From contig OY762428.1 in assembly GCA_963665665.1 (NCBI GenBank), forward strand, positions 3,744,001 through 3,808,000: a stretch of DNA of 64,000 bases, read 5' to 3'. This document shows positions 1-64,000 of the stretch, piece after piece. Each line of letters starts with the position of its first letter. Within the stretch, counting starts at the first letter, position 1. The position numbers and the translations under genes were made by a program. The stretch is from Candidatus Kapaibacterium sp. GTDB taxonomy: Bacteria > Bacteroidota > Ignavibacteria > Kapaibacteriales > UBA2268. The notes below the pieces were generated by a model. That model ran no database searches, had not been told where the DNA came from, and was given only the letters and a program-made list of their open reading frames with translations.

Positions 1-154
1 GGGTTTCCTGAAGGATTTCATGGGAAGTTATTTTGGAAATTCTTTCGGTAGCCTTGTTTCATTTTTCGCAAAGGAAAGCGAAATGTCTGTCGAGGAGATG
101 GAGGAATTAAAGCAGATAATGGAAGAAAAGATCAGGGAGAAAAGAAATGACTGA
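1..154 (+). CDS. BlaI/MecI/CopY-family transcriptional repressor, 3' part (truncated by window start)
   Basis: Frame from base 2 reads GFLKDFMGSYFGNSFGSLVSFFAKESEMSVEEMEELKQIMEEKIREKRND*, typical of a BlaI C-terminus. The TGA at 152-154 overlaps the start of the M56 gene. Confidence 0.8.
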   Translation, partial: GFLKDFMGSYFGNSFGSLVSFFAKESEMSVEEMEELKQIMEEKIREKRND

Positions 155-1448
155 CAACGCAGCTTTTATCATATACCTGCTTGAATCTTCAGCCTGCATG
201 ATAATATTTTACCTGTTTTACAGGCTGGTACTTGCCGGACAGACTTTTTTCATGATGAACAGAGCCTATCTTATTGCAACTGCCATTTTATCATTAATAA
301 TACCACTATTTTCTATCGATATAAGTTCGGCAAATCAAGCTATTGGATACTATATGCTTAATCCTATTGTAGTAACGGCAGGTTCCGGGCTTGAATCTGC
401 TATTTCAAATCTGAGTTTCACAGATATTATACTAATTGTTTACCTGACGGGAGCCAGTCTCTTCATGATAAGATTTATATACCAGATATTCCAGTTAATT
501 ACTATCGTTAGAAAATTTGGTATAAGCCGTAATTATGGCATAAATATTATCTTAACGGACAACTCACTATCTCCCTTTTCTTTTTTCAACATGGTTTTTC
601 TTGATAAGAGCCATCTCAGCCCTGAGGAATTCAATCACATAATTGAACATGAAAAAATGCATATCAGACAAAAGCATACTATTGATCTGCTGTTGCTTGA
701 ATTATTTGGAATTTTCCAATGGTTTAACCCATTTGTAAGATTATATATTAAGTCCATTAAAGAAATCCACGAACACCTTGCCGACCGCGAAGTTATCAGG
801 AATGGCGCCAACTTGAAATCCTATATGGAGCTGATAATGAAAAGGTCAGGGGGCGTACGGTTTTTCGAAATGGCTAACAACTTCAATTTTTTAACGATAA
901 AAAGGAGAATAAAAATGATAGGATCGGCCAAGCCTCCGAAAATCTCATTTTTCCGTTTTGTATTACTGCTGCCTGTTGTTTCAGGTTTGCTACTTGTATT
1001 TGCATGCACCGACAAAGAAAATATCACACCGGTTGAAAAAGTTGAAAGTATTTCAATAACCACAGAAGATAAAGCCCCGGAGACAACTGAAAAGAATGAA
1101 GGAACTGTGACAAAGGCTGATGAAATAAACATCAAAACCTCTGCTGAAAAGAAGGGAAATTATATTGTTGTTGATTCTGAACCGGAAGTTGACCTTACGC
1201 AACTCCAGAAATCGATAAAATACCCGGAAGAAGCCAGAAAAAAAGGCATTCAGGGAAAAGTTCTCGTCAAGGTAATGGTTGATAAGAATGGTAAACCTTC
1301 GAAAGCTGAGATAATCAGTTCTGATAATCAAATATTCAATGAATCAGCTGTTAATGCAATAATGTCCTGCACTTACAAACCCGCTGAACAAAAAGGTAAA
1401 AAAGTGGCTGCATATATTAATGTTCCCTTACATTTCAGGTTAAGATAG
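147..1448 (+). CDS. M56 (BlaR1-like) membrane metallopeptidase fused to a C-terminal TonB domain
   Basis: N-terminal TM helices; HEKMH zinc motif followed by WFNP and EIHEHLAD; C-terminal YPEEARKKGIQGKV TonB_C motif; lies downstream of blaI. Confidence 0.9.
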   Translation: MTDNAAFIIYLLESSACMIIFYLFYRLVLAGQTFFMMNRAYLIATAILSLIIPLFSIDISSANQAIGYYMLNPIVVTAGSGLESAISNLSFTDIILIVYLTGASLFMIRFIYQIFQLITIVRKFGISRNYGINIILTDNSLSPFSFFNMVFLDKSHLSPEEFNHIIEHEKMHIRQKHTIDLLLLELFGIFQWFNPFVRLYIKSIKEIHEHLADREVIRNGANLKSYMELIMKRSGGVRFFEMANNFNFLTIKRRIKMIGSAKPPKISFFRFVLLLPVVSGLLLVFACTDKENITPVEKVESISITTEDKAPETTEKNEGTVTKADEINIKTSAEKKGNYIVVDSEPEVDLTQLQKSIKYPEEARKKGIQGKVLVKVMVDKNGKPSKAEIISSDNQIFNESAVNAIMSCTYKPAEQKGKKVAAYINVPLHFRLR

Positions 1449-1456
1449 GAAATGTT

Positions 1457-1867
1457 ATGAAAGCAATAAACCATTTCAGATTTCTATCGCTTATTGGAAT
1501 TGTTATGTCAATGCTTTTAGCTTTTAGTGCAATTAGCAATGCGGACGAAAAAAAATTCAGTAGTGATATTACTATGCCGCAGTATAAAGGCGGACAAAAA
1601 GCAATGGAGAAATTTATTTCCCAAAACCTGAAATATCCTGCCGAGGCACAAAAAAGAGGCATTCAGGGCAAGGTGATTATTTCTTTCGGAATAAGTAAAG
1701 AGGGAAATATTATAAATCCTAAAGTAGTTGAAGGTATTGGCCACGGGTGCGATAAAGAAGCACTAAGGGTAGTTAAAAAAATGCCGAAGTGGAAACCGGG
1801 CAAGGATAAAGAAGGAAATATCGTAATTGTATATATGAAACTACCAATTCATTTCCGACTGCAATAA
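1457..1867 (+). CDS. TonB C-terminal domain protein (energy transducer TonB-like)
   Basis: Signal/TM segment, then MPQYKGG...YPAEAQKRGIQGKV...WKPG TonB_C motifs. Confidence 0.88.
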   Translation: MKAINHFRFLSLIGIVMSMLLAFSAISNADEKKFSSDITMPQYKGGQKAMEKFISQNLKYPAEAQKRGIQGKVIISFGISKEGNIINPKVVEGIGHGCDKEALRVVKKMPKWKPGKDKEGNIVIVYMKLPIHFRLQ

Positions 1868-1892
1868 ATATTCGCTTAATTCCATGATCCGT

Positions 1893-1928
1893 ATCCTTTC
1901 CGTAAATTATTACGGGAAGGATTATTTT
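1893..1928 (+). terminator. Probable intrinsic terminator after the blaI-M56-tonB operon
   Basis: ATCCTTTCCGTAA-ATTA-TTACGGGAAGGAT hairpin followed by TATTTT. Confidence 0.6.
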
Positions 1929-2036
1929 AAATATTTCCATCTTCTGCAAAATTTATGTGCAATCCGGCATTTCATAGTTGATATGCATATTGTATTTCTT
2001 AGAAATAATAGTTTTACCAATCAAAAAATATTATCT

Positions 2037-2044
2037 TATTTTTG
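2037..2044 (+). promoter_or_regulatory. Bacteroidota-type -7 promoter box for dnaG
   Basis: TATTTTTG matches TAnnTTTG and sits 4 nt before the ATG at 2049. Confidence 0.45.
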
Positions 2045-2048
2045 TAAG

Positions 2049-3926
2049 ATGGCGGAACGAAATGAAATAAAGGAAGAGATAAAAAGAGTAGCCAATATCG
2101 TTGAGATTGTTGGCGAATATGTGCCGCTGAAGCAGCGCGGACGCAACTTCCTTGGCCTGTGCCCTTTTCACGAGGAAAAAACTCCTTCTTTCACCGTCTT
2201 TCCCGAGACAAATATCTATAAATGCTTCGGTTGCGGGAAATCCGGCGACGCTTTCAGTTTCATGATGGAATACCACGGCATGGGATTCCGCGAAGCTATG
2301 AAAACACTTGCAGCCCGTTACGGCATTAAAATGATGGACAGCGGCCCGACACAGGGAAAATCCGAAAGCGAGAAAAAGGAAAATATTTTTTCTGCCCTAA
2401 AAGACGCAGCCATGCTCTATCAGAATGCCTTGAAGCATAATGATGGCAAAATCGCAAGAGATTATTTTGCGAACAGGGGGTTTGGTAATGAACTAATAGA
2501 AAAGTTCATGCTTGGCTATTCAGTTGACAAGTGGGAAGGAATCGTGCAGCCCTTGCAAAAAGCCGGGTACGACCAGAAAACGCTTGAGGATGCCGGGCTG
2601 ATTGTTGTTAAAGATGACGGACGCTTTTACGACCGCTTTCGGGGCCGCCCGATTTTTCCGATACGGGATTACCTTGGGCGTATAATCGGTTTCGGGGCCA
2701 GAGCTTTGAAAAAAGACGACCCAATGGGGAAATATATAAACTCCCCTCAGTCGCCGGTTTACGACAAAAGCCGCAGCCTGTACGGGCTGTTCGAAGGCCG
2801 CCAGATGATAATGAGTAAGAAGGAAGCTATTCTCGTAGAGGGATATGCAGACGTTCTTTCGCTCTACCAGGCGGGATTCGAGAACTGTGTGGCATCCAGT
2901 GGCACCTCGCTTACCACCGAGCAATTGAAACTGCTGAAACGCTATTGCAGTAAATTATATTTTGTTTACGACGGGGACAAAGCCGGTATTAAAGCCGCAG
3001 ACCGCGGATTGGAACTCGCATTGCAGGAAGGGTTCGACGTTATGCTGGCGCTACTGCCCGAAGGAGAAGACCCTGACAGTATGGTTAGAGATCACGGAGC
3101 TGAAGCCTTCCAAAAGCACTTAGACGGGGCAACGGGATTTATTGAATTCCGAATTGAATTGCAAAAAAAAGCCGGGATGTTCGATACTCCAGGCGGAATC
3201 GCTGACGCTGCACGCGAGCTGCTAAAGCTCGTTGCAAACATACCGGATAAGATGAAACATGATTTCTTTATAAATCATTTCGCTTCCCTTCTACATTTGA
3301 ACGAAAGGCAGATACAGCAACTATATAAAGAAAAAGATACGATAGGAAAGCAGCCCCAAAGGCAATTATTTCGGAAACAGCAGGAAAAACCGGTACAACC
3401 TGAAAGAACTGCCAAAGATATTTTAAGATTGATCAGCAGTGAAGAAACACTACTGCTTCATATTGCTATGAGAAAGGAAAATGATTTCAATTACATTATC
3501 CATGAAAAAGACCTTCGCGAGGACGATTTGATAACTCCCGACGCGCAAAGGCTTTTCGGCCTGATTATTTATCTGCATGAGGAAAACAGTGACATACTTG
3601 CTGAAATAATTTCGAATACAAACCTGAATGAAACCGACCGCGACCTGCTGACTTCAATTGCGCTGAAAAAAGATGAAGTAAGCAGCAAATGGGTGGATTT
3701 CGGCGTGGAATTTCCCGAGGACGACATAGAAAGAATGGTAAACGATGCCATTGCCAAAATAAAAATGGTTAAAATTGATAAAGAGATAAACCAGTTAAAA
3801 AGCAGTTTGTCCGGGCTAAAGGACTTTGAAGAAGTAAAAGCCAACCTGAACCGACAGTCGGAACTCAACCAGGAAAAAGAAAAACTCTTCCTTAGCAGCG
3901 ATACATTTACCACCGGTAAGGATTAA
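2049..3926 (+). CDS. dnaG: DNA primase
   Basis: CHC2 zinc finger (CPFHEEKTPSF...CFGC), KYINSP, TOPRIM motifs VEGYAD and YDGDKAG. Start reassigned to MAERNE at 2049. Confidence 0.97.
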   Translation: MAERNEIKEEIKRVANIVEIVGEYVPLKQRGRNFLGLCPFHEEKTPSFTVFPETNIYKCFGCGKSGDAFSFMMEYHGMGFREAMKTLAARYGIKMMDSGPTQGKSESEKKENIFSALKDAAMLYQNALKHNDGKIARDYFANRGFGNELIEKFMLGYSVDKWEGIVQPLQKAGYDQKTLEDAGLIVVKDDGRFYDRFRGRPIFPIRDYLGRIIGFGARALKKDDPMGKYINSPQSPVYDKSRSLYGLFEGRQMIMSKKEAILVEGYADVLSLYQAGFENCVASSGTSLTTEQLKLLKRYCSKLYFVYDGDKAGIKAADRGLELALQEGFDVMLALLPEGEDPDSMVRDHGAEAFQKHLDGATGFIEFRIELQKKAGMFDTPGGIADAARELLKLVANIPDKMKHDFFINHFASLLHLNERQIQQLYKEKDTIGKQPQRQLFRKQQEKPVQPERTAKDILRLISSEETLLLHIAMRKENDFNYIIHEKDLREDDLITPDAQRLFGLIIYLHEENSDILAEIISNTNLNETDRDLLTSIALKKDEVSSKWVDFGVEFPEDDIERMVNDAIAKIKMVKIDKEINQLKSSLSGLKDFEEVKANLNRQSELNQEKEKLFLSSDTFTTGKD

Positions 3927-4283
3927 ATTTTTTCAGAAATGGCTTAAATTTCATCATAATATATAACCAACAAAAATATCAATATCTTGTTCCCGTCCTG
4001 AAAGTAATTATTGCAGCCCATTATTTCAGGTCCGGAAGTCCGAAATCAACTTGATTTTTCATAGCGGTTTGTTGGTACGTTTAGTTCATTTTTTGTCCTC
4101 TACCGATGCAGGCTGTGATATGTCATTACAAAAGATGAAAGAGCTCTGGATATTCCCCTGCTGTCGGAAATGTCCTGAATGCCGGTGAATAGAAAATATT
4201 TGTAGTGACCAATCGGAGAATTTTCCTCCAATATTGATAAGCATTTAGCTTTATACCCGTGCAAATTGGGTTAATGCTTTATA

Positions 4284-4697
4284 TTAGTCCCGTGTAGTAT
4301 TAAATGACAATATATGAATTGTAACGGCAGCAGCAATTATGATCAACAGAATTTTAAGCCATAAGGGATCAACAAAAAAATATGCTGAGCTTAGAATAGT
4401 CGGCCACATGGTTGCCATGGCCATGATCTTTCCCTTCAAAGGAATACCTTTTTTTTCGCGATAATTTCGGATATATTTACCAAACCTTGGGTGTTCTGTC
4501 AGTAGGCGGTAAAATTTATCTGAACTGCGGAAAAAACATGCTGCTGCCAAAAGCATGAAGGGAGTTGTGGGTAATACTGGCAAAAAAATACCAATAATAC
4601 CAAGAACAGTAAACAGAATACCTGAAAATATCAAAAGCCACCTGACTATAGGTGATTTCGCTTTTTTTATCCCCTGTGTTGCTAATTTTGAATCCAT
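4284..4697 (-). CDS. YbaN/DUF454 family inner-membrane protein
   Basis: LGIIGIFLPVLPTTPFMLLAA...RSS signature. ATG at 4697 lies just after the metH stop. Confidence 0.88.
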   Translation of the reverse strand: MDSKLATQGIKKAKSPIVRWLLIFSGILFTVLGIIGIFLPVLPTTPFMLLAAACFFRSSDKFYRLLTEHPRFGKYIRNYREKKGIPLKGKIMAMATMWPTILSSAYFFVDPLWLKILLIIIAAAVTIHILSFNTTRD

Positions 4698-4698
4698 A

Positions 4699-7600
4699 TC
4701 AATATGCCAGATTTGTTGCAAGCCATTTTTCAGCCTGTTTCAAACTGATTCCTTTACGTTCTGCATAATCTTTTACCTGCTCTTCATTAACTCTTCCAAC
4801 TGCAAAATATTTTGCTTCCGGGTTAGCAAAGTAAATTCCACTTACTGAAGCTGCCGGCAACATCATGAAATTATCGGTTAATTTCATTTGTGTTTCAGAT
4901 TCAACTTTCAATATATCAAAAATTTGCTTAACAACAGTATGATCCGGTAAAGACGGGTATCCAGCAGCAGGACGAATTCCTCGATATTTCTCGGTCAGGA
5001 TTCCGGCAATATCAAGCCCCTCTGAACTATATCCCCAGTAGTTTGTCCTTACTTCCCTGTGCATATATTCGGCAAAGGCTTCAGCCAGCCTGTCTGCCAG
5101 TACTTTTGTCATTATACTGTTATAATCATCATTATCCTGTTTGAATTTCTCTGCAAGTTCTTCAGATCCGATTCCTGCTGTTAAAGCAAATATCCCGATA
5201 TAATCTGTAATTCCGGTTGAAACGGGAGTTATAAAATCTGAAAGCGAAAAGTTGGGTTCGTTGACTTTTTTATTTTGCTGCCTGAGGGTGTGTATTTCAT
5301 GGATAACATTTTTATTTTCAGGATTGTCGTATATAATAATTGAATCCTGTTTGGAATTGGAAGGGAAAATCCCAATTGTCCCCTCTGCAGCAATCAGATT
5401 CTGATCAATAATTTTATCTAATAATTCATTTGCATCATCATAAAGTTTTGTTGCTTCTTTACCTTTCTTTGGATGATCAAATATTTTCGGATATTTCCCG
5501 CTTATCTCCCAGGTAAGGAAAAACTGGGTCCAGTTAATATATTTCCTGATCTTGTTCAGATCAACATTATCAAATTTTGTTATACCCGCCTTTTCAGGAA
5601 CCGGAATTTCATAGTCTTCCCAATTAATTGTTAATCTATTTGCCCTGGCTTCGTCAAGAGAAATTAAATTTTTGGATGCCATTTTCTTCTCATGCCTGTC
5701 CCTTAGTTCCTTATAATCATTTTTGATTTGTTCAATAAAATCAACTGACTGCTCCTTGCTGAGAAGCGAACTAACTACAGGAACACTTTTTCCTGCATCA
5801 ACAACATGAACTACCGGCCCTGAGTAAACAGGATCGATTTTCACTGCCGTATGAATCCTTGAAGTTGTAGCTCCTCCTATTAATAATGGAATTTTTAAAC
5901 CGGTTCTTTCCATTTCAGATGCAACGTTTACCATTTCGTCAAGGGACGGTGTTATCAGTCCGCTTAAGCCAATAATATCAACATCTTTTTTTACAGCCTC
6001 GCTGATGATTCTCTCTGCCGGAACCATTACTCCCAGGTCGATAACCTCATAGTTATTGCATGCAAGTACAACGCCAACTATATTTTTGCCTATGTCATGC
6101 ACGTCACCTTTTACGGTAGCCATAAGAATCTTACCAGCTGACTTCTTTTCCTCATGTTTCAAAGATTCTTCAATATAGGGAATCAGGTATGCAACTGATT
6201 TTTTCATCACCCTGGCTGATTTTACCACCTGCGGAAGGAACATTTTACCTGAACCAAACAAATCTCCTACTTCATTCATACCGTCCATAAGGTATTTCTC
6301 AATTATCTCCAGTGGATTGTTAACTTGTTGCCTGGCAATTTCGGTATCTTCGATAATATTATCAAGAATACCTTTTACCAGAGAATGCTTCAATCTTTTA
6401 TCAACAGGAAGTTCACGCCATTTGTCAATTTTTTTATCTGATTTATCTTTCTGGCTGATATTGGAAGCAAGGTTAATAAGCCTTTCAGTCGCGTCATCCC
6501 GGCGGTTAAGCAGAACATCTTCTACAGCTGACAGAAATTCTTCGGGAATTTCTTCATAAATTTCCAACTGGCCGGCATTTACTATACCCATATCCATCCC
6601 GGCTTTAACTGCATGGTAAAGGAACGCAGAATGCATTGCTTCCCTTACACGGTTGTTGCCCCTGAATGAGAATGAAATATTTGATACTCCGCCGCTGACT
6701 TTAGCTCCCGGCAGATTCTTTTTTATCCATTCCGTTGCCCTGATAAAATTGACTGCATAATTCCTATGTTCATCCATACCTGTGGCAACTGTCAGTATAT
6801 TAGGATCAAAAATTATATCCTCGGGAGCAAAACCTACATTCTCAGTTAATATTATGTATGCTCTTTGGCAAATTTCAATTTTTCTTTCATAACTTACCGC
6901 CTGGCCTTTTTCATCAAAGGCCATAACAATCAAAGCGGCTCCGTATGAAAGTACTTTTCGTGCATGATCAATAAAAGATGCTTCACCTTCTTTCAGGGAA
7001 AGTGAATTTACGATACCCTTGCCCTGTAGGCATTTTAGGCCGGATTCAATAACTGACCATTTTGAAGAATCCAGCATAACAGGAACCTTTGCAATATCCG
7101 GTTCAGATGCTATCAGGTTCAGAAATCTGACCATTGAATCTTCGGAATCAATCATTCCTTCATCCATATTTATATCAATTACCTGGGCGCCATTTTCAAT
7201 CTGCTGCCTGGCAACTTCAATAGCTTCATCGAACTTTTCTTCTTTTATTAAACGCCTGAATTTTGCCGAACCGGCTACATTGGTTCTTTCGCCGATATTA
7301 ACAAAATTTGATTCAGGCCGAATAGTTAAAGCTTCCAGCCCACTGAGTTTCAGATACCGGGGATTGACGGGGATAACCCTCGGCTTTAAATTTTCCACCG
7401 TTCGGGCCATTGCATTTATATGAGCAGGTGTTGTGCCGCAGCATCCGCCCACAATATTTATCAATCCTTCATTTACATAGCTATTAATAACTTCGGCCAT
7501 ATATTTATCAGTTTCATCATACTGGCCGAATTCATTGGGAAGGCCTGCATTTGGATAAAGGCTGGTGTAGCAGTCTGCAATTTTTGACAATTCTTTTATG

Positions 7601-8370
7601 TGCGGCCTCATCTGCCCGGAACCCAGAGCGCAGTTCAATCCTACGCTGAGCAAATATGGAGTATGAGCGATTGAAATATAAAATGCTTCGATAGTTTGTC
7701 CTGACAGGGTTCTGCCGCTTTGGTCAGTAATTGTGCCGGAGATCATTACCGGAATAATCCTGCCGCTATCGTGGATATACCTTGAAACAGCGTTGATAGC
7801 AGCTTTGGCATTTAATGTGTCGAAAATAGTTTCTATCAGAAAAATATCTGCTCCGCCCTCGGCCAGTCCTTTTACCTGGGTATAGTAGGCATCTGACAGT
7901 TCATCGAAAGACACAGCCCGGAATCCAGGATTATTAACATCCGGCGACATTGATGCTGTTCTGTTTGTTGGCCCGATTGATCCGGCAACAAACCTGGGCT
8001 TGCCGGGATTTTTTCTGCTAACTTCCAGGCAGGCATCTTTAGCAATTTCGGCTGCTTTTAGGTTTATTTCGTAGGCTAATTCTTCGGCATTATAATCAGA
8101 CTGGGAAATTGCCTGTGCATTAAATGTATTTGTCTCGATAATATCCGCACCGGAATTCAGGTATTCAATATGAATTTCTTTAATTATATCCGGCTGAGTT
8201 AAAACAAGGATATCGTTGTTTCCCTTCAGGTCTTTTCCATGATTTTCAAATCTTTCACCACGAAAATCCTCCTCCGAGAATTTGTATTTTTGAATCATCG
8301 TTCCCATCGCTCCGTCAAGGACGAGTATTCTTTCCTTCAGGATTCCTTTTATTTGCTCGTATTTATTCAT
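4699..8370 (-). CDS. metH: Cobalamin-dependent methionine synthase
   Basis: [10 protein letters not shown] and GGCCGT (Hcy domain), IGERTN pterin domain, [10 protein letters not shown]12-binding motif, C-terminal activation domain. Start MNKYEQ at 8370. Confidence 0.97.
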
Positions 8371-8380
8371 TGTCTTCCGA

Positions 8381-10225
8381 TTATCTAAAATTAAAACCAT
8401 CGAGTACATCAAATACACTTTGTATTCTGCCAAATGGCGCTGATATCTGTATTCCCTTAATATGATTCCGTATCCGATTCAGCGTTTCCCGGGCAATATC
8501 AATACCTTCCTTAAGGCTGTCTTCCTTCGAACCTGCTCTTTTTCTCATTCGAATCAGTATTTCTTCCGGGACGTCACAGCCGGGTACTTCATTGTTCATG
8601 AACTCTGCATTTCTTATGGATACAAGTGGCCATAAACCCGCAACAATAGGGATTTTTATATGTTTTGTTCTTTCAATAAAATTCTCAAATACTCTGATAT
8701 CAAAAACCGGTTGAGTAATAATAAATTCTGCCCCGGCATCAACTTTCCAATCCAGCCTTTTTATTTCTTCATCCAGGTTTACAGCGCCGGGATTAGCACC
8801 AACCCCAATGAAGAAACCCGTAGGATCGCCAATCGGGTTTCCGGCTATATCCATTCCGTGGTTCAGACGGTTTATTATATTTACGAGGCCGATGGAATCT
8901 ACATCAAAAACTGCCGTGGCATCAGGGTAGTTTCCCAGTTTCGGGGGGTCGCCCGTAATAGCTAATATATTTTTTAAACCAAGAGCATAGGCGCCCAGTA
9001 AATCTGACTGAATGCCAATTACATTACGATCCCTGCAAACATAGTGCAAAAGGGTTTCAATGCCCACTTCACGCTGAATTTTAACTGCAAGTGCCATTGC
9101 TGACATCCTTGCGCTGGCACGAGGGCCGTCAGGGATGTTAATACAATCAATTCCATAATAGTTAAGTTCCCTGGCTTTTTCAATTTCCTTTTTTGGGAGT
9201 ACTCCCATAGGTGCGAGTAGTTCAACAAATTTTATAAAATGGCCGTCTTTAAGTTGCCTTGCAGTTCTGGATTTTTTCTCACAGGGAACAGTTGATATTT
9301 CAATTTTCTTGGCTGGCTCGCTGAATTTAACCCTGTTTTGTTTCAGGTCCGGTTTCAATGAGTTCAGCATATTACTCATTTTTTTGATATGCTCAGGCCC
9401 TGTTCCGCAGCATCCTCCAATTATATCTGCTCCGGTTTGTATATAGTGCTTTGCATATTCGCCAAGATATTCAGGGGAAGTCAGGTAAATATTCCTCCCG
9501 TCAATATTTTTTGGTTTACCTGCATTCGGCATCACTGATATATATTTATCCGTATACTTTCTGGCTTCCTCCAGCCAGTTCAGCATAACCCTTGGCCCTA
9601 CCGAACAATTCACCCCGATAATATCTGCCCCGAAACTTTCCATTTCCCTGATCATTATTTCCGGTGAAGCACCTGTAAGTGACCTGGAATGTTCGTTGAT
9701 TGTCATCTGTGCGATAACCGGCAGGTTTGTGACTTCCCTTGCAGCCTTAACAGCACATTTCAATTCGTCAGGATAGATGAAGGTTTCGAAAAGAATAATA
9801 TCTATTCCGCCATCAATCAGGGGAATCAATTGTTCTTTGAAAAATTCAATTGCCTCTTCACGGCTGATTGGGCCCAGAGGTTCAATTTGAATTCCAAGCG
9901 GCCCGACTGAACCAGCCACGTAAACAGAATTATCGGCAACTTCCCTGGCAATTGATGCTGCATTAAAATTTATCTCTTTAAGATTTTCATGCAGCAGTTG
10001 CCTTCGAAGTTTGAACCGGTTCCCGCCAAATGTATTTGTGGTAATAACTTCCGCACCGGCTTTGATGTAATCGGAATGAATATCTTTTATCAACTGTTTG
10101 TTTGATAAGTTAAGTTCCTCAAAGCACTTGTTAAGGAATACCCCTCTTTTGTACAGTTCAGTTCCAAAACCACCGTCAAATAGTATCGGACCCTTTTTTA
10201 TTCTCTCTAAAAAGCTTAATTTCAT
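8381..10225 (-). CDS. Bifunctional homocysteine S-methyltransferase / methylenetetrahydrofolate reductase (YitJ-like)
   Basis: [12 protein letters not shown] and GGCCGT Hcy domain followed by an MTHFR domain (IPDGPRA, CRDRN, ITGDPP, ITQPVFD). Confidence 0.92.
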
Positions 10226-10403
10226 ATTAATAACGAATCAGTTGTTTTTAATAAAACTAATAATATAATTTAGCTGTACTAAAAAACCAAATTATTTGTG
10301 ACTATTTTCAAAAAACAGTCAGATTTTAATAAATATACTTGCATATTTGAAATCATTCTGTTTATTTTGTTTTAGCAGCATAGAGAATAAATTTTTGAAA
10401 CAA

Positions 10404-11618
10404 ATGAACATATTAAAATATTCCATTCCTATTTTATTTCTCCTGATTTTCAACGGGAAAGCATTTTCCGATGAAAATTGTTTTCTTACAGCCAAACCAA
10501 AAAAGGGAGACGGTATATCTACTTTTTTGAAACGCTATGGCCTTCCTGCCGGTAGTGAAGAGAAAAAATCATTTATTGATATAAATTCAGGGCGGCTTAC
10601 AAAAAGAAACGGCCTTGTTCTTGGCAGGCATTATCAATTGCCCATATTGAAAGTGAAATTCAACGGGAAAACAATACGCTCGTGTACGGGTATCGTTAAT
10701 TTTGACAGTGCAAAAGCAATCCAGGATTATAATGACAAACTTGCTAAAAGAAGAATCAAAGATAAAGATTTTAGAATCGATAAAGTACTTTGGGTACCAC
10801 AGTTCCTTATATCCGTTTCCCAGGAAAAAAATATACCTGAAAAGTCTCTTGATTGCAATGAAAGCGGCAGAAAGATAAATGCACCAGACTTATCAATATT
10901 CGGGGAAGCGAATTCAAAATTAATTAAGAGAGACACAAAGCTGAATGGTGCTGTGTTTTACCTTGTTGCAGGGCATGGCGGGCCTGATCCGGGAGCTGTT
11001 GGGACAAGGGGAAAATATACTTTTTCTGAAGACGAGTACGCTTACGACGTTACTTTAAGGCTCGGCAAAAGATTGCTTGAACACGGGGCTACTGTTCATT
11101 TCATAGTTCAGGATCCCAATGACGGGATAAGAAGCGGTAAATACCTGGAATTGGATTATGATGAATACTATCTCGGTGGTGATACAATTTCGGCTGATCA
11201 GCTTGAAAGACTGGCAAAAAGGGTGGAAATTATTAATAAAGAATATCAAAAATCTAAAAAAAAATCAAAATATCAGCGTGTTGTCGTAATACATGTTGAT
11301 TCCAGAACCGAAGGAAAGAAAATTGATATATTTTTCTATCATAATCCCGGAAGCCTGACAGGAGAAAAATTTGCAAAAAACCTACAGCAAACTATCAGGA
11401 AAAAATACGCTGCAGCCCAGCCTGGCAGGGGATACGGCGGTACTGTCAGCTCCCGTGGGCTATACCTTTTGCGCAAAACCAATCCTGTTTGTGTATATAT
11501 AGAACTTGGGAATATACAGAATTCAAGAGACCAGCTGCGATTTTTTCAGGAGAATAACAGGCAGGCTATTGCAAACTGGCTTGCTGAAGGTTTGATAGAA
11601 GATTTTAACCAAAAATAA
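10404..11618 (+). CDS. N-acetylmuramoyl-L-alanine amidase (Amidase_3) with N-terminal extension
   Basis: Signal peptide; zinc-amidase residues in AGHGGPDPGA, EDEYAYD, VIHVD and IELGN. Confidence 0.88.
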   Translation: MNILKYSIPILFLLIFNGKAFSDENCFLTAKPKKGDGISTFLKRYGLPAGSEEKKSFIDINSGRLTKRNGLVLGRHYQLPILKVKFNGKTIRSCTGIVNFDSAKAIQDYNDKLAKRRIKDKDFRIDKVLWVPQFLISVSQEKNIPEKSLDCNESGRKINAPDLSIFGEANSKLIKRDTKLNGAVFYLVAGHGGPDPGAVGTRGKYTFSEDEYAYDVTLRLGKRLLEHGATVHFIVQDPNDGIRSGKYLELDYDEYYLGGDTISADQLERLAKRVEIINKEYQKSKKKSKYQRVVVIHVDSRTEGKKIDIFFYHNPGSLTGEKFAKNLQQTIRKKYAAAQPGRGYGGTVSSRGLYLLRKTNPVCVYIELGNIQNSRDQLRFFQENNRQAIANWLAEGLIEDFNQK

Positions 11619-11701
11619 TTATTTGCAAAAATAGCCACAAAATGATTACAAAAGAATTTATAAATGCCTAATAAATATTAGTAATAGATTAAAAAATCCT
11701 A

Positions 11702-11709
11702 TATATTTG
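11702..11709 (+). promoter_or_regulatory. -7 promoter box upstream of ackA
   Basis: TATATTTG (TAnnTTTG) about 75 nt upstream of the ATG; GGAG RBS before the start. Confidence 0.45.
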
Positions 11710-11783
11710 TATCTGCATATTATAGCAGAAAATGAAATTGATTTTGAAAACAGTAAATTATGATTTTTTAACCGGAGAAAAGT

Positions 11784-13019
11784 ATGAATGTTTTAGTGCT
11801 TAATTGCGGAAGTTCATCACTGAAATTTCAGATTGTTGATACTGATTTAGAGAAGATAGGTAACGATGATGATAAGATGTTGGCAAAGGGATTGATAGAA
11901 CGTATTGGTAGTCAGTCACTTATGACATTTCAGGTAATGGGAAAACCTGCAGTTAAAATGGCAACACCTTTAAGAGATCACAGGGCTGCAATTTTCCAAC
12001 TCAAAAAATGGCTTGAATCAGACGAAACAAAAATCCCGGGCCTTACAAGCAACGAAGATATTCATGCTATCGGCCACCGCACAGTACATGGCGGTGAAAG
12101 GTTCAAACGCTCGGTTCTTATAGATAATGAAGTAATTCAGGGTATCGAAGATTGTATCGACCTGGCTCCGCTTCACAATCCTGCAAACCTGAAAGGTATT
12201 TATGCAGCAAGGGAACTTTTTGGCCCTGTTGTTCCTCAGGTAGCAATTTTTGATACTGCATTCCATGCTTCTATGCCACAGTCTCATTACTTGTATGCTA
12301 TTCCTTATCAGCTCTACAGAAGGTATAAGATCAGGCGTTACGGATTCCATGGAACATCTCACAGGTATATACGCTACAGGTATGGCAAAATTACCGGACG
12401 TACACCCGAAGATACCAACATCATTACAATCCACCTTGGCAACGGCGCTTCGGCATGTGCTATTAAAAAAGGAAAGTCAATTGATACTTCAATGGGATTC
12501 ACTCCGCTTGAAGGCCTTATGATGGGTACAAGGTCGGGTGATATTGATCCTGCTATCGTTGAATATCTGTCGCACAAAGAAGGTGCTACACTTGACGAAG
12601 TAATGGCCACATTGAATAAACGTTCAGGCCTTCTCGGCGTGTCCGGCCTTACAAATGATATGCGCGACCTTCTTGAAGAAATTGATGAATTCCACGACAG
12701 GCGTGCGCTTCTTGCAATCGACATGTTTGCTTCCAGAGTTAAAAAATATATTGGTGCTTACATCGCTGAAATGAACGGTTGCGACGCTATCTGCTTCACA
12801 GGCGGTATTGGCGAGAACTCACCTGAAGTACGTCGCCAGATATGTGCAAACTTAGAAAACCTTGGAATCGAGATTGATGACATCCTTAACCAGGATGCTA
12901 TTCGCGGAAAAGAAATGCTGATAAGCACAAAGAGCAAAATTGCAATCTATGTAATTCCCACAAATGAAGAACTCGTAATGGCTCGCGATACAGTACGTTG
13001 TGTTATGAACGCAATATAA
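11784..13019 (+). CDS. ackA: Acetate kinase
   Basis: LNCGSSSLK, GHRTVHGG, APLHNPAN, RRYGFHGTSH, HLGNGAS, TNEE. Confidence 0.97.
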   Translation: MNVLVLNCGSSSLKFQIVDTDLEKIGNDDDKMLAKGLIERIGSQSLMTFQVMGKPAVKMATPLRDHRAAIFQLKKWLESDETKIPGLTSNEDIHAIGHRTVHGGERFKRSVLIDNEVIQGIEDCIDLAPLHNPANLKGIYAARELFGPVVPQVAIFDTAFHASMPQSHYLYAIPYQLYRRYKIRRYGFHGTSHRYIRYRYGKITGRTPEDTNIITIHLGNGASACAIKKGKSIDTSMGFTPLEGLMMGTRSGDIDPAIVEYLSHKEGATLDEVMATLNKRSGLLGVSGLTNDMRDLLEEIDEFHDRRALLAIDMFASRVKKYIGAYIAEMNGCDAICFTGGIGENSPEVRRQICANLENLGIEIDDILNQDAIRGKEMLISTKSKIAIYVIPTNEELVMARDTVRCVMNAI

Positions 13020-13065
13020 AATTTGGAAAATTAAGTTGTTTTAATAAAGATTTACAGGAATTATA

Positions 13066-14049
13066 ATGGCCGATAATACATTTATAAATGGCGTAAGGGC
13101 AAAAGCCGCTGAAATTTGCAAAAGAGTAGCCTTCCCCGATGCAGCAGATGTTAGATCAATTGAAGCATCAAGATTTCTTGCCGACCAGAAACTGGCAGAA
13201 CCGGTACTCGTTGGATATGAAGATGAAATAAAAAAAGTTGCTACTGATAATAATATAAATCTTGATGGTATTGAAATTATCGATCCCAAACAAAGCAATC
13301 TGAGCGAAGAATTCGCCAATATGCTTTTCGAGAAAAGAAAAAATAAAGGAATGACAATAGAACAGGCTAAAGAAACAATTCTTGACCCGCTATATTTTGC
13401 CGGTTATCTTCTTGAAACAGATAATGTTGCAGTTGCTGTTGGCGGTAACGTTTCTTCAACCGGCAACGTACTCCGTGCTGCAATTTATTCAGTGGGCGTT
13501 GCTCCCGGTATTTCAATTGTAAGTTCATACTTCATCATGGTTCTTACAGACGGCAGAATGCTTTGCTTTGCAGATTGTGCCGTTAACCCTGATCCGGATG
13601 CAAAACAGCTTGCAGATATTGCTATTGCTTCAGCAAAGAATTTCCAGTCAGTAACAGGTGAAGAATCAAAAGTTGCCATGCTTTCGTTCTCAACAAAAGG
13701 AAGCGCTGAGCATCCGCTTGTTGATAAAGTACGCGAAGCAACAAAGATCGTTTCTGAAAAAGAACCCAACCTACCGGTTGACGGTGAACTTCAGCTTGAT
13801 GCTGCTATTCTTCCTGCTATCGGTGAAAGAAAAGCTCCCGGATCGAAAGTTGCCGGTAAAGCTAATGTTCTTGTATTCCCGGATCTAAATGCCGGAAATA
13901 TTGGTTACAAACTTACACAGCGTCTTGCAGGCGCCGAAGCTGTCGGGCCGATCGTTCAGGGGCTTGCAAAACCTTATTGCGATCTGTCAAGGGGTTGCAG
14001 CACCGAAGATATGGTTAACGTAGCCTGTATTTGTTCACTGATGGCTTAA
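13066..14049 (+). CDS. pta: Phosphate acetyltransferase (short type)
   Basis: [46 protein letters not shown]. Confidence 0.95.
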
Positions 14050-14071
14050 GCAGATCACAGATAATAATATT

Positions 14072-14110
14072 ACAATACTACAGAGGCAATGCTTTTGTAG
14101 TATTGTTTTA
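14072..14110 (+). terminator. Terminator-like hairpin between pta and the ammonia-lyase gene
   Basis: ACAATACTACAGAGGC-AAT-GCTTTTGTAGTATTGT followed by TTT. Confidence 0.6.
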
Positions 14111-14162
14111 ATTTAACCGGCAGTTTAAACTGTTTTAGTTAAAACATACAACGAGGTATCTA

Positions 14163-15692
14163 ATGGCTTATGAAATTAAAGGCGAAGGCTTAACAATTGA
14201 CAACCTGGTCAATGTTGCAAGAAATTATGAAGAAGTAAAACTTGCTGATGAATCCGTTGAAAGAATCAAAAAATGCAGGGCATTGCTTGAAAGAAAAATT
14301 GAAGCACGCGAAATCATGTATGGTGTAAATACAGGTATCGGTGAATTTTCTGAAGTTGTTCTTGACGATGACCAGGTGAAAGAATTCCAGAAATACCTTA
14401 TCTATAACCACTCTGCCGGTATAGGTGATCCTGCCCCGATTGAACATATAAGGGGTGCTATGCTTGCAAGGACAAATGTTCATGCACATGGTAATTCGGG
14501 TTGCCGCCCGGAAATAACTCAAACTTATGTAGATTTGCTTAACAAAGGCCTGACGCCGGTTGTTTGCGAAAAAGGCTCGGTTGGAGCATGTGGCGACCTT
14601 GCACCTATGTCACAAATTGCTTTGACGTTGATGGGTGAAGGCGAAGTATTTTTCGAAGGTAAAAGAATGCCTTCGAAAACAGCTATGGAAAAAGTCGGTA
14701 TTCCAATTCCCGGGCTTAAAGCAAGAGACGGTCTGGCAGCTATAAATGGTTCAAATCTTCTCACTGCCATGAGCGCTATTACGCTTCATGATTATAATAA
14801 ATTCCTAAAGATGGCTGAGATTGCCGCTGCTATGTCTCTGGAGGCATTGCTCGCTAACATGAAACCTTATGATATGAGAATTCATCAGCTTCGTGGTTTC
14901 AAAGGGGCGCAGCGCAGCGCTATGGCATTGAATAAATGCCTGGCCGGCTCTGATCTTATCAGTGGTAAAATTAAAACGAAAGTTCAGGATGCATATTCAA
15001 TGCGTTCAACACCGCAGATTATCGGCGCGGCACATGATGCACATGCTTATGCAAGATCTCAGGTTGAAATTGAACTTAACGGAGTAGGTGATAACCCGAT
15101 ATTCATTCCCGATGATGATGTACAGCTTTCAGGAGCTAACTTCCAGGGTACTCCGGTTGCTGTTCCAATGGATATGGCAGGTTCATCAGTAACTATGGTC
15201 AGCGTTTTGTCTGAACGCCGACTGAACAGGCTTCTCAATCCTGCCCTCAGTGTCGGTCTGCCGGCATTTCTTACTAAAGGAGCGGGAATGTTCTCAGGCC
15301 TGATGCTTAGCCAATATACAGCAGATATGCTTATTGTTGAGCAGAGAATTCTTTCAAACCCGGCATCAATTCAGTCTATACCTGCTGCTGCAGACCAGGA
15401 GGACTTTGTATCGATGGGAATGAATACAGCACTGAAAAATAACCAGATACTTGATAATGCTTACGGAGTACTCGGAATAGAATTCATGGCTGCCGCACAG
15501 GCTCTTGATATCAGAGATTTCAATAATGGCGACGGTGTTATGGCTGCACGCAAGGTAATCCGTGAACATGTTGAATTCCTGGAAATTGACAGGCCACTTT
15601 ATAAAGACCATAACACTATGAAAGAACTTGTAAGATCAGGAAAAATTCTTGAAGCAGTTGAAGCTGTCGTTGGCAGCCTCGAAACAGAATAA
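14163..15692 (+). CDS. MIO-dependent aromatic amino acid ammonia-lyase/aminomutase family (HAL-like), substrate uncertain
   Basis: YGVNTG, GSVGACGDLAP (MIO site with Cys), INGS, QDAYSMR, DNP, QEDFVSMG. Confidence 0.88.
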   Translation: MAYEIKGEGLTIDNLVNVARNYEEVKLADESVERIKKCRALLERKIEAREIMYGVNTGIGEFSEVVLDDDQVKEFQKYLIYNHSAGIGDPAPIEHIRGAMLARTNVHAHGNSGCRPEITQTYVDLLNKGLTPVVCEKGSVGACGDLAPMSQIALTLMGEGEVFFEGKRMPSKTAMEKVGIPIPGLKARDGLAAINGSNLLTAMSAITLHDYNKFLKMAEIAAAMSLEALLANMKPYDMRIHQLRGFKGAQRSAMALNKCLAGSDLISGKIKTKVQDAYSMRSTPQIIGAAHDAHAYARSQVEIELNGVGDNPIFIPDDDVQLSGANFQGTPVAVPMDMAGSSVTMVSVLSERRLNRLLNPALSVGLPAFLTKGAGMFSGLMLSQYTADMLIVEQRILSNPASIQSIPAAADQEDFVSMGMNTALKNNQILDNAYGVLGIEFMAAAQALDIRDFNNGDGVMAARKVIREHVEFLEIDRPLYKDHNTMKELVRSGKILEAVEAVVGSLETE

Positions 15693-15724
15693 TTGTTATA
15701 ATAATAAATCATACGGAGATATTC

Positions 15725-16621
15725 ATGGAGTTAAAATCCCTGAATGATTTAATAGAAATCGCAAAACAGAAACCAAAAAAGAAAATTGCTGTAGCTGCTG
15801 CTGCCGACGAACCCGTACTCCAGGCAGTTGCTGATGCTATGCAGGCCGGAATTGCAGATCCTATTCTTGTTGGAAATGAAAAAAACATCAGGGATATTGC
15901 GGCAAAAATTAATTTCAATCTTGATAATGTTGAAGTTATCAACGAAGAAAATGCTGCCAGGGCTGCAATTAAGTGTGTAAAGATAATCCGCGACGGTGAA
16001 GCCCAGATAATCATGAAGGGCCTTGTAGCCACTGCTGATTATCTGCGTGCCATTCTGAACAAAGAACACGGCCTTAGAAAAGGTTCGCTTCTTTCTCATA
16101 TCGGATTTTTCGAAGTACCGGTTTATCATAAACTACTTGCTTTGACCGATGCAGCTCAGAATATTGCCCCCAACCTTATGGAAAAGGTCGGTATTCTTAA
16201 TAATTCGATTGATATGTTCCACCACCTCGGTATTGAAAAGCCTAAAGTTGCTATGCTGGGAGCAGTTGAAACAGTCAACCCGAAAATGGAATCTACTATT
16301 GATTCAGCTGCCATCACACAAATGTACAGAAGAGGGCAGATAAAAGATTGTATGATTGACGGCCCTCTGGCTTTCGACAACACAATATCAATGGAAGCTA
16401 CAAAACATAAAGGAATTGTAAGTGAAGTAGCAGGCGATGCCGACTTACTTTTCGCTCCGAATATTGAAGTTGGAAACGTTCTTTACAAGTGTTTCACATA
16501 CTTCGGTGGCGCTACGGTAGCTGCTGTTATTCTTGGAGCTTCAGTTCCTGTTGTTCTTACATCCAGGGCCGATTCTGATAAGAGCAAGTTAATGTCTCTG
16601 GCTTTAGCTGCATCCTATTGA
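15725..16621 (+). CDS. ptb: Phosphate butyryltransferase
   Basis: MKGLVATAD, TDAAQNIAP, DGPLAFDN, GNVLYK, VLTSRAD; directly upstream of buk. Confidence 0.9.
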   Translation: MELKSLNDLIEIAKQKPKKKIAVAAAADEPVLQAVADAMQAGIADPILVGNEKNIRDIAAKINFNLDNVEVINEENAARAAIKCVKIIRDGEAQIIMKGLVATADYLRAILNKEHGLRKGSLLSHIGFFEVPVYHKLLALTDAAQNIAPNLMEKVGILNNSIDMFHHLGIEKPKVAMLGAVETVNPKMESTIDSAAITQMYRRGQIKDCMIDGPLAFDNTISMEATKHKGIVSEVAGDADLLFAPNIEVGNVLYKCFTYFGGATVAAVILGASVPVVLTSRADSDKSKLMSLALAASY

Positions 16622-16666
16622 TTTGAATTATAAATTTTTTTGTATAATTGACCAACAGATTGGAAA

Positions 16667-17737
16667 ATGAAAATACTAACAATTAATCCGGGTTCCACAT
16701 CAACAAAAATTGCTGTTTTTAATAATTTGGAATCTGTGTTCGAAAAAACTTTGCGCCACTCGGTGGATGAGCTTGCAGATTTTCAAAATATTACCGACCA
16801 GTTTGAATTCAGGCGCAATATTATACTTGATTGTTTGAAAGAAGAAAATATTTCTGTTGATTCTTTCGATGCAATAGCCGGCAGGGGTGGAATGTTGAAA
16901 TCCATTCCGGGCGGAGTTTACAGGGTAAACCAGGTTATGATAGAAGACCTGAAAAAAGGTGTTCAGGGCGAGCATGCTTCAAATCTTGGTGGCATACTTG
17001 CCAGAGAGATTGCTCAGGAAACAAAGCATCCTGAAAATGCTTTTATCGTGGATCCTGTTGTTGTTGACGAGATGGAAGATATTGCCCGCTATTCCGGGCT
17101 TCCGGATATGCCAAGAGTAAGTATATTCCACGCTTTGAACCAGAAAGCTGTAGCCAGGCGCTATGCCAGGGAACACGATCTTGATTATAAAGATATTAAT
17201 CTTATCGTTGTTCATCTCGGCGGGGGTATAACCGTTGGTGCACACAGGCGCGGCCGGGTGGTTGATGTTAATAACGGACTCGACGGCGAAGGGCCGTTCT
17301 CGCCAGAAAGAGCCGGCACAGTACCTGTTGGCGCACTGATGAGACTTTGCTTCTCTGGTAAATATCAGCTTCATGAAGTAAAGAAAATGTGCGTTGGAAA
17401 AGGTGGTATGGTATCATACATGGGCACTAACGATGCTTATGAAGTAGAATTGATGATGGAAAAAGGCGACCAGAAAGCAAAGGACTGCTATCTTGCGATG
17501 GCATACCAGGTGGCTAAGGATGTTGGTGCCAATGCAACAGTGCTTAAAGGCGAGGTGGATCAGATTCTGATAACAGGAGGCCTTGCAAGGTCCAAACCTT
17601 TCGTTGATATGATCAAAGAAAGAATTTCTTTCCTTGCCCCGGTATCAGTTTATCCCGGTGAGGACGAACTTCAGGCATTAGCTGAAAACGTTCATTACGC
17701 TATGCTTGGCGAACGCCAGATAAAAGAATACCTCTGA
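16667..17737 (+). CDS. buk: Butyrate kinase (branched/short-chain acyl kinase)
   Basis: INPGSTSTK, HASNLG, FHALNQKA, HLGGGITVGAH, GPFSPERAG, YPGEDE. Confidence 0.95.
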   Translation: MKILTINPGSTSTKIAVFNNLESVFEKTLRHSVDELADFQNITDQFEFRRNIILDCLKEENISVDSFDAIAGRGGMLKSIPGGVYRVNQVMIEDLKKGVQGEHASNLGGILAREIAQETKHPENAFIVDPVVVDEMEDIARYSGLPDMPRVSIFHALNQKAVARRYAREHDLDYKDINLIVVHLGGGITVGAHRRGRVVDVNNGLDGEGPFSPERAGTVPVGALMRLCFSGKYQLHEVKKMCVGKGGMVSYMGTNDAYEVELMMEKGDQKAKDCYLAMAYQVAKDVGANATVLKGEVDQILITGGLARSKPFVDMIKERISFLAPVSVYPGEDELQALAENVHYAMLGERQIKEYL

Positions 17738-17762
17738 TAGTTACATATAATTTGTTTATAGG

Positions 17763-17790
17763 ATCCCGGCTTCGAAGTCGGGATTTTTAT
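17763..17790 (+). terminator. Intrinsic terminator after buk
   Basis: ATCCCGGC-TTCGAA-GTCGGGAT followed by TTTTAT. Confidence 0.8.
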
Positions 17791-17909
17791 TATTTATCGG
17801 CTTGCTTTTTATATTTATTTTGATTTCCTGATTAAATATATAAAAGATTCAATCAGGGTAACAACTCAGCATAAAGGAAGAGTATGTTAGATATGGTTAA
17901 TAATACCAG

Positions 17910-18009
17910 AAAATGTCACTCTGAACGAAGTGAAGAGTCTATTCTTCATAATTTTATCCTAAAAACAAGTGGATTCTTCAGTCGCTTCGCTCCTTCAGAA
18001 TGACATTTT
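17910..18009. repeat. Bipartite palindromic REP-like element (GTCA...TGAC type)
   Basis: AAAATGTCACTCTGAACGAAGTGAAGAGTCT ... GGATTCTTCAGTCGCTTCGCTCCTTCAGAATGACATTTT; two inverted halves around a ~30-nt spacer. Confidence 0.7.
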
Positions 18010-18165
18010 TGCAATTATTCTTTTCAAAAACAGAATAATATTATATTTGCTGAGTAGTATTCAATCAGGTAATACTGAAACATCATCATATCAATACCCG
18101 GGAAGAATGTTAATAATCTTTAAATTAGTACTTTGAGTGAATCATATCAATAGGGATGTAACTAT

Positions 18166-18203
18166 CAAAAAAAGAAAAACCCGCGAAAATTTTTAGCGGG
18201 TTT
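18166..18203 (-). terminator. Intrinsic terminator downstream of tRNA-Met
   Basis: Minus strand AAACCCGC...GCGGGTTT hairpin followed by TTCTTTTTTT. Confidence 0.7.
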
Positions 18204-18211
18204 AAGTTTTG

Positions 18212-18285
18212 TACCGGAGGACGGATTTGAACCGCCGACACTCGGATTATGATTCCGATGCTCTAACCAACTGAGCTACTCCGGC
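18212..18285 (-). tRNA. tRNA-Met(CAT), elongator type; CCA not encoded
   Basis: Reverse complement GCCGGAGTAGCTCAGTTGGTTAGAGCATCGGAATCATAATCCGAGTGTCGGCGGTTCAAATCCGTCCTCCGGTA folds into a cloverleaf with anticodon CAT and lacks initiator features. Confidence 0.93.
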
Positions 18286-18298
18286 TCACAAGAGAATT

Positions 18299-18306
18299 CA
18301 AATATA
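18299..18306 (-). promoter_or_regulatory. -7 promoter box for the tRNA
   Basis: TATATTTG on the minus strand 13 nt upstream of the tRNA 5' end, with TTG about 20 nt further upstream. Confidence 0.55.
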
Positions 18307-18343
18307 CGGCTAATTTTTATAATGCGCAAGAACTTTTTAATAT

Positions 18344-18955
18344 TTATCCTTCGGATCCTGTCATTTTGTTCAATTCGTCTCTAAGTTCCGCGGCCTTTTC
18401 GTAGTTTTCTTCCTGAATTGCTTTTTCAAGCTGCATCTGCAGCATTTCAAGTTTGGATTTAGGCTGATCTTCCTCTTTAGGTTTATCCGGTTTTTTCATG
18501 AAACCAAGATCGTCTTCCTCATCTTCAGAGGCAGGAAAGTCTTCTTCACCTTCCTGCGGAGCCAATCCTGTTTCGTCCAAAATGCCACTGTTCACATATA
18601 TCGGAGCTCCGCAACGGACAGCAAGCGCTATGGCATCGCTCGGCCTGGAGTCTATTTCAAGGTTAATGGATTCAAATATCAGTTTGGCATAGAAAGTACC
18701 GTCTCTAAGTTCATTTATGAAAACTTCAGTAAGTGAAGTCCCCATTTTGTCGATCAATGATTTCATAAGGTCATGAGTCATAGGACGCGGGGGAACAACT
18801 CCTTCCATTTCAAGAGCTATAGCCTGGGCTTCAAATGCCCCGATAATAATTGGCAGCCTCCTGCTGCCTTCTGATTCCTTTAAAATTAAAGCGTAGGCGT
18901 TATTACTTGCCGGGCTGGCTGACAATCCCAAAACTACGAGTTGAATTTTTTCCAT
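18344..18955 (-). CDS. Bifunctional nuclease (DUF151/BFN) family protein with C-terminal UvrB/UvrC motif
   Basis: LPIIIGAFEAQAI, RPMTHDL, DSRPSDAIALA; C-terminal AIQEENYEKAAELRD. Confidence 0.92.
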   Translation of the reverse strand: MEKIQLVVLGLSASPASNNAYALILKESEGSRRLPIIIGAFEAQAIALEMEGVVPPRPMTHDLMKSLIDKMGTSLTEVFINELRDGTFYAKLIFESINLEIDSRPSDAIALAVRCGAPIYVNSGILDETGLAPQEGEEDFPASEDEEDDLGFMKKPDKPKEEDQPKSKLEMLQMQLEKAIQEENYEKAAELRDELNKMTGSEG

Positions 18956-19114
18956 TCCTTGTCTATTCTCTGTTCAATTAAAAAAATATTCCGGTTTACA
19001 GACTTTTTCAATGTCCTTTTATTGCAGTTCGAATAACTGCAAAATGTATTTTAATTTTTCTGCAATATATAAAATGAATTCTTAAAATTAACTTTCTTTT
19101 ATTCCCTAAATCAA

Positions 19115-20623
19115 TTATTCCATCATATCAATAATATTATCAAGTATTGTATCCCGCACTTTAAGTAATGCTACGGCTACGGCAATTCTCCTCGATAACA
19201 GCGGCTGGTTTTCCCTGGATACATTTTCCCTGCCAATCATCATTATCGAAGAACCGCCGCCATCAAGATTCATGGCATTCCATGAGCCTGTCTTTTTCAT
19301 TATTACAGCTAAATCCTGCAGGGATGCCCCTTTGGTTCCCCATTTACGGCTTCCCGGCTGAACAACTCCAAGGTAGAGAGTATCCCCGTTTTGGCTGGCT
19401 CCGATTGCTGTTCTTGGCAGGTGCCGGCTAATAAATCGCCTGCTGCGCGAGCCTTCGAATCTGGCCTCGTGTTCAGCTTTTCCGTTTGTTACCAGGCGGG
19501 GAGTGGCAGACAGGCCAGTTAAAAATTCAATATCAGAAAACTTGTCAGTTTTAGTCATCAGGTATATTGTATCTCCGATCCGGGGTATCAGATTCCGGGG
19601 TATATCAGTTCCGAAAGATAGAACGGCTCCGTTTTCCGGCACCCCAATCGATGTATTAGCCCTGTCGGTAACCTTACACTGGATTTCCCTGTTGATTGCG
19701 GGTTCGTCAATAAATTCTAAAGCTATTTTTTCAAGAGAAAATTCAATATCGGAAATTTTTTTGTTTCTGATTACTTCGGCTTCATATTCATCCATATCGA
19801 ATTCTTCTTCAGTCTGGTCGTCGAAAATTGTATCCTGCAATTGTTCCATCATAGCCTGGTCCAGTATCTGGTCCAATTCCAAATCAAATACAGACGGAAT
19901 CGAATCGCCTGCAAAATGATTATACATTACAATGCCATTTTCAGATTTCCTGCGGTTCACATAGTCAACATCAATTATTCTGCTTTTCCTGTCGATAATT
20001 GTTGTTTTAAGTTGAAATCTGCCAAAATATGGTTTATTATCATAATCAAAAAAAACCGAACTCCATTTTTTATAAGAAGGCATTTCAATTATGTAACCAT
20101 TTACAAATGTGGGGCCTATTGGAAAAACATTATATGCCTTCCAGAAACTACCATTTACGGCTCCGACAACAGACCACTCAGTTGTTGCATCGTAGGTATC
20201 GGCCATATTGTGAAGTTTTTGCAAAGTACCAGCTTTATTATTTGCAAGCATTACGGCAAGCGAACAATTAGGATTTTTCAGATCGGCTTCAAGAAGGTGC
20301 AGAATATGCTGATACCTGCCGCCTTTTATTTTTATCATTTTGTAACGAATACCTTCGGATAAAGTGGTGTCGATGATTACTTTATCCCTTGCAATGCACA
20401 TTTGCCGGTTAAATGGCAAAATAAAAGATATTGCTAATATAAGATAAACAGTAAATTTAATTCTTGAGAGATAAGTTTCATTAGTCAATTGAAACGATGT
20501 CAGGAAGTCGGATATTCCCGACGAAACCTGAGGGTAAATATACCGCAACCTGCTGCGGAATCCGTTTCCAAACTTTACTTTGTGGTTCATATCCCTGATT
20601 TTTCTTTCTGCCATATTATCCAA
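19115..20623 (-). CDS. Phosphodiester glycosidase (NAGPA/DUF2233) family exported protein; start uncertain
   Basis: AVNGSF, PRTAIG and AMNLDGGGSS motifs. Confidence 0.82.
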   Translation of the reverse strand: MDNMAERKIRDMNHKVKFGNGFRSRLRYIYPQVSSGISDFLTSFQLTNETYLSRIKFTVYLILAISFILPFNRQMCIARDKVIIDTTLSEGIRYKMIKIKGGRYQHILHLLEADLKNPNCSLAVMLANNKAGTLQKLHNMADTYDATTEWSVVGAVNGSFWKAYNVFPIGPTFVNGYIIEMPSYKKWSSVFFDYDNKPYFGRFQLKTTIIDRKSRIIDVDYVNRRKSENGIVMYNHFAGDSIPSVFDLELDQILDQAMMEQLQDTIFDDQTEEEFDMDEYEAEVIRNKKISDIEFSLEKIALEFIDEPAINREIQCKVTDRANTSIGVPENGAVLSFGTDIPRNLIPRIGDTIYLMTKTDKFSDIEFLTGLSATPRLVTNGKAEHEARFEGSRSRRFISRHLPRTAIGASQNGDTLYLGVVQPGSRKWGTKGASLQDLAVIMKKTGSWNAMNLDGGGSSIMMIGRENVSRENQPLLSRRIAVAVALLKVRDTILDNIIDMME

Positions 20624-21553
20624 TCGTCAAAATAAATTTTATTTAATATATTTACCATTAAAGAAACCGAAATATCTTCAAACCGAAAATTAACCATTGT
20701 CGGGTATATTTACTAAAAAAAGATATCTTCTTTTTATGAAAATATTAATAATCATAAACAAATAAATACTTTCGGGTACATCAGCAAAAGCAAAGATCGA
20801 ACCATCGAAGCGAACTGGTTTTTCAGCACAGGCTGGATTGATCTATGTTTTGCATCGCCCTGCAATCTTCTTTACCGGCATAAATATTTGCTTTGCTAAG
20901 TTTAAGTTATAAAATCAAATAAACAATTTAGAATATAATTAGCTTAAGTAATACTATTATCAATCTAAATTACCATATTTTAATATCTTATCAGAATATT
21001 AGTAATTATCTCAATTAAATTATCTATTAATATTATTATTTTTTTGAGGTGTTATAAAATATTATCTGTTGAAATAATAAAATTAATAATCAAAAATATT
21101 ATATAATCGATATAAATTATAAATGATATAATTGATCTAATATTAAAGTTAAACTAAATAAATAGTAATATTATTAATAAATATTATCTGACAGATATGG
21201 AATATTATTATTTATAAATTTAAAATTATAATATGAACCAATAATATTATTATTTATATAAAAAGTTTAGTTAGATGAACTATATCAAGGCTTAGATATA
21301 ATATATATTTTATTATAAATATTATATAATTTATATGATTAGTATGTATTTTAATATTATAGATTAATTATTTGATGATTTGATCAATCTATAGATATTG
21401 TTCAGGCTAAGAGTTGTAATTCCAGAGTCTGTCAGGAATGAAACAAGGCCGGAAAAAGCTTCAATACTTCCTGAAATGGCAATTGAAAGCCCTGCAAACA
21501 AAATATTAAGATAGAATTTCAGTTTTATTATGGCAAACAGGTTTGAAGATAGG

Positions 21554-21588
21554 AACTTATCCGATGGCCTTAAGCCACCGGATGAGTT
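21554..21588. repeat. REP-like hairpin downstream of the ABC permease
   Basis: AACTTATCCGATGGC-CTTAA-GCCACCGGATGAGTT imperfect palindrome with no clear U-tract on either strand. Confidence 0.5.
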
Positions 21589-21612
21589 GTTTAAACAAAT
21601 GAAAATAATTAA

Positions 21613-22908
21613 TCAGCCGCGACGTGCCCACTTAATCAGATCTTTAATTGCGGGTTTGCGTCCGGTCATCATTATCCCTATCCTGTATATTCTTGAGCTT
21701 ACCCACAAAGCACCAATGAATGTGCCGATCATCAGTACTACAGACAGAGCTATCTGCCAGAAAGGTACTTCCGTTGCTGCAATTCTTACTATCATCAAAA
21801 TAGGTGAAAACAGCGGGAAGAGCGATAATACTGTTGCAAGCACACTGTCAGGATTCTGCATGATGCTGAATATAAACAGTATAGGTAATATGATTGGCAA
21901 GGTTACGGGTGCCTGAAGCTGCTGAGCATCCTGTTCCTGATCAACGGCGGAACCAACGGCAGCAAAAAGCGATGCATAAATAAAATAACCTGAAAGGAAA
22001 TAGAATACAAATGCTACGCCTATCCATGGGGATATTTCCGGTATCTCGAATCCCTGGGGCAGCCCCTGCCCGGTAGCAGCCATACCCTGCGCCATGTTGT
22101 CAGGTGTGGCAAAGCTGGAAATTATCGGCCCGGCCAGTGAAAGAACTCCAACAGCCAGTATTATCCAGCACAGAACCTGCGTTAGCCCTACAGCTCCGAT
22201 ACCTACTACCTTACCGAACATAATCTCGAAAGGCTTGGCAGATGAGGCAATAACTTCCACTATCCTGTTGCTTTTTTCCTCGATTACGCCTCGCATTACA
22301 AGTCCGCCATACATGAACATCATACCGTAGATCATAAATCCAAGAACATATCCCATAACGGCAAAAGCCTCGGTGTAATCTTTTTGCTCACCTTCCTCGG
22401 TAAGTTTATTGGTTTCAATTTCAAGGCCCTTGTTCACCACTTCAAGTATTTCGTCTGAAGCTCCGGCATCAAGCAGGCGCTGTTTTCTTACTTCCCAGGC
22501 CAGTTCACTGCGGATGGAACCTGTAAATCCAAGACCGCCGCCGCCACGGGTATAAACTTCAACTTTACCGGCTTCAAGAATATTTGCCGGTATTAGCAGG
22601 AACCCGTCAATTTTCGAGTCAAGAACCTGAGTTTTTAGCTCTTCAATCGGAGTGCTTTCAATATAAAATTTGTCCGGCTCGTTATTAACAAGTTTTTCAC
22701 CAAAAAGGCCTGTTTCGTCAACCACGGCAAGTTTTCTTTCTGTGCTGTCCTCGGACATAATAGCTACGAGAGCAGGTATGGTAAGGAATGCAACAAGAAT
22801 CAGCGGCCCGAAAAGAGTACCGATAATAAATCCTTTGGAGCGAATTTTCAGTAAATATTCATGCCTTATGATGTTGAATATCTTGGATGTGCTTTTTCCT
22901 TTCATCAT
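21613..22908 (-). CDS. ABC-2 type exporter permease (NatB/YhaP-like)
   Basis: N-terminal TM, large periplasmic loop, GVIEEKSNRIVEVI, GKVVG and multiple C-terminal TM helices. Confidence 0.9.
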   Translation of the reverse strand: MMKGKSTSKIFNIIRHEYLLKIRSKGFIIGTLFGPLILVAFLTIPALVAIMSEDSTERKLAVVDETGLFGEKLVNNEPDKFYIESTPIEELKTQVLDSKIDGFLLIPANILEAGKVEVYTRGGGGLGFTGSIRSELAWEVRKQRLLDAGASDEILEVVNKGLEIETNKLTEEGEQKDYTEAFAVMGYVLGFMIYGMMFMYGGLVMRGVIEEKSNRIVEVIASSAKPFEIMFGKVVGIGAVGLTQVLCWIILAVGVLSLAGPIISSFATPDNMAQGMAATGQGLPQGFEIPEISPWIGVAFVFYFLSGYFIYASLFAAVGSAVDQEQDAQQLQAPVTLPIILPILFIFSIMQNPDSVLATVLSLFPLFSPILMIVRIAATEVPFWQIALSVVLMIGTFIGALWVSSRIYRIGIMMTGRKPAIKDLIKWARRG

Positions 22909-23813
22909 TTAGCTCCGTCTTTTGATACAACATCAACAAAAATTTCATGAAGGCTGGGTTCTGCCAGTTCAAAACGGTAAATATCTGTTTTGTCAACAAT
23001 AGTTTTCAGAAATTCTTCAGCTTTTATATCAGAGTTTGTTAACCTGAATTCAACCCTGTTTTCAGCACGGTTGATGAAATGAAGACCATCAATTTCATCC
23101 AGGAATGAATCATCTCCTTCAAATTCCAGGAGAATGGTATCCCGGCCATAGCTCTTTTTGATTTCACGGACATTTCCTTCCAGAACAGCGTTCCCTTTAT
23201 TAATAAGGCAGATATCATCGCAAAGCTGTTCCACCTGCTCCATGATATGGGTTGACAGCAGAATAGTTTTTCCCTGCTCCTTGAATTCCAGGATAACATT
23301 TTTCAGAATATCTGCGTTAATCGGGTCGAAACCTGAAAATGGTTCATCAAGAATTAAAATCTCAGGATCATGCAGAATTGTGGAGATAAACTGAACTTTC
23401 TGCTGCATACCCTTCGAAAGCTCCTGTATTTTCTTTCCTGCCCAGTCGGCAGCGCCGAGCCTTATCAGCCATTCCTGTGCTTTTTTTGTTGCATCAGTTC
23501 TGTTCATGCCTTTGAGCTGTGCAAAATAAAGGAGCTGATCCATTACTTTGATCTTTTTATAAAGGCCTCTTTCTTCGGGCAGGTAGCCGATAATATCCCT
23601 GTGTTCCGGGCTTATTTCTTTTTCTTTTATCAGGATTTTCCCTTCGTCCGGAACGTAAATATTGGTGATCATTCTAATCATCGTAGTTTTACCGGCTCCG
23701 TTAGGGCCAAGCAATCCATAAATTGCTCCCTTCTCAACTCTGAAACTGATGTCGTTGGAAGCAGCATAATCACCGAAATATTTTTTTACATTTTGTACTT
23801 GTATAATATCCAT
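22905..23813 (-). CDS. ABC transporter ATP-binding protein (YhaQ/NatA-like)
   Basis: Walker A GPNGAGKT, signature LSKGMQQK, Walker B ILILDEP; ATGA overlap with the permease. Confidence 0.93.
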   Translation of the reverse strand: MDIIQVQNVKKYFGDYAASNDISFRVEKGAIYGLLGPNGAGKTTMIRMITNIYVPDEGKILIKEKEISPEHRDIIGYLPEERGLYKKIKVMDQLLYFAQLKGMNRTDATKKAQEWLIRLGAADWAGKKIQELSKGMQQKVQFISTILHDPEILILDEPFSGFDPINADILKNVILEFKEQGKTILLSTHIMEQVEQLCDDICLINKGNAVLEGNVREIKKSYGRDTILLEFEGDDSFLDEIDGLHFINRAENRVEFRLTNSDIKAEEFLKTIVDKTDIYRFELAEPSLHEIFVDVVSKDGAK

Positions 23814-23875
23814 CAAAGTCCCCGTTTTTTAACAAAAACACTAATATAACGGATTTGAATATCTTATGTTTCATT

Positions 23876-23900
23876 GAAAAAAGCCTCCTTGGAGGCTTTA
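23876..23900 (-). terminator. Terminator after the DHS-like gene
   Basis: AAAGCCTCC-TT-GGAGGCTTT hairpin with a T-tract on the minus strand. Confidence 0.65.
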
Positions 23901-23906
23901 TCAAAT

Positions 23907-24938
23907 TTAGAATAATCTGTCGTTATATCTTTTCGATTTCCTGTCTTTCCAGGATTGCTTATGATAAGCATAAGATGCAATCAGCGGCCATGTAACTGTG
24001 GCCTCGCCGTAAACCATCTGTTCGTAACTTGTTGAAACTTTGCCCCACGAGCTTGCTTCTTTAAGAGTAGACCCTGAAAGTGCACCGTCGCGTTCGTCGG
24101 CCACTGTAAGCTGAACAGCATATTTGTGCATGGCAGCATCATAACCTAATACGTCTGCTGAAACCACAACATCCTGTGTAAAGTTTTTAGGAACACCTCC
24201 GCCAATCATAAAAATACCTGTCTGCGGAGAATCTATCTTTGTTTTTGTAAGTTCATAGAAATCTTTAGCAGAATCAATAGAAACATGGTTGTCAGGGTTG
24301 GCATGCTGATGGTGAACAAGTCCGAACCCTGCAGAACAATCAGAAAATGCGGGAACAAAGATAGGGAGGCCGGCTTCGTAAGCAGTGCGTACAATTGAAC
24401 CTTCTCCTTTATCGTTGAGAACAAGCCATTTACCCATTTCCTCGATAAATTCACGCGAGCTGTAGGGCCTTGGTTCAAGCGAGTTTGCTATTTCGGCAAT
24501 GGTCATATCACACACTCGAAGTTCGTCCTCGTCGATGTATGTATCGTATATCCTGTCAATTTCAAGATCGCGAAGTTCGTTATCATCGCTGAACGGGCTT
24601 CCCTGGTAATGTTTAAAACCGAGGCCTTCAAAGAAATCCTGATCGACAATGTTGGCGCCTGTGGAAATGATAGCATCAATCATGTTGTTTTTTATCATAT
24701 CAACAACGATAGTTTTAAGTCCGGCGCTGAACAGCGAACCTGCAAGAGTAAGATAAACGGAACAATCTTTATCAGCCAGCATCATATCATATATTTTGGA
24801 AGCCCTGTAAAGGTTGCGGGCCTGGAATGCCATTTTACCCATGGCTTCAACCATTTCGATAGTGTTAAACTTCTTAATGTCAATGTGTTCAACAACCATC
24901 TCAGGATTCAAATAATCTTTTTTTTCGGCCATTTTCAT
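23907..24938 (-). CDS. Deoxyhypusine synthase-like protein (probable homospermidine biosynthesis)
   Basis: ISTGAN, DRIYD, PAFSD, GGGVPKNF and DGALSGSTLKEASSWGK, with the catalytic Lys retained. Confidence 0.9.
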   Translation of the reverse strand: MKMAEKKDYLNPEMVVEHIDIKKFNTIEMVEAMGKMAFQARNLYRASKIYDMMLADKDCSVYLTLAGSLFSAGLKTIVVDMIKNNMIDAIISTGANIVDQDFFEGLGFKHYQGSPFSDDNELRDLEIDRIYDTYIDEDELRVCDMTIAEIANSLEPRPYSSREFIEEMGKWLVLNDKGEGSIVRTAYEAGLPIFVPAFSDCSAGFGLVHHQHANPDNHVSIDSAKDFYELTKTKIDSPQTGIFMIGGGVPKNFTQDVVVSADVLGYDAAMHKYAVQLTVADERDGALSGSTLKEASSWGKVSTSYEQMVYGEATVTWPLIASYAYHKQSWKDRKSKRYNDRLF

Positions 24939-25020
24939 TTTTCCTTATCAAAGTTTATTGATTATCAAATTCAATTCAAACCAAATTAAGTAAAAAAACA
25001 TACAATTTGTTTAGGAATTT

Positions 25021-26028
25021 TTATACCCTGCTTTTAATGATTTCAAGTTCTTTCTGAAGCCTTCTGTTTTCTTCTGTCAGAACTTTCAGGGTGCTGACAA
25101 TTTTTTTGGTATTAATTTGAGGAATCAGTTCCTTTTGATTTTCGATTTTACTGATAATCACCAGACCTTCAACATTTTTTTTCTCGGTAAGCAGAGGGTA
25201 AACAGTATATTTAACCGAGAGGTCGCCAACATTTTTAAGATAGCTTTTGGGTTCTTTATTAATGATAACCCTTTTGTTAATATTCAGCCTTTTCTTGATT
25301 TCTTCGTTGGACTCGTTTACGAGTATTTCCTGGAACAATTTACCATCCAACTTTGCATTTCTAAGCAATTTGTTTCCCTGGTGAATATAAGCATCCTTGG
25401 CTTTTTCATTTATAAAGATAATATTATTCCTAATATCAAGAACCGTAATACCATCGGAAACCACGCCAAATATCTCCCTTTTATTTCTTTCCTCGCTTGC
25501 AAGTTCTTTTTCGTATTGTTCTTTAAGGGAATGAATAATTGTATTTGTAGGAATGATCTTGAAAAATGATTTGAAGTTCTTACCTTTTCTGATGATTTTC
25601 CAAATAAGAAGAAATATCTCGGATTTATCGTTCTGGCCGATAATTTTAATTATCTTTTCTTCCCGATGCCCGTCGATGAATTCAGTAAGGGATTGATCAA
25701 GGTCCTGTTGTTCTTCTATCGATCGTGTATCACCATCGATTTTTTCCTTTGTATTTCGGGTTGTCTTGTAAATCATAGTAAGAAGATTTTTTCCTCTTTC
25801 GATTTTTTCTGCAACAGATTCAAATATTTTTTCTATTGCTCCATAAGAATTAATAATTCTGAAATCAGCAGTAAATTCAACAATTGCCATTTCGGAATAT
25901 TTAAGAAGCTCATTCATTTCAGCTTCCTGTGTTTGAATTTTTGATTCATATTCCTTTAGTCTGGATTCGTATTTGGATAATTGCGATCTTAAACTTGCAA
26001 CCCTTTCGTCATCATTTGTATTTTTCAT
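25021..26028 (-). CDS. Coiled-coil/PAS-domain protein without a recognisable output domain
   Basis: N- and C-terminal heptad coils; PAS start at VSDGITVLD...IIFINEKA. Confidence 0.55.
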   Translation of the reverse strand: MKNTNDDERVASLRSQLSKYESRLKEYESKIQTQEAEMNELLKYSEMAIVEFTADFRIINSYGAIEKIFESVAEKIERGKNLLTMIYKTTRNTKEKIDGDTRSIEEQQDLDQSLTEFIDGHREEKIIKIIGQNDKSEIFLLIWKIIRKGKNFKSFFKIIPTNTIIHSLKEQYEKELASEERNKREIFGVVSDGITVLDIRNNIIFINEKAKDAYIHQGNKLLRNAKLDGKLFQEILVNESNEEIKKRLNINKRVIINKEPKSYLKNVGDLSVKYTVYPLLTEKKNVEGLVIISKIENQKELIPQINTKKIVSTLKVLTEENRRLQKELEIIKSRV

Positions 26029-26045
26029 TGTCAGTGATAATAATT

Positions 26046-27968
26046 TTAATCGTTAATTAAACTAAGCGGAAGAGTAAGAATAATATCAGTGCCTTCTCCG
26101 AGTTCACTTCTGACGTCTATCTTACCATCCATTTTATTTACAAATTCATTGCATAGAAGTAGGCCAAGGCCTGTTCCTTTTTCATTCTTGGTGCCGGTGG
26201 TACTTTTTGTTTTTCCCGCCATGAACAGGCAGTCCATTGTTTTGCTGTCCATGCCGAGTCCGTTATCGCTGATAATCAGTTTAATATTATTTTCTTCAAT
26301 AATAGTTGAACTTTGAATCCGTCCGCCAATATTGGTAAATTTTATTGCATTTGAAATTATATTCCTTACAACGGTATTTAGCATATTCATATCAACATAA
26401 GCAATTGCTTCTTTGCTAATACTATTAATAAATTGAATATTTTTTTCTTTTAAATTTTGTGACAGCAGATCAGAATTTAGATTAACCAGGCTATATAAAT
26501 TCACTGTTTCGGGGTTATTATCTATCATATTTCTTTGGGAACGCGACCACTGAAGGATATTTTCGAGAAGTTCCTGAAGGTTTTCAGAAGAAGAGTTGAT
26601 GTCCAGAAGAATTTCCTTAATATTTTCAATTGGCATATCATCAATGTCTGAGATCAACATATTCAGAACACCCCTGAATGATGCGAGCGGGTTTTTAAGG
26701 TCGTGGGCCAGTATTGAAAAGAACTTATCCTTGGTATCATTGCTTTTTATTAATTCCCTTTCAGATTCTATCATTTTCAGTGTTAGTTCATTCAGCTTAT
26801 ATGAATGTTCTTCAACTGCCTGCTGTGAATAACTCAATTCCTCGATCAGGCGGTTCATATCCTTTTCCCTGATCTTTTTAAAAGTAATATCCCTGATTAT
26901 CCCGATTGCATGCCATCTTTTGTTTATTCTGACAGATGAAAGCGATAATTCCACCGGAAATTCCAGGCCATCGCTGCCAACAGCCATCAACTCCAATGTT
27001 TTTCCAACTGCCGGGCCTGAACCGGTTGATCTGAAAGTATGAATTCCTGCCCGGTATTTATCCCTGTATCTTTCGGGTGCCAGGAAATCGTGCAGTTTTG
27101 TGTTTAAAACATCTTCTTTTTTATATCCGAAAATTCTCTCTGCAGCACGATTCCAGAAGGTTATTGCCCCTTCATCGTTCATCATGATAATTCCATCCTG
27201 GGCTGAAGCGCTCATCGATCGAAATTTCAGTTCGCTTTCATGAGCCTGGGTGTTTGCGCGGATAAGATCTGTCAGGTCGTAAATGCTTTCAACGGCTCCA
27301 ACCGTTTTGCCATTGTTGTCCCTTAGTATCATAGCATTTTTTGATACGATCTTGCTGCTGCCCTTTTTGGTTTTAATTACAGTTTCTGTTGTATAGAATT
27401 CCAAAGGACTATCTGATTTATCAAAAAGCCGGCAATTGTTATCGCAGGGATATCCTGAAAATAAGAAACATTCCCTGCCTACAACCTCACCGGCTTTGAA
27501 TCCTGTAATTTCTTCAGCACGCTTATTCCAAAAAGTAATTTTCCGGTTGGCATCAACATAAAATATACCGCTTGGAGCAACTTTCATAAGAATTTCATGC
27601 TGCCTGTGAAGGTCTTCATATTCCGAATAATATTCATGTTGCTTAGTAATATCCTGGAGAATAGACAGCAGGTAGTCTGTATGCCCCTCAATTGATTTAG
27701 TTATCAGGCTAAAATATTTTTGTTTCCCCTTAAATTTTAACTTAAAGGTTTTTTTCCCTTCAAAATAAATATCACTATTATCGGCAGCTGTTTCAATATG
27801 CGGATTTTCTTTAGATAAGTTCCTGAAAATATCATTATAAATGATTATTTTATTATTCGAATCAGAAATAAATGCAGGGAAGGGAAGGTTTGATAAAATT
27901 GAAGAAAACAGGGAATTTAATTTATCCGAACTGTTCATTTTGTCCTTATTGTTTGTTTTTTCAGACAT
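26046..27968 (-). CDS. Multi-PAS sensor histidine kinase
   Basis: PAS domains (FWNKRAE, FWNRAAE), H-box AHDLKNP, N-box NAIKF, G boxes DNGLGM and GTGLGL. Confidence 0.93.
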   Translation of the reverse strand: MSEKTNNKDKMNSSDKLNSLFSSILSNLPFPAFISDSNNKIIIYNDIFRNLSKENPHIETAADNSDIYFEGKKTFKLKFKGKQKYFSLITKSIEGHTDYLLSILQDITKQHEYYSEYEDLHRQHEILMKVAPSGIFYVDANRKITFWNKRAEEITGFKAGEVVGRECFLFSGYPCDNNCRLFDKSDSPLEFYTTETVIKTKKGSSKIVSKNAMILRDNNGKTVGAVESIYDLTDLIRANTQAHESELKFRSMSASAQDGIIMMNDEGAITFWNRAAERIFGYKKEDVLNTKLHDFLAPERYRDKYRAGIHTFRSTGSGPAVGKTLELMAVGSDGLEFPVELSLSSVRINKRWHAIGIIRDITFKKIREKDMNRLIEELSYSQQAVEEHSYKLNELTLKMIESERELIKSNDTKDKFFSILAHDLKNPLASFRGVLNMLISDIDDMPIENIKEILLDINSSSENLQELLENILQWSRSQRNMIDNNPETVNLYSLVNLNSDLLSQNLKEKNIQFINSISKEAIAYVDMNMLNTVVRNIISNAIKFTNIGGRIQSSTIIEENNIKLIISDNGLGMDSKTMDCLFMAGKTKSTTGTKNEKGTGLGLLLCNEFVNKMDGKIDVRSELGEGTDIILTLPLSLIND

Positions 27969-28042
27969 TTTCACCCTGTTTACTATTTATTACCATCAAT
28001 TGAAAATATATAATTTTAAACTAAAAATCCAAGATTTTTATT

Positions 28043-30169
28043 CTATTTTGCCAGTATTAATTCAATTTTTTTCCTGTCAATATCAGTATTTACGATCTGC
28101 ACGGTAATGCTGTCACCAAACCTGAATTTCCTTTTTTTCTTTTTACCTGTCAGGGTATATTTTTTCTCATCATAAATATAGTAATCATCCTTCAGGTCCT
28201 TGATATGCAGAAGGCCTTCCACCCAAAGGTCATCCATTAGAACAAAGATACCGAAATTTGTTACTCCTGATATCACACCAGTGAATATTTTGCCAATTTT
28301 TGAAGAAGCAAGCACAGTTCCGGCGAGCCTTTGCGAAAGCCTTTCTGCTTCTACAGCTTTCTTTTCAGTTTCGGTTGAATGTGTACAAGTATCTTTCAGA
28401 AGCATTTTAAGGAACCCGATCCTGTTTTTGTCTGGTTTGGCAACTGAATATTCTTTTATCAGGCGATGTACTATCAAATCCGGATATCTTCTGATAGGAG
28501 AAGTAAAATGAGTATAATCCTTGAATCCAAGCCCGAAATGCCCCGGATTTTTTGTTGAATAGATTGCCTTTGCCATAGACCGGATCAATACCTGGTTTAC
28601 AATACTTTTCCTGCTGCTGTTTTCCACTTCTTTAAGAAGTTTGTTCAAATCTTTTGCTTTGGGTTCTTTTACTTTTGTTCTGATACCGAGAGTTTTAATA
28701 AATGAAATAGCATCGGCTACCTGTCCGGGTTCAGGTTGGTCATGAATTCTGTAAATAAAAGGAACATCTTTAATTCTGAATTTTTTCGATAGTTTTCCGG
28801 CATGTTCGGCTACGGTTTTATTTGCAGCCAGCATACACTCTTCTACCAGCGAAGTAGCCGGGGTTTCTTCCCTTAGTTTGGCTTCAACGGGAATATTGTT
28901 TTCATTCAGAATATATTTTACTTCAGATGTATGAAAATTAACTCCGCCGTATAAGAAACGCTTTTTCTTCAAAGTTTTAGCAAGGTTGTTAAGTTTTTCC
29001 AGTAATTTAACTTTATCACCCTGGCCGCTTTCCAGAATTTCCTGTACTTCCTCGTAGGAATAACGCCGTTTGCTATTAATTACTGTTTCTTCAATTTTAT
29101 AATCTTTAAGGCCGCCCCTGGGGCCAAAGGTCATGAAAACAGAAAAAGCAAATCTGTCAACATTTGGTTTAAGTGAACATAATTCATTCGACAATTCCTC
29201 GGGCAGCATTGGAACAACCCTGTCAACAAGATATACACTATTGCCTCTGGTTCGGGCATCAATATCAAGATCGGAATTTTCTTGGACAAAATGGCTGACA
29301 TCAGCAATATGCACACCAAGATAATTATCTCCGTTCGGTAATATTTCAAGTGAAAGAGCATCATCAAAATCCCTGGCATCGGCAGGGTCTATGGTAATAA
29401 TTTCCATATCCCTTATATCGTGACGGCGCGACAATTCTTTTTCACTGATATCAATCTTCAGTTTCTTTGCTATAGTCTTAACTTCGGGAGGGAAGTCTTT
29501 TGGAAGTTTGAATTCCTCAATAATTGAATCGAATTCTGCTTCAGGTTCTCCTGCTTTGCCCAGAATCTCAACAACTTCGGCTCTGGGGCTTTTCAGAGGA
29601 TCAATCCACCTTAGGAATCTTGCAGAAACTTTATCGCCATCTTCAGCTCCATTCAGCTTATCTTTAGGGATAAGAAAATCAACATAATATTTTTCATCAT
29701 CAGGAATCAGGAAACAAAAATTATCATCAATTTCCAATTCACCTACAATTATATTATCAGCCCGATCCACAACACCGGTAATTTCGCCCTTTGGTTTTCT
29801 GCCGGGCTTAACAGCATGAAGCTGAACAACCACAATATCACCGTCCAGGGCGGTTCCGAAATATTTTCTGCGAATATTAATTTTTTGGTATTCAGGATTG
29901 TCGGTTATTACAATGGCCCTGTCTTTTCTAATTACAAAAACCCCCTGCAGAGCACTTTCGCTGGAATAATCAATCAGGGAGTAGCGGCGTCTGGAAGATT
30001 TTCTCAGCAAATTATCATCACAAAGCTGATTCAGTAATTCTTTCAGGACAAAATATTTTCCGGTATCGGACTTATATCCGAAATGTGCTGAAATATCTTT
30101 CAATTGCAGAGGCTGAAGTGAATCGCCCAGCAATTTCAATATTTCTTCGGTCATTTTTTCTGTGCTCAT
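28043..30169 (-). CDS. rnr: Ribonuclease R
   Basis: TIDPADARDFDDA, HIADVS, YTHFTSPIRRYPD and a C-terminal S1 domain. Confidence 0.95.
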   Translation of the reverse strand: MSTEKMTEEILKLLGDSLQPLQLKDISAHFGYKSDTGKYFVLKELLNQLCDDNLLRKSSRRRYSLIDYSSESALQGVFVIRKDRAIVITDNPEYQKINIRRKYFGTALDGDIVVVQLHAVKPGRKPKGEITGVVDRADNIIVGELEIDDNFCFLIPDDEKYYVDFLIPKDKLNGAEDGDKVSARFLRWIDPLKSPRAEVVEILGKAGEPEAEFDSIIEEFKLPKDFPPEVKTIAKKLKIDISEKELSRRHDIRDMEIITIDPADARDFDDALSLEILPNGDNYLGVHIADVSHFVQENSDLDIDARTRGNSVYLVDRVVPMLPEELSNELCSLKPNVDRFAFSVFMTFGPRGGLKDYKIEETVINSKRRYSYEEVQEILESGQGDKVKLLEKLNNLAKTLKKKRFLYGGVNFHTSEVKYILNENNIPVEAKLREETPATSLVEECMLAANKTVAEHAGKLSKKFRIKDVPFIYRIHDQPEPGQVADAISFIKTLGIRTKVKEPKAKDLNKLLKEVENSSRKSIVNQVLIRSMAKAIYSTKNPGHFGLGFKDYTHFTSPIRRYPDLIVHRLIKEYSVAKPDKNRIGFLKMLLKDTCTHSTETEKKAVEAERLSQRLAGTVLASSKIGKIFTGVISGVTNFGIFVLMDDLWVEGLLHIKDLKDDYYIYDEKKYTLTGKKKKRKFRFGDSITVQIVNTDIDRKKIELILAK

Positions 30170-30411
30170 CAACTACCTTATCAGTTTTTGTTACTATAAA
30201 TTTTTAGCAATATAGCACTTTTTTATACCAATTATACATTGAATAAGCAGAATGAAATCCAAAAAGAATTTTTTTAGAACATATTCCACTTCATAAAATA
30301 TGGTTTAATATTCTGCCGGATAAAGAATCACAAAAAAATAACAACAGCTAATTGTTAAATTAATATAAAACACGTATTTTAATTTTTTTGAAATTATACA
30401 GGAATTTAATT

Positions 30412-31224
30412 GTGTCCGTTTTTATAAATGCAATTTTTATTGGCGACGTGGTTGGCGAACCTGGTATGAAAGCTCTCAGGCAGTATCTTCCGAATGTAAA
30501 AGAAAAATACTCTCCTGATTTTGTTGTTATTAACGGTGAGAATGTAACTAACGGCAAAGGTATTACCGAGCCTGAAGCAGAAGAGATATTTTCTATGGGT
30601 GCTAATATTATAACTACCGGCAATCATATATGGGACAATTGGAAATCCAGGCCATTGCTGGCTAAAAATCCTAAGATCATCAGGCCGCTTAACTATCCGT
30701 CCGGAAATGCCGGGTTGGGGTATGCTTTTTATAATCTTGATGCAAAAACTAAAATTGCTGTTCTCCAGCTTCAGGGCAGAACTTATATGCAGCCTATTGA
30801 TTGTCCTTTCAGGGCTGCCGATTATGCCGTGAAGAAAATTCAGGAACAAACAAACAATATTATTGTGGACTTCCATGCTGATGCAACTGCCGAGAAAATT
30901 GCCCTGGGCTGGTATCTTGATGGCAAAGTCAGCGCTGTTTTCGGTACGCATACTCATATTCAGACAGCGGATGCTACCTTACTGCCGAACGGTACTGCAT
31001 ATATTACCGATGTTGGTATGACCGGCCCTTATGATTCAGTTGTCGGCTTGCGTAAGGATATAGCATTAAAAAGATTTATGCTGCAAACAGCTCATAAATA
31101 CGAGATGGCTGATGGGGATATACGGCTTTCGGGTGTATTCGTGAAAATTGATTCTACTACCGGACAGGCCATGAAAATCGAACCATTTGCACTGCCTGAA
31201 TTTGTCAGAGAGATTGAAATATGA
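30412..31224 (+). CDS. YmdB/TIGR00282 family metallophosphoesterase (GTG start assumed)
   Basis: IGDVVG, NGEN, TGNH, DFHAD, GTHTH, DVGMTG. Confidence 0.93.
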   Translation: MSVFINAIFIGDVVGEPGMKALRQYLPNVKEKYSPDFVVINGENVTNGKGITEPEAEEIFSMGANIITTGNHIWDNWKSRPLLAKNPKIIRPLNYPSGNAGLGYAFYNLDAKTKIAVLQLQGRTYMQPIDCPFRAADYAVKKIQEQTNNIIVDFHADATAEKIALGWYLDGKVSAVFGTHTHIQTADATLLPNGTAYITDVGMTGPYDSVVGLRKDIALKRFMLQTAHKYEMADGDIRLSGVFVKIDSTTGQAMKIEPFALPEFVREIEI

Positions 31225-32234
31225 GAAGCGATATCAACCTGGCGGTTGTTGGTGCAACAGGGCTTGTTGGCAGAAAAATACTGAAAGTTCTTGAGGAAAG
31301 GGATTTTAATTATAAATCCCTGACCCTGCTTGCATCAGAAAAAAGCGCCGGGCAGATAATAAATTTAAACAGAAAAGAACATATAGTTTCCGGAATTAAA
31401 GATAGTTCATTCGATAATATTGATATTGCTCTCTTTTCAGCCGGCGGGTCTGCAAGTAAAATATTTGCTCCTATAGCTGCACAATCCGGTTGTATCGTTG
31501 TTGATAACAGCAGTGCCTGGCGAATGGATGAAAATGTACCACTTATTGTTCCGGAAGTAAACCCTGACGATTTGAAAGGGCACAGGGGAATAATTGCCAA
31601 CCCCAACTGTTCTACAATACAAATGGTTCTTGCGCTGCAAACGGTACATGAATTATTCGGGCTGAAAAAAGTGGTTTGTTCTACTTATCAGTCAATCAGC
31701 GGAGCAGGGCAAAAAGGGATTTCACAGCTTAAGGATGAAATAGAAGGAAGAATTCCCGATACAAGGATTAGCCCTTACCAGCTTGCATATAATACGGTCT
31801 TCCATAGTTTCTCCGAAGGCAATAATTATACTGAAGAAGAATTGAAAATGGTAAATGAACCCAGGAAGATACTTCACCTTCCCCACCTGGAAATGGAAGT
31901 AACCTGCGTGCGCATACCTGTTCTTGGCGGCCACGGGGAATCGCTTTATATTGAAACTGAAAAAGAAGTTGATGTTAGCAAATTAAAATCAGCTTACGAG
32001 GAAACAGCTGGCATTGTATTAACAGATAAGCCGGAAAATGATATTTATCCCATGATATTAAGTGCCGAAGATAAAGATTCTGTATTTATCGGCAGGATAA
32101 GAAAGGCTGTTAACAGCAGTAAAGCTCTAAATATGTGGGTTGTTGCCGATAACCTGCGAAAGGGCGCTGCAACTAATGCTGTTCAGATAGCAGAATTGAT
32201 AGCAGTAAACGATTTATGGGAATTTGATTTATAA
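31221..32234 (+). CDS. asd: Aspartate-semialdehyde dehydrogenase
   Basis: VVGATGLVG, DNSSAWRM, NPNCSTIQ, STYQSISGAG, DNLRKGAATNA. Confidence 0.96.
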   Translation: MRSDINLAVVGATGLVGRKILKVLEERDFNYKSLTLLASEKSAGQIINLNRKEHIVSGIKDSSFDNIDIALFSAGGSASKIFAPIAAQSGCIVVDNSSAWRMDENVPLIVPEVNPDDLKGHRGIIANPNCSTIQMVLALQTVHELFGLKKVVCSTYQSISGAGQKGISQLKDEIEGRIPDTRISPYQLAYNTVFHSFSEGNNYTEEELKMVNEPRKILHLPHLEMEVTCVRIPVLGGHGESLYIETEKEVDVSKLKSAYEETAGIVLTDKPENDIYPMILSAEDKDSVFIGRIRKAVNSSKALNMWVVADNLRKGAATNAVQIAELIAVNDLWEFDL

Positions 32235-32264
32235 AAAATAATACGGCAAACATAATGTTGATTT

Positions 32265-32298
32265 AAAAATCCGGTTTTTTTCTTAAACCGGCTTTTTT
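32265..32298 (+). terminator. Terminator after asd
   Basis: CCGGTTT...AAACCGG hairpin followed by CTTTTTT. Confidence 0.65.
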
Positions 32299-32722
32299 AT
32301 TTTGACAGCATTTATGAATATATATACAATTCAACTGAAGTCAAGTGAATGTTCAGGAAGTACGATTTTCAAATTCATAATAGTTTATATTCAATTAAAT
32401 AAGTATTATATTTTTTTAATTTTTATTAATATTTGTAATTATTATCACTACATATTCTTTTATATTGCTATAAACATATATATATTAATAGTTTATATAA
32501 TTCAAAAAACAATAAATATTTATAATTTCAATTTAAAGAAATTTTGTAACATTTTTTAAACTTGCAAAAAATACCACAGAAGTTTGTATTTAAGCTGTTT
32601 TTTCAATAAATTTATACAATTGATGTGACGATATGTTTTTATTGTTTTTTATTGGTATTACAGTAAATTATTAAAAAAGAAATAAAATATTTGTTTGTAT
32701 TAAGTTATCATAAGGAAGGATT

Positions 32723-35700
32723 ATGAAGCTTTTCAAGACACTCAGTCTTCTAACGGTTTTATTTTTCATGTGCTTCGGCATATCTAAAGCCCAGTTAGGC
32801 GGTACCGTAACAGTTGGTACCGGAGGTAATTACACCTCACTTGCTACTCTATTTAGCACAATTCAGTCCAACGGACTGTCAAGCAATCTCGTTATTGAAA
32901 TTGTCAGCGACCTTAATCTTGGTACAGCCGGCGCTGAACTGAGAATGTGGACCTATGGCACTTCATATTCAGTAACAATGCGGCCTACAGGCGGCGACAG
33001 GAGAATTTACGGTTCAATATCCGGTACAAAGGGATTGATTGAACTTGCATCAGTCCACAATTTTATAATTGACGGACGTATCGACGGCACTGGTAGCGGC
33101 AGGCATCTGACGCTCGAAAACACATCTACAGGCACTTATGCTGCCCTTGTTTGGCTGCAGAGCGCTGGTTCCAACAACGGCTGCCAGGATATTACTGTTA
33201 GGAATTGTAATTTAATTGGCGGTTCCTATACTTCCAGTTATACAATTGGTATTGCAGGAACAAGCACTACATCACTTTCATCAGGCGGTTATGACCATGA
33301 TGATATCACAATTCATGATAATAGCTTTAAACGCTTGTACTACGCCATGAACATTTATGGCCAGAGTTCAACTCTGACTTATCGCAACGAAGGTATTACA
33401 GTAACTGATAATACCATTGGTTCCGAAGTCAGCTCAGACAGGGTTTACTACTATGGTATTCGTATTTACTACGGAGCTGATGTAGAAATTACCGGTAATG
33501 AAATCTTCAATTTCGGTACTACTTCAGCTTATCCTGTTTACTTGTACTATGTTGACGGGGTAATATTTAATGACAACGTAATGCATGATTTTAATAATTA
33601 TGGCGTTTATTCATATTATCTCTCGGGCGATTGTGAGTTTAACGATAATATGTTATACCAGTCAGAATTAACATCATATAATTTCTATTATGGCCTTTAT
33701 CTCAGGTTCTCATCATCAACATCATATCCTGTTGGAGATATTGAAATCAAGGATAACGATATACAGAATTGCCGTTATTATGGGTTATATGCATATTATG
33801 CAGATGATGCCGATATTTCAGGCAATCATATCCATAATTTTAATTATTCTAATTCCTACCTGGCAGGCATCTATCTCTATTATGCCGATGGCGCTGTATT
33901 GACAAAGAATAGAATTCACGACATTACCAGCACTTATTCAAGTGGTGGCGGTACTTATGGGATCTATCACTATTATAGTAATGATACGAAACTTATTGAA
34001 AACGAGATTTATGACCTGAGTAATACAGGTAACGGAACAACTTACTATTATGGTGTTCATGGTATCAGGATGTATGGTTCAGATAATACAGCCATGTATC
34101 ACAACCTGATATATCTCGACGGTGCTTTTACTGGTAGTGCAACAAGTAAATCCTCGTGTATATTCTTTTCAGGTTCAGCTATCAACGAATGTGACTTCCA
34201 GAATAATATATTCATAAACAGGATGACAGGTGGTACTGCAGAACAGTATATTTATTACCTGTATTATGGCCAGTCAGACTTCGATGAAGTTGATTACAAT
34301 GCCTATGACATGACGGGTGCTACCAATGCTTATTTTGCTTATGACGATGATATGTTCCAGTGGTATAACACACTCGAAGATTTTGCCGGATATAATGGAA
34401 ACGATGCAAACTCAACAGAACGTTACATACAGTTCAAAGCTTATGAAGACTGGCATCTTGACGGCGAAACAGCTACAGACCCGTCAATGAACTGTAATAG
34501 GAAATCAGATGTTATGACTGATATGGATGATATCGACAGGTCGCTTACAACAACTATGGGCCTTGATGAAGTAAGAATGGAAGTTGGAATGGCTTCCGGC
34601 GGTGATATCAACCAGTATGAAGAAAGAATGTGCGACGGATCATCCATAAGCTATTCATTTACAGCCGAAGTAACCGGATTTGCTGATGAGGTTCCCAGAA
34701 CTGTTCCTCCTGCAAAATTCAACTATTCATGGTTCCACAACGATGCATGGATGAATCCTGCCCTTGATCCGAACATGACAGTTGAAGACAACACAATGAC
34801 TGTTGACAACTTTGGCGAGGATTACGAAGGCTGGTACGTTGCCGTGGCTACTCTTGGCGACCTGTCAGTTACATCCAGTACTTCAACAGTTGAAATGGAA
34901 CCTCCGGCAGACTTCACAGTTGAACCGGTTGAATATGCTTCTTCTTGCGAAGACTCAGAACCGATTTACCTTAATGTTGACGCTTCCGGTATCTACGAAG
35001 GATTCCAGTGGCAGAAACAGGACGGCGAAGGCAACTGGAACGATATTGAAGGAGCCACCCGCGATGAACTGATGATCCCTGCAAATGACATTGAAAATGC
35101 AATGGGATTCTACAGGGCAAGGTTTGTAAATCCGAAATGTACTCCTGTCAGAGATTATTCAAATGCAGCAGAAGTTTTCTTCTACGAAAAAGTTAAGAAT
35201 ATTTCAGCAATGTCACCGACAAAAAATAAATTACAGCTCTGCATGGGTGCTGATGCTGAATTTATGGTTACAGCCGACGGTTATGTAACCGGTTATCAGT
35301 GGTATTTCTCTGAAGATGGTGAAAACTGGATAAAAATAAATACACGCAGAAATGAAACAGCCGGTACAGACCACCTTGTTCTTGAAGATCTCGAAGTTAT
35401 GGAATCCGGTTATTATCGCTGTGAAGTTATTGGTAATACACTTTGTAACCCGCAGTCATACCTAAGTAATGCAATTGAAATTCAGGTTTGGCCGATGTAT
35501 GACATCGTTTCACATCCTGAAGGAATGGTTGTATGCGAAGGCGAAGACGTGGAACTTAACTTCATCGGCGACGGTGTTCTCCATGCTATTCACTGGCAGA
35601 GAGACGGCGTTGACATTAACCAGGAAGACAATCCGAGCGCAGGTACTCCTCTGCTCCAGCTTCCTGAACTCAGCTATGAAACATCAGGTGTTTATCGTGC

Positions 35701-36910
35701 ACGTCTTACTATCGAAGACTGCCGCGGTATAATCGACCTTTATACAAAATCAGCTCTTGTTTATGCTCTTACTGATCCTGAGATAGTAAAACAGCCGATG
35801 ACAAAAGCTGCAAACGAAGGCAAAAGTTTATTCTTTGAAGTTCGCGCTCATGTACGCGAAGAAGGCGAACCGATTGAAAGATTCGAATACCAGTGGTATC
35901 GTGGCACAACTCCTCTTGTTGACGACGGTCGTATCGCAGGCGCTCAGTCTTCAATCCTTTCAATAACAAATGTTCTTGCAAGCGATTATGGCAACGATTA
36001 CTCGGTATTCGTTAAGGGCCAGTGCGGCGAAACACAGTCTGACGTATTCTCAATCAATGCAGGCCCGTCAATCAATATTACATTGCAGCCCGTTGATAAC
36101 TCAGAATGCGAAACAGGAAACGCTCAGTTTGTTATCGACGTTGAAGGTAACAACACAACAAGTATTGATTACCAGTGGACAAAAGACGGCGCTGACCTGA
36201 TGGATGATGCACGCATTACAGGTTCTAACTCAATGACTTTCTCAATTGCAGGCCTAATGCCTTCTGATGCCGGTACTTATAACTGTAAAGTTACTGCACA
36301 GCCCGGCGATCTGATGGCTGTAACAGACGATGCAATGATTGAAGTTAAAGACCTCCCGGTTATTACCGGACAGTCTGACGACCTGACAGTTGATGCCAGC
36401 CGTTCATTCAGTATTGAAGTTGAAGCAACAGGCTACGAACCAATGACATACCAGTGGATGCTTGACGGAAACGATATTGCAGGCGCAGTTGACGCTATGT
36501 ACAGCGTAGCATCCGCTACAGTTTCAGACGCAGGTATTTATACATGTAAAGTAATGAATGAATGCGGCGAAGTAACAAGCGCCGACATCCAGGTTACTGT
36601 AAACATGAGTGGTGTGAATGGTGTGAATGATGCAGTTGCAGGCGGATTTGTTCTTCTTGGCAATACTCCTAACCCATTCGATTTCGAAACAGAAATTTCC
36701 TTCGTAGCTCCTTACGAAGCTGACGTGAAAGTTTCTGTTACTGATATGTACGGTAAAGAAGTTGCAGTTCTATTCAACGGAATGGCAACATCAGGACTGA
36801 ACAAATTCAGCTTTAACTCCGGCGATTACAACCTAAGCTCAGGTGTTTATTACTACACAATGACAACACAGGGCTACTCTGTAACACGCAAGATGATCAT
36901 CGTTAAATAA
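32723..36910 (+). CDS. Large T9SS-secreted surface protein: parallel beta-helix repeats + tandem Ig-like domains + T9SS CTD
   Basis: Sec signal; repeated I-x-x-N-x-I / YG(I/L)Y helix turns; Ig motifs YQW...D-x-G-x-Y-x-C; C-terminal NTPNPF...GVYYY...KMIIVK. Confidence 0.85.
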   Translation: MKLFKTLSLLTVLFFMCFGISKAQLGGTVTVGTGGNYTSLATLFSTIQSNGLSSNLVIEIVSDLNLGTAGAELRMWTYGTSYSVTMRPTGGDRRIYGSISGTKGLIELASVHNFIIDGRIDGTGSGRHLTLENTSTGTYAALVWLQSAGSNNGCQDITVRNCNLIGGSYTSSYTIGIAGTSTTSLSSGGYDHDDITIHDNSFKRLYYAMNIYGQSSTLTYRNEGITVTDNTIGSEVSSDRVYYYGIRIYYGADVEITGNEIFNFGTTSAYPVYLYYVDGVIFNDNVMHDFNNYGVYSYYLSGDCEFNDNMLYQSELTSYNFYYGLYLRFSSSTSYPVGDIEIKDNDIQNCRYYGLYAYYADDADISGNHIHNFNYSNSYLAGIYLYYADGAVLTKNRIHDITSTYSSGGGTYGIYHYYSNDTKLIENEIYDLSNTGNGTTYYYGVHGIRMYGSDNTAMYHNLIYLDGAFTGSATSKSSCIFFSGSAINECDFQNNIFINRMTGGTAEQYIYYLYYGQSDFDEVDYNAYDMTGATNAYFAYDDDMFQWYNTLEDFAGYNGNDANSTERYIQFKAYEDWHLDGETATDPSMNCNRKSDVMTDMDDIDRSLTTTMGLDEVRMEVGMASGGDINQYEERMCDGSSISYSFTAEVTGFADEVPRTVPPAKFNYSWFHNDAWMNPALDPNMTVEDNTMTVDNFGEDYEGWYVAVATLGDLSVTSSTSTVEMEPPADFTVEPVEYASSCEDSEPIYLNVDASGIYEGFQWQKQDGEGNWNDIEGATRDELMIPANDIENAMGFYRARFVNPKCTPVRDYSNAAEVFFYEKVKNISAMSPTKNKLQLCMGADAEFMVTADGYVTGYQWYFSEDGENWIKINTRRNETAGTDHLVLEDLEVMESGYYRCEVIGNTLCNPQSYLSNAIEIQVWPMYDIVSHPEGMVVCEGEDVELNFIGDGVLHAIHWQRDGVDINQEDNPSAGTPLLQLPELSYETSGVYRARLTIEDCRGIIDLYTKSALVYALTDPEIVKQPMTKAANEGKSLFFEVRAHVREEGEPIERFEYQWYRGTTPLVDDGRIAGAQSSILSITNVLASDYGNDYSVFVKGQCGETQSDVFSINAGPSINITLQPVDNSECETGNAQFVIDVEGNNTTSIDYQWTKDGADLMDDARITGSNSMTFSIAGLMPSDAGTYNCKVTAQPGDLMAVTDDAMIEVKDLPVITGQSDDLTVDASRSFSIEVEATGYEPMTYQWMLDGNDIAGAVDAMYSVASATVSDAGIYTCKVMNECGEVTSADIQVTVNMSGVNGVNDAVAGGFVLLGNTPNPFDFETEISFVAPYEADVKVSVTDMYGKEVAVLFNGMATSGLNKFSFNSGDYNLSSGVYYYTMTTQGYSVTRKMIIVK

Positions 36911-36928
36911 TAGCGATAAGATATTATA

Positions 36929-36962
36929 AAAAAAGCCCCGGCTTATGTCGGGGCTTTTTTTT
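36929..36962. terminator. Bidirectional intrinsic terminator
   Basis: AAAAAAGCCCCGGC-TTAT-GTCGGGGCTTTTTTTT between convergent genes. Confidence 0.88.
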
Positions 36963-37051
36963 GCATACTTTCTTCTTTCACGGGGCTGCCTTACTGGCTT
37001 GAGAAACTATTATTTAATAGAACTGAGTCATCTGGCGAAAACCAACATTAT

Positions 37052-39244
37052 TTAGTGAATAAACAGAAGTTCCCTGTATTTTGGCAGCGGCCATATCTCA
37101 TCGTCAACAATTAGTTCAAGTTTGTCAATATGGTAACGTATTTCGTTAAGATATGGAAAGACATTTTCAGAATACATTTTGGCTTTGTTGAAGCTGCCTT
37201 CAATTTTGTTAGCTTTTTTTCTTTCTTCTATCATATCAAACACACCGGATTTGATATTTGTTATGTGGTGGGAAATATTTTTTATAAGATCCATTCTGTT
37301 TCCGGCAAGGTCATTAAATTCTTTATCACATGATGTAACTGACTTTAGTAATTTAATATTCTCCATCAACCTGTTCTGATATTTCACCGCGATAGGTACG
37401 ATATGATTTATTGCCAGATCACCCAATACGCGAGCTTCTATTTGTATCTTCAGGGTGTAGCTTTCGTGCATAACCTCGGTACGGCTGAAAATTTCTCTTT
37501 CGGATAGTATATGCTGTGAAGTAAATAAATCCTTTGCCTCTTTTGATTCGTAGGCGCTGATTGCGTCCGGTACATTGGTAATATTAGTAAGTCCTTTTTG
37601 GGCTGCTTCCTTTTTCCAATCATCACTATAACCGTCACCTTCGAACCTGACGGATTTCGAGGCTTTTATACAATTTCTCAGAGCCTGGAAAATTGCTTCA
37701 TCCTTATTTACCCCGCTTTCCGTCAGTGCCTCCACTTTCATCCTGAATTCATTGAGCTGCTTTGCCACTGCCGTATTCAGAACTGTTATCGGCGCGGCAC
37801 AGTTTGCCGAAGAGCCGACAGCCCTGAACTCAAACCTGTTTCCGGTAAATGCAAAAGGTGAAGTTCTGTTTCTGTCGGTATTGTCAAGAAGGATTTCAGG
37901 AATTTTACCGATATCCAGCTTAAGGGCAGTTTTTTCGTCCGGGGTCATTTTTTTGCTTGAAACCTGTGCCTCTATCTGATCCAGCATTTTGCTGACTTCC
38001 TTGCCAAGGAAGCATGACATGATAGCAGGCGGGGCTTCATTAGCGCCAAGCCTGTGTGCATTGGACGCGGACGATACGCTCGCCCTGATCAGATCCTGGT
38101 TGTCATATACAGCTTTGATAGTATTCACGATGAAAACAAGGAATTGAGTATTTTTCTTGGGGGTTTTGCCGGGTTTGAAAAGATTTACCCCGGTGTTCGT
38201 TTGCAAAGACCAGTTGTTATGTTTGCCGCTGCCGTTAATTCCCTTAAATGGTTTTTCATGAAACAGTACTCTGAACCTGTGTTTGCGAGCAATTCTTTTC
38301 ATCAGGTCCATCAGCAGTGAATTATGATCAACTGCCAGGTTGCATTCTTCAAAAATAGGGGCTACTTCAAACTGGTTCGGAGCTACTTCGTTATGTCTTG
38401 TTTTTATTGGAATGCCCAGTTTGTATGCTTCAATTTCCAGGTGTACCATAAAGTTCTTAACTCTTTCCGGTATCGAACCAAAATAATGATCGTCAAGCTG
38501 CTGATCTTTTGCAGAGGCATGCCCCATAAGTGTTCTGCCTGTCAGCGCCAGGTCAGGCCTTGCATAATACAATGCTTCGTCAATCAGGAAATATTCCTGC
38601 TCCCACCCAAGATTTGCCTGAACTTTTTCTACGTTTTTATCAAAGTACTTACAAACTGCTGTTGCTTCTTTATCTATTGCAGCGAGCGATTTCAGTAACG
38701 GTGTTTTATGATCGAGTACGTCGCCTGTATAGGATATGAATATAGTAGGGATACAGAATGTATTATCAATGATAAACGCCGGGGATGCCGGATCCCAGGC
38801 AGTATATCCCCTGGCTTCGAATGTATTCCTGATACCGCCGTGAGGAAATGAAGAAGCGTCAGGTTCCTGCTGGGCAAGCGCATTACCGTCAAATCTTTCC
38901 ACCACCCTGCCGTCAACGGAATGCTCAATAAAAGCGTCGTGCTTTTCGGCAGTTCCCCCGGTTAATGGCTGAAACCAGTGAGTATAGTGAGTAACACCTT
39001 TATCCAGCGCCCATGCTTTCATACCGATGGCAATTTCATCGGCCATTTTCCTGTTTACAGGTTTGCCGGTTTCAATAGATTCTATTACGTGTTCGTAAGC
39101 AGTTTTCGAAAGATACTTCTCCATTTTTTTCCTGTCGAATACATTTTCAGCAAAATATTCCGATGTCAGGGGGCGGGGCGGCTGTATTTCAACAGCTTTC
39201 CTGTCGAATACTTTATCAAGGGCCTTGAAGCGAAAAACAGACAT
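37052..39244 (-). CDS. glnA: Glutamine synthetase type III (GlnN)
   Basis: 730 aa; THYTHWFQPLT, EPDASSFP, HNEVAPNQFE, GSGKHNNWS, RLGANEAPP, DRNRTSPFAFTGNRFEFR. Confidence 0.96.
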   Translation of the reverse strand: MSVFRFKALDKVFDRKAVEIQPPRPLTSEYFAENVFDRKKMEKYLSKTAYEHVIESIETGKPVNRKMADEIAIGMKAWALDKGVTHYTHWFQPLTGGTAEKHDAFIEHSVDGRVVERFDGNALAQQEPDASSFPHGGIRNTFEARGYTAWDPASPAFIIDNTFCIPTIFISYTGDVLDHKTPLLKSLAAIDKEATAVCKYFDKNVEKVQANLGWEQEYFLIDEALYYARPDLALTGRTLMGHASAKDQQLDDHYFGSIPERVKNFMVHLEIEAYKLGIPIKTRHNEVAPNQFEVAPIFEECNLAVDHNSLLMDLMKRIARKHRFRVLFHEKPFKGINGSGKHNNWSLQTNTGVNLFKPGKTPKKNTQFLVFIVNTIKAVYDNQDLIRASVSSASNAHRLGANEAPPAIMSCFLGKEVSKMLDQIEAQVSSKKMTPDEKTALKLDIGKIPEILLDNTDRNRTSPFAFTGNRFEFRAVGSSANCAAPITVLNTAVAKQLNEFRMKVEALTESGVNKDEAIFQALRNCIKASKSVRFEGDGYSDDWKKEAAQKGLTNITNVPDAISAYESKEAKDLFTSQHILSEREIFSRTEVMHESYTLKIQIEARVLGDLAINHIVPIAVKYQNRLMENIKLLKSVTSCDKEFNDLAGNRMDLIKNISHHITNIKSGVFDMIEERKKANKIEGSFNKAKMYSENVFPYLNEIRYHIDKLELIVDDEIWPLPKYRELLFIH

Positions 39245-39277
39245 AACATACTCCTAATAGAAAAAATCAATGTTTTA

Positions 39278-39324
39278 CAAAAATAGCATAAATTTTATCA
39301 ATACCCTGTAATTACTAAGGGGTA
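39278..39324 (-). promoter_or_regulatory. glnA(III) promoter: -7 box plus TACCC-N13-GGGTA inverted repeat
   Basis: TATTTTTG on the minus strand at 39278-39285; TACCCTGTAATTACTAAGGGGTA at 39302-39324. Confidence 0.5.
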
Positions 39325-39600
39325 ATACGAGAAATTGATGTATTTATTTCCATTCATACCCCTAAAAATTTCATTACATCAATAATATTTGAAATAATTA
39401 TATTTTTTCTATCCTTAATTCAATGAATAAAACAGGTCATAATTTTTGCATCTGATTATAAATTTTACGATATTTACAAATAGGATGCAATCATGGGGGT
39501 ATCCTTAATTAAATTTTTGAATTATTAATATTGCTGATTACTACTGTTATCTTTTAATTGTAAAAAGATGAATTAAATTATTTCTAATATAAATACAGGT

Positions 39601-41757
39601 TTGATGATGAAAAAGATTGTCCCGATCATAATCGCATCGCTGATTTTTGTAGTTAATGCTTATTCAAAAACTGATACCGTGAATATCAAATACGGAGTTT
39701 ACGGAGGAGTTAACCTCAACTTCCACAGCGCTGAATTTTATAAGCTCGATGGCATCCCTAACTGTTGCCAGGGCTTCGAAAACGGAGATGGGCTTGGGTT
39801 TAATGCCGGAATTCTGATTGATTACAGAATTGCCGAAAAACTTTTCCTTGCCGGCAGGCTGGGATTCATGACTCTCGACGGCGAACTTATTCAGGAGGAA
39901 ACAACTGAAATTCACACGCCCGAAGGCCCCGAGCAGGGTATTTTCGAACATCGTTTGACGGGAAAGTTTTTCAACCTGGGTTTTGAACCTGCCGTTATGT
40001 ACAATCCTTTCGGCAGTTTTTATGTATCAGGCGGAATGAGATTCGGAATAAATATGACCTCCGATTTTGACCAGATAGAGGAAATCACCAAACCCGAAAA
40101 ATACGGTACATTCATGGATGAAAATGACAACGATACGCACAGCCGTACCAGGAATGACATTTCCGGCGAAATTCCTAATGCAATTTCATTCCAGATGGCG
40201 CTTCAGGGCGGAGTAAGCTATGAACTCCCGCTGAACAGGGCGAATACTTTAAGGCTGGTTCCTGAATTGCAATACTATTTACCTCTTGGCGAGCTTGTCA
40301 GCGACACGAAGTGGAAGGTTCAGTCGTTAAGGGCTGGCGTGGCTATAAAATACGCGCCTTCAACAAGTCCGGAATTCGAACATATATTCAAACAGGAAAC
40401 AGATATCGATACGGTAGAAATTCCTTCGGATGTTTATGCCGAGGAAACATATATTGAAGGTAAATCAATATCGAGTGTCAATACGGTTGAGGATGGAAAT
40501 ACAATAATTGAAACTGAACTGACCACAAGAATTGATACTATTTATACCCCCGTTAAATATGCGCTTGAAGGCAGAATCAGCGCTTATGGCGTTGACGACG
40601 ACGGCAAAGAGATACCGAATCCGGTGTTCCGCATTGAGGAATTTGTAGCCAACAGGCTGGACCCGCTGCTTAATTATCTGTTCTTTGCCGACGGTTCAAC
40701 GGAAATTCCCGAAAGATATTCGCTGCTTAAAGAAGCCGACACTGATAAATTCTGCATAGACAGCCTTTATAACGAGGAAACACTTGATATTTATTACCAG
40801 ATATTGAATATCATCGGACGCAGAATGCAGAAAAATGCTAACGCGGCTATTACAATAACAGGTTGCAACTCCAATACCGGTGTTGAGAAAGGTAACAAGA
40901 CGCTATCGGCTGCAAGGGCTGAAAACGTTGCCAGATACCTGCGCGATGTATGGGGAATTGACGGATCAAGGATTAGCGTTAAATCCCGCAACCTGCCGGA
41001 GCTTGCATCAACTCCTATCACACAACCCGAGAAAATTGCGGAAAACCGCAGGGTGGAAATTACTTCCAACAATGCAAAAATTCTTGAGCCTATATTTATA
41101 AGCAGGATAGACCGCACCTCCAACCCGCCGATAGCAAGATTCAAAGCTGAGGGCAGCGCCGAAGCAGGGCTCAGAGAATGGTCTATCGAGGCATATCAGA
41201 ATGCTGCCCCGGATGATAAATTCTTTGCAAGCGGAAAAAATACAGTTAAGCCCCAGGTGGACTGGAAAATGGAAAGCATACAGAAAATTATCCCGCGCGC
41301 TGCCGAGCCTGTGATATTTATACTGAACCTGACCGACAAAAAGAACCAGGAAAAACAGGTAAAAGGCAGTACACAGCCAATCGAAGTAATATCGGTGCAG
41401 AAGAAAAGGGCCATGCGCGAAGGCGATTTCGAGATAGAAAAATTCAGCCTCATACTGTTTGGCTTTGATAAATCCGATATCGAGGGAGGAAACCGAGAGA
41501 TTATCAATATGATAAAAAGCAGGATCAAGCCCGGCTCGCAGATTGAAATTAAGGGTTACACCGACCGCACCGGCGACGACGACTACAACAGCAGGCTGTC
41601 CGAACGCCGCGCCACCAGCGCAAAATCCGCTCTTGGCCGCAACGATGCCCAATCAGTAGGAATTGGCGAAGCTGAACTTCTCTACAATAACGAATTGCCC
41701 GAAGGCCGTTTCTACTGCCGTACCGTTGTTATCACGGTAAAGACACGGGTAGAATAG
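39601..41757 (+). CDS. Outer-membrane beta-barrel protein with two OmpA-like peptidoglycan-binding domains
   Basis: Signal peptide and alternating beta-strand N-terminal region (YGVYGGVNLN...SLRAGVAIKY); OmpA motifs LSAARAENV...NRRVEI and GYTDRTG...LSERRA...CRTV. Confidence 0.8.
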   Translation: MMMKKIVPIIIASLIFVVNAYSKTDTVNIKYGVYGGVNLNFHSAEFYKLDGIPNCCQGFENGDGLGFNAGILIDYRIAEKLFLAGRLGFMTLDGELIQEETTEIHTPEGPEQGIFEHRLTGKFFNLGFEPAVMYNPFGSFYVSGGMRFGINMTSDFDQIEEITKPEKYGTFMDENDNDTHSRTRNDISGEIPNAISFQMALQGGVSYELPLNRANTLRLVPELQYYLPLGELVSDTKWKVQSLRAGVAIKYAPSTSPEFEHIFKQETDIDTVEIPSDVYAEETYIEGKSISSVNTVEDGNTIIETELTTRIDTIYTPVKYALEGRISAYGVDDDGKEIPNPVFRIEEFVANRLDPLLNYLFFADGSTEIPERYSLLKEADTDKFCIDSLYNEETLDIYYQILNIIGRRMQKNANAAITITGCNSNTGVEKGNKTLSAARAENVARYLRDVWGIDGSRISVKSRNLPELASTPITQPEKIAENRRVEITSNNAKILEPIFISRIDRTSNPPIARFKAEGSAEAGLREWSIEAYQNAAPDDKFFASGKNTVKPQVDWKMESIQKIIPRAAEPVIFILNLTDKKNQEKQVKGSTQPIEVISVQKKRAMREGDFEIEKFSLILFGFDKSDIEGGNREIINMIKSRIKPGSQIEIKGYTDRTGDDDYNSRLSERRATSAKSALGRNDAQSVGIGEAELLYNNELPEGRFYCRTVVITVKTRVE

Positions 41758-41775
41758 AAAACAGGGATTTAAGAG

Positions 41776-42804
41776 ATGAAAGAAATTCAGGATTATCATA
41801 GCTTTCTTTCTGAAATAAAGAAGAAAATACGAAATGCTCAATACGAGGCATTGAAGAGTGTAAATAAATACTTGATAAGCCTGTATTGGGATATTGGGAA
41901 AATGATCGTTGAAAAACAGAATATTTCAGGCTGGGGAAAATCCGTAGTAGAAAATCTTTCCAAAGATTTGCATACGGAATTCCCTGACTTAAAGGGATTT
42001 TCGGCAAGAAACTTATGGAATATGAAAGTTTTTTATGAAGAATTTAGTTCAAATGAAATTCTGCAACCATTGGTTGCAGAAATTAGCTGGACAAAACATT
42101 TGCTAATAATGGCTAAGTGCAAGGATGTCAGGGAACGGCAATTTTATATTCTTTCCACAAAAAAATATGGCTGGTCAAAAGATGTCCTTATTCACCAAAT
42201 AGAAAACAAGTCATTTGAAAAATATATTCTTAATCAGAATAATTTTGATGAAACTTTGCCTGTTGAAATTCAAAACCAGGCAAAATTAGCGGTTAAAGAT
42301 TCCTATACTTTCGATTTTCTTGAGCTTGGAGGCCAACACTCTGAAAAAGAGCTTGAAATTGAGCTGGTTAGGAATATTCGAAAATTTCTGCTTGAAATGG
42401 GGAACAATTTTGCATTTATGGGAAATCAATTTAAAATTACTGTTGGGGATACTGATTTCTACATTGATTTGCTTCTTTACCACCGTATTTTAAATTGTCT
42501 TGTGGCAGTAGAATTAAAAGTTGGAGAGTTTAAACCTGAATTTAAAGGTAAAATGGAATTTTATCTGAATGTATTGGATGACAAAGTTAAAATTGATGCA
42601 GAAAATGATTCAATTGGCATTATTATTTGCAAGGATAAAAACCGGGCTATTGTCGAATATGCAATCAAAAACTCTAATCATCCAATAGGCGTTTCCACAT
42701 ATAGAATAACTGACAATTTGCCGGAACACTATAAAAATTTACTTCCCTCATCGGAGATTATTGCTGAAAAAATCGAGTTAATATTAAAAGAGAATGATAA
42801 ATGA
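41776..42804 (+). CDS. YhcG/DUF1016 family PD-(D/E)XK nuclease-like protein
   Basis: LYWDIG, GFSARNL, SWTKH, KDSYTFDFL, FLLEMG, IDLLLYH, VELK. Confidence 0.92.
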   Translation: MKEIQDYHSFLSEIKKKIRNAQYEALKSVNKYLISLYWDIGKMIVEKQNISGWGKSVVENLSKDLHTEFPDLKGFSARNLWNMKVFYEEFSSNEILQPLVAEISWTKHLLIMAKCKDVRERQFYILSTKKYGWSKDVLIHQIENKSFEKYILNQNNFDETLPVEIQNQAKLAVKDSYTFDFLELGGQHSEKELEIELVRNIRKFLLEMGNNFAFMGNQFKITVGDTDFYIDLLLYHRILNCLVAVELKVGEFKPEFKGKMEFYLNVLDDKVKIDAENDSIGIIICKDKNRAIVEYAIKNSNHPIGVSTYRITDNLPEHYKNLLPSSEIIAEKIELILKENDK

Positions 42805-45800
42805 AAAAAGCTATCCTTACCCTATTACTACTGCTGCCGCTTGCAGCGCAGGCGCAAAGCCTTTCGGTATTTGATATTGACACAACTGACTACCCGATAA
42901 TGCGGGCAAAGTTCTATGTATTTGATGAGAATAGAGATCAAATCATTAACCTTTCTCCCTCCGATTTTGAAATAACTGAAAATGGAGAGCAAAGGGATGT
43001 GATTAGTGTTTCCTGCCCGGAACCGAAAGAACCTGTTGCAATTTCAAGCGTACTGACGATAGACGTTTCGGGTTCTATGACGACGGGCACCAAACTTAAT
43101 ACGGCAAAGGAAGCAGGAAAAGCTTGGATAAATGGGCTGCCCCTCGGAAAATCAGAATGCGCTATTACTGCTTTTGATACAAGAAATAATATGATTCAGG
43201 ATTTTACAACTAACAGATCAAGGCTGCTTGAAAAGTTAAATATCCTTTCTGCTGGTGGCGGTACTGATTTTGATGCCGGTTTTATCAATCCAATGTCAGG
43301 AGCTTTGCTTGCCGCTGAAAAAGGAAAATATAAAAAAGTTGTTGTATTTGTAACTGATGGATTTGCAGATGGTAACGAAGTAGCAATTATCCAAAAGTCA
43401 AATGAAATCGGCGCTACAGTGTTTTGTGTTACAATTGGCTTTACTTGTCCGCTGATATTAAGGAATATTGCCGAACAAACAGGCGGAAAGTGGTTTGAAA
43501 ATATAGCAACTGTAGATCAGGCAAGGCAAACATATTTGAAAATTTTACAAATGGCACAGGGAGGTGGTCCCTGCGAAATTGAATGGGAAAGCGGGATACA
43601 TTGTAATTATAATAAAGTAATCTTTGAAGCTAAAATTCCAAAATTTATGTTAGTGTATTCCGGAAATTATCTTTCTACGATTAGTTCCATTGCAAAACTA
43701 CAATTTTCTCCTGTCGGAATTTTATTATTAAATAAACCTGTAGGTGTGCGTGCTGATACTGTGGTAACAATTACTGCGTTCAATTCTGATTTCATTGTAA
43801 GCAATATAACAAGTAATAACCCTGAATTTGAAATAAATCCCAAATCATTTTCAATTAAAGCCGGGGAAAGTAAAGAATTGATTGTAAGTTTTACACCTGT
43901 TGATGAAAGTAATAAATTTGCAAAATTTGATATGAAAAATGATCTTTGCAATATTAATTACTATTCTGCTGGCAGGCATATTGGACAGACTGAACAGCAA
44001 AAAACATTAAAACTAACACATCCCAACGGCGGAGAAGAATTCCTTGTTGGCAGAGATACAATTATAACATGGGAAGGTATTTTGCCTACCGGTACAGTAT
44101 CTTTGGATTATAGTATTAATAATGGCAAAAACTGGAATAATATCACAGACAGCGCAAGTGATTATAAGTATGTTTGGAAAAATATACCAAGTCCTGAATC
44201 TGACGAATGTCTAATAAAAATTGATCAGGATGCATATAGAGAATCTGATTCTCATCTTATTTGGAGTACTGCACCCGGTGGTCATATCAATGATATTGCT
44301 TATAACCCGGATGGCAGTAAAATCGCTTATAATATTTGGGATATTGTTTACATAGTTGATAGTAAAACAGGAAATTTATTAAGGATTCTATCTGGACATA
44401 GTGATGATGTAAAGTGTTTATCCTTCAGTCCGGACGGGAACAAAATTGCTACAGCAAGCTATGACAATACCTGCAAATTGTGGGATTTACAAAGCGGAAA
44501 AGAAATATCTACTTTAATTGGACATTCACGTGGTGTTGAATGTATAATATTCAGTCCAGACGGCAGTAAAATCGCTTCAGGGAGCTGGGACAATACAATA
44601 AAGATATGGGACTCAAACAACGGTGCAGAATTGTGTAATCTATCAGGACATAAAAGTACAATAGAAAGCTTATCATTTAGCCCCGATGGCAAACTACTGG
44701 CATCCGGAAGCAGGGACAGTACCTGCAAGATTTGGGATATTGCAAGTGGTTCAGAGATACGGACTCTAACTAAGAGCGTTGATATATTTAGTGTAGATTT
44801 CAACCCTGACGGTAGTATACTCGCTTCAGCTGGTCGGGATGGAATCAAGCTCTGGGACGTTAAAAGCGGAGTTAAGATTAGTCATGATACATCACTAATA
44901 GGGCATAAAGATGTTATACTAGACCTAATGTTTAGTCCTAACGGAAGAATGCTCGCTTCGGGTAGCAAGGACAAAACAATTAAGCTATGGGATGTAGATA
45001 GTGGAGATTTGATCCGCACTCTAATAGGACATGAATGGGGAGTATATTGCTTATCATTCAGTCCAGACGGCAGCAATATTGCTTCCGGAGGATTAGACAA
45101 AACAATAAGAATATGGGATGTTAGTAGCGGTACTGTGATTGATACATTATCAGGTCATGAAAATAATGTTAACAGTGTAAAATTCAGTCCAGATGGCAAC
45201 AAGATCGCTTCTTGCAGTGATGACAGAACAATCAAAATTTGGGATTCAAAAAGTGGTATTGAGCTTACAACATTCATTGGTTATTCTATGGCAAACGACT
45301 TATCATACAGCCCGGATGGCAGCAAGCTAGCTTCTGCCTGGGATAACAGAATACTAACGCTCTGGGATATTGAAACTGGAACGGAAATAGACACATTGAC
45401 CGGGCATAGTGGCAATGTAATAAGCGTATCGTTCAGCCCTGACGGTAGTATGATTGCTTCGGGAAGTGCTGATAAAACTATCAAGCTCTGGGACGCTTCC
45501 AACGGTACGGAAATACGCACACTGACCGGGCATAGTAGCAATGTAATGAGCGTATCGTTCAGCCCTGACGGCAGCATGATAGCCTCCTGTAGTACTGATA
45601 GTACTATCAAGCTCTGGGACGCTTCCAACGGTACGGAAATACGCACACTGACCGGGCATAGTAGTTATGTCATGAGTATATCGTTCAGCCCTGACGGTAG
45701 TATGATTGCCTCAGGTGGGGCAGACAGTACAGTTAGAGTTTGGGATGTTAATAGCGGGATGGAAATACATACACTTAAAGGTCAATCATTTATTATTTAT

Positions 45801-47372
45801 TGTGTAACTTACAGTCCCGACGGAAGCAAGATTGCTTCAGCAGGGAACAAAATGATCAAAATATGGGATGCTAATCGTGGCATTGAAATTAGTACATTGA
45901 AAGCTAATTCCATTTGTTGGACCGCTCGAAACTTATCTTTTAGTCCAGACGGCAAAATACTCGCTTCCGGAAGTGTTGATAATACTGTAAAAACCTGGAT
46001 AATTGAAGAAAATATCCTCCAATCCGATACATCTGACGCAGTTTTCTCCATCGTCGCCCCACACGCAGAAGCGCGAAGCATAGATATGGGCAGGGAGATT
46101 GTGGGCGAAGTGAAAGATTCCCTTTTTGCGGATTTTGTTGTTAATACCGGGTCGTATAAGGTAAGGATTGATTCCATATATTTCTCCGGGGCTGATGCAA
46201 ATGCTTTCGCGCAGGTTTCGGCTTTCCCTGTATATGAAATTGATGTGGATAAGGCGCAATCCACAGAGTTCAGGTTTATACCAAACCGTGTAGGTCTTCA
46301 TACTGCAAAATTGAATATAATAACACAGGCTGAAAACCTGGAATATGATATATCAGGCATTGGCGAGGAAAGAAGATTGCAGCTTGCCTGCGATATTCTC
46401 GACTTTGGTGAAGTGGAAATGGGCAATGATACTATCATTGCCGATACCGTTCTTATCAGGAATCTGACAAACCAGCAAATAGATATTACGGGCGTCAGCC
46501 AGCTCGGGCCGGATATGGAGCAGTTCAATATCATCAGCGGCGGCGGCACTTTCACACTTGCCCCGAGCGGTGAGCACAAAATGTCATTGCAGTTCATGCC
46601 TAAATACGGAGGCAGGACTTCCGGACAGCTTGGGTTTGAATACGAGGGCGCTGGAAGCCCTGCAATAGTTCAGCTATTCGGTACAGGCAAGGGCGGCCTT
46701 GTCTATGCTGCGGACGATTCAGCCTACGCCGGAGACCAGTTCAATATTAAACTCATGCTAGGAAATGTAAAACCCGAGGGCATTGCCAAACTTGCCACAG
46801 ATTACAAAGCAACTATCCGTTTCCAAAGAACACTGCTTGCCCCCTCGGGAAGCATCGACTGGCAAAGTACAGTTGATTCCATTTACATAACCATAAAAGG
46901 AAAAATCGGCAATACTGTTGAATTATCAGAAATACCGGTTATTGCCTGCCTTGGCAACACGGAGGAAACTGCAATCGATGTGGTGGAAATGAACCTTCTC
47001 GACGAGTCCGGCAATCCGATAGAATACGAATTTGAAAAACAGAGCGGAACATTCACCCTGCTCGGCATCTGCCGCGAGGGCGGCGCCAGGCTGATAAATC
47101 CTAATATCGAAGCAGGGATTATTAATATTTCACCAAATCCTGCTGAAAAAAGCCTGAATATCGAAATATCACTGATAGAAGAAGGCCAGACGGAACTTTC
47201 AATATTCAATTCATTCGGGGAATCTGTTCAGAACATATTTTCCGCAAACAACGAAACCACGGGTGCAAACAAATTTAAAGCCGACATCAGCAATCTTGCC
47301 AACGGAGTTTACTACGTTATTCTGAAAACACCCAATCAGCATTTTATCGAAAAGGTGTTGGTGATAAGGTAG
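42801..47372 (+). CDS. T9SS-secreted protein: vWA + Ig-like (choice-of-anchor D-like) + 14 WD40 repeats + Ig-like + T9SS CTD
   Basis: Signal peptide; MIDAS DVSGS, GGGT and VTDG; 14 GH...FSPDG...WD repeats; ISPNPA...GVYYV...KVLVIR tail. Confidence 0.88.
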   Translation: MKKAILTLLLLLPLAAQAQSLSVFDIDTTDYPIMRAKFYVFDENRDQIINLSPSDFEITENGEQRDVISVSCPEPKEPVAISSVLTIDVSGSMTTGTKLNTAKEAGKAWINGLPLGKSECAITAFDTRNNMIQDFTTNRSRLLEKLNILSAGGGTDFDAGFINPMSGALLAAEKGKYKKVVVFVTDGFADGNEVAIIQKSNEIGATVFCVTIGFTCPLILRNIAEQTGGKWFENIATVDQARQTYLKILQMAQGGGPCEIEWESGIHCNYNKVIFEAKIPKFMLVYSGNYLSTISSIAKLQFSPVGILLLNKPVGVRADTVVTITAFNSDFIVSNITSNNPEFEINPKSFSIKAGESKELIVSFTPVDESNKFAKFDMKNDLCNINYYSAGRHIGQTEQQKTLKLTHPNGGEEFLVGRDTIITWEGILPTGTVSLDYSINNGKNWNNITDSASDYKYVWKNIPSPESDECLIKIDQDAYRESDSHLIWSTAPGGHINDIAYNPDGSKIAYNIWDIVYIVDSKTGNLLRILSGHSDDVKCLSFSPDGNKIATASYDNTCKLWDLQSGKEISTLIGHSRGVECIIFSPDGSKIASGSWDNTIKIWDSNNGAELCNLSGHKSTIESLSFSPDGKLLASGSRDSTCKIWDIASGSEIRTLTKSVDIFSVDFNPDGSILASAGRDGIKLWDVKSGVKISHDTSLIGHKDVILDLMFSPNGRMLASGSKDKTIKLWDVDSGDLIRTLIGHEWGVYCLSFSPDGSNIASGGLDKTIRIWDVSSGTVIDTLSGHENNVNSVKFSPDGNKIASCSDDRTIKIWDSKSGIELTTFIGYSMANDLSYSPDGSKLASAWDNRILTLWDIETGTEIDTLTGHSGNVISVSFSPDGSMIASGSADKTIKLWDASNGTEIRTLTGHSSNVMSVSFSPDGSMIASCSTDSTIKLWDASNGTEIRTLTGHSSYVMSISFSPDGSMIASGGADSTVRVWDVNSGMEIHTLKGQSFIIYCVTYSPDGSKIASAGNKMIKIWDANRGIEISTLKANSICWTARNLSFSPDGKILASGSVDNTVKTWIIEENILQSDTSDAVFSIVAPHAEARSIDMGREIVGEVKDSLFADFVVNTGSYKVRIDSIYFSGADANAFAQVSAFPVYEIDVDKAQSTEFRFIPNRVGLHTAKLNIITQAENLEYDISGIGEERRLQLACDILDFGEVEMGNDTIIADTVLIRNLTNQQIDITGVSQLGPDMEQFNIISGGGTFTLAPSGEHKMSLQFMPKYGGRTSGQLGFEYEGAGSPAIVQLFGTGKGGLVYAADDSAYAGDQFNIKLMLGNVKPEGIAKLATDYKATIRFQRTLLAPSGSIDWQSTVDSIYITIKGKIGNTVELSEIPVIACLGNTEETAIDVVEMNLLDESGNPIEYEFEKQSGTFTLLGICREGGARLINPNIEAGIINISPNPAEKSLNIEISLIEEGQTELSIFNSFGESVQNIFSANNETTGANKFKADISNLANGVYYVILKTPNQHFIEKVLVIR
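45397..45712 (+). repeat. Intragenic 126-bp tandem repeat (three near-identical WD40 units)
   Basis: TGACCGGGCATAGT at 45397, 45523 and 45649; 62-bp exact identity between 45477-45538 and 45603-45664. Confidence 0.92.
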
Positions 47373-47536
47373 ATAAAATTAGTTAAAAATGATATTTCCA
47401 GTAAAAAGTATAAAATATCTGATAAAAGTCTCACCCCTGCTTGCCCCGCGATCTCTCTTTATCAAAAAAATATTTTACTTATAAAATAGCCAAGTGCTTT
47501 AGCTCGTGGAAGGCATGAACAAAAACACTAACAGAA

Positions 47537-47738
47537 ATATGCTAAAGAGCATGGCTTGAAACATCAGGTAATTATTGCCAGCAAAAATCAACATGTCAAT
47601 GATAAAATATATCATATTAAACATTTTAATAGTATTCATTCTCGTTTAAAATCCAATATTTTAAAATTTAATGGAGTAGCATCGAATTTCGGTTATGTGC
47701 AAGCTGAAAGAATTAATGCACACTATATTTCATCATAG
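47537..47738 (+). pseudogene. IS1595-family DDE transposase C-terminal remnant
   Basis: YAKEHGLKHQVII...KIYHIKHFNSIHSRLKSNILKFNGVASNF resembles the IS1595 YHIQ(H/N)VN-x-YHSRLK...FHGVATKY motif; no N-terminus. Confidence 0.7.
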
Positions 47739-47890
47739 CTAAGAAAATCATGAAATAAAAATTGACTCTTTGTTATATTCAGGTTTATTTGTATCTTGTA
47801 AGAAATCGATATATTTATGTTTATATTCCTATGTTTATATCCCTAATAGATTTAAATATTGTTAAGTCAACCAGAATTTTTGTTTAGGTT

Positions 47891-50530
47891 ATGAAGAAAA
47901 ACATTGATAAAACAGCAAATAAAATTAAAAGTTCTATTGAAGAAGAAGCCATTAATCCAGTCGCAATCAATTGCCCGGATTTTCCAATCGTGGGAATCGG
48001 TGCCTCTGCCGGAGGGCTGGAGGCTTTAGAACAATTCCTGGGTAATGTCCCTGATAACTGTGGGATGGCTTTCGTTGTGATTCAGCATCTGGATCCGCAT
48101 CACGTTGGAGTAATGCCCGAATTATTGCAGCGAACCACCAGTATGAAAGTGCTGCAGGTTAGCGATAAAATGCAAGTGCAGCCAAATCACTTGTATGTAA
48201 TTCCCCCGAACAAAAGCATGTCCATATTAAAAAACTTTCTGCATTTGTTTGAACCGGTTGAAACAAGGGGACTCAGGCTTCCGATAGATTTGTTTTTCCG
48301 TTCATTGGCAGAGGACTTGCAGGAAAGGAGTATTGGCATTATTCTTTCCGGTATGGGCTCAGACGGCAGTCTGGGGTTGCAGGCGATCAAAGAAAAGAAC
48401 GGCATCGTGCTTGTTCAGGATCCCCTCACAGCCAAATTCGACGGTATGCCCGGTAGCGCAATCAAATCCGTGGTCGTGGATATTTCTGCAGCAGCAAATG
48501 AACTGCCTGCAAAACTGATAGATTTTATCAAATACAAACCTGCCGGAATGAGGAAAATCGGAATTGATAATGATAAAAAGAACTATCTCGAAAAAATAAT
48601 GATTCTGTTGCGTTCCCAAACCGGACACGATTTTTCGTTGTATAAGAAAAATACTTTGTACAGACGCTTAGAAAGGCGTATAAACATACATCAAATTGAC
48701 AAAATTGAGCATTACGTCAGGTTTTTGCAGAATAACCCAACCGAAATAGATATACTTTTTAAAGAGTTGTTAATCGGGGTAACTAATTTTTTCCGCGAAG
48801 CTGAAGTTTGGGAAAAACTGAAAGATAGCATCTTCCCTGAATTGTTCAGGGATTTACCTGACGGATATATCCTTCGGGCATGGGTTGCAGGTTGCTCTAC
48901 CGGAGAAGAAGCATATTCATTGGCAATTATTTTCCAGGAAGCTTACCAAAAAATAAAACATGAAAAAAATATAACACTCCAAATATTCGCGACTGATATT
49001 GACAGCGACGCAATAGCAATCGCCAGAAATGGATTTTTCAGCTCGAATATTGCTACTGATGTTTCGGAGGAAAGGCTCAGGAATTATTTTTCAACCGACG
49101 AAAATGGCTTTCGGATTAATTCGGCCATTCGCGAAATGGTGATTTTTGCGACACACAATGTAATCAAAGACCCACCATTCACAAAATTAGACATGCTCTC
49201 TTGCCGTAATTTATTGATTTACATGGAAGCCGAATTGCAGAAGAGGCTGATGAACCTATTTCATTACAGTTTAAATCAAGGCGGTTTCATGCTACTTGGC
49301 AATGCCGAAAATGATAATTCTCAAACCAATCATTTCATACCAATTGATGAAAAGCAAAAGCTGTATAAACGCTCTGAAACCCCGGTGAATTCTCAATTGC
49401 TTGAATTCCCAAGTTCATTTCACCATACCCCGGTACAAACATCCCTCGAAATCAAAACAGTGAAAAATTCAGAAAATATCCAGACTATCGCGGATCAAAT
49501 CATTCTTCAGCGATTCGCGCCGGCAAGTGTATTAATAAACCGGGATGGAGATATTTTATATATCACCGGCCGTACGGGTAAATATTTGGAACCCGCTGCC
49601 GGAAAAGCCAACTGGAATATCTACGCCATGGCAAGGGAGGGATTGAACACCGAACTTCCCGGAGCCATCAGGAAAGCCAGACAAAGTTTCGAACCCGTAA
49701 TATTGCATAATATCAAAGTTGGAACTAATGGCGGAACTCAAATCGTTAATATTACCTTTCAAATGATTGAAAAACCTGATGCTATTAAAGGTACAATAAT
49801 GATTGTGTTTGAAGATGTCGCCGATATTCCCGGGCCGGTCAGAAAAAAAATGAAAAATGTCAACGCCGAATCCACTATTCGAGAGCATGAATTAGAACTT
49901 GAAGTACAGAGGTCAAAAGAAGAACTTCAAAAAACTCGCGAGGAAATGCAGACAACGCAGGAAGAATTGAAATCGACCAACGAGGAAATGCAGTCCACAA
50001 ATGAAGAATTGCAGTCAACCAACGAAGAACTCACTACGTCCAAGGAAGAAATGCAAAGCCTGAATGAAGAGCTTCAAACCGTTAACATTGAATTGCAAAG
50101 CAAGATAAATGACTACATGGTAGCCAATAACGATATGAAGAATCTCCTGAACAGTACAGATATCGCCACCTTGTTCCTCGACAAGGAGCTAAACATCCGG
50201 CGTTATACCGACCAGTTGACAAAACTTTTCAAGTTGCGCCCGACTGATGTGGGAAGGCCTTTTACAGACATGGTAACGGATTTGCGTTATCCCGAAATAA
50301 CCGATCATGCCATGGAGGTATTGCGAACCCTCGTATTCATAGAAACCGACATTTCAACGCACGACCAACGTTGGTTCAAGGTTCGAATAATGCCCTACCG
50401 CACTTTCGACGACCGAATAGACGGGCTGGTGATAACATTCATTGATATCAGCCAGGCTAAAAAAGTCGAGAACGAGCTTAATGAAACTATTGCTTTACTT
50501 CAAAAGCATGATTTATACAAAAAAACATGA
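47891..50530 (+). CDS. CheB methylesterase-CheR methyltransferase-PAS fusion (CheBR)
   Basis: CheB triad in GASAGG, IQHL and GMGSDG; CheR motifs AGCSTGEEAYS and SCRNLLIY; STNEE coiled-coil repeats; C-terminal PAS. Confidence 0.93.
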   Translation: MKKNIDKTANKIKSSIEEEAINPVAINCPDFPIVGIGASAGGLEALEQFLGNVPDNCGMAFVVIQHLDPHHVGVMPELLQRTTSMKVLQVSDKMQVQPNHLYVIPPNKSMSILKNFLHLFEPVETRGLRLPIDLFFRSLAEDLQERSIGIILSGMGSDGSLGLQAIKEKNGIVLVQDPLTAKFDGMPGSAIKSVVVDISAAANELPAKLIDFIKYKPAGMRKIGIDNDKKNYLEKIMILLRSQTGHDFSLYKKNTLYRRLERRINIHQIDKIEHYVRFLQNNPTEIDILFKELLIGVTNFFREAEVWEKLKDSIFPELFRDLPDGYILRAWVAGCSTGEEAYSLAIIFQEAYQKIKHEKNITLQIFATDIDSDAIAIARNGFFSSNIATDVSEERLRNYFSTDENGFRINSAIREMVIFATHNVIKDPPFTKLDMLSCRNLLIYMEAELQKRLMNLFHYSLNQGGFMLLGNAENDNSQTNHFIPIDEKQKLYKRSETPVNSQLLEFPSSFHHTPVQTSLEIKTVKNSENIQTIADQIILQRFAPASVLINRDGDILYITGRTGKYLEPAAGKANWNIYAMAREGLNTELPGAIRKARQSFEPVILHNIKVGTNGGTQIVNITFQMIEKPDAIKGTIMIVFEDVADIPGPVRKKMKNVNAESTIREHELELEVQRSKEELQKTREEMQTTQEELKSTNEEMQSTNEELQSTNEELTTSKEEMQSLNEELQTVNIELQSKINDYMVANNDMKNLLNSTDIATLFLDKELNIRRYTDQLTKLFKLRPTDVGRPFTDMVTDLRYPEITDHAMEVLRTLVFIETDISTHDQRWFKVRIMPYRTFDDRIDGLVITFIDISQAKKVENELNETIALLQKHDLYKKT

Positions 50531-50572
50531 AAAAGCAATAAACATGAAAAAGCAATAAACATGAAAAAACAA
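50523..50572 (+). repeat. 17-bp direct repeat, about three copies, at the cheBR/kinase junction
   Basis: AAACATGAAAAAGCAAT at 50523 and 50540; AAACATGAAAAAACAA at 50557. Confidence 0.9.
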
Positions 50573-53035
50573 AAAAGCAATTTAACCGATGAGGCAATTC
50601 TACGCCAGAAGGCGGAAGAGCTTCTAAGGGCGAAGGCTTCTAAGGGCTTCGCTAAACCCAAAACTACTGAAAGCGACCTGTTGAGACTGGTTCACGAATT
50701 GCAGGTACACCAGATTGAACTGGAAATGCAGAATGAAGAGCTATTAATCGCAAAAGAAAGGGCGGAACTTGCCGAAGAAAAATATTCTGATTTATACGAC
50801 TTCGCACCTTCCGGCTATCTTGCTCTTACTAAAGAAGGTGATATTTCAGTATTAAATTTAGCTGCTGCCCGTTTACTTGGAAGTACTCGCTCGTATCTGA
50901 TAAATAAAAAATTCGCACTATTCGTTTCCCCGGATACCCGTTTATCCTTTAACAGGTTTTCCCAGGAGATTTTTAAAAGTCGTATTAAGCATTCATGTCA
51001 GATTGTTATTATAGATAAGGATAATTTACCGTTATATATAAACATTGATGGGATAATCAGTGAAAATAATCAATTATGTATCTTGACTTTAACTGACGTT
51101 TCCATCCACGTACGAGATCAGGAAGCCCTGCGCAAAAAAGAAGCCTTGCAAATGAAGATGGTCTCAAATATCGGCGATGTTATAGTAATAATCGATAAAT
51201 GGGGAATCAATAGATATAAAAGCCCGAATGTTGAAGCTTTGTTCGGTTGGAAACCTGAAGAACTCGTTGGTAAAAATACCTGGGATAACGTGCATCCTGA
51301 TGATTTGAAGAAGGGGCATGATTTTATTGAGTCGCTTGCAGACAAACCCAACTCGAAGGGAACTATAGAATTACGATACAGGCGCGGGGACGGGAGTTAT
51401 GTATGGATTGAAATTACTGTTGTTAATTTGTTTCATGACCCAGATGTTGGCGGACTTTTAGGAAATTATCATGATATCAGCGAACGAATACGAATAGAGA
51501 ATAGTCTTCGGGAAAAAGATCTTCAATTCAGGAAACTGTCTTCGAATGCCCCTGTTGTAATTTATCAAATTACCAGGCGTGATGACAGAAGTTATTGTGT
51601 TCCCATTTCTTCCGATAGAATTACTAACATTTTTGGATGCCTTCCGGAAGACCTGGTTGACACTTTTGATCCTATCAGCAGGGTCATTCATCCCGAGGAT
51701 CTGGAGAAATTTTTATACGATATTGAATATTCGGCAGAGTATCTGACTCCTTTCAGCTGTGAATTCAGGGTTCGGGTTCCCGGAAGAAATAATCAATGTA
51801 TTTTAACTAACTCAATTCCTGAAAAATTACCCGATGGTAGTGTAACCTGGTACGGATTTTTTGCCGATATCACAGATAAAAAAAGAATAGAAGGAGAATT
51901 GCAGAAGCTGGCAAAACTCGAATCTCTTGGAATCCTTGCCGGGGGTATAGCCCATAATTTCAAAAATATACTCACGACAATATCTCTTAGCGCCGAATTG
52001 GCAAGGATAAAACCAAACCGAACAGAATACCACCTTGACAAAATAACTAAATCTATCAGCCAGGCATCTGCCCTGGCAACAAGATTCCAGACATTTTCGA
52101 AATGCGACTCTCCTGTACTGAGTGCTACCCAGATAAATGAAACTATAAAGGAGGCTTGCGAAATATCTTTAGCCGGTTCCAGGGCAAATATTTATTTGAA
52201 CCTTGACAGTAATTTGCCGGATATTATGGCCGATGAGAAACAAATGAACGAGGTTTTTACAAATCTGTTAATCAATGCTGACCAGGCAATGCCGAATGGA
52301 GGCAATATTAATATCAGTACTCGTTACGTGCTATTGCAAAAAGGGCAAATAGTAAATTTACCGGATGGAAAATATATTTGTATTGAAATCAAAGATGAAG
52401 GGGGAGGAATACCTAAATCGATAATAAATGAAATATTTACACCATTTTTCACTACAAAGTCAGACGGGCAGGGCTTAGGCCTGGCTTCTGTTTTTTTTAT
52501 TATTGAAAAGCATAACGGAGCAATTAACGTAGAAACAGAAATTGATAAAGGTACGAACTTCATTATTTATTTACCGATCGGTATTTGCAAGAAAATGAAT
52601 ATTGAATTTGAAGAATTAGCAGTTACATTTGATAAAAGATTAAAAATACTTCTTTTGGATGATGATGTCAACATAACATCTAACTTCGAGGAAATGGCCA
52701 GGGAATTGAATTTCAATATGCTTTGCATGAATGACCCGCGTCTGGCTATTGAACAATATGAGTTTAGTATGGAAAGTGAGCCCTTAGATTTGGTTATTCT
52801 TGATTTGACTTTAAAAGGCTATTCGATGGGGGGATTGGATGTATTAAACGAGCTTAAAAAGCTTAATCCCCGAATAAAAGCCCTTGTTTTCAGCGGGCAT
52901 TCCTCGAGGCCAATTGTAGCGGATTACGAGAAGTACGGTTTTGTCGGGAGAATTGAAAAACCAATCAACTGGAAACAATTTAATAATGAACTCGATAGAA
53001 TCCAAAGGCTTATAAATGCTGAAAAAAACCAGTAA
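50561..53035 (+). CDS. Multi-PAS hybrid histidine kinase with C-terminal receiver domain
   Basis: HELQVHQIELEMQNEEL coil; three PAS domains; GGIAHNFKN H-box; FTPFFTTK and GQGLGL; receiver motifs LLDDD, ILD and IEKP. Confidence 0.92.
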   Translation: MKKQKSNLTDEAILRQKAEELLRAKASKGFAKPKTTESDLLRLVHELQVHQIELEMQNEELLIAKERAELAEEKYSDLYDFAPSGYLALTKEGDISVLNLAAARLLGSTRSYLINKKFALFVSPDTRLSFNRFSQEIFKSRIKHSCQIVIIDKDNLPLYINIDGIISENNQLCILTLTDVSIHVRDQEALRKKEALQMKMVSNIGDVIVIIDKWGINRYKSPNVEALFGWKPEELVGKNTWDNVHPDDLKKGHDFIESLADKPNSKGTIELRYRRGDGSYVWIEITVVNLFHDPDVGGLLGNYHDISERIRIENSLREKDLQFRKLSSNAPVVIYQITRRDDRSYCVPISSDRITNIFGCLPEDLVDTFDPISRVIHPEDLEKFLYDIEYSAEYLTPFSCEFRVRVPGRNNQCILTNSIPEKLPDGSVTWYGFFADITDKKRIEGELQKLAKLESLGILAGGIAHNFKNILTTISLSAELARIKPNRTEYHLDKITKSISQASALATRFQTFSKCDSPVLSATQINETIKEACEISLAGSRANIYLNLDSNLPDIMADEKQMNEVFTNLLINADQAMPNGGNINISTRYVLLQKGQIVNLPDGKYICIEIKDEGGGIPKSIINEIFTPFFTTKSDGQGLGLASVFFIIEKHNGAINVETEIDKGTNFIIYLPIGICKKMNIEFEELAVTFDKRLKILLLDDDVNITSNFEEMARELNFNMLCMNDPRLAIEQYEFSMESEPLDLVILDLTLKGYSMGGLDVLNELKKLNPRIKALVFSGHSSRPIVADYEKYGFVGRIEKPINWKQFNNELDRIQRLINAEKNQ

Positions 53036-53308
53036 GTAACTCTGAATTTTCCTTCATCCAGATGCCACGTAATTTTTCATGCCACAGTTTTGATTATAAA
53101 CAATACTATCTGCTCTCTCCCAAACACACGCAGTGTGAAACCCTCCCCAAAGAGAGGGCTTTGAAGAAGAACAAGGCGGCAATGGATTCAAACATTGGTG
53201 AAATGCTTCTGACCAGGAGGTCATTGCCTTCAAACAATGGGGGATCGGCCTTATACAAATATTTTTCGTAATATAATATTATTACAATAAGGATAAACTA
53301 AATTTTCT

Positions 53309-53348
53309 AAAAAGAAAAGATCTTCCAGGGGCTTGCCCGGAAGATCTG
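53309..53348 (-). terminator. Terminator of the Rieske/cytochrome operon
   Basis: AGATCTTCC...GGAAGATCT stem; minus strand continues TTTCTTTTT. Confidence 0.7.
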
Positions 53349-53375
53349 TTAATCGATTAGTCAGAATTTATATGT

Positions 53376-53870
53376 TTAAAAATATATTTCCAGAAGGCCT
53401 GTACCGGCATCAAACTTACTCGGGAATTCTTTTAGCGCTTTTTCGGCGGGGCCTTTGATTGGATTTCCGTGGTCAAATGGATCGAACCTGGAGCCGTGGC
53501 AGTAGCATACAATATCGGTGCGCCCCGGTCGCGGCAGACGTAAGTCGTCGCCGAAGCAGTTGGCGTGAGTGCAAAGCGAGGAGAAACATGCAAAAGCATC
53601 ATCGGCAATACGAACGATTATTATCGGGATTCCAAAGTTTACATGAGTCCATCTTTGAATCACAGACCCTCCAATCCGGGCCAGTGTTTCTTCGGGGTTT
53701 GTATCGAATTCCACCATTCCGCCGGTCAGTCCCTGGTTCTTCTCCCTGTCGAACTCGCAGGAAACCAGTCCGCTGACGGCTGCAACAGTTGCCGGGCAAA
53801 GGCCAAGCAATGCCAGGCCTTTTTTCATAAAATCCCTTCTCTCATCCGATAAAGTTTTATCTCTTTCCAT
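53376..53870 (-). CDS. Tat-exported Rieske [2Fe-2S] lipoprotein
   Basis: ERRDFMKK twin-arginine signal, LVSC lipobox, CTHANC...CYCHGSRF cluster motifs, GPA. Confidence 0.88.
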   Translation of the reverse strand: MERDKTLSDERRDFMKKGLALLGLCPATVAAVSGLVSCEFDREKNQGLTGGMVEFDTNPEETLARIGGSVIQRWTHVNFGIPIIIVRIADDAFACFSSLCTHANCFGDDLRLPRPGRTDIVCYCHGSRFDPFDHGNPIKGPAEKALKEFPSKFDAGTGLLEIYF

Positions 53871-54652
53871 TACCTGCTTACCGCCATTTTCTTAGTTCTC
53901 TTTCTGCCGTCCGCTGTTTCCAGACTAATAATATAAGCGCCAACCTGCAATCCAGAAACGTTAATATCAATATCATAGTTTCCGGAATCAACAAATTTAT
54001 TGCTGAAAACGGTTAAAACCTGATTCCCGATTGAATCGTAAACTTTCAGGGAATATTGTCCGGGAAGTTCCACGCCATAGCCGACGGATGTTGTGTTGCT
54101 GCACGGGTTGGGATAGTTTTGCCGGAGATAAAGCAATCCTTCGCTTTCGTCTTCAATACCAACAAGAACTGCGGGAATATCAAGATACAGGCTGTCGCCG
54201 CCATTCCATCGAACTTCAAATGTCTGCAGGTCTTCGGCTGCAGGCCCGTCCACATAAGTGCCGTCGGCTTTAAAAATTGTGCCGTGGCCGGAGCATTCAA
54301 ACTCGTGGTAAATATCAAGGTCGTAAACCGATTCACCTTCGTGCGGGCACAATGTATAAATGCAGGAATAGTGTTTGCCGTATTCTTCGTAATCAAGTTT
54401 GGTGACGATAATTGGTGCAAAAAAACCATCAGTGATATCGTTTGGAATTTGTATCCTGACAGATCCCCAGACTTCCTTTAGTTCGGGATAATCTTTCAGG
54501 CTGATGTGGTATGTACCCATTATTTCATCTTTATTCTTTTTAAGCGAAGGAGTAACTACTCCTTTCAATATGTGCGGGCAGGCAGGAGTAAATATACTGA
54601 TAGCCAGCATATTTTTCAGGAACTGCCTTCTGCGATTGCTGATGTTTTTCAT
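53870..54652 (-). CDS. Tat-signal Rieske [2Fe-2S] protein with T9SS C-terminal sorting domain
   Basis: NRRRQFLK; CPH-x15-CSGH; GPA; tail QNYPNP...LKVYD..G...GAYII...TKKMAVSR. Confidence 0.85.
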   Translation of the reverse strand: MKNISNRRRQFLKNMLAISIFTPACPHILKGVVTPSLKKNKDEIMGTYHISLKDYPELKEVWGSVRIQIPNDITDGFFAPIIVTKLDYEEYGKHYSCIYTLCPHEGESVYDLDIYHEFECSGHGTIFKADGTYVDGPAAEDLQTFEVRWNGGDSLYLDIPAVLVGIEDESEGLLYLRQNYPNPCSNTTSVGYGVELPGQYSLKVYDSIGNQVLTVFSNKFVDSGNYDIDINVSGLQVGAYIISLETADGRKRTKKMAVSR

Positions 54653-54672
54653 TTATATTGCCTCGATAAATA

Positions 54673-55743
54673 TCAAAAATTATCTGTTGGTTTTTTAAAT
54701 TTCTTATTTGCAAGGAACTCGTGGTCAGTAAGTGATTTCAGGAAAGCAACCAGGTCTGCTTTTTCCTGTTCGGTCAGGTTCAGGGGCCTCATCAGCGGGT
54801 CGCGATTGAAGAAGGGCTTCCCGCCCCTGTTATAATGGTTAATAACGTCTTCGAGTGTTTCAAGGTCTCCGTTGTGATAGTAGGGCGCTGTCATTTCAAT
54901 ATTTCTGAGCGTGGGGGTGATAAATACTCCCCAGTCCTTGAAATTCATTGTTTTATAATACCTGCCTTTATCAAAATAATGTGTTGTAACACCGGTATTA
55001 TGGAATTTCATATCTGTAAAGAATATTCCCGAATGGCACTGCGAGCAGTTGGTTTTAGTAGTATCAAAGTACAGTTTCATCCCGCGTATTTCGGATTCGT
55101 TCAGAGCGGCCAGGTCTCCGCGCCTGTATTTGTCATAATCAGAGTTGCCGGAGATAAGAGTTCTTACAAATGTTGAAATTGCCAGGGATACATTAGTTGC
55201 CGTCGGTTTTGCCCCTTTGCCGAAAGCTTTTTCGAACATGGAGGGATAAAGCGGATGTTCGGACAACCTTTTTTCAATTTCATTGGTATCGGCGCCCAGA
55301 ATTTGGTTCAGCCAGAGGCTTCTGTAGGCAGGCCCTTCAATTCTTCTGCCACGTCCGTCCCAGAAAAGCTTATCCCTGTAGGCAGCATTTATCAGGCACA
55401 TGGCATTTCGCGGTTCCGGTTCAAGCTCATTTGCCCTGCTCACAGGTGTGCAGTCCGAGAAAGAATACTCAGGCTTCATACAATGAGAGCAGGATGGCAG
55501 ATTCATGTCGCGGGAAAGCAGTTTTTCATAAAAAAGCCTTCGGCCAAGTTCAGCTTTTTCCTTTGTAATTGGATTGTATTCCGGTTGTGGAACGGGCGGA
55601 AAATCTTCCGGTACAGTCAAAAAGCCTTCTTTCTTTTCAGTTTCCGACTCAACAATGGAGGAGCATGAAAAAGATGAAAGAAGAGCCGTAAGAATTATGA
55701 GAATAGAAAATTTATATATTAGAATCGATTTATTACTGTTCAT
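54673..55743 (-). CDS. Diheme cytochrome c peroxidase/MauG/MbnH-family lipoprotein with atypical first heme motif
   Basis: FSC lipobox; LGRRLFYE..LS; CSHCM; FWDGR; CSQCH; TPTLRNI..TAPYYHNG. Confidence 0.88.
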   Translation of the reverse strand: MNSNKSILIYKFSILIILTALLSSFSCSSIVESETEKKEGFLTVPEDFPPVPQPEYNPITKEKAELGRRLFYEKLLSRDMNLPSCSHCMKPEYSFSDCTPVSRANELEPEPRNAMCLINAAYRDKLFWDGRGRRIEGPAYRSLWLNQILGADTNEIEKRLSEHPLYPSMFEKAFGKGAKPTATNVSLAISTFVRTLISGNSDYDKYRRGDLAALNESEIRGMKLYFDTTKTNCSQCHSGIFFTDMKFHNTGVTTHYFDKGRYYKTMNFKDWGVFITPTLRNIEMTAPYYHNGDLETLEDVINHYNRGGKPFFNRDPLMRPLNLTEQEKADLVAFLKSLTDHEFLANKKFKKPTDNF

Positions 55744-55955
55744 TTCGTTCACCCGGCAGTTATTATTATTCCAGAGTAAATATATTCATTAACCTAATCA
55801 AAAAATGTTCATTTCCAAAGCAATACTTTTATCGCTAAAAGTAATGTTTAGCTTTCTTTCCTGTTAATAATAACAAATGTAATTAAAGAAAATTACAATT
55901 GAAATATTTTTATTAATTTATAATCCAGTTTTGTGTAATTAACAATATAAAAGAT

Positions 55956-56495
55956 ATGAAAAGCTTTAATAAGATCATAATGCTTGTTTTTGTGGCAATG
56001 GCGCTTTTGGCAGCCTGCGATGATAATGATACGGTGGAAAGAGCCGAATACGTTACTATGGATGAATTACTAAAATTACCCGGTTACGAGTGGGTAACCT
56101 ACGAAATGAAAGACTATTCCCCCGATCCTGTAATGGTTTCGGATATTGCCGAGGCTTTTGATATCAACCGGCACAGATTTCTTTTCTTCCTGAAGCCCGG
56201 ATGTACCTGCATCGATCCTGAAGTTCCGCTGGCATGGATGTTTAAAACCCTTGATGAAGCTGATATCAGTGATTTTTACAGGGAAATCTATATTATGAAG
56301 GATAAAGATATCGAGCATCCCTATCAGGACAATTTTCAGTTGAACCGTGTGTCATCATATTTGCTTATGGATATGACAGATACAACTGTAATTCTATCAC
56401 TCAGGGATACAATCGATCAGATAATATTTTACTCTCCTGACAGCCTTAAGTATTTGAATATTGAAGAATTGGTTCTTCACGCTCTTCAAAAATAA
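55956..56495 (+). CDS. Lipoprotein, possibly thioredoxin-like fold
   Basis: LLAAC lipobox; FLFFLKPGCTCID at the position of a Trx active site. Confidence 0.5.
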   Translation: MKSFNKIIMLVFVAMALLAACDDNDTVERAEYVTMDELLKLPGYEWVTYEMKDYSPDPVMVSDIAEAFDINRHRFLFFLKPGCTCIDPEVPLAWMFKTLDEADISDFYREIYIMKDKDIEHPYQDNFQLNRVSSYLLMDMTDTTVILSLRDTIDQIIFYSPDSLKYLNIEELVLHALQK

Positions 56496-56517
56496 GTTTC
56501 ATGTTTCGGATAATGTT

Positions 56518-56925
56518 ATGAAGCATTGGTTAGTAAAATCAGATCCCGACAGTTATGGCTGGGAGGAAATGAAAAGAGACAGAAAAACCGATTGGGACGG
56601 GGTAAGAAATTATCAGGCAAGAAATAACCTGAAAGAAATGAAAAAAGGCGACAAAGTACTTTTCTACCACAGTGTTAAAGATAAAACCGTTGTTGGTGTT
56701 ACAGAAGTTAGCAGGGAGTTTTACCAGGATCCCACAACGGATGATGAAAGATGGGTGGCCGTAGAGCTAACGTTTTCGGAAGAGTTTAAAAATGAAGTAA
56801 GCCTGAAAGATATTAAAGGGCGGGCCTCTTTATCTGAAATTGCTCTGATCAGGCAGTCAAGATTATCGGTTATGCCCTTAACAAAGAAAGAATTTACAGA
56901 GGTATGTAAGATGGGTGGTATATAA
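56518..56925 (+). CDS. EVE domain protein
   Basis: HWLVKSDP, WDGVRNYQARN, GDKVLFYHS, RLSVMP. Confidence 0.93.
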   Translation: MKHWLVKSDPDSYGWEEMKRDRKTDWDGVRNYQARNNLKEMKKGDKVLFYHSVKDKTVVGVTEVSREFYQDPTTDDERWVAVELTFSEEFKNEVSLKDIKGRASLSEIALIRQSRLSVMPLTKKEFTEVCKMGGI

Positions 56926-56986
56926 ATTTTATTCAATTATTTTATCTCACAATCGTTTAAAATAATAAAACTTTGGAGTTTATGTC

Positions 56987-57208
56987 ATGACACGTCAGTT
57001 TGGAAGCATTATTAGCAAGGATGAGGATATGTTCGTTGCCTTGTGTCCGGAATTGGATATTGTCAGCCAGGGATATACGATTGAGGAAGCACGGTATAAT
57101 CTGAAAGAAGCAATTGAACTTTTCTTTGAATGCGCTCCTGATAGTGAAGTAAAAAGAAGGATGAAGTCAGAATCTTATTATACCAATATTGAGGTTGAGA
57201 TTGCCTAA
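56987..57208 (+). CDS. hicB: HicB-family antitoxin (short, no DNA-binding domain)
   Basis: FVALCPELDIVSQGYTIEEARYNLKEAIELF. Confidence 0.85.
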   Translation: MTRQFGSIISKDEDMFVALCPELDIVSQGYTIEEARYNLKEAIELFFECAPDSEVKRRMKSESYYTNIEVEIA

Positions 57209-57419
57209 AAGGAAAGTATATTCCGGAAAGGATATTATTAAAATTTTAGAAATATATGGCTTTATTGAAATTAGACAAAAAGGAAGCCATATTGTAATGC
57301 AAAAGTCAACTAAAAATTCAAAAATAACGATACCTGTTCCTGATCATAAAGAACTTAAAGCCGGGACATTGAATTCAATAATCAGACAATCAGGGTTAGA
57401 TAAAAGGATTTTGAAATAA
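57201..57419 (+). CDS. hicA: HicA-family mRNA interferase toxin (TTG start)
   Basis: SGKDIIKIL..GF...RQKGSH...VPDHKELKAGTLNSIIRQ; overlaps the hicB stop. Confidence 0.88.
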   Translation: MPKRKVYSGKDIIKILEIYGFIEIRQKGSHIVMQKSTKNSKITIPVPDHKELKAGTLNSIIRQSGLDKRILK

Positions 57420-57427
57420 TATCCATC

Positions 57428-58084
57428 TCAAAACAAAGTCAGATCGCGGTCAAAATATTTTTTCATGAAAGAGCGGCGGTGTATAGGGCAGAGGCCCAGT
57501 TTATCAATTGCCTCGTAGTGCTTTTTTGTGCCGTAGCCCTTATGCGAGGCAAATCCGTAGCCGGGGTATAGCTTTTCGGCTTCGGTTTCCATCCAGCGGT
57601 CGCGGCTTACCTTGGCAACTATCGACGCCGCCGCAATTGACAGCGATTTCGAATCGCCTTTTTTTACTGTAATATAGGGAATGCCAAAGCCACGAAAATA
57701 ATTGCCGTCAATAAGCAGGCGTCCCGGAGTATCTCTCAGCTGTTCCACTGATTCCCGCATTGCCTGCATGGTGGCGCCAAGTATATTAATATCGTCTATG
57801 GTTTCATGATCAATAAAGCAAGCTGCCCGGTTAGGGAAATTTGCCGTGATAAATTCAAACAGTTCATCCCTTTTTTTAGGGCTGAGCTGCTTGGAATCAT
57901 TTATGCCAAGTTCGGATAGATCCATATCCGGAAGAATAACAGCCGCTGCAACTACGGGCCCGGCAATACAGCCCCGCCCGGCTTCATCCACTCCGGCAAC
58001 GATTTCCCCTTTTTCCCTGTAGTAGGTTTCCAGTTCAAGGTCGGGCATCTGTTTTATTTTTTTTGGCATAGTTACTTTTTTCAT
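57428..58084 (-). CDS. rnhB: Ribonuclease HII
   Basis: GVDEAGRG, DSKQL, LIDGN, KGDSKSLSIAAASIVAK, HKGYGT, HRRSF. Confidence 0.96.
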   Translation of the reverse strand: MKKVTMPKKIKQMPDLELETYYREKGEIVAGVDEAGRGCIAGPVVAAAVILPDMDLSELGINDSKQLSPKKRDELFEFITANFPNRAACFIDHETIDDINILGATMQAMRESVEQLRDTPGRLLIDGNYFRGFGIPYITVKKGDSKSLSIAAASIVAKVSRDRWMETEAEKLYPGYGFASHKGYGTKKHYEAIDKLGLCPIHRRSFMKKYFDRDLTLF

Positions 58085-58095
58085 TTTAGGGGAGA

Positions 58096-58905
58096 TTACT
58101 TCTTATCAAATTCAACAGTCAGGAACCAGCCAACGCGGTTGCCGCCAAGAATATAAGCCGCAACTTTTGCAATCCCCCTGAACAGCGATCCGAAGCGGCC
58201 CAGTTTATCCCAATAGGAAAGTACAGGCTTGATTTTCAGATTTTCAATCGGCTGTCCTTTCAATATTTCAGCTACTTCCTTAGCTGTGTATGCCTTGGTG
58301 CCAATGCTTTCCATGTGGTCCCAAAGAATTTTTGCCAGCGATTTCCAGGGTTTGCCTTTGAGCAGGGCATGTTTCATCCAGAAAAAATATGCAAGCAGAG
58401 AATGGCGGTGATAGACCATTATCTTGCACTTGCCGCCGGGCTTGCAAACCCTTACTATCTCCCTGAAAGCTTTGGGTGTATCCGGCGTATGGTGAATAAC
58501 GCCCCAACTGTAAACCAGGTCGAATTTATTATCCGGGTATGGCAGGTTTTCGGAATCGCCAACCTGGAAGTCCTCGGCCTCAAGCCCGTATATTGACAGG
58601 CGGTGGCGGACATGTTCAACTGCCTCGGGCGTAAGGTCAATCCCGTGAGCCCTTGCCCCGGCCCTTGCCCATTGAAGGAAATCAGTTCCAGCGCCGATGC
58701 CAACTTCAAGCACGTCCTGTCCGCGAAACCGGGTGAACTGTGCGAATGAAAATATTTCGGGTTCTCGCAGGTAGCGTTCCCGTTCGATATCCTCGAAATA
58801 CTGCTTAGTATATTTTTCCTTATCAGTAACGTATGTTCCGCAGGCTTCATTGTTCCAATAATCCTTTACCTGCCCCTTCATATTATCATTTTTTTGAGAA
58901 CTCAT
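58096..58905 (-). CDS. Class I SAM-dependent methyltransferase
   Basis: VLEVGIGAG, GDSENLPY, FDLVYSWGVIHH, KPGG. Confidence 0.9.
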   Translation of the reverse strand: MSSQKNDNMKGQVKDYWNNEACGTYVTDKEKYTKQYFEDIERERYLREPEIFSFAQFTRFRGQDVLEVGIGAGTDFLQWARAGARAHGIDLTPEAVEHVRHRLSIYGLEAEDFQVGDSENLPYPDNKFDLVYSWGVIHHTPDTPKAFREIVRVCKPGGKCKIMVYHRHSLLAYFFWMKHALLKGKPWKSLAKILWDHMESIGTKAYTAKEVAEILKGQPIENLKIKPVLSYWDKLGRFGSLFRGIAKVAAYILGGNRVGWFLTVEFDKK

Positions 58906-59009
58906 TTTATTCAGCCGATTTTTTTAATTATTTTCGCTATTTGTTTTTGTCAACGTGGCAAATTTAATAAATATCAGGCAAATATCCGGCAGTAAGCAGG
59001 GGAATAAGA

Positions 59010-59423
59010 TTGGCAGAGAATCTTTTAATATTATTAAACGGGCGTGCTTCGGCAGTTCTTGAAGCAAACGGGCTTGATCTAGCGGATTTCGAAGTGATAA
59101 AACTGGACGAAAAACTGCTGGCCTCGCCGGGCTATATAGTTAAGCTGATGAAGTCAGGAAATTACAAATCTGTATATTTTGGATGTATTGAACTTCAGCT
59201 TCAGCGCTTTCATATTTTCATGAAGTTATATCTCTTTCTTTCAATGATTATGAAAGGCGGGATTATAGATGAAAAAGGAGATAAAAACCTTTATTCAACC
59301 GGCAGGCTATTTTTTGTTGAATTGCCCAAACTAATTTTTGAAGTTGGCGCGAGTTTCTTTGCAGTAATTTATTATTATATCAAATATCCGGTTACAAAAT
59401 GGCTTTACCTGAAAAATCGTTAA
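59010..59423 (+). CDS. Hypothetical protein, C-terminal hydrophobic segment
   Basis: 137-aa ORF with TTG start overlapping the GT4 start; no family recognised. Confidence 0.55.
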   Translation: MAENLLILLNGRASAVLEANGLDLADFEVIKLDEKLLASPGYIVKLMKSGNYKSVYFGCIELQLQRFHIFMKLYLFLSMIMKGGIIDEKGDKNLYSTGRLFFVELPKLIFEVGASFFAVIYYYIKYPVTKWLYLKNR

Positions 59424-60592
59424 AAGGGCTGTTCCAGAGAGCAGATTTTTATGGTGCTGCTACTGAGGGCGGTATGGGATCAATGCACCTGGGACTTCTG
59501 AATGGCTTCCTGAAACTCGGGCACCAGGCTGTTTTTGCTTCCTGTGGCCGTATGAAACTTCCCGAGGGAGTGAAATATTATTTCCTGCCTTATAATAATA
59601 TTTACCGCAACTTTCCCGAAGTGCTGAACCTGGCTTACAACAGGCGCTCGGCCAAAATTATGAAAGATATTATCCGCAAAGAACAACCGGATTTTATTTA
59701 CCAGCACCATGCGGATTTTAGTTTTTCCGGTTCCAAACTGAAAAGGGATACCGGACTGCCTTTCTTCCTGCAATGCGAGGGCGTGCAGCAATGGGTAAAA
59801 AAGAACTGGGGAAAACTATATATGCCCAAACTGCTGCGTATTGCCGAGCAGACCCAATGGGAAATGGCCGACGCAATATTTGTAATCTCACAAAAAGTGA
59901 AAGATATGATGGTGGAGTACGGCGCAGATGCCGATAAAATCCACGTCCACCCAAGCGCTGTGGATCCCGATCAGTTTACACCAGAGGTGGACGGGGAGTG
60001 GGTAAAGAAAAAATACCGCATGGAGGATAATTATATAGTCGGTTTTACAGGTACATTTGCACCCTGGCACGGTATTGAGGTTCTTGCTGAATCCGTGAAA
60101 CATATTATTAAACATATTCCGAACGCTAAAGTCCTGCTCGTGGGCGACGGGGAATTAAGGCCGAGAATAGAAGAAATAATAAAGCGCGATAATGTAGAGG
60201 ATAAAGTTGTTATAACCGGCGTTGTTCCATACCCGACTGTTCCCAACCACCTGAAAGCCTGTGATGTGCTTCTTTCGCCTTGCGTTTCTAATGACGATGA
60301 ATCTGGATTTTTCAACAGCCCGGTTAAATTGTTCGAATATCTCGGTATTGGTAAACCTATTATTGCAACAGATGTCGGTCAGCAGGGCGAAGTGATCATA
60401 GACAACGACAACGGCCTGCTTATCCCTGAAAAATCTCCCGGGGCAATAGCCGAAGCTGTTTATAAAATTTATAAAGACCCTGACCTTTCGGTAAGGCTAT
60501 CTAAATTTGCTAGGCGTGCCGCCGTTGAAAAATATGACTGGAAGGTAAACGCAGCTCATGTTATCGAGATTTATAATAAGATAGTAGCGTGA
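59399..60592 (+). CDS. Glycosyltransferase family 4
   Basis: GT-B fold motifs GTFAPWHG, LVGDG and SPVKLFEYLGIGKPIIATDVG. Confidence 0.92.
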   Translation: MALPEKSLKGLFQRADFYGAATEGGMGSMHLGLLNGFLKLGHQAVFASCGRMKLPEGVKYYFLPYNNIYRNFPEVLNLAYNRRSAKIMKDIIRKEQPDFIYQHHADFSFSGSKLKRDTGLPFFLQCEGVQQWVKKNWGKLYMPKLLRIAEQTQWEMADAIFVISQKVKDMMVEYGADADKIHVHPSAVDPDQFTPEVDGEWVKKKYRMEDNYIVGFTGTFAPWHGIEVLAESVKHIIKHIPNAKVLLVGDGELRPRIEEIIKRDNVEDKVVITGVVPYPTVPNHLKACDVLLSPCVSNDDESGFFNSPVKLFEYLGIGKPIIATDVGQQGEVIIDNDNGLLIPEKSPGAIAEAVYKIYKDPDLSVRLSKFARRAAVEKYDWKVNAAHVIEIYNKIVA

Positions 60593-60639
60593 GAGAATTT
60601 CTTAATTTGGTAAGGTAAATATCAATAATCAATTAATTA

Positions 60640-60846
60640 TCAGTCTGTTGTTGATTTCTCAATGGCATTGAATACTGATTTTACAATTTTAGGATGTAAT
60701 ATTTTTCCGGAATGAAAAGGAATCACAATTTATATATTGTTTTTTCCAAAAATTTTATGGCTTCCTTTTGTACGAATAAGAACAAATCCTGCTTTCAATA
60801 ACATTGATTCAGCGATTGCAGCAGTGATTCTTGGCAACTTAGGCAT
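60640..60846 (-). pseudogene. hicA: HicA toxin with in-frame nonsense codon
   Basis: MPKLPRITAAIAESMLLKAGFVLIRTKGSHKIFGKNNI*IVIPFHSGKILHPKIVKSVFNAIEKSTTD*; TAA at 60730-60732. Confidence 0.85.
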
Positions 60847-61066
60847 AATCCAACTCAATGTCTGAAAGTATTATCCTTTTCTTTCCAAGGCTTCTTTTTT
60901 CTTCTTCAGTGAGAGTTTCAATATATAGTTCAGCAGCTTCTTTAATATTTAAATAAGCTTGCTCATAGGTATCCCCCTGAGATTGGCATCCGGGCAATTC
61001 AGGGCAATAAACATAGTAGCCGTTTGTTTCGTCATTTTCGAAAATAATATTAAACCTGTAAGTCAT
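60839..61066 (-). CDS. hicB: HicB-family antitoxin (short)
   Basis: GYYVYCPELPGCQSQGDTYEQAYLNIKEAAELY. Confidence 0.88.
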   Translation of the reverse strand: MTYRFNIIFENDETNGYYVYCPELPGCQSQGDTYEQAYLNIKEAAELYIETLTEEEKRSLGKKRIILSDIELDYA

Positions 61067-61141
61067 ATTTTACCTTGTTTACTATTATGATATTGTTGTC
61101 AATTATATTAACGTTGCTGGATAAAATTTTATAATAATTTC

Positions 61142-62266
61142 CTACCCGTTCCTGAAAACCTGTCCTTTCCAGCTGATATCCTTTTTCAGAAGAAGCATTG
61201 GCAGTACCGGCTCGAATAGCATCAGGAATAATACTGCCGGGAATATCCAGGGTATAAGGCGCAATTTTCTCAATTCAAAAATTGCAGGCTGGGCAAGAAT
61301 GAAATCCCCGAAAACCCTGACGGCAAGTATTGATGGAATAGCCCAGTAATTTCCTGTAATAATTCCCGCTACAATTCCTACCCACTGTGCAAGTGTTGTC
61401 ATAACAAACAAGGCACCGCGCCAGCCCAGCCCCATTCCTCCTACTGTCCAGCGGTGGTGCTGTTTCATATAGGATTTAAGATCTGGCAGGGCCCTTGTTA
61501 TAGCAGAGTTGCCGTTCGAGAGAGGATAAACTGCTTTATATCCGGCTTTTAAAGTTGCTTTCAGCAACGCAAGGTCCTCAGTTACTGAAAAAGTAATACT
61601 TCCGAAGCCACCAATCTTTTTATAAACATTCTTTCTTATACTCAGGTTGTTCCCGTGACATCCAAGTACTTGCTTCAAAGATATGGCACCGGATGCCATT
61701 GTATGAAGAAATATCCATTCAACAGCCTGTATGTTTTCAAACCAGGTTTTTCCTTCGATACTTGTAAATCCTCCACAAATTCCAACATCCGGATCGGCAA
61801 ACTGGCGTGTGGTTTCATCTATCCAATTAGGATTAACGGTGCAATCAGCGTCGGTCATCATAAAAATTTCTCCCCTGGCAAGGCCTATGCCTTCTTCAAT
61901 GGCTCCCGGCTTACCTTTCAGGTTTTGATTGTTTCCCGACTTAGTTTTATTAACAATTCTCAAATTGCTAATCTCATTTTTAAGATTTTCCAGGATTTCC
62001 AGAGTTGTGTCCTCGGAACGGTCATTAATGGCAATTATCTCATATTTTTCAGTAGGATAATTGTTCAAAGAAATGGATTTAATACAATTTTCAATATTAT
62101 CTTCTTCGTTCCTTGCAGGTACAAGTACTGAAATAAAGGGGTGTACTTCATATCCCGAAGTATTTCTTTTTTGGATAATGCTTTTGCTGATTCCTATTAG
62201 GAAAAATAGTACCCTGAGTGAATAAATTCCAACTGCAATACAAAAAATTATTGTAAAAATATCCAT
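61142..62266 (-). CDS. Membrane glycosyltransferase family 2
   Basis: VPARNEE, DRSED, TDADC, TEDL and QHHRW (D,D,D,QxxRW) with flanking TM helices. Confidence 0.9.
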   Translation of the reverse strand: MDIFTIIFCIAVGIYSLRVLFFLIGISKSIIQKRNTSGYEVHPFISVLVPARNEEDNIENCIKSISLNNYPTEKYEIIAINDRSEDTTLEILENLKNEISNLRIVNKTKSGNNQNLKGKPGAIEEGIGLARGEIFMMTDADCTVNPNWIDETTRQFADPDVGICGGFTSIEGKTWFENIQAVEWIFLHTMASGAISLKQVLGCHGNNLSIRKNVYKKIGGFGSITFSVTEDLALLKATLKAGYKAVYPLSNGNSAITRALPDLKSYMKQHHRWTVGGMGLGWRGALFVMTTLAQWVGIVAGIITGNYWAIPSILAVRVFGDFILAQPAIFELRKLRLIPWIFPAVLFLMLFEPVLPMLLLKKDISWKGQVFRNG

Positions 62267-62422
62267 CCCTACGGGGCCTTTCCTAAGAATTTAATCCAAC
62301 AAAAACCAAAAAATAAAGATAAGAAATTAATCGTTAAGCCTGACTGAATATTGTGTTAATTTATATCAATTTGGGAAGAAAAATTTAATTATTTTAATGC
62401 TGTGTAAAAATTTGAGTTAATT

Positions 62423-62770
62423 ATGAGATCAGAATCCGAAACTGTTGATGAATATCTGGATGAAATACCTCCTGAAAGGGCTTTAGCTGTGAATGAGTTA
62501 AGAAAGTTATTTACCGAAGTTTTACCTGTGTATTCCGAGACAATGAAATATAATATGCCTACATATACGAATGGAAATCGCGTTTTTGCTATGGCATCGC
62601 AAAAGCAATATATCAGCCTGTACTTCGACAGGGCAAATGCTGTTAAAGATGTTGTTAGTACCGGGATGAAATGTTCCGCCGGGAAAAGTTGTGTCCGGTT
62701 TACAAAGGCAGAAAATATTGATATGATAAAAATTAAGAAAATCATAGTGGCTTCATATTCTTATGAGTGA
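62423..62770 (+). CDS. DUF1801/YdhG-like protein
   Basis: TVDEYL...ETMKYNMPTY...ASQKQYISLY...GKSCVRF. Confidence 0.8.
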   Translation: MRSESETVDEYLDEIPPERALAVNELRKLFTEVLPVYSETMKYNMPTYTNGNRVFAMASQKQYISLYFDRANAVKDVVSTGMKCSAGKSCVRFTKAENIDMIKIKKIIVASYSYE

Positions 62771-64000
62771 GACCGAGCAAAAAACCAGCCCCTTGCTGAC
62801 CGGGCCAATAGATTCTTCTCTCAGGAAATTTGCTATACCACTTGCAGCAAGTTTCCTGGTGAATATGCTCTATTCCTGGGTAGATACATGGTATGTCAGC
62901 CGTCTGGGGCCTGAAGCTGTTGCGGCAATAGGGATTAGTGAGCAATTGCTGTTTTTTATCTTCACTATTGGTAGTGGATTTGCTATTGGTACGGGTGTTA
63001 TCGTTGCAAGGCGTATTGGCGAAGATAATTTCAAGCAGGCTGAATTAGTTGCCGGCCAGTCAATAGTCGGTATGTTTGTTTTTTCCTTGGGATTGACCTT
63101 GTTTCTATATTGGGGAATTGCTCCGATACTTACTGTTATGGGAGTTGCCGGTAAGGTTCGTGGATTAGCCGATATATACCTTTCCAATGTTGTAATTGGA
63201 ATTTGCGGTAATTTCCTTATGTTTCAGATGAACTCAATCGTCAGGTCTGCCGGTAATTCATTGTTTCCGATGACAATGCTTATTACTTCTGCTATACTAA
63301 ACGCAATTATAGCTCCTTTTCTGATTTTTGGGGTATGGATTTTTCCTGAACTTGGTATGGCAGGGGCCGGGCTGTCCACGGCAATTGCACAATTAACAAC
63401 GGCCATGATAACTTTTTTGATACTTGCGAATAAAGGTGTCAGTATCAGGCCGATCTTCATTGTCAGAGATATGAAGCCTGAATTGTTTCTGAATATTGTT
63501 AAAGTCGGTTTTCCTGCAACAATTCAGTTGTTGAGCGTTAGTGTGAACAGGCTGATTTTGTTTGCTCTGGCAAATAGCTTTGGCACGGCTGTTGTTGCTA
63601 CATATACTCTTGGTCTGAAGATAGACCTCTTTGTGTTTATGTCGATATTTGCAACGGGAACTGCCATAGAAGTAGCTACGGGGCAGAATCTCGGTGCTGG
63701 AAAAATTGACAGGGTTTATAAATATTACTATTCAGGAATCAAACAGATGGCAGTATTGATGGCCATATTTGGCATACTTGTATTTTTCTTTGGCGAATAT
63801 TTTGCAGAAATATTTACGCGAGATCAGGAAATAATTTCAAAAACAGAAAAATATATCAGGATTACCGCCTTTTCATACATACCTTTTGCTATTGGAATAA
63901 TTTCAACCAGAGCCATGAATGGTGCCGGTGATACTAAACGCAGTCTTATTATCGTATTCGGTATTTTGTTTCTTGTTCAATTACCGATTGCGTTTCTATT
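62763..64000 (+). CDS. MATE family efflux transporter (runs off window end)
   Basis: ATG at 62763: MSETEQKTSPLLTGPIDSSLRKFAIPLAASFLVNMLYSWVDTWYVSRLGPEAVAAIG..., plus PELGMAGAG and GQNLGAG; not listed in the ORF track. Confidence 0.9.
   Translation, partial: MSETEQKTSPLLTGPIDSSLRKFAIPLAASFLVNMLYSWVDTWYVSRLGPEAVAAIGISEQLLFFIFTIGSGFAIGTGVIVARRIGEDNFKQAELVAGQSIVGMFVFSLGLTLFLYWGIAPILTVMGVAGKVRGLADIYLSNVVIGICGNFLMFQMNSIVRSAGNSLFPMTMLITSAILNAIIAPFLIFGVWIFPELGMAGAGLSTAIAQLTTAMITFLILANKGVSIRPIFIVRDMKPELFLNIVKVGFPATIQLLSVSVNRLILFALANSFGTAVVATYTLGLKIDLFVFMSIFATGTAIEVATGQNLGAGKIDRVYKYYYSGIKQMAVLMAIFGILVFFFGEYFAEIFTRDQEIISKTEKYIRITAFSYIPFAIGIISTRAMNGAGDTKRSLIIVFGILFLVQLPIAFL

What the first reader, a model, noticed from the sequence alone, without database searches (positions are those of the whole stretch)
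53376..55743. Candidate cell-surface heme/Fe-S electron-transfer operon: atypical MauG-like diheme + T9SS Rieske + Rieske lipoprotein
Seen: three co-oriented genes with a 20-bp gap carrying a GAGG RBS, then a TAATG overlap at 53870, and one terminator at the end. All three encode exported redox proteins: a diheme lipoprotein, a Tat Rieske protein with a T9SS CTD and a Tat Rieske lipoprotein. No cytochrome b, oxygenase, MauAB or MbnP partner is present. Established: Rieske proteins normally work in bc/b6f complexes or oxygenases, and MauG/MbnH work with MADH or MbnP. Inference: this is a self-contained redox relay reaching the outer surface (extracellular electron uptake or disposal, or a surface redox modification). 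I do not recognise it as a described system.
Basis: partly seen in the sequence, partly recalled or inferred. Interest (0 to 1): 0.85.

Follow-up and report, generated by a model that had tools for sequence, protein, structure and literature searches.

The report
Exported haem plus two-Rieske operon
A small operon, kept in one group of Bacteroidota relatives, encodes a MauG-like haem lipoprotein that has lost one of its two haem sites and two exported iron-sulfur (Rieske) proteins, one carrying a tag for secretion to the cell surface; this combination has not been described.

Summary
The three minus-strand genes, the 20-nt gap with GAGG, the TAATG overlap and the terminator are all present as described. 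Gene order is conserved in every related locus I could read, in at least 18 other genomes (Kapabacteria/Ignavibacteria-labelled MAGs).

Corrections and additions:
- **The haem protein is not a normal dihaem.** Its first CxxCH is CSHCM. This is CSHC[M/L/F/K] (twice CAHC/CGHC) in 85 of the 120 best homologues listed. Only the second site (CSQCH plus a MauG-type Tyr) is canonical.
- **Most relatives have a fourth gene**, a canonical dihaem paralogue.
- **The nearest relatives outside the clade are MbnH-like genes**, some directly beside MbnP.
- **Both Rieske proteins keep all cluster ligands and a twin-arginine motif.** One keeps a T9SS type-A tail, the other a lipobox.
- **The genome has SprA, PorU and TatC but no cytochrome b.**

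Best reading (confidence 0.4): an exported one-electron module derived from an MbnH-type system, with Rieske proteins as dedicated redox partners. A surface electron conduit is possible but has no membrane-crossing part.

Verdict: a new variant of known kinds; interest 0.6.

The parts
54673..55743 (-). HemeA: Sec-exported lipoprotein of the MauG/MbnH branch of bacterial cytochrome c peroxidases. 356 aa from the ATG; an alternative GTG start lies at 55752.
   Evidence: ORF. PF03150 128.6 bits. TIGR04039 MbnH 241 bits, below the cut-off of 362.85; best PDB match is 6e1c, E 9.6e-41. P0021.
55663..55665 (-). Lipobox cysteine of HemeA (..LLSSFS-C)
   Evidence: codon checked. The Cys is nearly invariant in 44 orthologues (C27).
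55477..55491 (-). Remodelled first (P-haem) site, CSHCM in place of CxxCH
   Evidence: CSHC[M58/L20/F3/K2] plus CAHCL and CGHCM make 85 of 120 homologues; the site aligns with CSSCH of MbnH.
55399..55401 (-). Met115, specific to the CSHC-type clade. It replaces Pro of the PRNxP motif.
   Evidence: Met in 99% of 85 CSHC-type proteins and in 3% of 30 canonical ones.
55351..55365 (-). FWDGR, holding the conserved inter-haem tryptophan
   Evidence: all rows. W128 invariant..
55033..55047 (-). Canonical second (E-haem) site, CSQCH
   Evidence: (C233, C236, H237 invariant).
54832..54834 (-). Tyr304 (Tyr307 in the 359-aa frame), the predicted distal ligand of the E haem (MauG type)
   Evidence: it aligns with the last matched residue (275) of the 1nml CcP chain; that this is the E-haem Met ligand is recalled; invariant. 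His-Tyr defines MauG-type enzymes.
54653..54672 (-). 20-nt intergenic gap containing GAGG
53870..54652 (-). Rieske-CTD: a Tat-signal Rieske [2Fe-2S] domain followed by a T9SS type-A C-terminal sorting domain
54614..54634 (-). Twin-arginine motif RRRQFLK of Rieske-CTD
   Evidence: R8 and R9 are invariant in 18 sequences.
54284..54349 (-). Rieske cluster boxes CPH ... CSGH, without the disulfide cysteines
   Evidence: C102, H104, C120 and H123 are invariant.
53885..54115 (-). T9SS type-A CTD (residues 180-256)
   Evidence: PF18962 36 bits. TIGR04183 32.4 bits. PNP, G209, Y240 and K255 are invariant.
53376..53870 (-). RieskeLipo: a Tat-signal Rieske lipoprotein of bc type. Its start overlaps the upstream stop (TAATG).
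53823..53840 (-). Twin-arginine motif RRDFMK of RieskeLipo
   Evidence: R11 and R12 are invariant in 16 orthologues.
53757..53759 (-). Lipobox cysteine (LVS-C) followed by an invariant Glu
   Evidence: C38 and E39 are invariant.
53496..53573 (-). Rieske boxes CTHANC ... CYCH, with both disulfide cysteines
   Evidence: C100, H102, C105, C122, C124 and H125 are invariant.
53308..53347 (-). Intrinsic terminator (12-bp stem, T tract)
55956..56495 (+). Divergent neighbour: a 179-aa lipoprotein of no known family with a conserved KPxCxC motif. It is linked in some relatives only, so membership of the unit is doubtful.
   Evidence: window and 4 of the 6 same-family loci compared; no Pfam; alignment; no NCBIfam; not found within 6 kb in L027-L035.

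Best explanation
The operon encodes an exported, lineage-restricted one-electron redox module that evolved from an MbnH/MauG-type system.

**Components**
- HemeA is a Sec-exported lipoprotein. It keeps only the MauG-type E haem (CSQCH with a His/Tyr ligand set) and the inter-haem Trp. Its peroxidatic P-haem site has been rebuilt into CSHC[M/L/F] plus a clade-specific Met115.
- The two Rieske proteins are loaded with [2Fe-2S] in the cytoplasm and exported folded by Tat. One becomes lipid-anchored. The other carries a T9SS tail that should send it through the outer membrane.

**Most likely mechanism**
The two Rieske centres act as dedicated single-electron partners of the haem protein(s), in the way cytochrome c551 or azurin serves a bacterial cytochrome c peroxidase. 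They re-reduce an oxidised centre. In most relatives that centre is the P haem of the canonical paralogue HemeB. In this genome, which lacks HemeB, it would be the remodelled CSHC/Met site or an unknown partner.

**Shown:** gene structure, synteny, conservation of ligands and signals, ancestry, and presence of the export machinery.

**Inferred:** cofactor loading, contacts between the proteins, direction of electron flow, the oxidant, and final location.
For: **Synteny**
- HemeA-type gene(s) lie upstream of Rieske-CTD in 9 of 9 same-family loci. RieskeLipo lies downstream in 8 of 9; the ninth is cut by a contig end.
- In the 13 GTDB loci the figures are 13 of 13 and 12 of 13. A further 5 of 5 CSHC-type loci show the same order.

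**Clade and ancestry**
- In a sample of 401 genomes of the class, the CSHC type was seen only in the window's genome and 5 others of its family, always beside Rieske-CTD. The 24 other loci examined are canonical dihaems with no Rieske neighbour.
- Five of those 24 lie beside an MbnP-cluster gene; 2 of the 5 were tested by Pfam (96.8 and 95.3 bits).
- In the tree, the CSHC type plus the syntenic canonical paralogues form one side of a branch with support 99. The CSHC clade has support 96 (quick IQ-TREE).

**Cofactor sites**
- The second CxxCH and the Tyr are kept in all 120 homologues.
- The Tyr aligns with the last matched residue (275) of the 1nml CcP chain; that residue 275 is the E-haem Met ligand is recalled, not from a call. 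His-Tyr marks MauG-type enzymes (PMC11892367 passage).
- Rieske ligands and the RR motifs are invariant.
- Both Rieske profiles match respiratory-type Rieske proteins (bc1, b6f, AioB, PetC3), not oxygenases.

**Genome background**
- There is no cytochrome b in the closed genome, so these are not bc-complex subunits.
- SprA, PorU and TatC are present.
- A second protein with both a Pfam TAT_signal and a CTD exists in the genome.

**Expression signals**
- The genes have translational-coupling-like junctions and one terminator.
Against: - No test of binding could be run, and no structure was obtained.
- No RNA run is listed, so co-transcription is inferred from gene spacing only.
- MauG-type E haems sit near -100 to -200 mV (PMC11892367 passage). 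bc-type Rieske centres are usually far more positive (recalled). Simple Fe(III)/Fe(II) exchange would therefore be uphill in one direction, and the scheme needs high-valent or oxidised acceptor states.
- The window's genome lacks HemeB, so the proposed oxidant-reactive centre is hypothetical here.
- A T9SS-exported Rieske and periplasmic lipoproteins would end up in different compartments unless the lipoproteins are also surface-exposed. That is only hinted at by acidic residues after the lipid Cys (the LES abstract).
- No electron source is encoded in the unit.
- The module is patchy: 9 of 24 relatives of the same family hold it.
Confidence: 0.4

Rival explanations
1. Outer-surface electron conduit. 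The T9SS delivers the Rieske-CTD protein to the cell surface. With surface-flipped lipoproteins (HemeA, RieskeLipo) it passes respiratory electrons to, or takes them from, extracellular substrates such as Fe(III), humics or an electrode.
For: - The type-A CTD is above curated cut-offs and conserved.
- SprA and PorU are present.
- All three proteins are exported.
- Acidic residues follow the lipid Cys in RieskeLipo orthologues (CE[KFM]D). This loosely recalls the Bacteroidota lipoprotein export signal K-(D/E)2 (abstract of PMC5080379).
- The genome also encodes a 611-aa five-CxxCH cytochrome and a 213-aa monohaem protein, both with CTDs.
- Tat-Rieske-CTD is a wide family: 59 of the best 150 representative clusters have both an RR motif and a CTD.
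Against: - No porin-cytochrome, multihaem wire or other membrane-crossing part lies in or beside the unit in any locus read.
- There are only three one-electron centres, and no link to the quinone pool.
- The CTD multihaem cytochrome does not co-occur with the module. It was found in 1 of 24 relatives of the same family, one that lacks the module.
- The haem protein's relatives are MbnH/MauG-type enzymes, not electron-transfer cytochromes.
- More distant Rieske-CTD genes stand alone among unrelated genes.
Confidence: 0.2
2. Protein-cofactor maturation. As MauG does with preMADH and MbnH with MbnP, the haem protein(s) oxidise a residue of a neighbouring gene product. The Rieske-CTD protein is then a substrate, not a donor.
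For: - HemeA's best named matches are MbnH and MauG models and the MbnH structure 6e1c.
- Canonical relatives in the same class sit directly beside MbnP genes.
- MauG-type enzymes install Trp-derived cofactors in a partner protein (PMC11951088 passages).
- Trp62 of Rieske-CTD (..VWGSV..) is invariant in the 14 haem-linked-type sequences of that alignment. It is replaced by F, N, G and G in the four distant homologues that have no haem neighbour.
Against: - HemeA lacks the P-haem motif that makes the oxidant, and the window's genome has no HemeB.
- RieskeLipo has no invariant Trp or Tyr.
- The Rieske genes lie downstream of the haem genes, whereas the MbnP-cluster genes lie upstream of theirs.
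- The intact Tat motifs and cluster ligands argue that the Rieske proteins are working Fe-S proteins.
Confidence: 0.15
3. Metal (copper or iron) handling inherited from the MbnPH lineage. The CSHC plus Met115 site of HemeA binds a metal ion, and the Rieske proteins act as metal reductases at the envelope.
For: - The ancestry is shared with MbnP-linked genes.
- The clade-specific invariant residues are two Cys, one His and one Met, typical soft-metal ligands (the chemistry is recalled).
- MbnP is a copper-binding protein (PMC11951088 passage).
Against: - No transporter, TonB-dependent receptor or chaperone is conserved beside the unit.
- The spatial proximity of Cys85, His87, Cys88 and Met115 could not be checked without a model.
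- CxHC also resembles the redox-active motifs of DsbA and PDI (recalled), so a disulfide is as likely as a metal site.
Confidence: 0.1

Closest known systems
MbnH (with MbnP), PDB 6e1c
   Same: - It is the best solved-structure match: E 9.6e-41 over residues 47-355.
- It is the best NCBIfam model, TIGR04039.
- The second CxxCH, the Tyr in the xYxxGG motif, the inter-haem Trp and the RN/TPxLRN motifs are all shared.
- Relatives in the same class are paired with MbnP.
   Different: - The score lies below the family cut-off: 241 against 362.85 bits.
- The first CxxCH is replaced by CSHCM.
- There is no adjacent MbnP.
- The partners are two Rieske proteins encoded downstream.
MauG (tryptophan tryptophylquinone maturase)
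   Same: - It belongs to the same superfamily branch, with a His/Tyr E haem.
- TIGR03791 scores 173 bits, and PDB 3l4m and related entries match at E about 1e-11.
   Different: - The score lies far below the cut-off (443.85 bits).
- There are no mauA/mauB genes.
- The P-haem motif is lost.
Canonical bacterial dihaem cytochrome c peroxidase with a small redox-protein donor
   Same: - The fold family is the same (1nml, 1eb7 and 1iqc at E 1e-35 to 1e-37).
- The idea of a dedicated one-electron donor protein is the same.
   Different: - Canonical enzymes have a His/Met E haem and two CxxCH motifs.
- Their donors are c-type cytochromes or cupredoxins (recalled), not Rieske proteins.
- The genome has its own separate 451-aa CcP with three CxxCH motifs.
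PetC3, the cyanobacterial Rieske lipoprotein (PDB 5cxm)
   Same: - It is the best PDB hit of the Rieske-CTD profile (E 2.8e-9) and also a hit of the RieskeLipo profile.
[quoted passage not shown] That it works outside a b6f complex is recalled.
   Different: - It comes from a different phylum.
- It has no haem-protein neighbour and no T9SS tail.
- Its own function is also unsettled.
Rieske subunits of bc1/b6f complexes and arsenite oxidase (AioB)
   Same: - RieskeLipo has the CTHxxC...CxCHGS boxes with the disulfide.
- Tat-type leaders are shared.
- Both profiles hit these proteins first.
   Different: - All NCBIfam scores are far below cut-off.
- There is no cytochrome b in the genome.
- There is no molybdopterin subunit nearby.
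T9SS type-A cargo proteins
   Same: - The C-terminal domain is above the TIGR04183 and PF18962 cut-offs.
- The genome holds 353 ORFs ending in a CTD by an in-session HMM, as well as SprA and PorU.
   Different: - Only 2 of the 353 CTD ORFs in this genome have a convincing twin-arginine leader, and the Rieske-CTD protein is one of them.
- The T9SS review passages I read name Tat only in a general sentence about two-step secretion.
- The cargo here is an Fe-S protein.

Membership tests
MauG/MbnH-type bacterial dihaem cytochrome c peroxidase | Two CxxCH haem-binding motifs | tested here: not met
   The first motif is CSHCM and the second is CSQCH. The same loss is seen in 85 of 120 homologues.
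MauG/MbnH-type bacterial dihaem cytochrome c peroxidase | Tyr as distal ligand of the E haem (His-Tyr) | tested here: met
   The Tyr aligns with the last matched residue (275) of the 1nml CcP chain; that this is the E-haem Met ligand is recalled. It is invariant in 44 orthologues and present in 120 of 120 homologues. The criterion comes from a PMC11892367 passage. Ligation itself is not shown.
MauG/MbnH-type bacterial dihaem cytochrome c peroxidase | Inter-haem tryptophan and calcium-site motifs | tested here: met
   FWDGR, RN and TPTLRN are conserved. The assignment of these motifs to the Ca site is recalled.
MbnH family (TIGR04039) | Score above the curated cut-off, and an adjacent MbnP | tested here: not met
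   241 bits against a cut-off of 362.85. No MbnP lies in the locus. One marginal MbnP-like ORF lies 0.8 Mb away.
Rieske [2Fe-2S] domain (PF00355) | CxH ... CxxH ligands and a score above the gathering cut-off | tested here: met
   27.0 and 39.6 bits against a cut-off of 20.3. The ligands are invariant. The cluster itself is not testable here.
bc1/b6f complex Rieske subunit | A cytochrome b partner and an equivalog-level score | tested here: not met
   PF00033 gives no match in the closed genome. NCBIfam scores are 18-34 bits against cut-offs of 97-275.
T9SS type-A cargo | A C-terminal sorting domain above cut-off, and T9SS machinery in the genome | tested here: met
   TIGR04183 32.4 bits (cut-off 23) and PF18962 36.0 bits (cut-off 27). 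SprA 956.6 bits and PorU 853.4 bits.
T9SS type-A cargo | Actual secretion and CTD cleavage | not testable with these tools
   This needs secretome or surface proteomics in wild type and a T9SS mutant.
Tat substrates | A twin-arginine consensus before a hydrophobic stretch, and TatC present | tested here: met
   RRRQFLK and RRDFMK. RR is invariant. TatC scores 211.3 bits. The Pfam TAT_signal model did not report either protein at E <= 0.01.
Bacterial lipoproteins | A lipobox with an invariant Cys at the end of the leader | tested here: inconclusive
   The Cys is invariant in RieskeLipo and nearly invariant in HemeA. Positions -3 to -1 are loose (SFS, LVS). No lipoprotein predictor was on hand.

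The most novel reading that the evidence does not exclude
Two things could both be new.

1. **A Tat-then-T9SS export route.** A cofactor-loaded iron-sulfur protein would be carried to the bacterial cell surface. This would be a whole class of Fe-S T9SS cargo: 59 of the best 150 representative clusters of this Rieske subfamily carry both an RR motif and a CTD.
2. **A new redox centre in a MauG/MbnH-type scaffold.** The peroxidatic haem would have been replaced by a new centre built from CxHC plus Met. This could be a DsbA/PDI-like redox disulfide or a Cys2-His-Met metal site. It would be wired through the conserved Trp to the remaining His/Tyr haem and fed by two dedicated Rieske centres.
Probability: 0.2. 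Interest if true: 0.85.

Novelty: new variant of a known kind. Interest (0 to 1): 0.6.

Why it matters
**For secretion.** T9SS cargo is treated as Sec-dependent enzymes, adhesins and toxins. A conserved family of twin-arginine, cluster-binding Rieske proteins with T9SS tails would mean the system moves folded metalloproteins. It would also mean Bacteroidota relatives can place Fe-S redox centres outside the cell.

**For MauG/MbnH enzymology.** A large clade has given up the catalytic haem motif but keeps the E haem, the bridging Trp and a new invariant CxHC/Met set. This is a natural experiment on what the scaffold can do without the bis-Fe(IV) chemistry.

**For the physiology of these little-studied, mostly uncultured bacteria.** The module could be an oxidant-defence, metal-handling or extracellular redox trait. 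Every one of these readings is directly testable with three small proteins.

Tried and rejected
- **bc-complex or oxygenase Rieske.** Rejected. The genome has no cytochrome b, both profiles hit respiratory-type rather than oxygenase-type Rieske proteins, and both carry export signals.
- **Functional link to neighbouring genes.** The blocks conserved near the module in relatives are a lipid A acyltransferase, a heptosyltransferase, a GWxTD protein and an EVE protein. I take these as inherited gene order, not function.
  - The divergent 179-aa lipoprotein is beside the module in the window and 4 of the 6 same-family loci compared. It was not found within 6 kb in L027-L035. I left it as doubtful.
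- **Link to the CTD multihaem cytochrome of this genome.** Rejected (found in 1 of 24 relatives of the same family, one that lacks the module).
- **A general Rieske-CcP partnership in other phyla.** 21 metagenome loci with tandem-Rieske Tat lipoproteins show no HemeA/HemeB-like neighbour. ORF calling there was crude (high-GC DNA).
- **Bacteroidota-type promoter pattern TTTG-N17-21-TAnnTTTG.** One match in the window, far from the operon, against 3.4 expected by chance. Sigma-70-like sites were at chance level. No promoter is assigned.
- **Expression.** No RNA holder is listed among the 9 runs. I did not lay reads, because contigs cannot show transcripts.
- **Literature.** No relevant paper was found for:
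  - MauG + Rieske (39 papers held both terms; I saw the 15 listed, none on such a system);
  - Rieske + T9SS (2 papers, listing only);
  - type IX secretion + twin-arginine (37 papers; listing plus passages of one review);
  - type IX secretion + extracellular electron transfer + cytochrome (5 papers, listing only);
  - Kapabacteria + Rieske (0 papers).
  - Supplements were closed and not consulted. Subscription papers on MbnH (JBC 2019, PNAS 2021; recalled) were not read.
- **Tree.** The tree is the quick IQ-TREE, because the careful search did not finish. It used 28 randomly drawn CSHC-type proteins longer than 320 aa plus the window's own; the rest were left out.
- **In-session CTD HMM.** The CTD counts rest on an uncurated HMM that I built from this family's tails and iterated on the genome's ORFs.

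Full report
**1. What is there**

The minus strand between 53376 and 55752 holds three ORFs with no other long ORF that competes.

- Gene 1 is 54673-55743 from the ATG. This is the 356-aa form held in the protein collection as P0021. A GTG three codons upstream is also open.
- A 20-nt gap, TATTTATCGAGGCAATATAA, follows. Gene 2 is 53870-54652. Gene 3 is 53376-53870, and its ATG shares one base with the TAA of gene 2.
- A 12-bp hairpin with a T tract lies at 53347-53318. It is the only minus-strand terminator-like site inside or just after the unit. It folds at -21 kcal/mol, z = -3.95.
- The unit is bracketed by a convergent histidine-kinase gene and a divergent lipoprotein gene.

**2. The three proteins**

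*Gene 1 (HemeA).*
- It matches CCP_MauG (128.6 bits). Its best NCBIfam hits are the MbnH model (241 bits, cut-off 362.85) and the MauG model (173 bits, cut-off 443.85).
- Its best solved relative is the MbnH structure 6e1c (E 9.6e-41), ahead of canonical peroxidases.
- It has a Sec-type leader ending in a cysteine that is nearly invariant in 44 orthologues.
- Where MbnH reads CSSCH, HemeA reads CSHCM. The second site, CSQCH, is intact.
- The Tyr in HYNRGG aligns with the last matched residue (275) of the 1nml peroxidase chain. That residue 275 is the methionine ligand of the electron-transfer (E) haem is recalled, not from a call. According to the passage I read in PMC11892367, His-Met at the E haem marks canonical enzymes and His-Tyr marks the MauG type.
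- That the first CxxCH binds the peroxidatic (P) haem is established knowledge of the family, recalled here.

*Gene 2 (Rieske-CTD).* It has RRRQFLK, then a Rieske domain (CPH...CSGH, without the two disulfide cysteines), then a type-A T9SS sorting domain above both curated cut-offs.

*Gene 3 (RieskeLipo).* It has RRDFMK, a lipobox cysteine, and bc-type boxes CTHANC...CYCHGS.

Profiles of both Rieske proteins hit bc1, b6f, SoxF, AioB and the cyanobacterial PetC3 first, not oxygenases.

**3. Conservation**

*Same family.* A search of 40 relatives found full-length Rieske-CTD homologues in 9 of 24 genomes of the same family and in a few other families of the order.
- In the nine same-family loci, a HemeA-like gene lies directly upstream in 9 of 9. 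RieskeLipo lies directly downstream in 8 of 9; the ninth locus ends at a contig end.

*GTDB species set.* A pattern scan gave 13 loci, four of them the same places as above. Their records are titled Kapabacteria, Kapaibacterium, Ignavibacteria or Bacteroidetes MAGs; two are labelled Hyphomicrobiales, which I take as binning labels.
- A haem gene lies upstream in 13 of 13, and RieskeLipo downstream in 12 of 13.
- Together this is at least 18 genomes besides the window's.

*Invariant features.*
- RR, the four cluster ligands and the PNP/G/Y/K positions of the CTD are invariant in Rieske-CTD.
- RR, the lipid Cys with the following Glu, and all six cysteines/histidines of the boxes are invariant in RieskeLipo.

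**4.

*(a) The altered first haem motif is a clade character, not a local mutation.*
- Among the 120 best homologues, 85 read C[S/A/G]HC followed by M (59), L (21), F (3) or K (2). Thirty read CxxCH, and five are truncated.
- All 120 keep the second CxxCH and the Tyr.
- Residues that are at least 90% conserved in the 85 and rare in the 30 are Ser86, His87, Met115, Arg131, Ala139, Arg141 and Ser142. The bridging Trp128 and the RN/TPxLRN motifs stay conserved.
- Leu or Phe after the second Cys cannot ligate iron. Haem attachment by the usual maturation systems needs the motif's His (recalled). A canonical P haem is therefore unlikely.
- What replaces it is unknown. CxHC is also the form of the DsbA and PDI redox motifs (recalled). 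Cys2-His-Met would also suit a soft metal.

*(b) Most relatives have four genes.*
- A canonical dihaem paralogue (HemeB, CA[S/N]CH) sits beside HemeA in 9 of the 10 scan loci whose upstream part is on the contig.
- The window, L015 and L017 have HemeA only. One locus (L025) has a single gene with CISCH.
- The window's genome has only one other CCP_MauG protein, a 451-aa enzyme with three CxxCH motifs elsewhere.

*(c) In ten Kapaibacterium-type loci RieskeLipo is followed by two more genes.* These are a 128-aa lipoprotein with a CX4CH motif, and in nine of the ten a PsbP-like protein. Both have unlinked homologues in the window's genome.

*(d) Ancestry.*
- In a sample of 401 genomes of the class, 74 hold a HemeA homologue at E <= 1e-60.
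- Of the 29 loci returned besides the window's own, the five best are CSHC-type, each with HemeB and the start of Rieske-CTD beside it.
- The other 24 are canonical dihaems with no Rieske neighbour.
- Five of these 24 lie directly downstream of a gene of one cluster. The two tested members of that cluster are MbnP (96.8 and 95.3 bits).
- In a quick maximum-likelihood tree of 90 rows, HemeA plus the syntenic HemeB proteins form one side of a branch with support 99. The canonical and MbnP-linked ones form the other. The CSHC clade has support 96 and includes one CSHCH protein.

So the module looks like an MbnH-type system in which the partner was exchanged and one paralogue lost its catalytic haem motif.

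**5. The Rieske-CTD family is larger than this operon**

A profile of the Rieske domain alone, run against 1.84 billion representatives, found 76 proteins at E <= 1e-30. The best 150 divide as follows, using an uncurated CTD HMM built here:
- 66 end in a CTD, and 59 of these have an RR motif in the first 45 residues.
- 47 are Tat lipoprotein-like proteins with two or three Rieske domains in tandem and no CTD.
- 37 are single-domain proteins without a recognised CTD.

Distant Rieske-CTD genes in other families of the order stand among unrelated genes. Two lie beside a thioredoxin-like [2Fe-2S] ferredoxin gene, and one of these is followed by an EB_dh haem-domain protein.

The tandem forms show that two such domains can work together. 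However, 21 metagenome loci holding them showed no CcP-like neighbour.

**6. Genome background**

- The closed 5.46-Mb genome (99.5% complete) has SprA, PorU and TatC.
- It has no cytochrome b. It has five NrfD-family genes, one about 5 kb from its single haem-copper oxidase gene. I read that pair as an alternative complex III with an oxidase, by inference only.
- It has four Rieske genes in all: the two here, a 144-aa one without a leader, and a third Tat-type one of 152 aa.
- Of 353 ORFs ending in a CTD, only two have a convincing twin-arginine leader. They are Rieske-CTD and a DUF1501 protein that also passes the Pfam TAT_signal model.
- Two c-type cytochromes, of 611 aa (five CxxCH) and 213 aa, carry CTDs. 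The larger one does not co-occur with the module.

**7. How it most likely works**

The parts are one His/Tyr c-haem, two Rieske clusters and a rebuilt site next to a conserved electron-hopping Trp. All are exported, and nothing in the unit spans a membrane.

The closest working analogy is a bacterial peroxidase or MauG-type enzyme with its own one-electron partners. The Rieske centres would return electrons to a centre that an oxidant has oxidised. That centre is the P haem of HemeB in most relatives, and the CSHC/Met site or an unknown partner here.

This fits the ancestry and the presence of HemeB in most genomes. It also fits the fact that MauG-type E haems are too low in potential to serve as ordinary acceptors from bc-type Rieske centres (potentials recalled).

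It does not explain why one Rieske protein carries a T9SS tail. It also leaves the window's three-gene version without a shown oxidant-reactive centre. I give it 0.4.

The rivals:
- **Surface-conduit reading (0.2).** It explains the tail and the acidic residues after the lipid cysteines, which weakly resemble the Bacteroidota surface-export signal (abstract of PMC5080379). It lacks any input path.
- **Maturase-substrate reading (0.15).** It is favoured by homology and by Trp62, which is invariant only in the haem-linked-type Rieske-CTD sequences. The loss of the P-haem motif weakens it.
- **Metal-handling role (0.1).** It remains open.

**8. What could not be done**

- No RNA run is listed.
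- The localisation signals are read from motifs, because no signal-peptide predictor was available.

**9. Verdict**

This is a real, conserved and, in the library searched, undescribed operon. Its parts belong to known families, but three features are new:
- the partnership of a MauG/MbnH-type protein with Rieske proteins;
- the haem-site remodelling across a whole clade;
- the Tat-plus-T9SS Rieske architecture.

It is a new variant of known kinds. Its function is unproven. Interest 0.6.

Noticed in passing
window 55956-56495 (+) and 56461-56925 (+): A divergent 179-aa lipoprotein of no Pfam or NCBIfam family has a conserved KPxCxC motif and an acidic CDDND after the lipid Cys. An EVE-domain gene follows it. 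The lipoprotein is beside the module in the window and 4 of the 6 same-family loci compared, the EVE gene in the window and 3 of the 6. Neither was seen in the Kapaibacterium-type loci.
   Followed up: partly
G000:C1:5260309-5262144 (-), outside the window (L152): A 611-aa protein has five CxxCH motifs (Cytochrome_C7/c3-like, with weak MtrC/MtrF-domain and ExtKL similarity) and a T9SS type-A CTD. It is a multihaem cytochrome predicted to be T9SS cargo. It does not co-occur with the Rieske module: it was found in 1 of 24 relatives of the same family.
   Followed up: partly
G000:C1:2279182-2280762 (-) (L154) and G000:C1:378862-379503 (+) (L153): A DUF1501 protein has both a Pfam TAT_signal and a T9SS CTD. 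It is the only other convincing Tat-plus-CTD ORF among the 353 CTD ORFs. A 213-aa Temptin_C monohaem protein also carries a CTD.
   Followed up: partly
P0173, P0183, P0200 and 42 more representative proteins; loci L072-L092: A family of Tat-signal, lipobox-bearing proteins carries two Rieske domains in tandem, nearly all with the disulfide cysteines (a few have three domains). They appear to come from high-GC organisms. No haem-protein neighbour was found in 21 metagenome loci, and I know of no description of them.
   Followed up: partly
L026-L035, just downstream of RieskeLipo; own-genome homologues at G000:C1:4990515-4990859 and 4984597-4985640: In Kapaibacterium-type loci the module is followed by a 128-aa lipoprotein with NCGLSYCH (CX4CH, no Pfam or NCBIfam hit) and a PsbP-like 348-aa protein. 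Both are unlinked in the window's genome.
   Followed up: partly
L022:8933-10387 (+) and L021/L022 upstream genes: In two other families of the order, a Rieske-CTD homologue lies directly after a thioredoxin-like [2Fe-2S] ferredoxin gene. In one of them it is followed by an Ig-like + EB_dh (haem-b domain) protein.
   Followed up: no
window 54467-54469 (Trp62 of Rieske-CTD): Trp62 (..VWGSV..) is invariant in the 14 haem-linked-type sequences of the alignment. It is replaced by F, N, G and G in the four distant homologues that have no haem neighbour.
   Followed up: no
G000:C1:141283-141741 (+) (L041:1273-1731): A third Tat-type Rieske protein (152 aa, MKRRDFIK..., CTHFG...CSSFGH) stands alone after a CTD-bearing beta-propeller-like gene.
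   Followed up: no
G000:C1:4606488-4607234 (-) (L159:1989-2735): An orphan 248-aa ORF has a marginal, partial MbnP match (29.3 bits, model positions 16-88 of 189). It lies 0.8 Mb from the operon with no CcP gene nearby.
   Followed up: partly
window 47891-50530 (+) and 50561-53035 (+): Two large signalling genes lie just downstream and convergent. By eye, one is a CheB/CheR-like methylesterase-methyltransferase fusion with coiled-coil and PAS parts, and the other a PAS histidine kinase with a receiver domain. Neither was run against any library.
   Followed up: no
window 56987-57208 (+) and 57189-57419 (+): Two small overlapping ORFs look by eye like a HicB-type antitoxin and a HicA-type toxin. 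This is recalled resemblance and was not tested.
   Followed up: no

Follow-up and report, generated by a model that had tools for sequence, protein, structure and literature searches.

A Rieske-type protein with a Tat-type signal and a T9SS sorting domain suggests a two-step route to the cell surface in a Kapaibacterium-type bacterium

Can the T9SS take over a protein that the Tat pathway has already carried across the inner membrane? The question arose from a 64,000-nucleotide stretch of Candidatus Kapaibacterium sp. DNA (contig OY762428.1, positions 3,744,001 to 3,808,000; hereafter the window), in which a first-pass annotation had noted a twin-arginine N-terminus, a Rieske [2Fe-2S] ligand set and a T9SS-like tail on one and the same open reading frame. 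Kapaibacterium-type bacteria are poorly studied. The annotation had also stated that T9SS cargo is generally described as Sec-exported, and in this it agrees with two reviews and with the cargo predictor T9GPred which, in the portions of these sources available to us, excludes proteins with a Tat signal. According to the same portions, the "no Tat signal" rule of T9GPred was drawn from 102 experimentally identified cargo proteins; T9GPred would thus reject the protein described here on account of its Tat-type signal.

The three elements do stand on one protein. The gene at 53870..54652 of the window (minus strand) encodes 260 residues that run from a Tat-type signal through a Rieske [2Fe-2S] domain and a linker to a type-A T9SS C-terminal sorting domain (CTD), and this confirms the layout first read from it. 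The cluster ligands, originally given as CPH-x15-CSGH, are found as C102-P-H104 and C120-S-G-H123 with 15 residues between them, and the twin-arginine N-terminus is likewise in place, MKNISNRRRQFLK carrying R8-R9-Q-F-L-K. Two further T9SS proteins had been reported in the window, and their tails were recovered as well. The features are as follows.

54560..54652, minus strand: signal region, residues 1-31, with R8-R9-Q-F-L-K in the n-region and an h-region at about residues 14-24(28)
54173..54520, minus strand: Rieske domain, residues about 45-160 (AlphaFold2, Foldseek and PDB profile search)
54284..54349, minus strand: cluster-binding boxes C102-P-H104 ... C120-S-G-H123 (direct sequence reading and homologue alignment)
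54128..54172, minus strand: linker between Rieske domain and tail, residues 161-175 (low pLDDT)
53873..54127, minus strand: type-A T9SS C-terminal sorting domain, residues 176-260 (PF18962, TIGR04183 and family HMM)
32723..36910, plus strand: other T9SS-tail protein (tail score 30.1 bits)
42801..47372, plus strand: other T9SS-tail protein (tail score 52.1 bits, at window positions 47127-47363)

The reading we lean towards is one of two-step sorting, in which cytoplasmic cluster insertion is followed by Tat export and then by T9SS placement at the surface, within an envelope redox module. As the motif, the family and the passenger suggest, the protein would fold and gain its cluster in the cytoplasm, and TatABC would export it by way of RRxFLK, like Rieske proteins of the bc1/b6f/AioB class. 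Signal peptidase I would then cut the signal after residue 24 or after the invariant G31, and the PorV/SprA translocon would recognise the folded type-A CTD in the periplasm, as the tail and the gene content of the genome indicate. The holo-protein would cross the outer membrane and PorU would cut the disordered linker, with the Rieske domain then either attached to the surface or released. In the weakest step of the scheme, the protein would carry single electrons on the outer side of the cell envelope. Its partners would be a translationally coupled, Tat-exported Rieske lipoprotein and one or two MauG/CCP-like di-haem lipoproteins, with a small PSCyt-like lipoprotein also belonging to the module in most relatives, and its most likely role would be to supply a peroxidase-type reaction on or close to the cell surface with electrons, or to accept electrons from it.

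We begin with the tail. The first-pass annotation had proposed that it should match T9SS CTD models, and it did so above the curated cut-offs of both Pfam Por_Secre_tail (PF18962; 36 bits against a cut-off of 27, residues 180-256 of 260) and TIGR04183 (32.4 bits against 23). Por_Secre_tail also matched 19/19 homologues, and an HMM built from the family and iterated on the same genome gave 67.6 bits over residues 176-260. Conserved tail positions comprise P181-N-P183, G238, Y240 and K255. The tail was modelled with a pLDDT of 90-96 and residues 163-170 of the linker with a pLDDT below 50. Type-A CTDs are known to be cut off by PorU, and the linker is likely the site at which this would occur. 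The combination is also conserved: both the Rieske and the tail domains were found in 108 of 127 size-matched relatives (the 108 being counted at the level of 50%-identity clusters). Searched with the family profile, 401 sampled genomes of the phylum yielded a full-length orthologue in just this genome, a count that does not establish its absence elsewhere in the phylum since only 6 candidates were scored per genome.

The genome itself holds much of the machinery that such a tail calls upon. With the iterated family HMM, about 356 tail-bearing ORFs were counted in the complete genome, alongside SprA (956.6 bits), PorU (853.4 bits) and a PorV that adjoins PorU and scores 164.4 and 79.5 bits within one 368-residue frame, just below the cut-off of 250. 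For the first step, there are TatC (211.3 bits) and two TatA/B genes (60.2 and 43 bits). Compared with textbook T9SS hosts, SprA, PorU and PorV are thus present, whereas GldM and GldN are not recognisable. Neither GldM model (TIGR03517, PF12081) matched in this genome; across the phylum the Pfam model recovered GldM from 29 of 121 genomes, yet every genome sampled from the family and order of the window went without a match, as did all those listed for its class. GldN gave no match in this genome either, and its control search was likewise silent, while GldK reached no more than 83 bits, its cut-off being 350. With GldM and GldN undetected and GldK far under its cut-off, this secretion machine departs from the textbook one, and without a recognisable GldM or GldN the T9SS of this lineage may differ from the Flavobacterium model.

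That GldM and GldN went undetected in the lineage also favours a different reading, one that we consider unlikely, in which Tat export leaves the protein in the periplasm as an electron carrier, its tail docking to PorV or another outer-membrane protein or going unused. All other members of the module carry lipobox-type signals and may face the periplasm, and the documented T9SS cargo, in the available part of the T9GPred source, includes no Tat-signal protein. Speaking against periplasmic residence, the tail exceeds two curated cut-offs, its PNP, G-x-Y and near-terminal K are kept across the family, and it persists in the 108 of 127 relatives, while this genome encodes SprA, PorU and PorV along with 356 tails of the kind. 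Moreover, no protein with a type-A CTD is known to us to reside in the periplasm. Two-step sorting to the surface remains the reading that we carry forward to the surroundings of the gene.

The gene is the middle one of a three-gene operon, preceded by a di-haem lipoprotein gene and followed by the gene of a second Rieske protein.

54673..55752, minus strand: operon gene 1, a 359-residue di-haem-type lipoprotein of the MauG/MbnH/CCP family (CCP_MauG, 128.6 bits)
53376..53870, minus strand: operon gene 3, a 164-residue second Rieske protein (Pfam Rieske, 39.6 bits)
53318..53347, minus strand: terminator-like hairpin, a 12-pair stem followed by a T run (consensus scan)

The di-haem gene ends 20 bases ahead of the start of the Rieske-tail gene, and the start of the second Rieske gene overlaps the Rieske-tail stop in the sequence TAATG, an arrangement by which the two Rieske genes are read as translationally coupled. 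The hairpin lies 29 bases past the second Rieske stop and probably marks the end of the operon, although the scan that located it returned 4 sites against 3.3 expected in shuffles. The second Rieske protein combines a Tat motif (RRDFMKK) with a lipobox (LVSC-E) and boxes of the bc1 type (CTHxxC ... CxCHGS); R11, R12, C38, E39 and the six cysteines and histidines of the boxes are invariant in 15/15 sequences. In the di-haem protein, which has a lipobox-like FSC, the CCP_MauG score and an intact second CxxCH resemble the CCP/MauG/MbnH family, but the first haem motif is altered to CSHCM and the scores stay under the equivalog cut-offs for MbnH and MauG. This alteration recurs: besides the window's copy, which is its only di-haem gene, one of the paralogues at each of 9 related loci has CSHC[M/L]K as its first haem motif, and CxxCH is kept in its counterpart.

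The module holds together beyond this genome. Directly downstream of the Rieske-tail gene, the second Rieske gene was found in 16/16 distinct related loci, with a PSCyt-like gene downstream in 13 of the 16, and of the 12 loci whose flank was long enough, 11 had di-haem genes upstream. The metagenome scan contributed 7 loci, 4 of which duplicate DNA of other loci in the set. Complex prediction between the Rieske domain (residues 30-165) and the mature second Rieske protein (residues 39-164) scored 0.11, the mark being 0.32, and speaks neither for nor against a complex. That the di-haem proteins work with the Rieske pair is read from gene order.

This link could take another form. MbnH and MauG each act on a partner protein encoded adjacent to them, and it is conceivable, if improbable, that the route is the one we favour but that the di-haem proteins are MauG/MbnH-like maturases, oxidatively modifying one of the two Rieske proteins, or both, instead of trading electrons with them as peroxidases. 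Among the NCBIfam models, the di-haem gene indeed fits those of the MbnH family (TIGR04039, 241 bits) and MauG (173 bits) best, and the gene order is kept in those 11 of 12 loci. Yet both scores lie under their family cut-offs (362.85 and 443.85, respectively), the window holds no MbnP or methylamine dehydrogenase gene, and in one related locus (L020) no di-haem gene accompanies the Rieske pair. We therefore retain electron transfer, at the conditional strength given above, as the role of the module in two-step sorting.

What, then, is the passenger? Pfam Rieske (PF00355) matched it at 27 bits against a cut-off of 20.3, and the four cluster ligands are invariant in 19/19 homologues; among the 108 relatives, 101 keep the ligands as CHCH and 7 have lost one. 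In the AlphaFold2 model, the Rieske stretch has a pLDDT of mostly 82-93, and Foldseek placed it with probability 1.00 beside the Chlorobaculum Rieske protein 8hn2_A, PetC3 (5cxm_A) and AioB (8cff_B), the PDB profile search also retrieving 5cxm_A at E 2.1e-09. Ligands and fold thus mark it as a Rieske [2Fe-2S] protein with a predicted bound cluster, and both fold and profile are nearest to Tat-dependent, respiratory-class Rieske proteins (8hn2, 5cxm and AioB). In fold and CxH...CxxH ligands it agrees with Synechocystis PetC3 (5cxm), the soluble Rieske domain of Chlorobaculum tepidum (8hn2) and AioB (5nqd, 8cff), and, like the bc1/b6f/AioB class, it has a twin-arginine N-terminus. It differs from this class in that no gene for a cytochrome b or AioA partner accompanies it, in its short, cleavable-looking signal in place of an anchor, and in the added T9SS tail. 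It also lacks the pair of additional disulfide cysteines found in bc1-type Rieske proteins, the boxes reading CPHEGE and CSGHGT. Two specific assignments were rejected: a bc1/b6f Rieske subunit (NF045928, 21 bits against 250; TIGR01416, 15.4 against 97.4; the window being without a cytochrome b gene) and AioB, the small subunit of arsenite oxidase (TIGR02694, 16.6 against 95.65; the neighbours being the di-haem protein and the second Rieske protein, without AioA).

The Rieske subunits of bc1/b6f complexes keep their Tat signal as an anchor, and the nearest solved relatives of our protein are Rieske subunits of bc1/b6f-type complexes; the signal also lacks an obvious A-x-A cleavage motif. These points would fit an uncleaved signal-anchor that holds the protein in the inner membrane, with the tail as a relic. 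We find this very improbable, as the uncharged stretch after the twin arginines spans 16 residues, short for an anchor, and holds a conserved, helix-breaking T-x-x-C-P-H; no cytochrome b gene lies nearby; the NCBIfam bc1/b6f models overall score 15-21 bits against cut-offs of 97-250; and the tail is conserved rather than decaying. In the two-step reading, by contrast, the signal would be removed: we infer cleavage after A24 or after the invariant G31. A lipoprotein signal was also considered and rejected. It is unlikely because a cysteine follows the h-region in only 13 of 19 homologues and the residue at -1 is often T, N or C, whereas true lipoproteins of the same gene module have S or G at this position.

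The remaining step concerns the type of signal. The Tat consensus is R-R-x-F-L-K (S/T-R-R-x-F-L-K), located in the n-region, and the N-terminus matches R-R-x-F-L-K exactly at R8-R9-Q-F-L-K before continuing into a short, weakly hydrophobic stretch. Across the 19 close homologues, R8 and R9 are nearly invariant (18 have the twin arginines and the 19th is a gene call that is short at its N-terminus), P26 and G31 are conserved, and the signal region contains a conserved T-x-x-C-P-H-x-L-L-G that ends at the invariant G31. The pattern extends to the wider family: twin arginines were found in 99 of the 108 relatives that have both domains, followed by F/L-L/I/M in 93, and of the 9 without them 8 begin at or after the h-region and 1 has KR. 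The maximum 12-residue Kyte-Doolittle mean of the h-region is 1.57, against a median of 2.74 for the tail-bearing ORFs of the same genome. This makes it the 16th lowest of 356; within the first 60 residues scanned, 13 of the 15 lower-scoring ORFs have an extended hydrophilic lead or repeats, or lack a recognisable signal.

Curated Tat-signal models did not recognise it. Pfam TAT_signal (PF10518) gave no match to the protein even at E <= 10 and a single match among the 19 homologues (E = 0.27), and the NCBIfam Tat-signal models (TIGR01409) gave none at E <= 1; the neighbouring second Rieske lipoprotein, with its invariant twin arginines, likewise went without a Pfam or NCBIfam Tat-signal match. 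A strict Tat rule was passed by 2 of the 356 tail-bearing ORFs, with ~0.6 expected (24 of 14,162 ORFs pass overall), so that within a single genome the pairing of Tat motif and tail is not statistically striking by itself and it is conservation that carries weight. The second such ORF encodes a DUF1501 protein (TAT_signal 23.3 bits against a cut-off of 22.7; Por_Secre_tail 27.1 against 27), and both tail-bearing ORFs with a canonical Tat motif have unusually weakly hydrophobic signal cores. The first-pass annotation had held that a Sec-type signal would speak against its interpretation; in light of the exact RRxFLK, the family-wide twin arginines and the weakly hydrophobic h-region, the signal looks Tat-type rather than Sec.

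As far as is known, Rieske passengers are loaded with their cluster and folded in the cytoplasm. That the twin arginines are incidental, and that Sec exports the protein unfolded, either free of a cluster or gaining a metal centre outside the cytoplasm, could draw on the silent Pfam and NCBIfam models, on a 2/356 count that is not significant alone against about 0.6 expected, and on the ligand lost in 7/108 relatives, but seems to us barely credible given the twin arginines in 99/108 relatives with F/L-L/I/M after them in 93, an h-region among the least hydrophobic of the 356, ligands that are invariant in the close family, and the fact that we know of no periplasmic Fe-S assembly system. Taken together, these results support the Tat-to-T9SS interpretation with which the first-pass annotation had set out, the route being what the sequences of the protein and its relatives suggest.

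How would such a route compare with known ones? Like other type-A CTD cargo, such as the Porphyromonas gingivalis gingipain RgpB and the secreted enzymes of Flavobacterium johnsoniae, the protein has a beta-sandwich sorting domain at its extreme C-terminus, after a flexible linker; unlike that cargo, its signal is of the Tat rather than the Sec type and its passenger is an Fe-S protein of only about 130 residues that would mature in the cytoplasm. A closer parallel for the order of steps is offered by PlcH and PlcN, Tat-then-T2SS exoproteins of Pseudomonas aeruginosa. In both cases Tat would move a folded protein over the inner membrane, after which an outer-membrane system for folded substrates would take over, but here the outer-membrane step would be the T9SS (SprA/PorV and a CTD signal) instead of a secretin, and the cargo has a redox cofactor. 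Tat-then-type-II secretion of folded exoproteins by P. aeruginosa is described in the available part of PMC4899797, and the T9SS is itself described as moving folded proteins in that of PMC9251779. Tat-dependent T9SS cargo is not described in the portions available to us of PMC4804311, PMC5445135, PMC9251779, PMC5121618 and PMC6549377, nor in those of PMC9127263, PMC8047123, PMC13721041 and bioRxiv 10.1101/2023.03.31.535141.

In its broadest form, which we advance more tentatively than the route of this one protein, the proposal is that the T9SS may take Tat-delivered substrates, and that Ignavibacteria/Kapabacteria-type lineages may thereby place a cofactor-loaded [2Fe-2S] Rieske protein outside the cell. 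Within a surface redox module not described before, which would consist of the Rieske pair, the MauG/CCP-like di-haem lipoproteins and the small PSCyt-like lipoprotein, this protein would take the outermost place, delivered there by a T9SS without a recognisable GldM/GldN motor and ring. To our knowledge, Fe-S proteins at the cell surface are very rare.

In their available portions, both the reviews published up to October 2026 and the one predictor dedicated to T9SS cargo place the T9SS strictly downstream of Sec. Whether Tat can feed it is tested most cleanly in nature by the conserved Rieske-tail family, whose passenger, by all that is known of Rieske proteins, has to fold and take up its cluster in the cytoplasm. 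If Tat does so, cargo inventories of FCB-group bacteria would be systematically incomplete, and the T9SS could serve to display cofactor-containing enzymes. For extracellular electron transfer, or for defence against peroxide at the surface of these bacteria, Fe-S proteins on the outside of the cell would then be candidates alongside multihaem cytochromes.

The gene analysed here, which encodes a protein joining a twin-arginine (Tat)-type signal, a Rieske domain and a type IX secretion (T9SS) C-terminal tail, is flanked on either side by a gene running in its own direction, making a cluster of three.

Features of the gene cluster (window positions)
54673..55752, minus: di-haem gene, upstream; 359-aa lipoprotein of the CCP/MauG/MbnH family
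53870..54652, minus: Rieske-tail gene; ATG start and an open frame of 260 codons
53376..53870, minus: second Rieske gene, downstream; 164 aa, its ATG overlapping the upstream stop (TAATG)
53347..53318, minus: terminator-like hairpin, 3' of the second Rieske gene

The Rieske-tail gene starts 20 bases past the stop of its upstream neighbour, without an alternative upstream start, and the N-terminus of its product is MKNISNRRRQFLK, in which R8-R9-Q-F-L-K is an exact fit to the twin-arginine consensus R-R-x-F-L-K. The cluster-ligand boxes (CPH-x15-CSGH) lie at residues 102-123, within a protein that scores 27 bits against the Pfam Rieske model (cut-off 20.3), and the C-terminus matches both Pfam Por_Secre_tail (36 bits vs a cut-off of 27, residues 180-256) and NCBIfam TIGR04183 (32.4 bits vs 23). 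The first-pass annotation, which had read a twin-arginine motif, a complete Rieske ligand set and a T9SS-type tail (with the TIGR04183 model as the proposed check), was therefore borne out on each of these and on their position, as it was on two further T9SS-tail proteins in the window. At window 42801-47372 (plus strand), a 1523-aa protein made up largely of WD40 repeats (469 bits for Pfam WD40, in 10 stretches) ends in a strong T9SS tail (52.1 bits).

A word-indexed search returned 19 full-length homologue clusters (38-53% identity); existing annotation gave both Pfam domains for 17, and all 19 matched both on rescan. Once aligned, the homologues share all four cluster ligands and tail residues P181-N-P183 and Y240 without exception; tail residues G238 and K255 are retained in 90% of rows or more, and R8 and R9 are found in 18 of the 19, the exception beginning within the h-region and resembling a short gene call. 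When 1.84 billion representatives were searched exhaustively with a profile, 68 proteins matched at E ≤ 1e-30. Of all 127 relatives in the set P0001-P0169 (P0020 omitted) that measure 220-300 residues, 108 matched both an HMM of the Rieske part and the tail HMM. RR occurs within the N-terminal 60 residues in 99 of these, and the pattern RRx[FLIVM][LIVMFA] fits 93; eight of the nine RR exceptions begin at or after the h-region and one reads KR. The CHCH ligands are intact in 101/108, one ligand being lost in the other seven. Given this conservation in the 19 homologues and 108 relatives, the three-part architecture is old and under selection, not the accident of a single gene.

In an AlphaFold2 model built on the 19 homologues (mean pLDDT 82.7), the Rieske domain (residues ~45-160) and the beta-sandwich tail (residues 174-258, pLDDT 90-96) are both confident, and the linker between them is disordered (pLDDT below 50 over residues 163-170). 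The top Foldseek matches in the PDB were respiratory-class Rieske domains, namely 8hn2_A (a Chlorobaculum tepidum soluble domain), 5cxm_A (Synechocystis PetC3) and arsenite oxidase AioB, and a sequence profile search of the PDB concurred (5cxm_A, E 2.1e-09; AioB 5nqd_B, E 1.8e-08); PorU and PorZ, which bear T9SS C-terminal domains themselves, were also among the Foldseek matches. Unlike bc1-type Rieske proteins, the protein lacks both extra disulfide-forming cysteines, and it falls far under every cut-off of the bc1, b6f and AioB equivalogs. It is a member of the bc1/b6f/AioB structural class and of none of those complexes, the small PetC3-like Rieske proteins being the closest likeness for its passenger.

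Beyond the exact and conserved motif, assigning the signal to Tat instead of Sec is favoured by basic residues in the c-region and a weakly hydrophobic core and, to our knowledge, Rieske passengers of this class are Tat-dependent wherever they have been studied. An uncleaved anchor is unlikely, as the uncharged stretch spans 16 residues and is broken by the conserved T-x-x-C-P-H. A lipoprotein signal is likewise unlikely: 13/19 homologues have a Cys after the h-region, and T, N or C commonly occupies position -1. As for the curated Tat models, Pfam TAT_signal did not match the Rieske-tail protein and matched 1/19 homologues (E 0.27), and NCBIfam listed no Tat-signal model for the protein; this silence is weak evidence against Tat, because the second Rieske protein, with RR in 15/15 relatives, was missed too.

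We then placed this signal among those of all tail-bearing proteins of G000, the complete genome containing the window (a single 5.46-Mb contig, 99.5% complete). A tail HMM built from the Rieske-tail family and iterated over all G000 ORFs matched 362, with the domain at the C-terminus in 356; a Pfam tail search agrees (375 first-look candidates, of which 150 were scored, all over the cut-off). A strict Tat rule (RRxF[LIVM], then an uncharged stretch that is moderately hydrophobic) admitted just 2/356 tail-bearing ORFs; in nine others the RR precedes a very hydrophobic core (2.48-3.16) of Sec-like character. For the two strict cases, one being the Rieske-tail protein, the h-region hydrophobicity (maximum 12-residue Kyte-Doolittle mean) is 1.57 and 1.61, placing them 16th and 17th lowest among the 356, whose median is 2.74 and 5th percentile 1.79. 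Of the 15 ORFs that rank lower, all except two begin, over their first 60 residues, with a long hydrophilic lead or a repeat region or lack a recognisable signal. With 24 of 14,162 ORFs passing the rule genome-wide, ~0.6 would be expected among tail-bearing ORFs vs the 2 observed, a difference that is not significant for this one genome and that counts against a Tat reading. The other strict case is the following:

G000:C1:2279182-2280762, minus: 526-aa protein, outside the window

Three models recognise this protein: DUF1501 (66.4 bits), Pfam TAT_signal (23.3 vs a cut-off of 22.7) and Por_Secre_tail (27.1 vs 27). It is unrelated to the Rieske-tail protein, so within G000 the two signals were paired on at least two occasions. 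Directly upstream of its gene lies a 537-aa ORF starting MDRRDFI. Also outside the window, three short ORFs at G000:C1:1354792-1356666 share an identical N-terminus (MFRRSFLKVF...) and are spaced by ~840 bases, a pattern that points to a tandem repeat of about that period.

Related DNA was collected from scans of species-representative genomes and of metagenomes. The former contributed 13 loci encoding full-length relatives, under the titles Ignavibacteria, Kapabacteria or Kapaibacterium save for a few, and the latter 7 loci, 4 of which repeat the DNA of earlier loci, giving 16 distinct loci. The second Rieske gene directly follows the Rieske-tail gene in 16/16. Where the upstream flank reaches 2 kb or more (12 loci), di-haem genes lie directly upstream in 11, the exception being L020; L024 has a single copy and the other 10 loci have two each. 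The window's di-haem protein scores 128.6 bits for CCP_MauG and, under their cut-offs, 241 for the MbnH family and 173 for MauG; it has CSHCM in place of the first CxxCH haem motif. Nine loci (L009, L011-L015 and L017-L019) each encode two di-haem paralogues, one with a conserved CSHC[L/M]K and one with the canonical CxxCH, and in the window the non-canonical type alone is retained. All di-haem proteins compared from the window and these nine loci have an intact second CxxCH and a lipobox-type signal. The second Rieske protein carries RRDFMKK, a lipobox (LVSC then E) and bc1-type CTHxxC and CxCHGS, all invariant in 15/15 relatives, and is a predicted Tat-exported lipoprotein because the twin-arginine and the lipobox Cys-Glu are both invariant. 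Acidic residues directly follow its lipobox Cys. In 13/16 loci a further small lipoprotein gene, missing from the window, lies downstream of the Rieske pair; its product has ~125 aa, a weak PSCyt1 match (18.5-19.7 bits vs a cut-off of 22) and CX4CH (CGLSYCH) replacing CxxCH.

Examples of the small downstream lipoprotein (11 further loci likewise)
L011:7328-7714, strand not given
L015:7325-7702, strand not given

Three loci (L013, L018 and L022) are titled 'uncultured Hyphomicrobiales', labels that may be wrong because their gene content and best matches resemble those of Ignavibacteria/Kapabacteria loci.

G000 encodes Tat parts (TatC, 211 bits, and two TatA/B genes) and T9SS parts (SprA, 957 bits; PorU, 853 bits, with PorV adjoining). 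GldM had no match in G000 with either of two models, nor in sampled genomes of the window's family (0/2) or order or listed genomes of its class; the Pfam GldM model itself works, matching in 29/121 sampled genomes of the phylum. GldN had no match in G000, its model being silent in every genome searched and hence uninformative, and the best GldK match (83 bits vs a cut-off of 350) was not convincing. By its gene content, then, the lineage appears to combine hundreds of tail-bearing proteins and translocon/sortase parts without the textbook motor and ring, which calls for care when extrapolating from Porphyromonas or Flavobacterium.

In its tail the Rieske-tail protein resembles type-A T9SS cargo, but it departs from all documented T9SS cargo in the Sec signal common to them. 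That such cargo is generally Sec-exported, as first annotated, agrees with a 2021 review, whose table enters T9SS as '2 (Sec)', and with T9GPred, which requires 'no Tat signal'. Among the matching passages of a full-text literature search, we found neither a Tat-dependent T9SS cargo nor a Rieske protein with a T9SS tail. We know of nothing about T9SS that demands arrival of a substrate by Sec, and Pseudomonas PlcH is an example of secretion by Tat and then T2SS. Such Tat-then-T2SS secretion, as described in the abstract of PMC4899797, follows the same two-step logic as proposed here, and a passage of PMC9251779 describes T9SS as carrying folded proteins.

What the computations establish is the three domains and their conservation, the presence of Tat and SprA/PorU/PorV, and the conserved operon. 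In the proposed route, the cluster would be inserted in the cytoplasm and the folded protein exported by Tat; the signal would be cleaved, the folded tail recognised in the periplasm, and PorU would cut within the disordered linker. We consider this full Tat-then-T9SS route the best available reading and, as inferred from sequence, a moderately probable one. More tentatively, and less likely than not, gene order and family names suggest that the protein may serve as a one-electron carrier at the outer face, forming one module with the Rieske lipoprotein and the di-haem peroxidase-type lipoproteins.

Outside the window, at G000:C1:5260309-5262144 (minus strand), a 611-aa ORF joins a Sec-like signal to a T9SS tail and contains CxxCH five times, making it a candidate secreted multihaem cytochrome. 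This tail-bearing ORF shows that the same path is probably taken by further redox cofactor proteins. The Rieske-tail protein is related to three known kinds, namely secretion in two steps, cargo of T9SS and Rieske proteins exported by Tat; new here are the size of the family, the conserved operon of a Rieske pair and di-haem genes, the genome-wide count, and the lack of a recognisable GldM in the host lineage, which may energise or organise its T9SS differently.

Follow-up and report, generated by a model that had tools for sequence, protein, structure and literature searches.

The window, by which we mean the whole 64,000-nucleotide stretch of DNA analysed here, carries on its minus strand an intact open reading frame (ORF; 54673-55752) for a cytochrome whose first heme motif lacks the histidine (His). 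Downstream of it, at a distance of 20 bases, lies a Rieske protein gene (R1) and then a second one (R2), which overlaps R1 by one base. The genes and features discussed below are:

54673..55752, minus: His-less MbnH-like di-domain cytochrome, 359 aa from GTG, PF03150
55477..55491, minus: site-1 motif C88-S-H90-C91-M92 (clade consensus C-x-H-C-[M/L/F/K])
55399..55410, minus: R115-N116-A-M118, with Asn116, presumably of the Ca site, and Met118 at the Pro of CcP RNxP
55351..55365, minus: FWDGR, with the inter-heme Trp131 and Arg134
55300..55332, minus: rebuilt distal segment P141-A-Y143-R144-S145...I151, in place of Gln/Pro/Glu
55033..55047, minus: canonical site-2 motif CSQCH, residues 236-240
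54970..54981, minus: H258-Y-F-D261 loop, common to His-less proteins and tandem paralogues, rare elsewhere
54832..54876, minus: H293-N-G-x11-Y307, with Tyr307 as the MauG Tyr294-type axial ligand of heme 2
53870..54652, minus: R1, Rieske protein with a twin-arginine signal, no disulfide Cys and a T9SS C-terminal sorting domain (PF00355 and PF18962)
53376..53870, minus: R2, Rieske Tat lipoprotein with a disulfide pair (CxHxxC / CxCH; PF00355)
53318..53347, minus: terminator-like 12-bp hairpin and T run, closing the three-gene unit
55956..56495, plus: divergent thioredoxin-like lipoprotein with an invariant C-x-C (C83/C85)

The initial annotation, which spanned 54800..55491, had placed the motif correctly but did not take in the first 87 residues of the protein or the other genes of the operon; all of its statements about the sequence were correct. 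An ATG start at 55743 would give 356 aa. The protein is of the Sec lipoprotein type, with Cys30 conserved at at least 90%. The hairpin is a consensus match only, 6 having been found against 3.5 in shuffles.

The cytochrome scored 128.6 bits with PF03150 (CCP_MauG), above the gathering cut-off of 25.6, and an Atlas search with a homologue returned CCP_MauG clusters only. The top sequence match was MbnH (E-value 1e-40; profile 3e-69). An AlphaFold2 model (pLDDT 90.3, from a 59-row alignment) has the bCcP two-domain fold, and the structure closest to it, also first in Foldseek, was MbnH 6e1c (Z 36.3, rmsd 1.9 Å over 313 residues). The score was below the cut-off both for TIGR03791 (MauG; 173 bits vs. 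443.85) and for TIGR04039 (MbnH; 241 vs. 362.85), the latter being a weak test because L046, a canonical and MbnP-linked relative, also falls below the cut-off at 269. The CCP_MauG superfamily is described as defined by two CxxCH motifs (PMC11892367); the 359-aa protein has CSHCM and CSQCH. With MbnH and MauG it shares a His/Tyr heme 2 and the inter-heme Trp (H240, Y307 and W131), residues of MbnH being compared by alignments only. It has P141, S145 and I151 instead of the distal triad of MbnH, MauG, BthA and bCcP, and Tyr307 at the Met position of the canonical bCcP His/Met electron-transfer heme. On the tested features, the protein has the MbnH/MauG fold and is neither MbnH, MauG nor a canonical bCcP.

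Site 1 across the clade

The codons at 55491-55477 read TGC TCT CAT TGT ATG, which confirms CSHCM as the first heme motif, and ATG differs from CAT and CAC at all three positions, as had been pointed out. A homologue search gave 1878 matches. Among the best 120 of 1878, after 4 incomplete rows were set aside, the motif His was absent in 85 of 116 rows (the query and 115 homologues). A larger alignment of 333 rows was built from 110 ORFs of more than 280 aa from the loci described below and stored proteins of 280–520 aa; exact duplicates were removed and other lengths dropped, and the same gene is possibly present twice via different starts. It contains 102 rows without the His, all of which read C-x-H-C, and residue 92 is Met in 68 of them, Leu in 27, Phe in 4 and Lys in 3. 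The His-less heme motif was absent from 148 further representatives (P0122-P0269), and neither a His-less protein nor a Rieske domain was found in the best 120 of 589 longer homologues (8000 candidates scored).

The records of the His-less rows are labelled Kapabacteria/Kapaibacterium, Ignavibacteria, Bacteroidetes/Chlorobi group, 'uncultured Hyphomicrobiales' and, in one case, unclassified. The Hyphomicrobiales label (L008-L012, L016, L019, L021-L024 and L030) is probably wrong, because these records have Kapabacteria-like synteny and T9SS-tailed genes in common with Kapabacteria. Among the homologues P0275-P0387, many MbnH-like domains are fused to parallel beta-helix domains (the named ones are from Chloroflexota and Armatimonadota), several of these fusions having CAHCH at site 1, and further homologues are fusions of two CCP units in tandem.

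The initial annotation had proposed counting homologues with CxxCM, and had named simple decay of this copy as one finding that would overturn its reading. Such decay was not found, the loss of the His being clade-wide (102 of 333 rows). Across 26 His-less genes the motif codons vary synonymously, and dN/dS was 0.07–0.14 in the only 3 unsaturated pairs, 2 of which include a divergent CSHCK copy; the other pairs were saturated. Because the 102 rows are intact, the motif codons vary synonymously, dN/dS lies in this range and the operon is conserved, a sequencing error or a decaying copy can practically be dismissed as the source of CSHCM. Judged from these genes, the non-canonical site 1 is a conserved clade trait under selection.

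Residue 92 itself has changed 13 times on the His-less tree, at least 12 of the changes being between Met and non-Met. Identity between Met92 and Leu92 orthologues reaches 89%, and none of their other site residues differ; since Met and Leu are swapped between such close orthologues, these comparisons indicate that Met92 is not an iron ligand. Heme 1 had been described as Met-ligated or otherwise non-canonical; the site is non-canonical, but Met92 as its ligand does not hold, Met being present in only 68 of 102 rows.

C88, H90 and C91 are found in 102/102 His-less rows, S89 in 98% and D155-T156 in 100%, and only four cysteines are conserved. The His90 column is Ser/Thr in 90% of 200 outgroup rows. 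Since CxHCH is seen in canonical relatives, a His at position 90 can go together with a canonical heme motif, and CxHCH would be a plausible intermediate toward the His-less motif. Met118 occupies the place of the Pro in CcP RNxP, a motif that lies beside the proximal His. It occurs in 101/102 His-less rows (99%; missing in P0080), in ~3% or less of His-bearing paralogues, and together with His92 in 28% of outgroup rows; in the clade member P0089, His is back at 92 (CSHCH) and Met118 is absent. Met118 is thus a candidate replacement proximal ligand, or else a filler. The initial annotation had overlooked His90 and Met118, as well as the possible absence of heme 1. Gly113 is replaced by Glu, Gln or Met in His-less proteins.

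Distal pocket, second heme and tandem paralogues

After W131/FWDGR, the alignments to the CcPs of P. aeruginosa (1eb7) and P. nautica (1nml) are ungapped and set P141, S145 and I151 on the CcP Gln, Pro and Glu, in agreement with the Pro, Ser and Ile read there before. These columns hold Q in 94%, P in 81% and E in 94% of the 200 outgroup rows, and in bCcP, MauG and BthA the three residues are described as conserved and as required for binding peroxide (PMC6405878). A142-Y143-R144-S145 is kept at 95–98% in His-less rows. In the alignments Tyr-Arg-Ser 143–145 appear, along with His90 and Met118, as fixed new residues. The bridging Trp is kept, as had been stated: W131 maps to MauG Trp93 and is present in 100% of His-less rows, with R134 in 93%. 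Altogether R115, R134, R283 and W131, which we take to have the heme-propionate and relay roles of CcP and MauG, are kept at 93–100%. The summed side-chain volume of 20 presumed pocket positions, a weak comparison in which the positions were chosen by analogy, is 2997 Å3 in His-less proteins, 3013 Å3 in His-bearing paralogues and 2884 Å3 in the outgroup; the closeness of the first two values gives no sign of a filled site-1 cavity.

The second motif, CSQCH at residues 236-240 (55047-55033), is canonical as previously noted, and C236, C239, H240 and Y307 are present in 120/120 rows (best 120 of 1878). Y307 of HNG-x11-Y falls on MauG Tyr294 by the end-offset of the match (122-309 vs. 84-296), which bears out the MauG-type Tyr ligand, and aligns to Met275 of 1nml, the C-terminal Met of the matched stretch and presumably an axial heme ligand. 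The H258-Y-F-D261 loop is possibly a partner-binding surface.

In a FastTree analysis of 248 of the 333 rows, a 133-row group with 99% local support comprised the 102 His-less and 31 CxxCH proteins, many of the latter being tandem paralogues of His-less genes. This group has lost the distal Gln and Pro and mostly also the Glu. In 12 loci the tandem partners have an identity of 0.58–1.00 in domain 2 and 0.28–0.53 in domain 1, and this homogenisation of one domain and divergence of the other therefore suggest gene conversion of an electron wire and divergence of a site. Within the same loci, the mean identity of domain 1 is 0.68 among His-less proteins vs. 0.53 among their His-bearing paralogues. 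Unconstrained trees (whole-length, 248 of 333 rows; quick domain-1, 82 rows) nest the paralogues within the His-less group, with 3 His-state changes. Multiple regains of the His are nevertheless disfavoured, because domain 2 is gene-converted and a domain-1 tree constrained to keep the His-less proteins and P0089 together was 23.6 lnL better (p-AU 0.81). One loss and one regain would be the simplest reading; monophyly is unproven.

Several other features of these genes were observed. Domain-restricted gene conversion is seen in L012:9944-12147, L004:9947-12149 and 10 other tandem pairs, domain 2 of L012 being 100% identical. His-bearing paralogues (L002:3946-4944, L004:11094-12149 and L001:8928-9959) have rebuilt distal pockets of their own, with Met/Ala at the Gln position and Asp at the Pro position, or Ile/Val, and are therefore also unlikely to be peroxidases. 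The CSHCK members (L021:10004-11050, P0086 and P0087) no longer have Arg134 and Arg144, and their domain 1 is diverging rapidly; L021, which shares its assembly with L008, is a second copy there and is without Rieske neighbours.

Conserved neighbours

We surveyed 81 loci, namely the window and the best 80 of 592 matches, of which 26 are His-less and 55 are others; 3 of the 26 end inside the gene and 23 have downstream DNA. Among the matches listed, R1 was found in 19/26 His-less loci (19/23 with downstream DNA) and R1 or the Rieske pair in 1/55 others, R2 was found in 17/26, and 4 evaluable His-less loci had no Rieske neighbour. A tandem CxxCH paralogue was present in 12/26 His-less loci, and the thioredoxin-like gene in 11/26 vs. 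1/55 others, again among the matches listed. MbnP, identified through a cluster defined from 2 members, adjoined the gene in 0/26 His-less loci vs. 39/55 others among the matches listed; it is reported to be the substrate partner of MbnH (PMC3621798, PMC11892367).

The disulfide Cys are missing in 20/20 R1 proteins, which have RR-type signals in 20/20, and both extra Cys are present in 18/18 R2 proteins. The presence or absence of the Rieske disulfide relates to redox potential, and the pair suggests one low- and one high-potential carrier. Tat signal and T9SS domain occur together in R1 of the window (53870-54652, minus), in L001:11071-11844 and in 18 more loci, with a conserved P-H-x-L-L-G after the hydrophobic part of the signal; there are 27 full-length R1 relatives, the window's own included. 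R1 may be a surface-exported iron-sulfur protein. In the cytochrome, only 27/97 sequences have at least 2 acidic residues as an acidic lipoprotein export signal, and surface exposure by way of such a signal is unsupported. A complex prediction of the cytochrome with two hemes and R1 gave 0.13, 0.39 and 0.00 in its runs (mark 0.32), and no contacts were reported. Elsewhere in the window, two large secreted proteins with T9SS-like tails were recognised by eye (42801-47372, plus, and 32723-36910, plus), one VWA-like with WD40 repeats and one with beta-helix/Ig repeats.

The CxC lipoprotein looks thioredoxin-like only by the Atlas features of a homologue (thioredoxin-family clusters at 0.90–0.91); it had no match in Pfam, NCBIfam or PDB by sequence or profile, and its single-sequence fold prediction had a pLDDT of 32. 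With the EVE-domain gene that follows it (55956-56925, plus), it forms a pair syntenic with the cytochrome in several loci. The flanking genes in the window encode the Rieske, thioredoxin-like, EVE and histidine kinase proteins, and there is no mau operon context. In L004:13521-13898 and 6 more loci among the matches listed, R2 is directly followed by a small cytochrome, also a lipoprotein, whose heme motif is CX4CH (CGLSYCH) and which has a weak Pfam PSCyt1 match below the cut-off. A WWD regular expression for heme-handling genes hit 1/26 His-less loci, a CcmC 9 kb away, and none in the window; CcmC in L025 represents System I in the lineage. No copper transporter or MbnP was found among the conserved neighbours.

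Possible roles and relation to known systems

The cytochrome is a real, conserved variant within the bCcP/MauG superfamily that has a non-canonical site 1 and an operon of its own; the selection on this site and the iron-sulfur carriers beside the gene point to a redox site of an undescribed kind. Peroxide chemistry is unlikely, because the distal Gln/Pro/Glu and the MbnP substrate partner are gone; together with the Rieske neighbours, this agrees with the earlier suggestion of electron transfer rather than peroxidase activity. The opposite distributions of R1 and MbnP among the matches listed make it probable that the protein is part of a Rieske-coupled redox module in which heme 2 is the conduit, although 4 evaluable His-less loci have no Rieske neighbour. 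An MbnH-derived extracytoplasmic lipoprotein no longer activating peroxide would be the heme core of this module. Its domain 2, with a normal c-type His/Tyr heme, the Ca site and Trp131, would conduct electrons and exchange them with R1 (disulfide-free, ferredoxin-type) and/or R2 (disulfide, bc-type). In domain 1, a heme would be tied via C88/C91 without a proximal His, residue 92 serving in hydrophobic packing and the iron being bound by Met118, or by solvent or substrate only, inside a pocket that is hydrophobic (P141, S145, I151, F/L152) and has gained a Tyr-Arg. Speculatively, His90 might take over from the missing His while the heme is being attached, or might bind a partner. Domain 1 would then be the specialised site and domain 2 an interchangeable wire.

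That site 1 of such a non-peroxidase module keeps a Cys-linked heme without proximal His is the reading we favour, tentatively and with doubt slightly outweighing confidence. It is consistent with the invariance of C88, H90 and C91, the tighter conservation of domain 1 than in tandem paralogues, the retained arginines and Trp131, a pocket no fuller than in the paralogues (a weak comparison) and the His revertant P0089 within the clade. Heme alpha-I of hydrazine synthase offers a precedent in which the motif His is described as not being the ligand, although that His is still present there (PMC12607021). On the other hand, cytochrome b562 variants with CXXCM, CXXCK or CXXCR are reported not to have been matured by E. 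coli Ccm (PMC4158909), rare motifs are described as using dedicated synthases (PMC10663686), and in this System I lineage a heme-handling gene was seen in 1/26 neighbourhoods among the matches listed. Met118 as ligand is weakened by its occurrence with His92 in the outgroup and its absence in P0080. The main rival, given the reported failure of Ccm on CxxCM and its need for the motif His (PMC4158909, PMC10663686), is a heme-free site 1: a monoheme His/Tyr cytochrome in which C88-C91 form a structural or redox CxHC disulfide serviced by the thioredoxin-like lipoprotein, and in which heme 2 still provides the link to the Rieske proteins. We give this a real, if minor, chance. It fits the lack of a dedicated synthase nearby, the CxC gene in 11/26 loci among the matches listed, the replacement of Gly113 and a hydrophobic filler at position 92. 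The CxHC motif also resembles the active sites of DsbA and PDI. However, the presumed pocket is no fuller than that of the His-bearing paralogues, the arginines and Trp131 persist, domain 1 is more tightly constrained than in the paralogues, and the thioredoxin-like gene is missing from 15/26 loci among the matches listed. C88 and C91 presumably also lie far from heme 2 in the bCcP-type fold, which would leave a redox disulfide with poor wiring.

Conversion of site 1 into a non-heme Cu or Zn site of C88, H90, C91 and M118 is improbable. These four residues are fixed together, and Cu(I) typically has such a Cys/His/Met set, but His90 also occurs in canonical CxHCH proteins and the conserved neighbours include no copper transporter or MbnP. 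In favour of a metal, the parent MbnH/MbnP family is described as tied to copper (PMC3621798, PMC11892367) and the motif His of hydrazine synthase as binding Zn (PMC12607021). An attached heme 1 with Met92 as proximal ligand, the version of the initial annotation, is very unlikely: Met is the commonest residue at 92 (68/102), but Leu or Phe takes its place in 31/102, the Met/non-Met changes number at least 12, and M and L orthologues 89% identical share the other site residues. Still less credible is a peroxide-using enzyme (a peroxidase or Trp-modifying oxidase) with an unusual site. The His/Tyr heme 2, Trp131 and Ca site, parts used for bis-Fe(IV), are intact, but all of the distal Gln/Pro/Glu, described as needed (PMC6405878), are lost, as is the proximal His, and there is no MbnP or mau partner. 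The favoured reading of a retained heme 1 can be extended to a family with c-type heme on C-x-H-C and no proximal His or Lys, in which an internal His satisfies the maturase, the heme is Met118-bound or free of protein ligands, and a new catalytic site is supplied across the cell envelope by a Tat-then-T9SS Rieske protein, a bc-type Rieske lipoprotein and a His/Tyr heme; such an undescribed Kapabacteria envelope redox enzyme is possible but rather doubtful.

In c-type heme attachment the motif His counts as indispensable, the exception being CxxCK, which has a synthase of its own, and a natural His-less clade is a direct test of this rule. Controls are built in, in the form of orthologues with Met, Leu, Phe or Lys, the CSHCH revertant and the His-bearing tandem paralogues, whose domain 2 is nearly identical. 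Either outcome, a covalent heme without the His or a disulfide or metal site in place of the heme site, would be new for the bCcP/MauG superfamily. Annotation by counting CxxCH overlooks such proteins or mislabels them as 'cytochrome c peroxidase'. The operon also hints at a Tat and T9SS Rieske protein, hence at envelope electron transfer in a lineage known here from MAGs only. No description of the clade or operon was found in the full-text literature searched, which covered few subscription journals and no supplements; clade members could be present in supplementary sequence networks, for example in that of PMC6405878.

Among known systems, the nearest precedent for a covalent heme whose proximal ligand is not the motif His is heme alpha-I of hydrazine synthase, described as Tyr-ligated with the motif His kept and on Zn (PMC12607021). 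The CxxCK heme of NrfA is likewise covalent with a ligand other than the motif His, the Lys being described as the ligand and the synthase as dedicated (PMC10663686); unlike NrfA, the His-less family has a fifth residue that is usually non-coordinating or interchangeable, and no synthase adjoins the gene. A survey of non-canonical heme motifs lists CXCK, CX2CK, CX3CH, CX4CH, CX11CH, CX15CH and CX17CH, none of them free of both His and Lys (PMC11492766). MauG and BthA resemble the protein in fold (Z about 28 and 26) and in the Tyr294-type ligand, and MauG also in the Trp93-type residue, which BthA is described as lacking (PMC6405878); in contrast to both, the protein has no distal triad, no adjoining mau genes and CxHC(M/L/F/K) at site 1. 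MbnH (6e1c; TIGR04039), the top match, and its MbnP-linked Bacteroidota homologues share the His/Tyr heme 2 and inter-heme Trp, whereas the His-less family is without the site-1 proximal His, Gln/Pro/Glu and MbnP, and its loci, among the matches listed, carry Rieske partners instead. Canonical CcPs (CcpA, MacA and YhjA) share PF03150 and the two-domain fold (Z 22–31), but have Met rather than Tyr on heme 2, the catalytic Glu/Gln and the site-1 His. The iodate reductase cluster IdrABP1P2 comprises a Rieske subunit and two CcP-like proteins. By gene composition alone, the pairing of Rieske and CcP-like proteins is similar, 12/26 His-less loci among the matches listed having a tandem paralogue; unlike IdrABP1P2, the window unit, three genes between a divergent gene and the terminator-like hairpin, has no molybdopterin subunit of the IdrA type and encodes two Rieske proteins, one of them with a T9SS tail.
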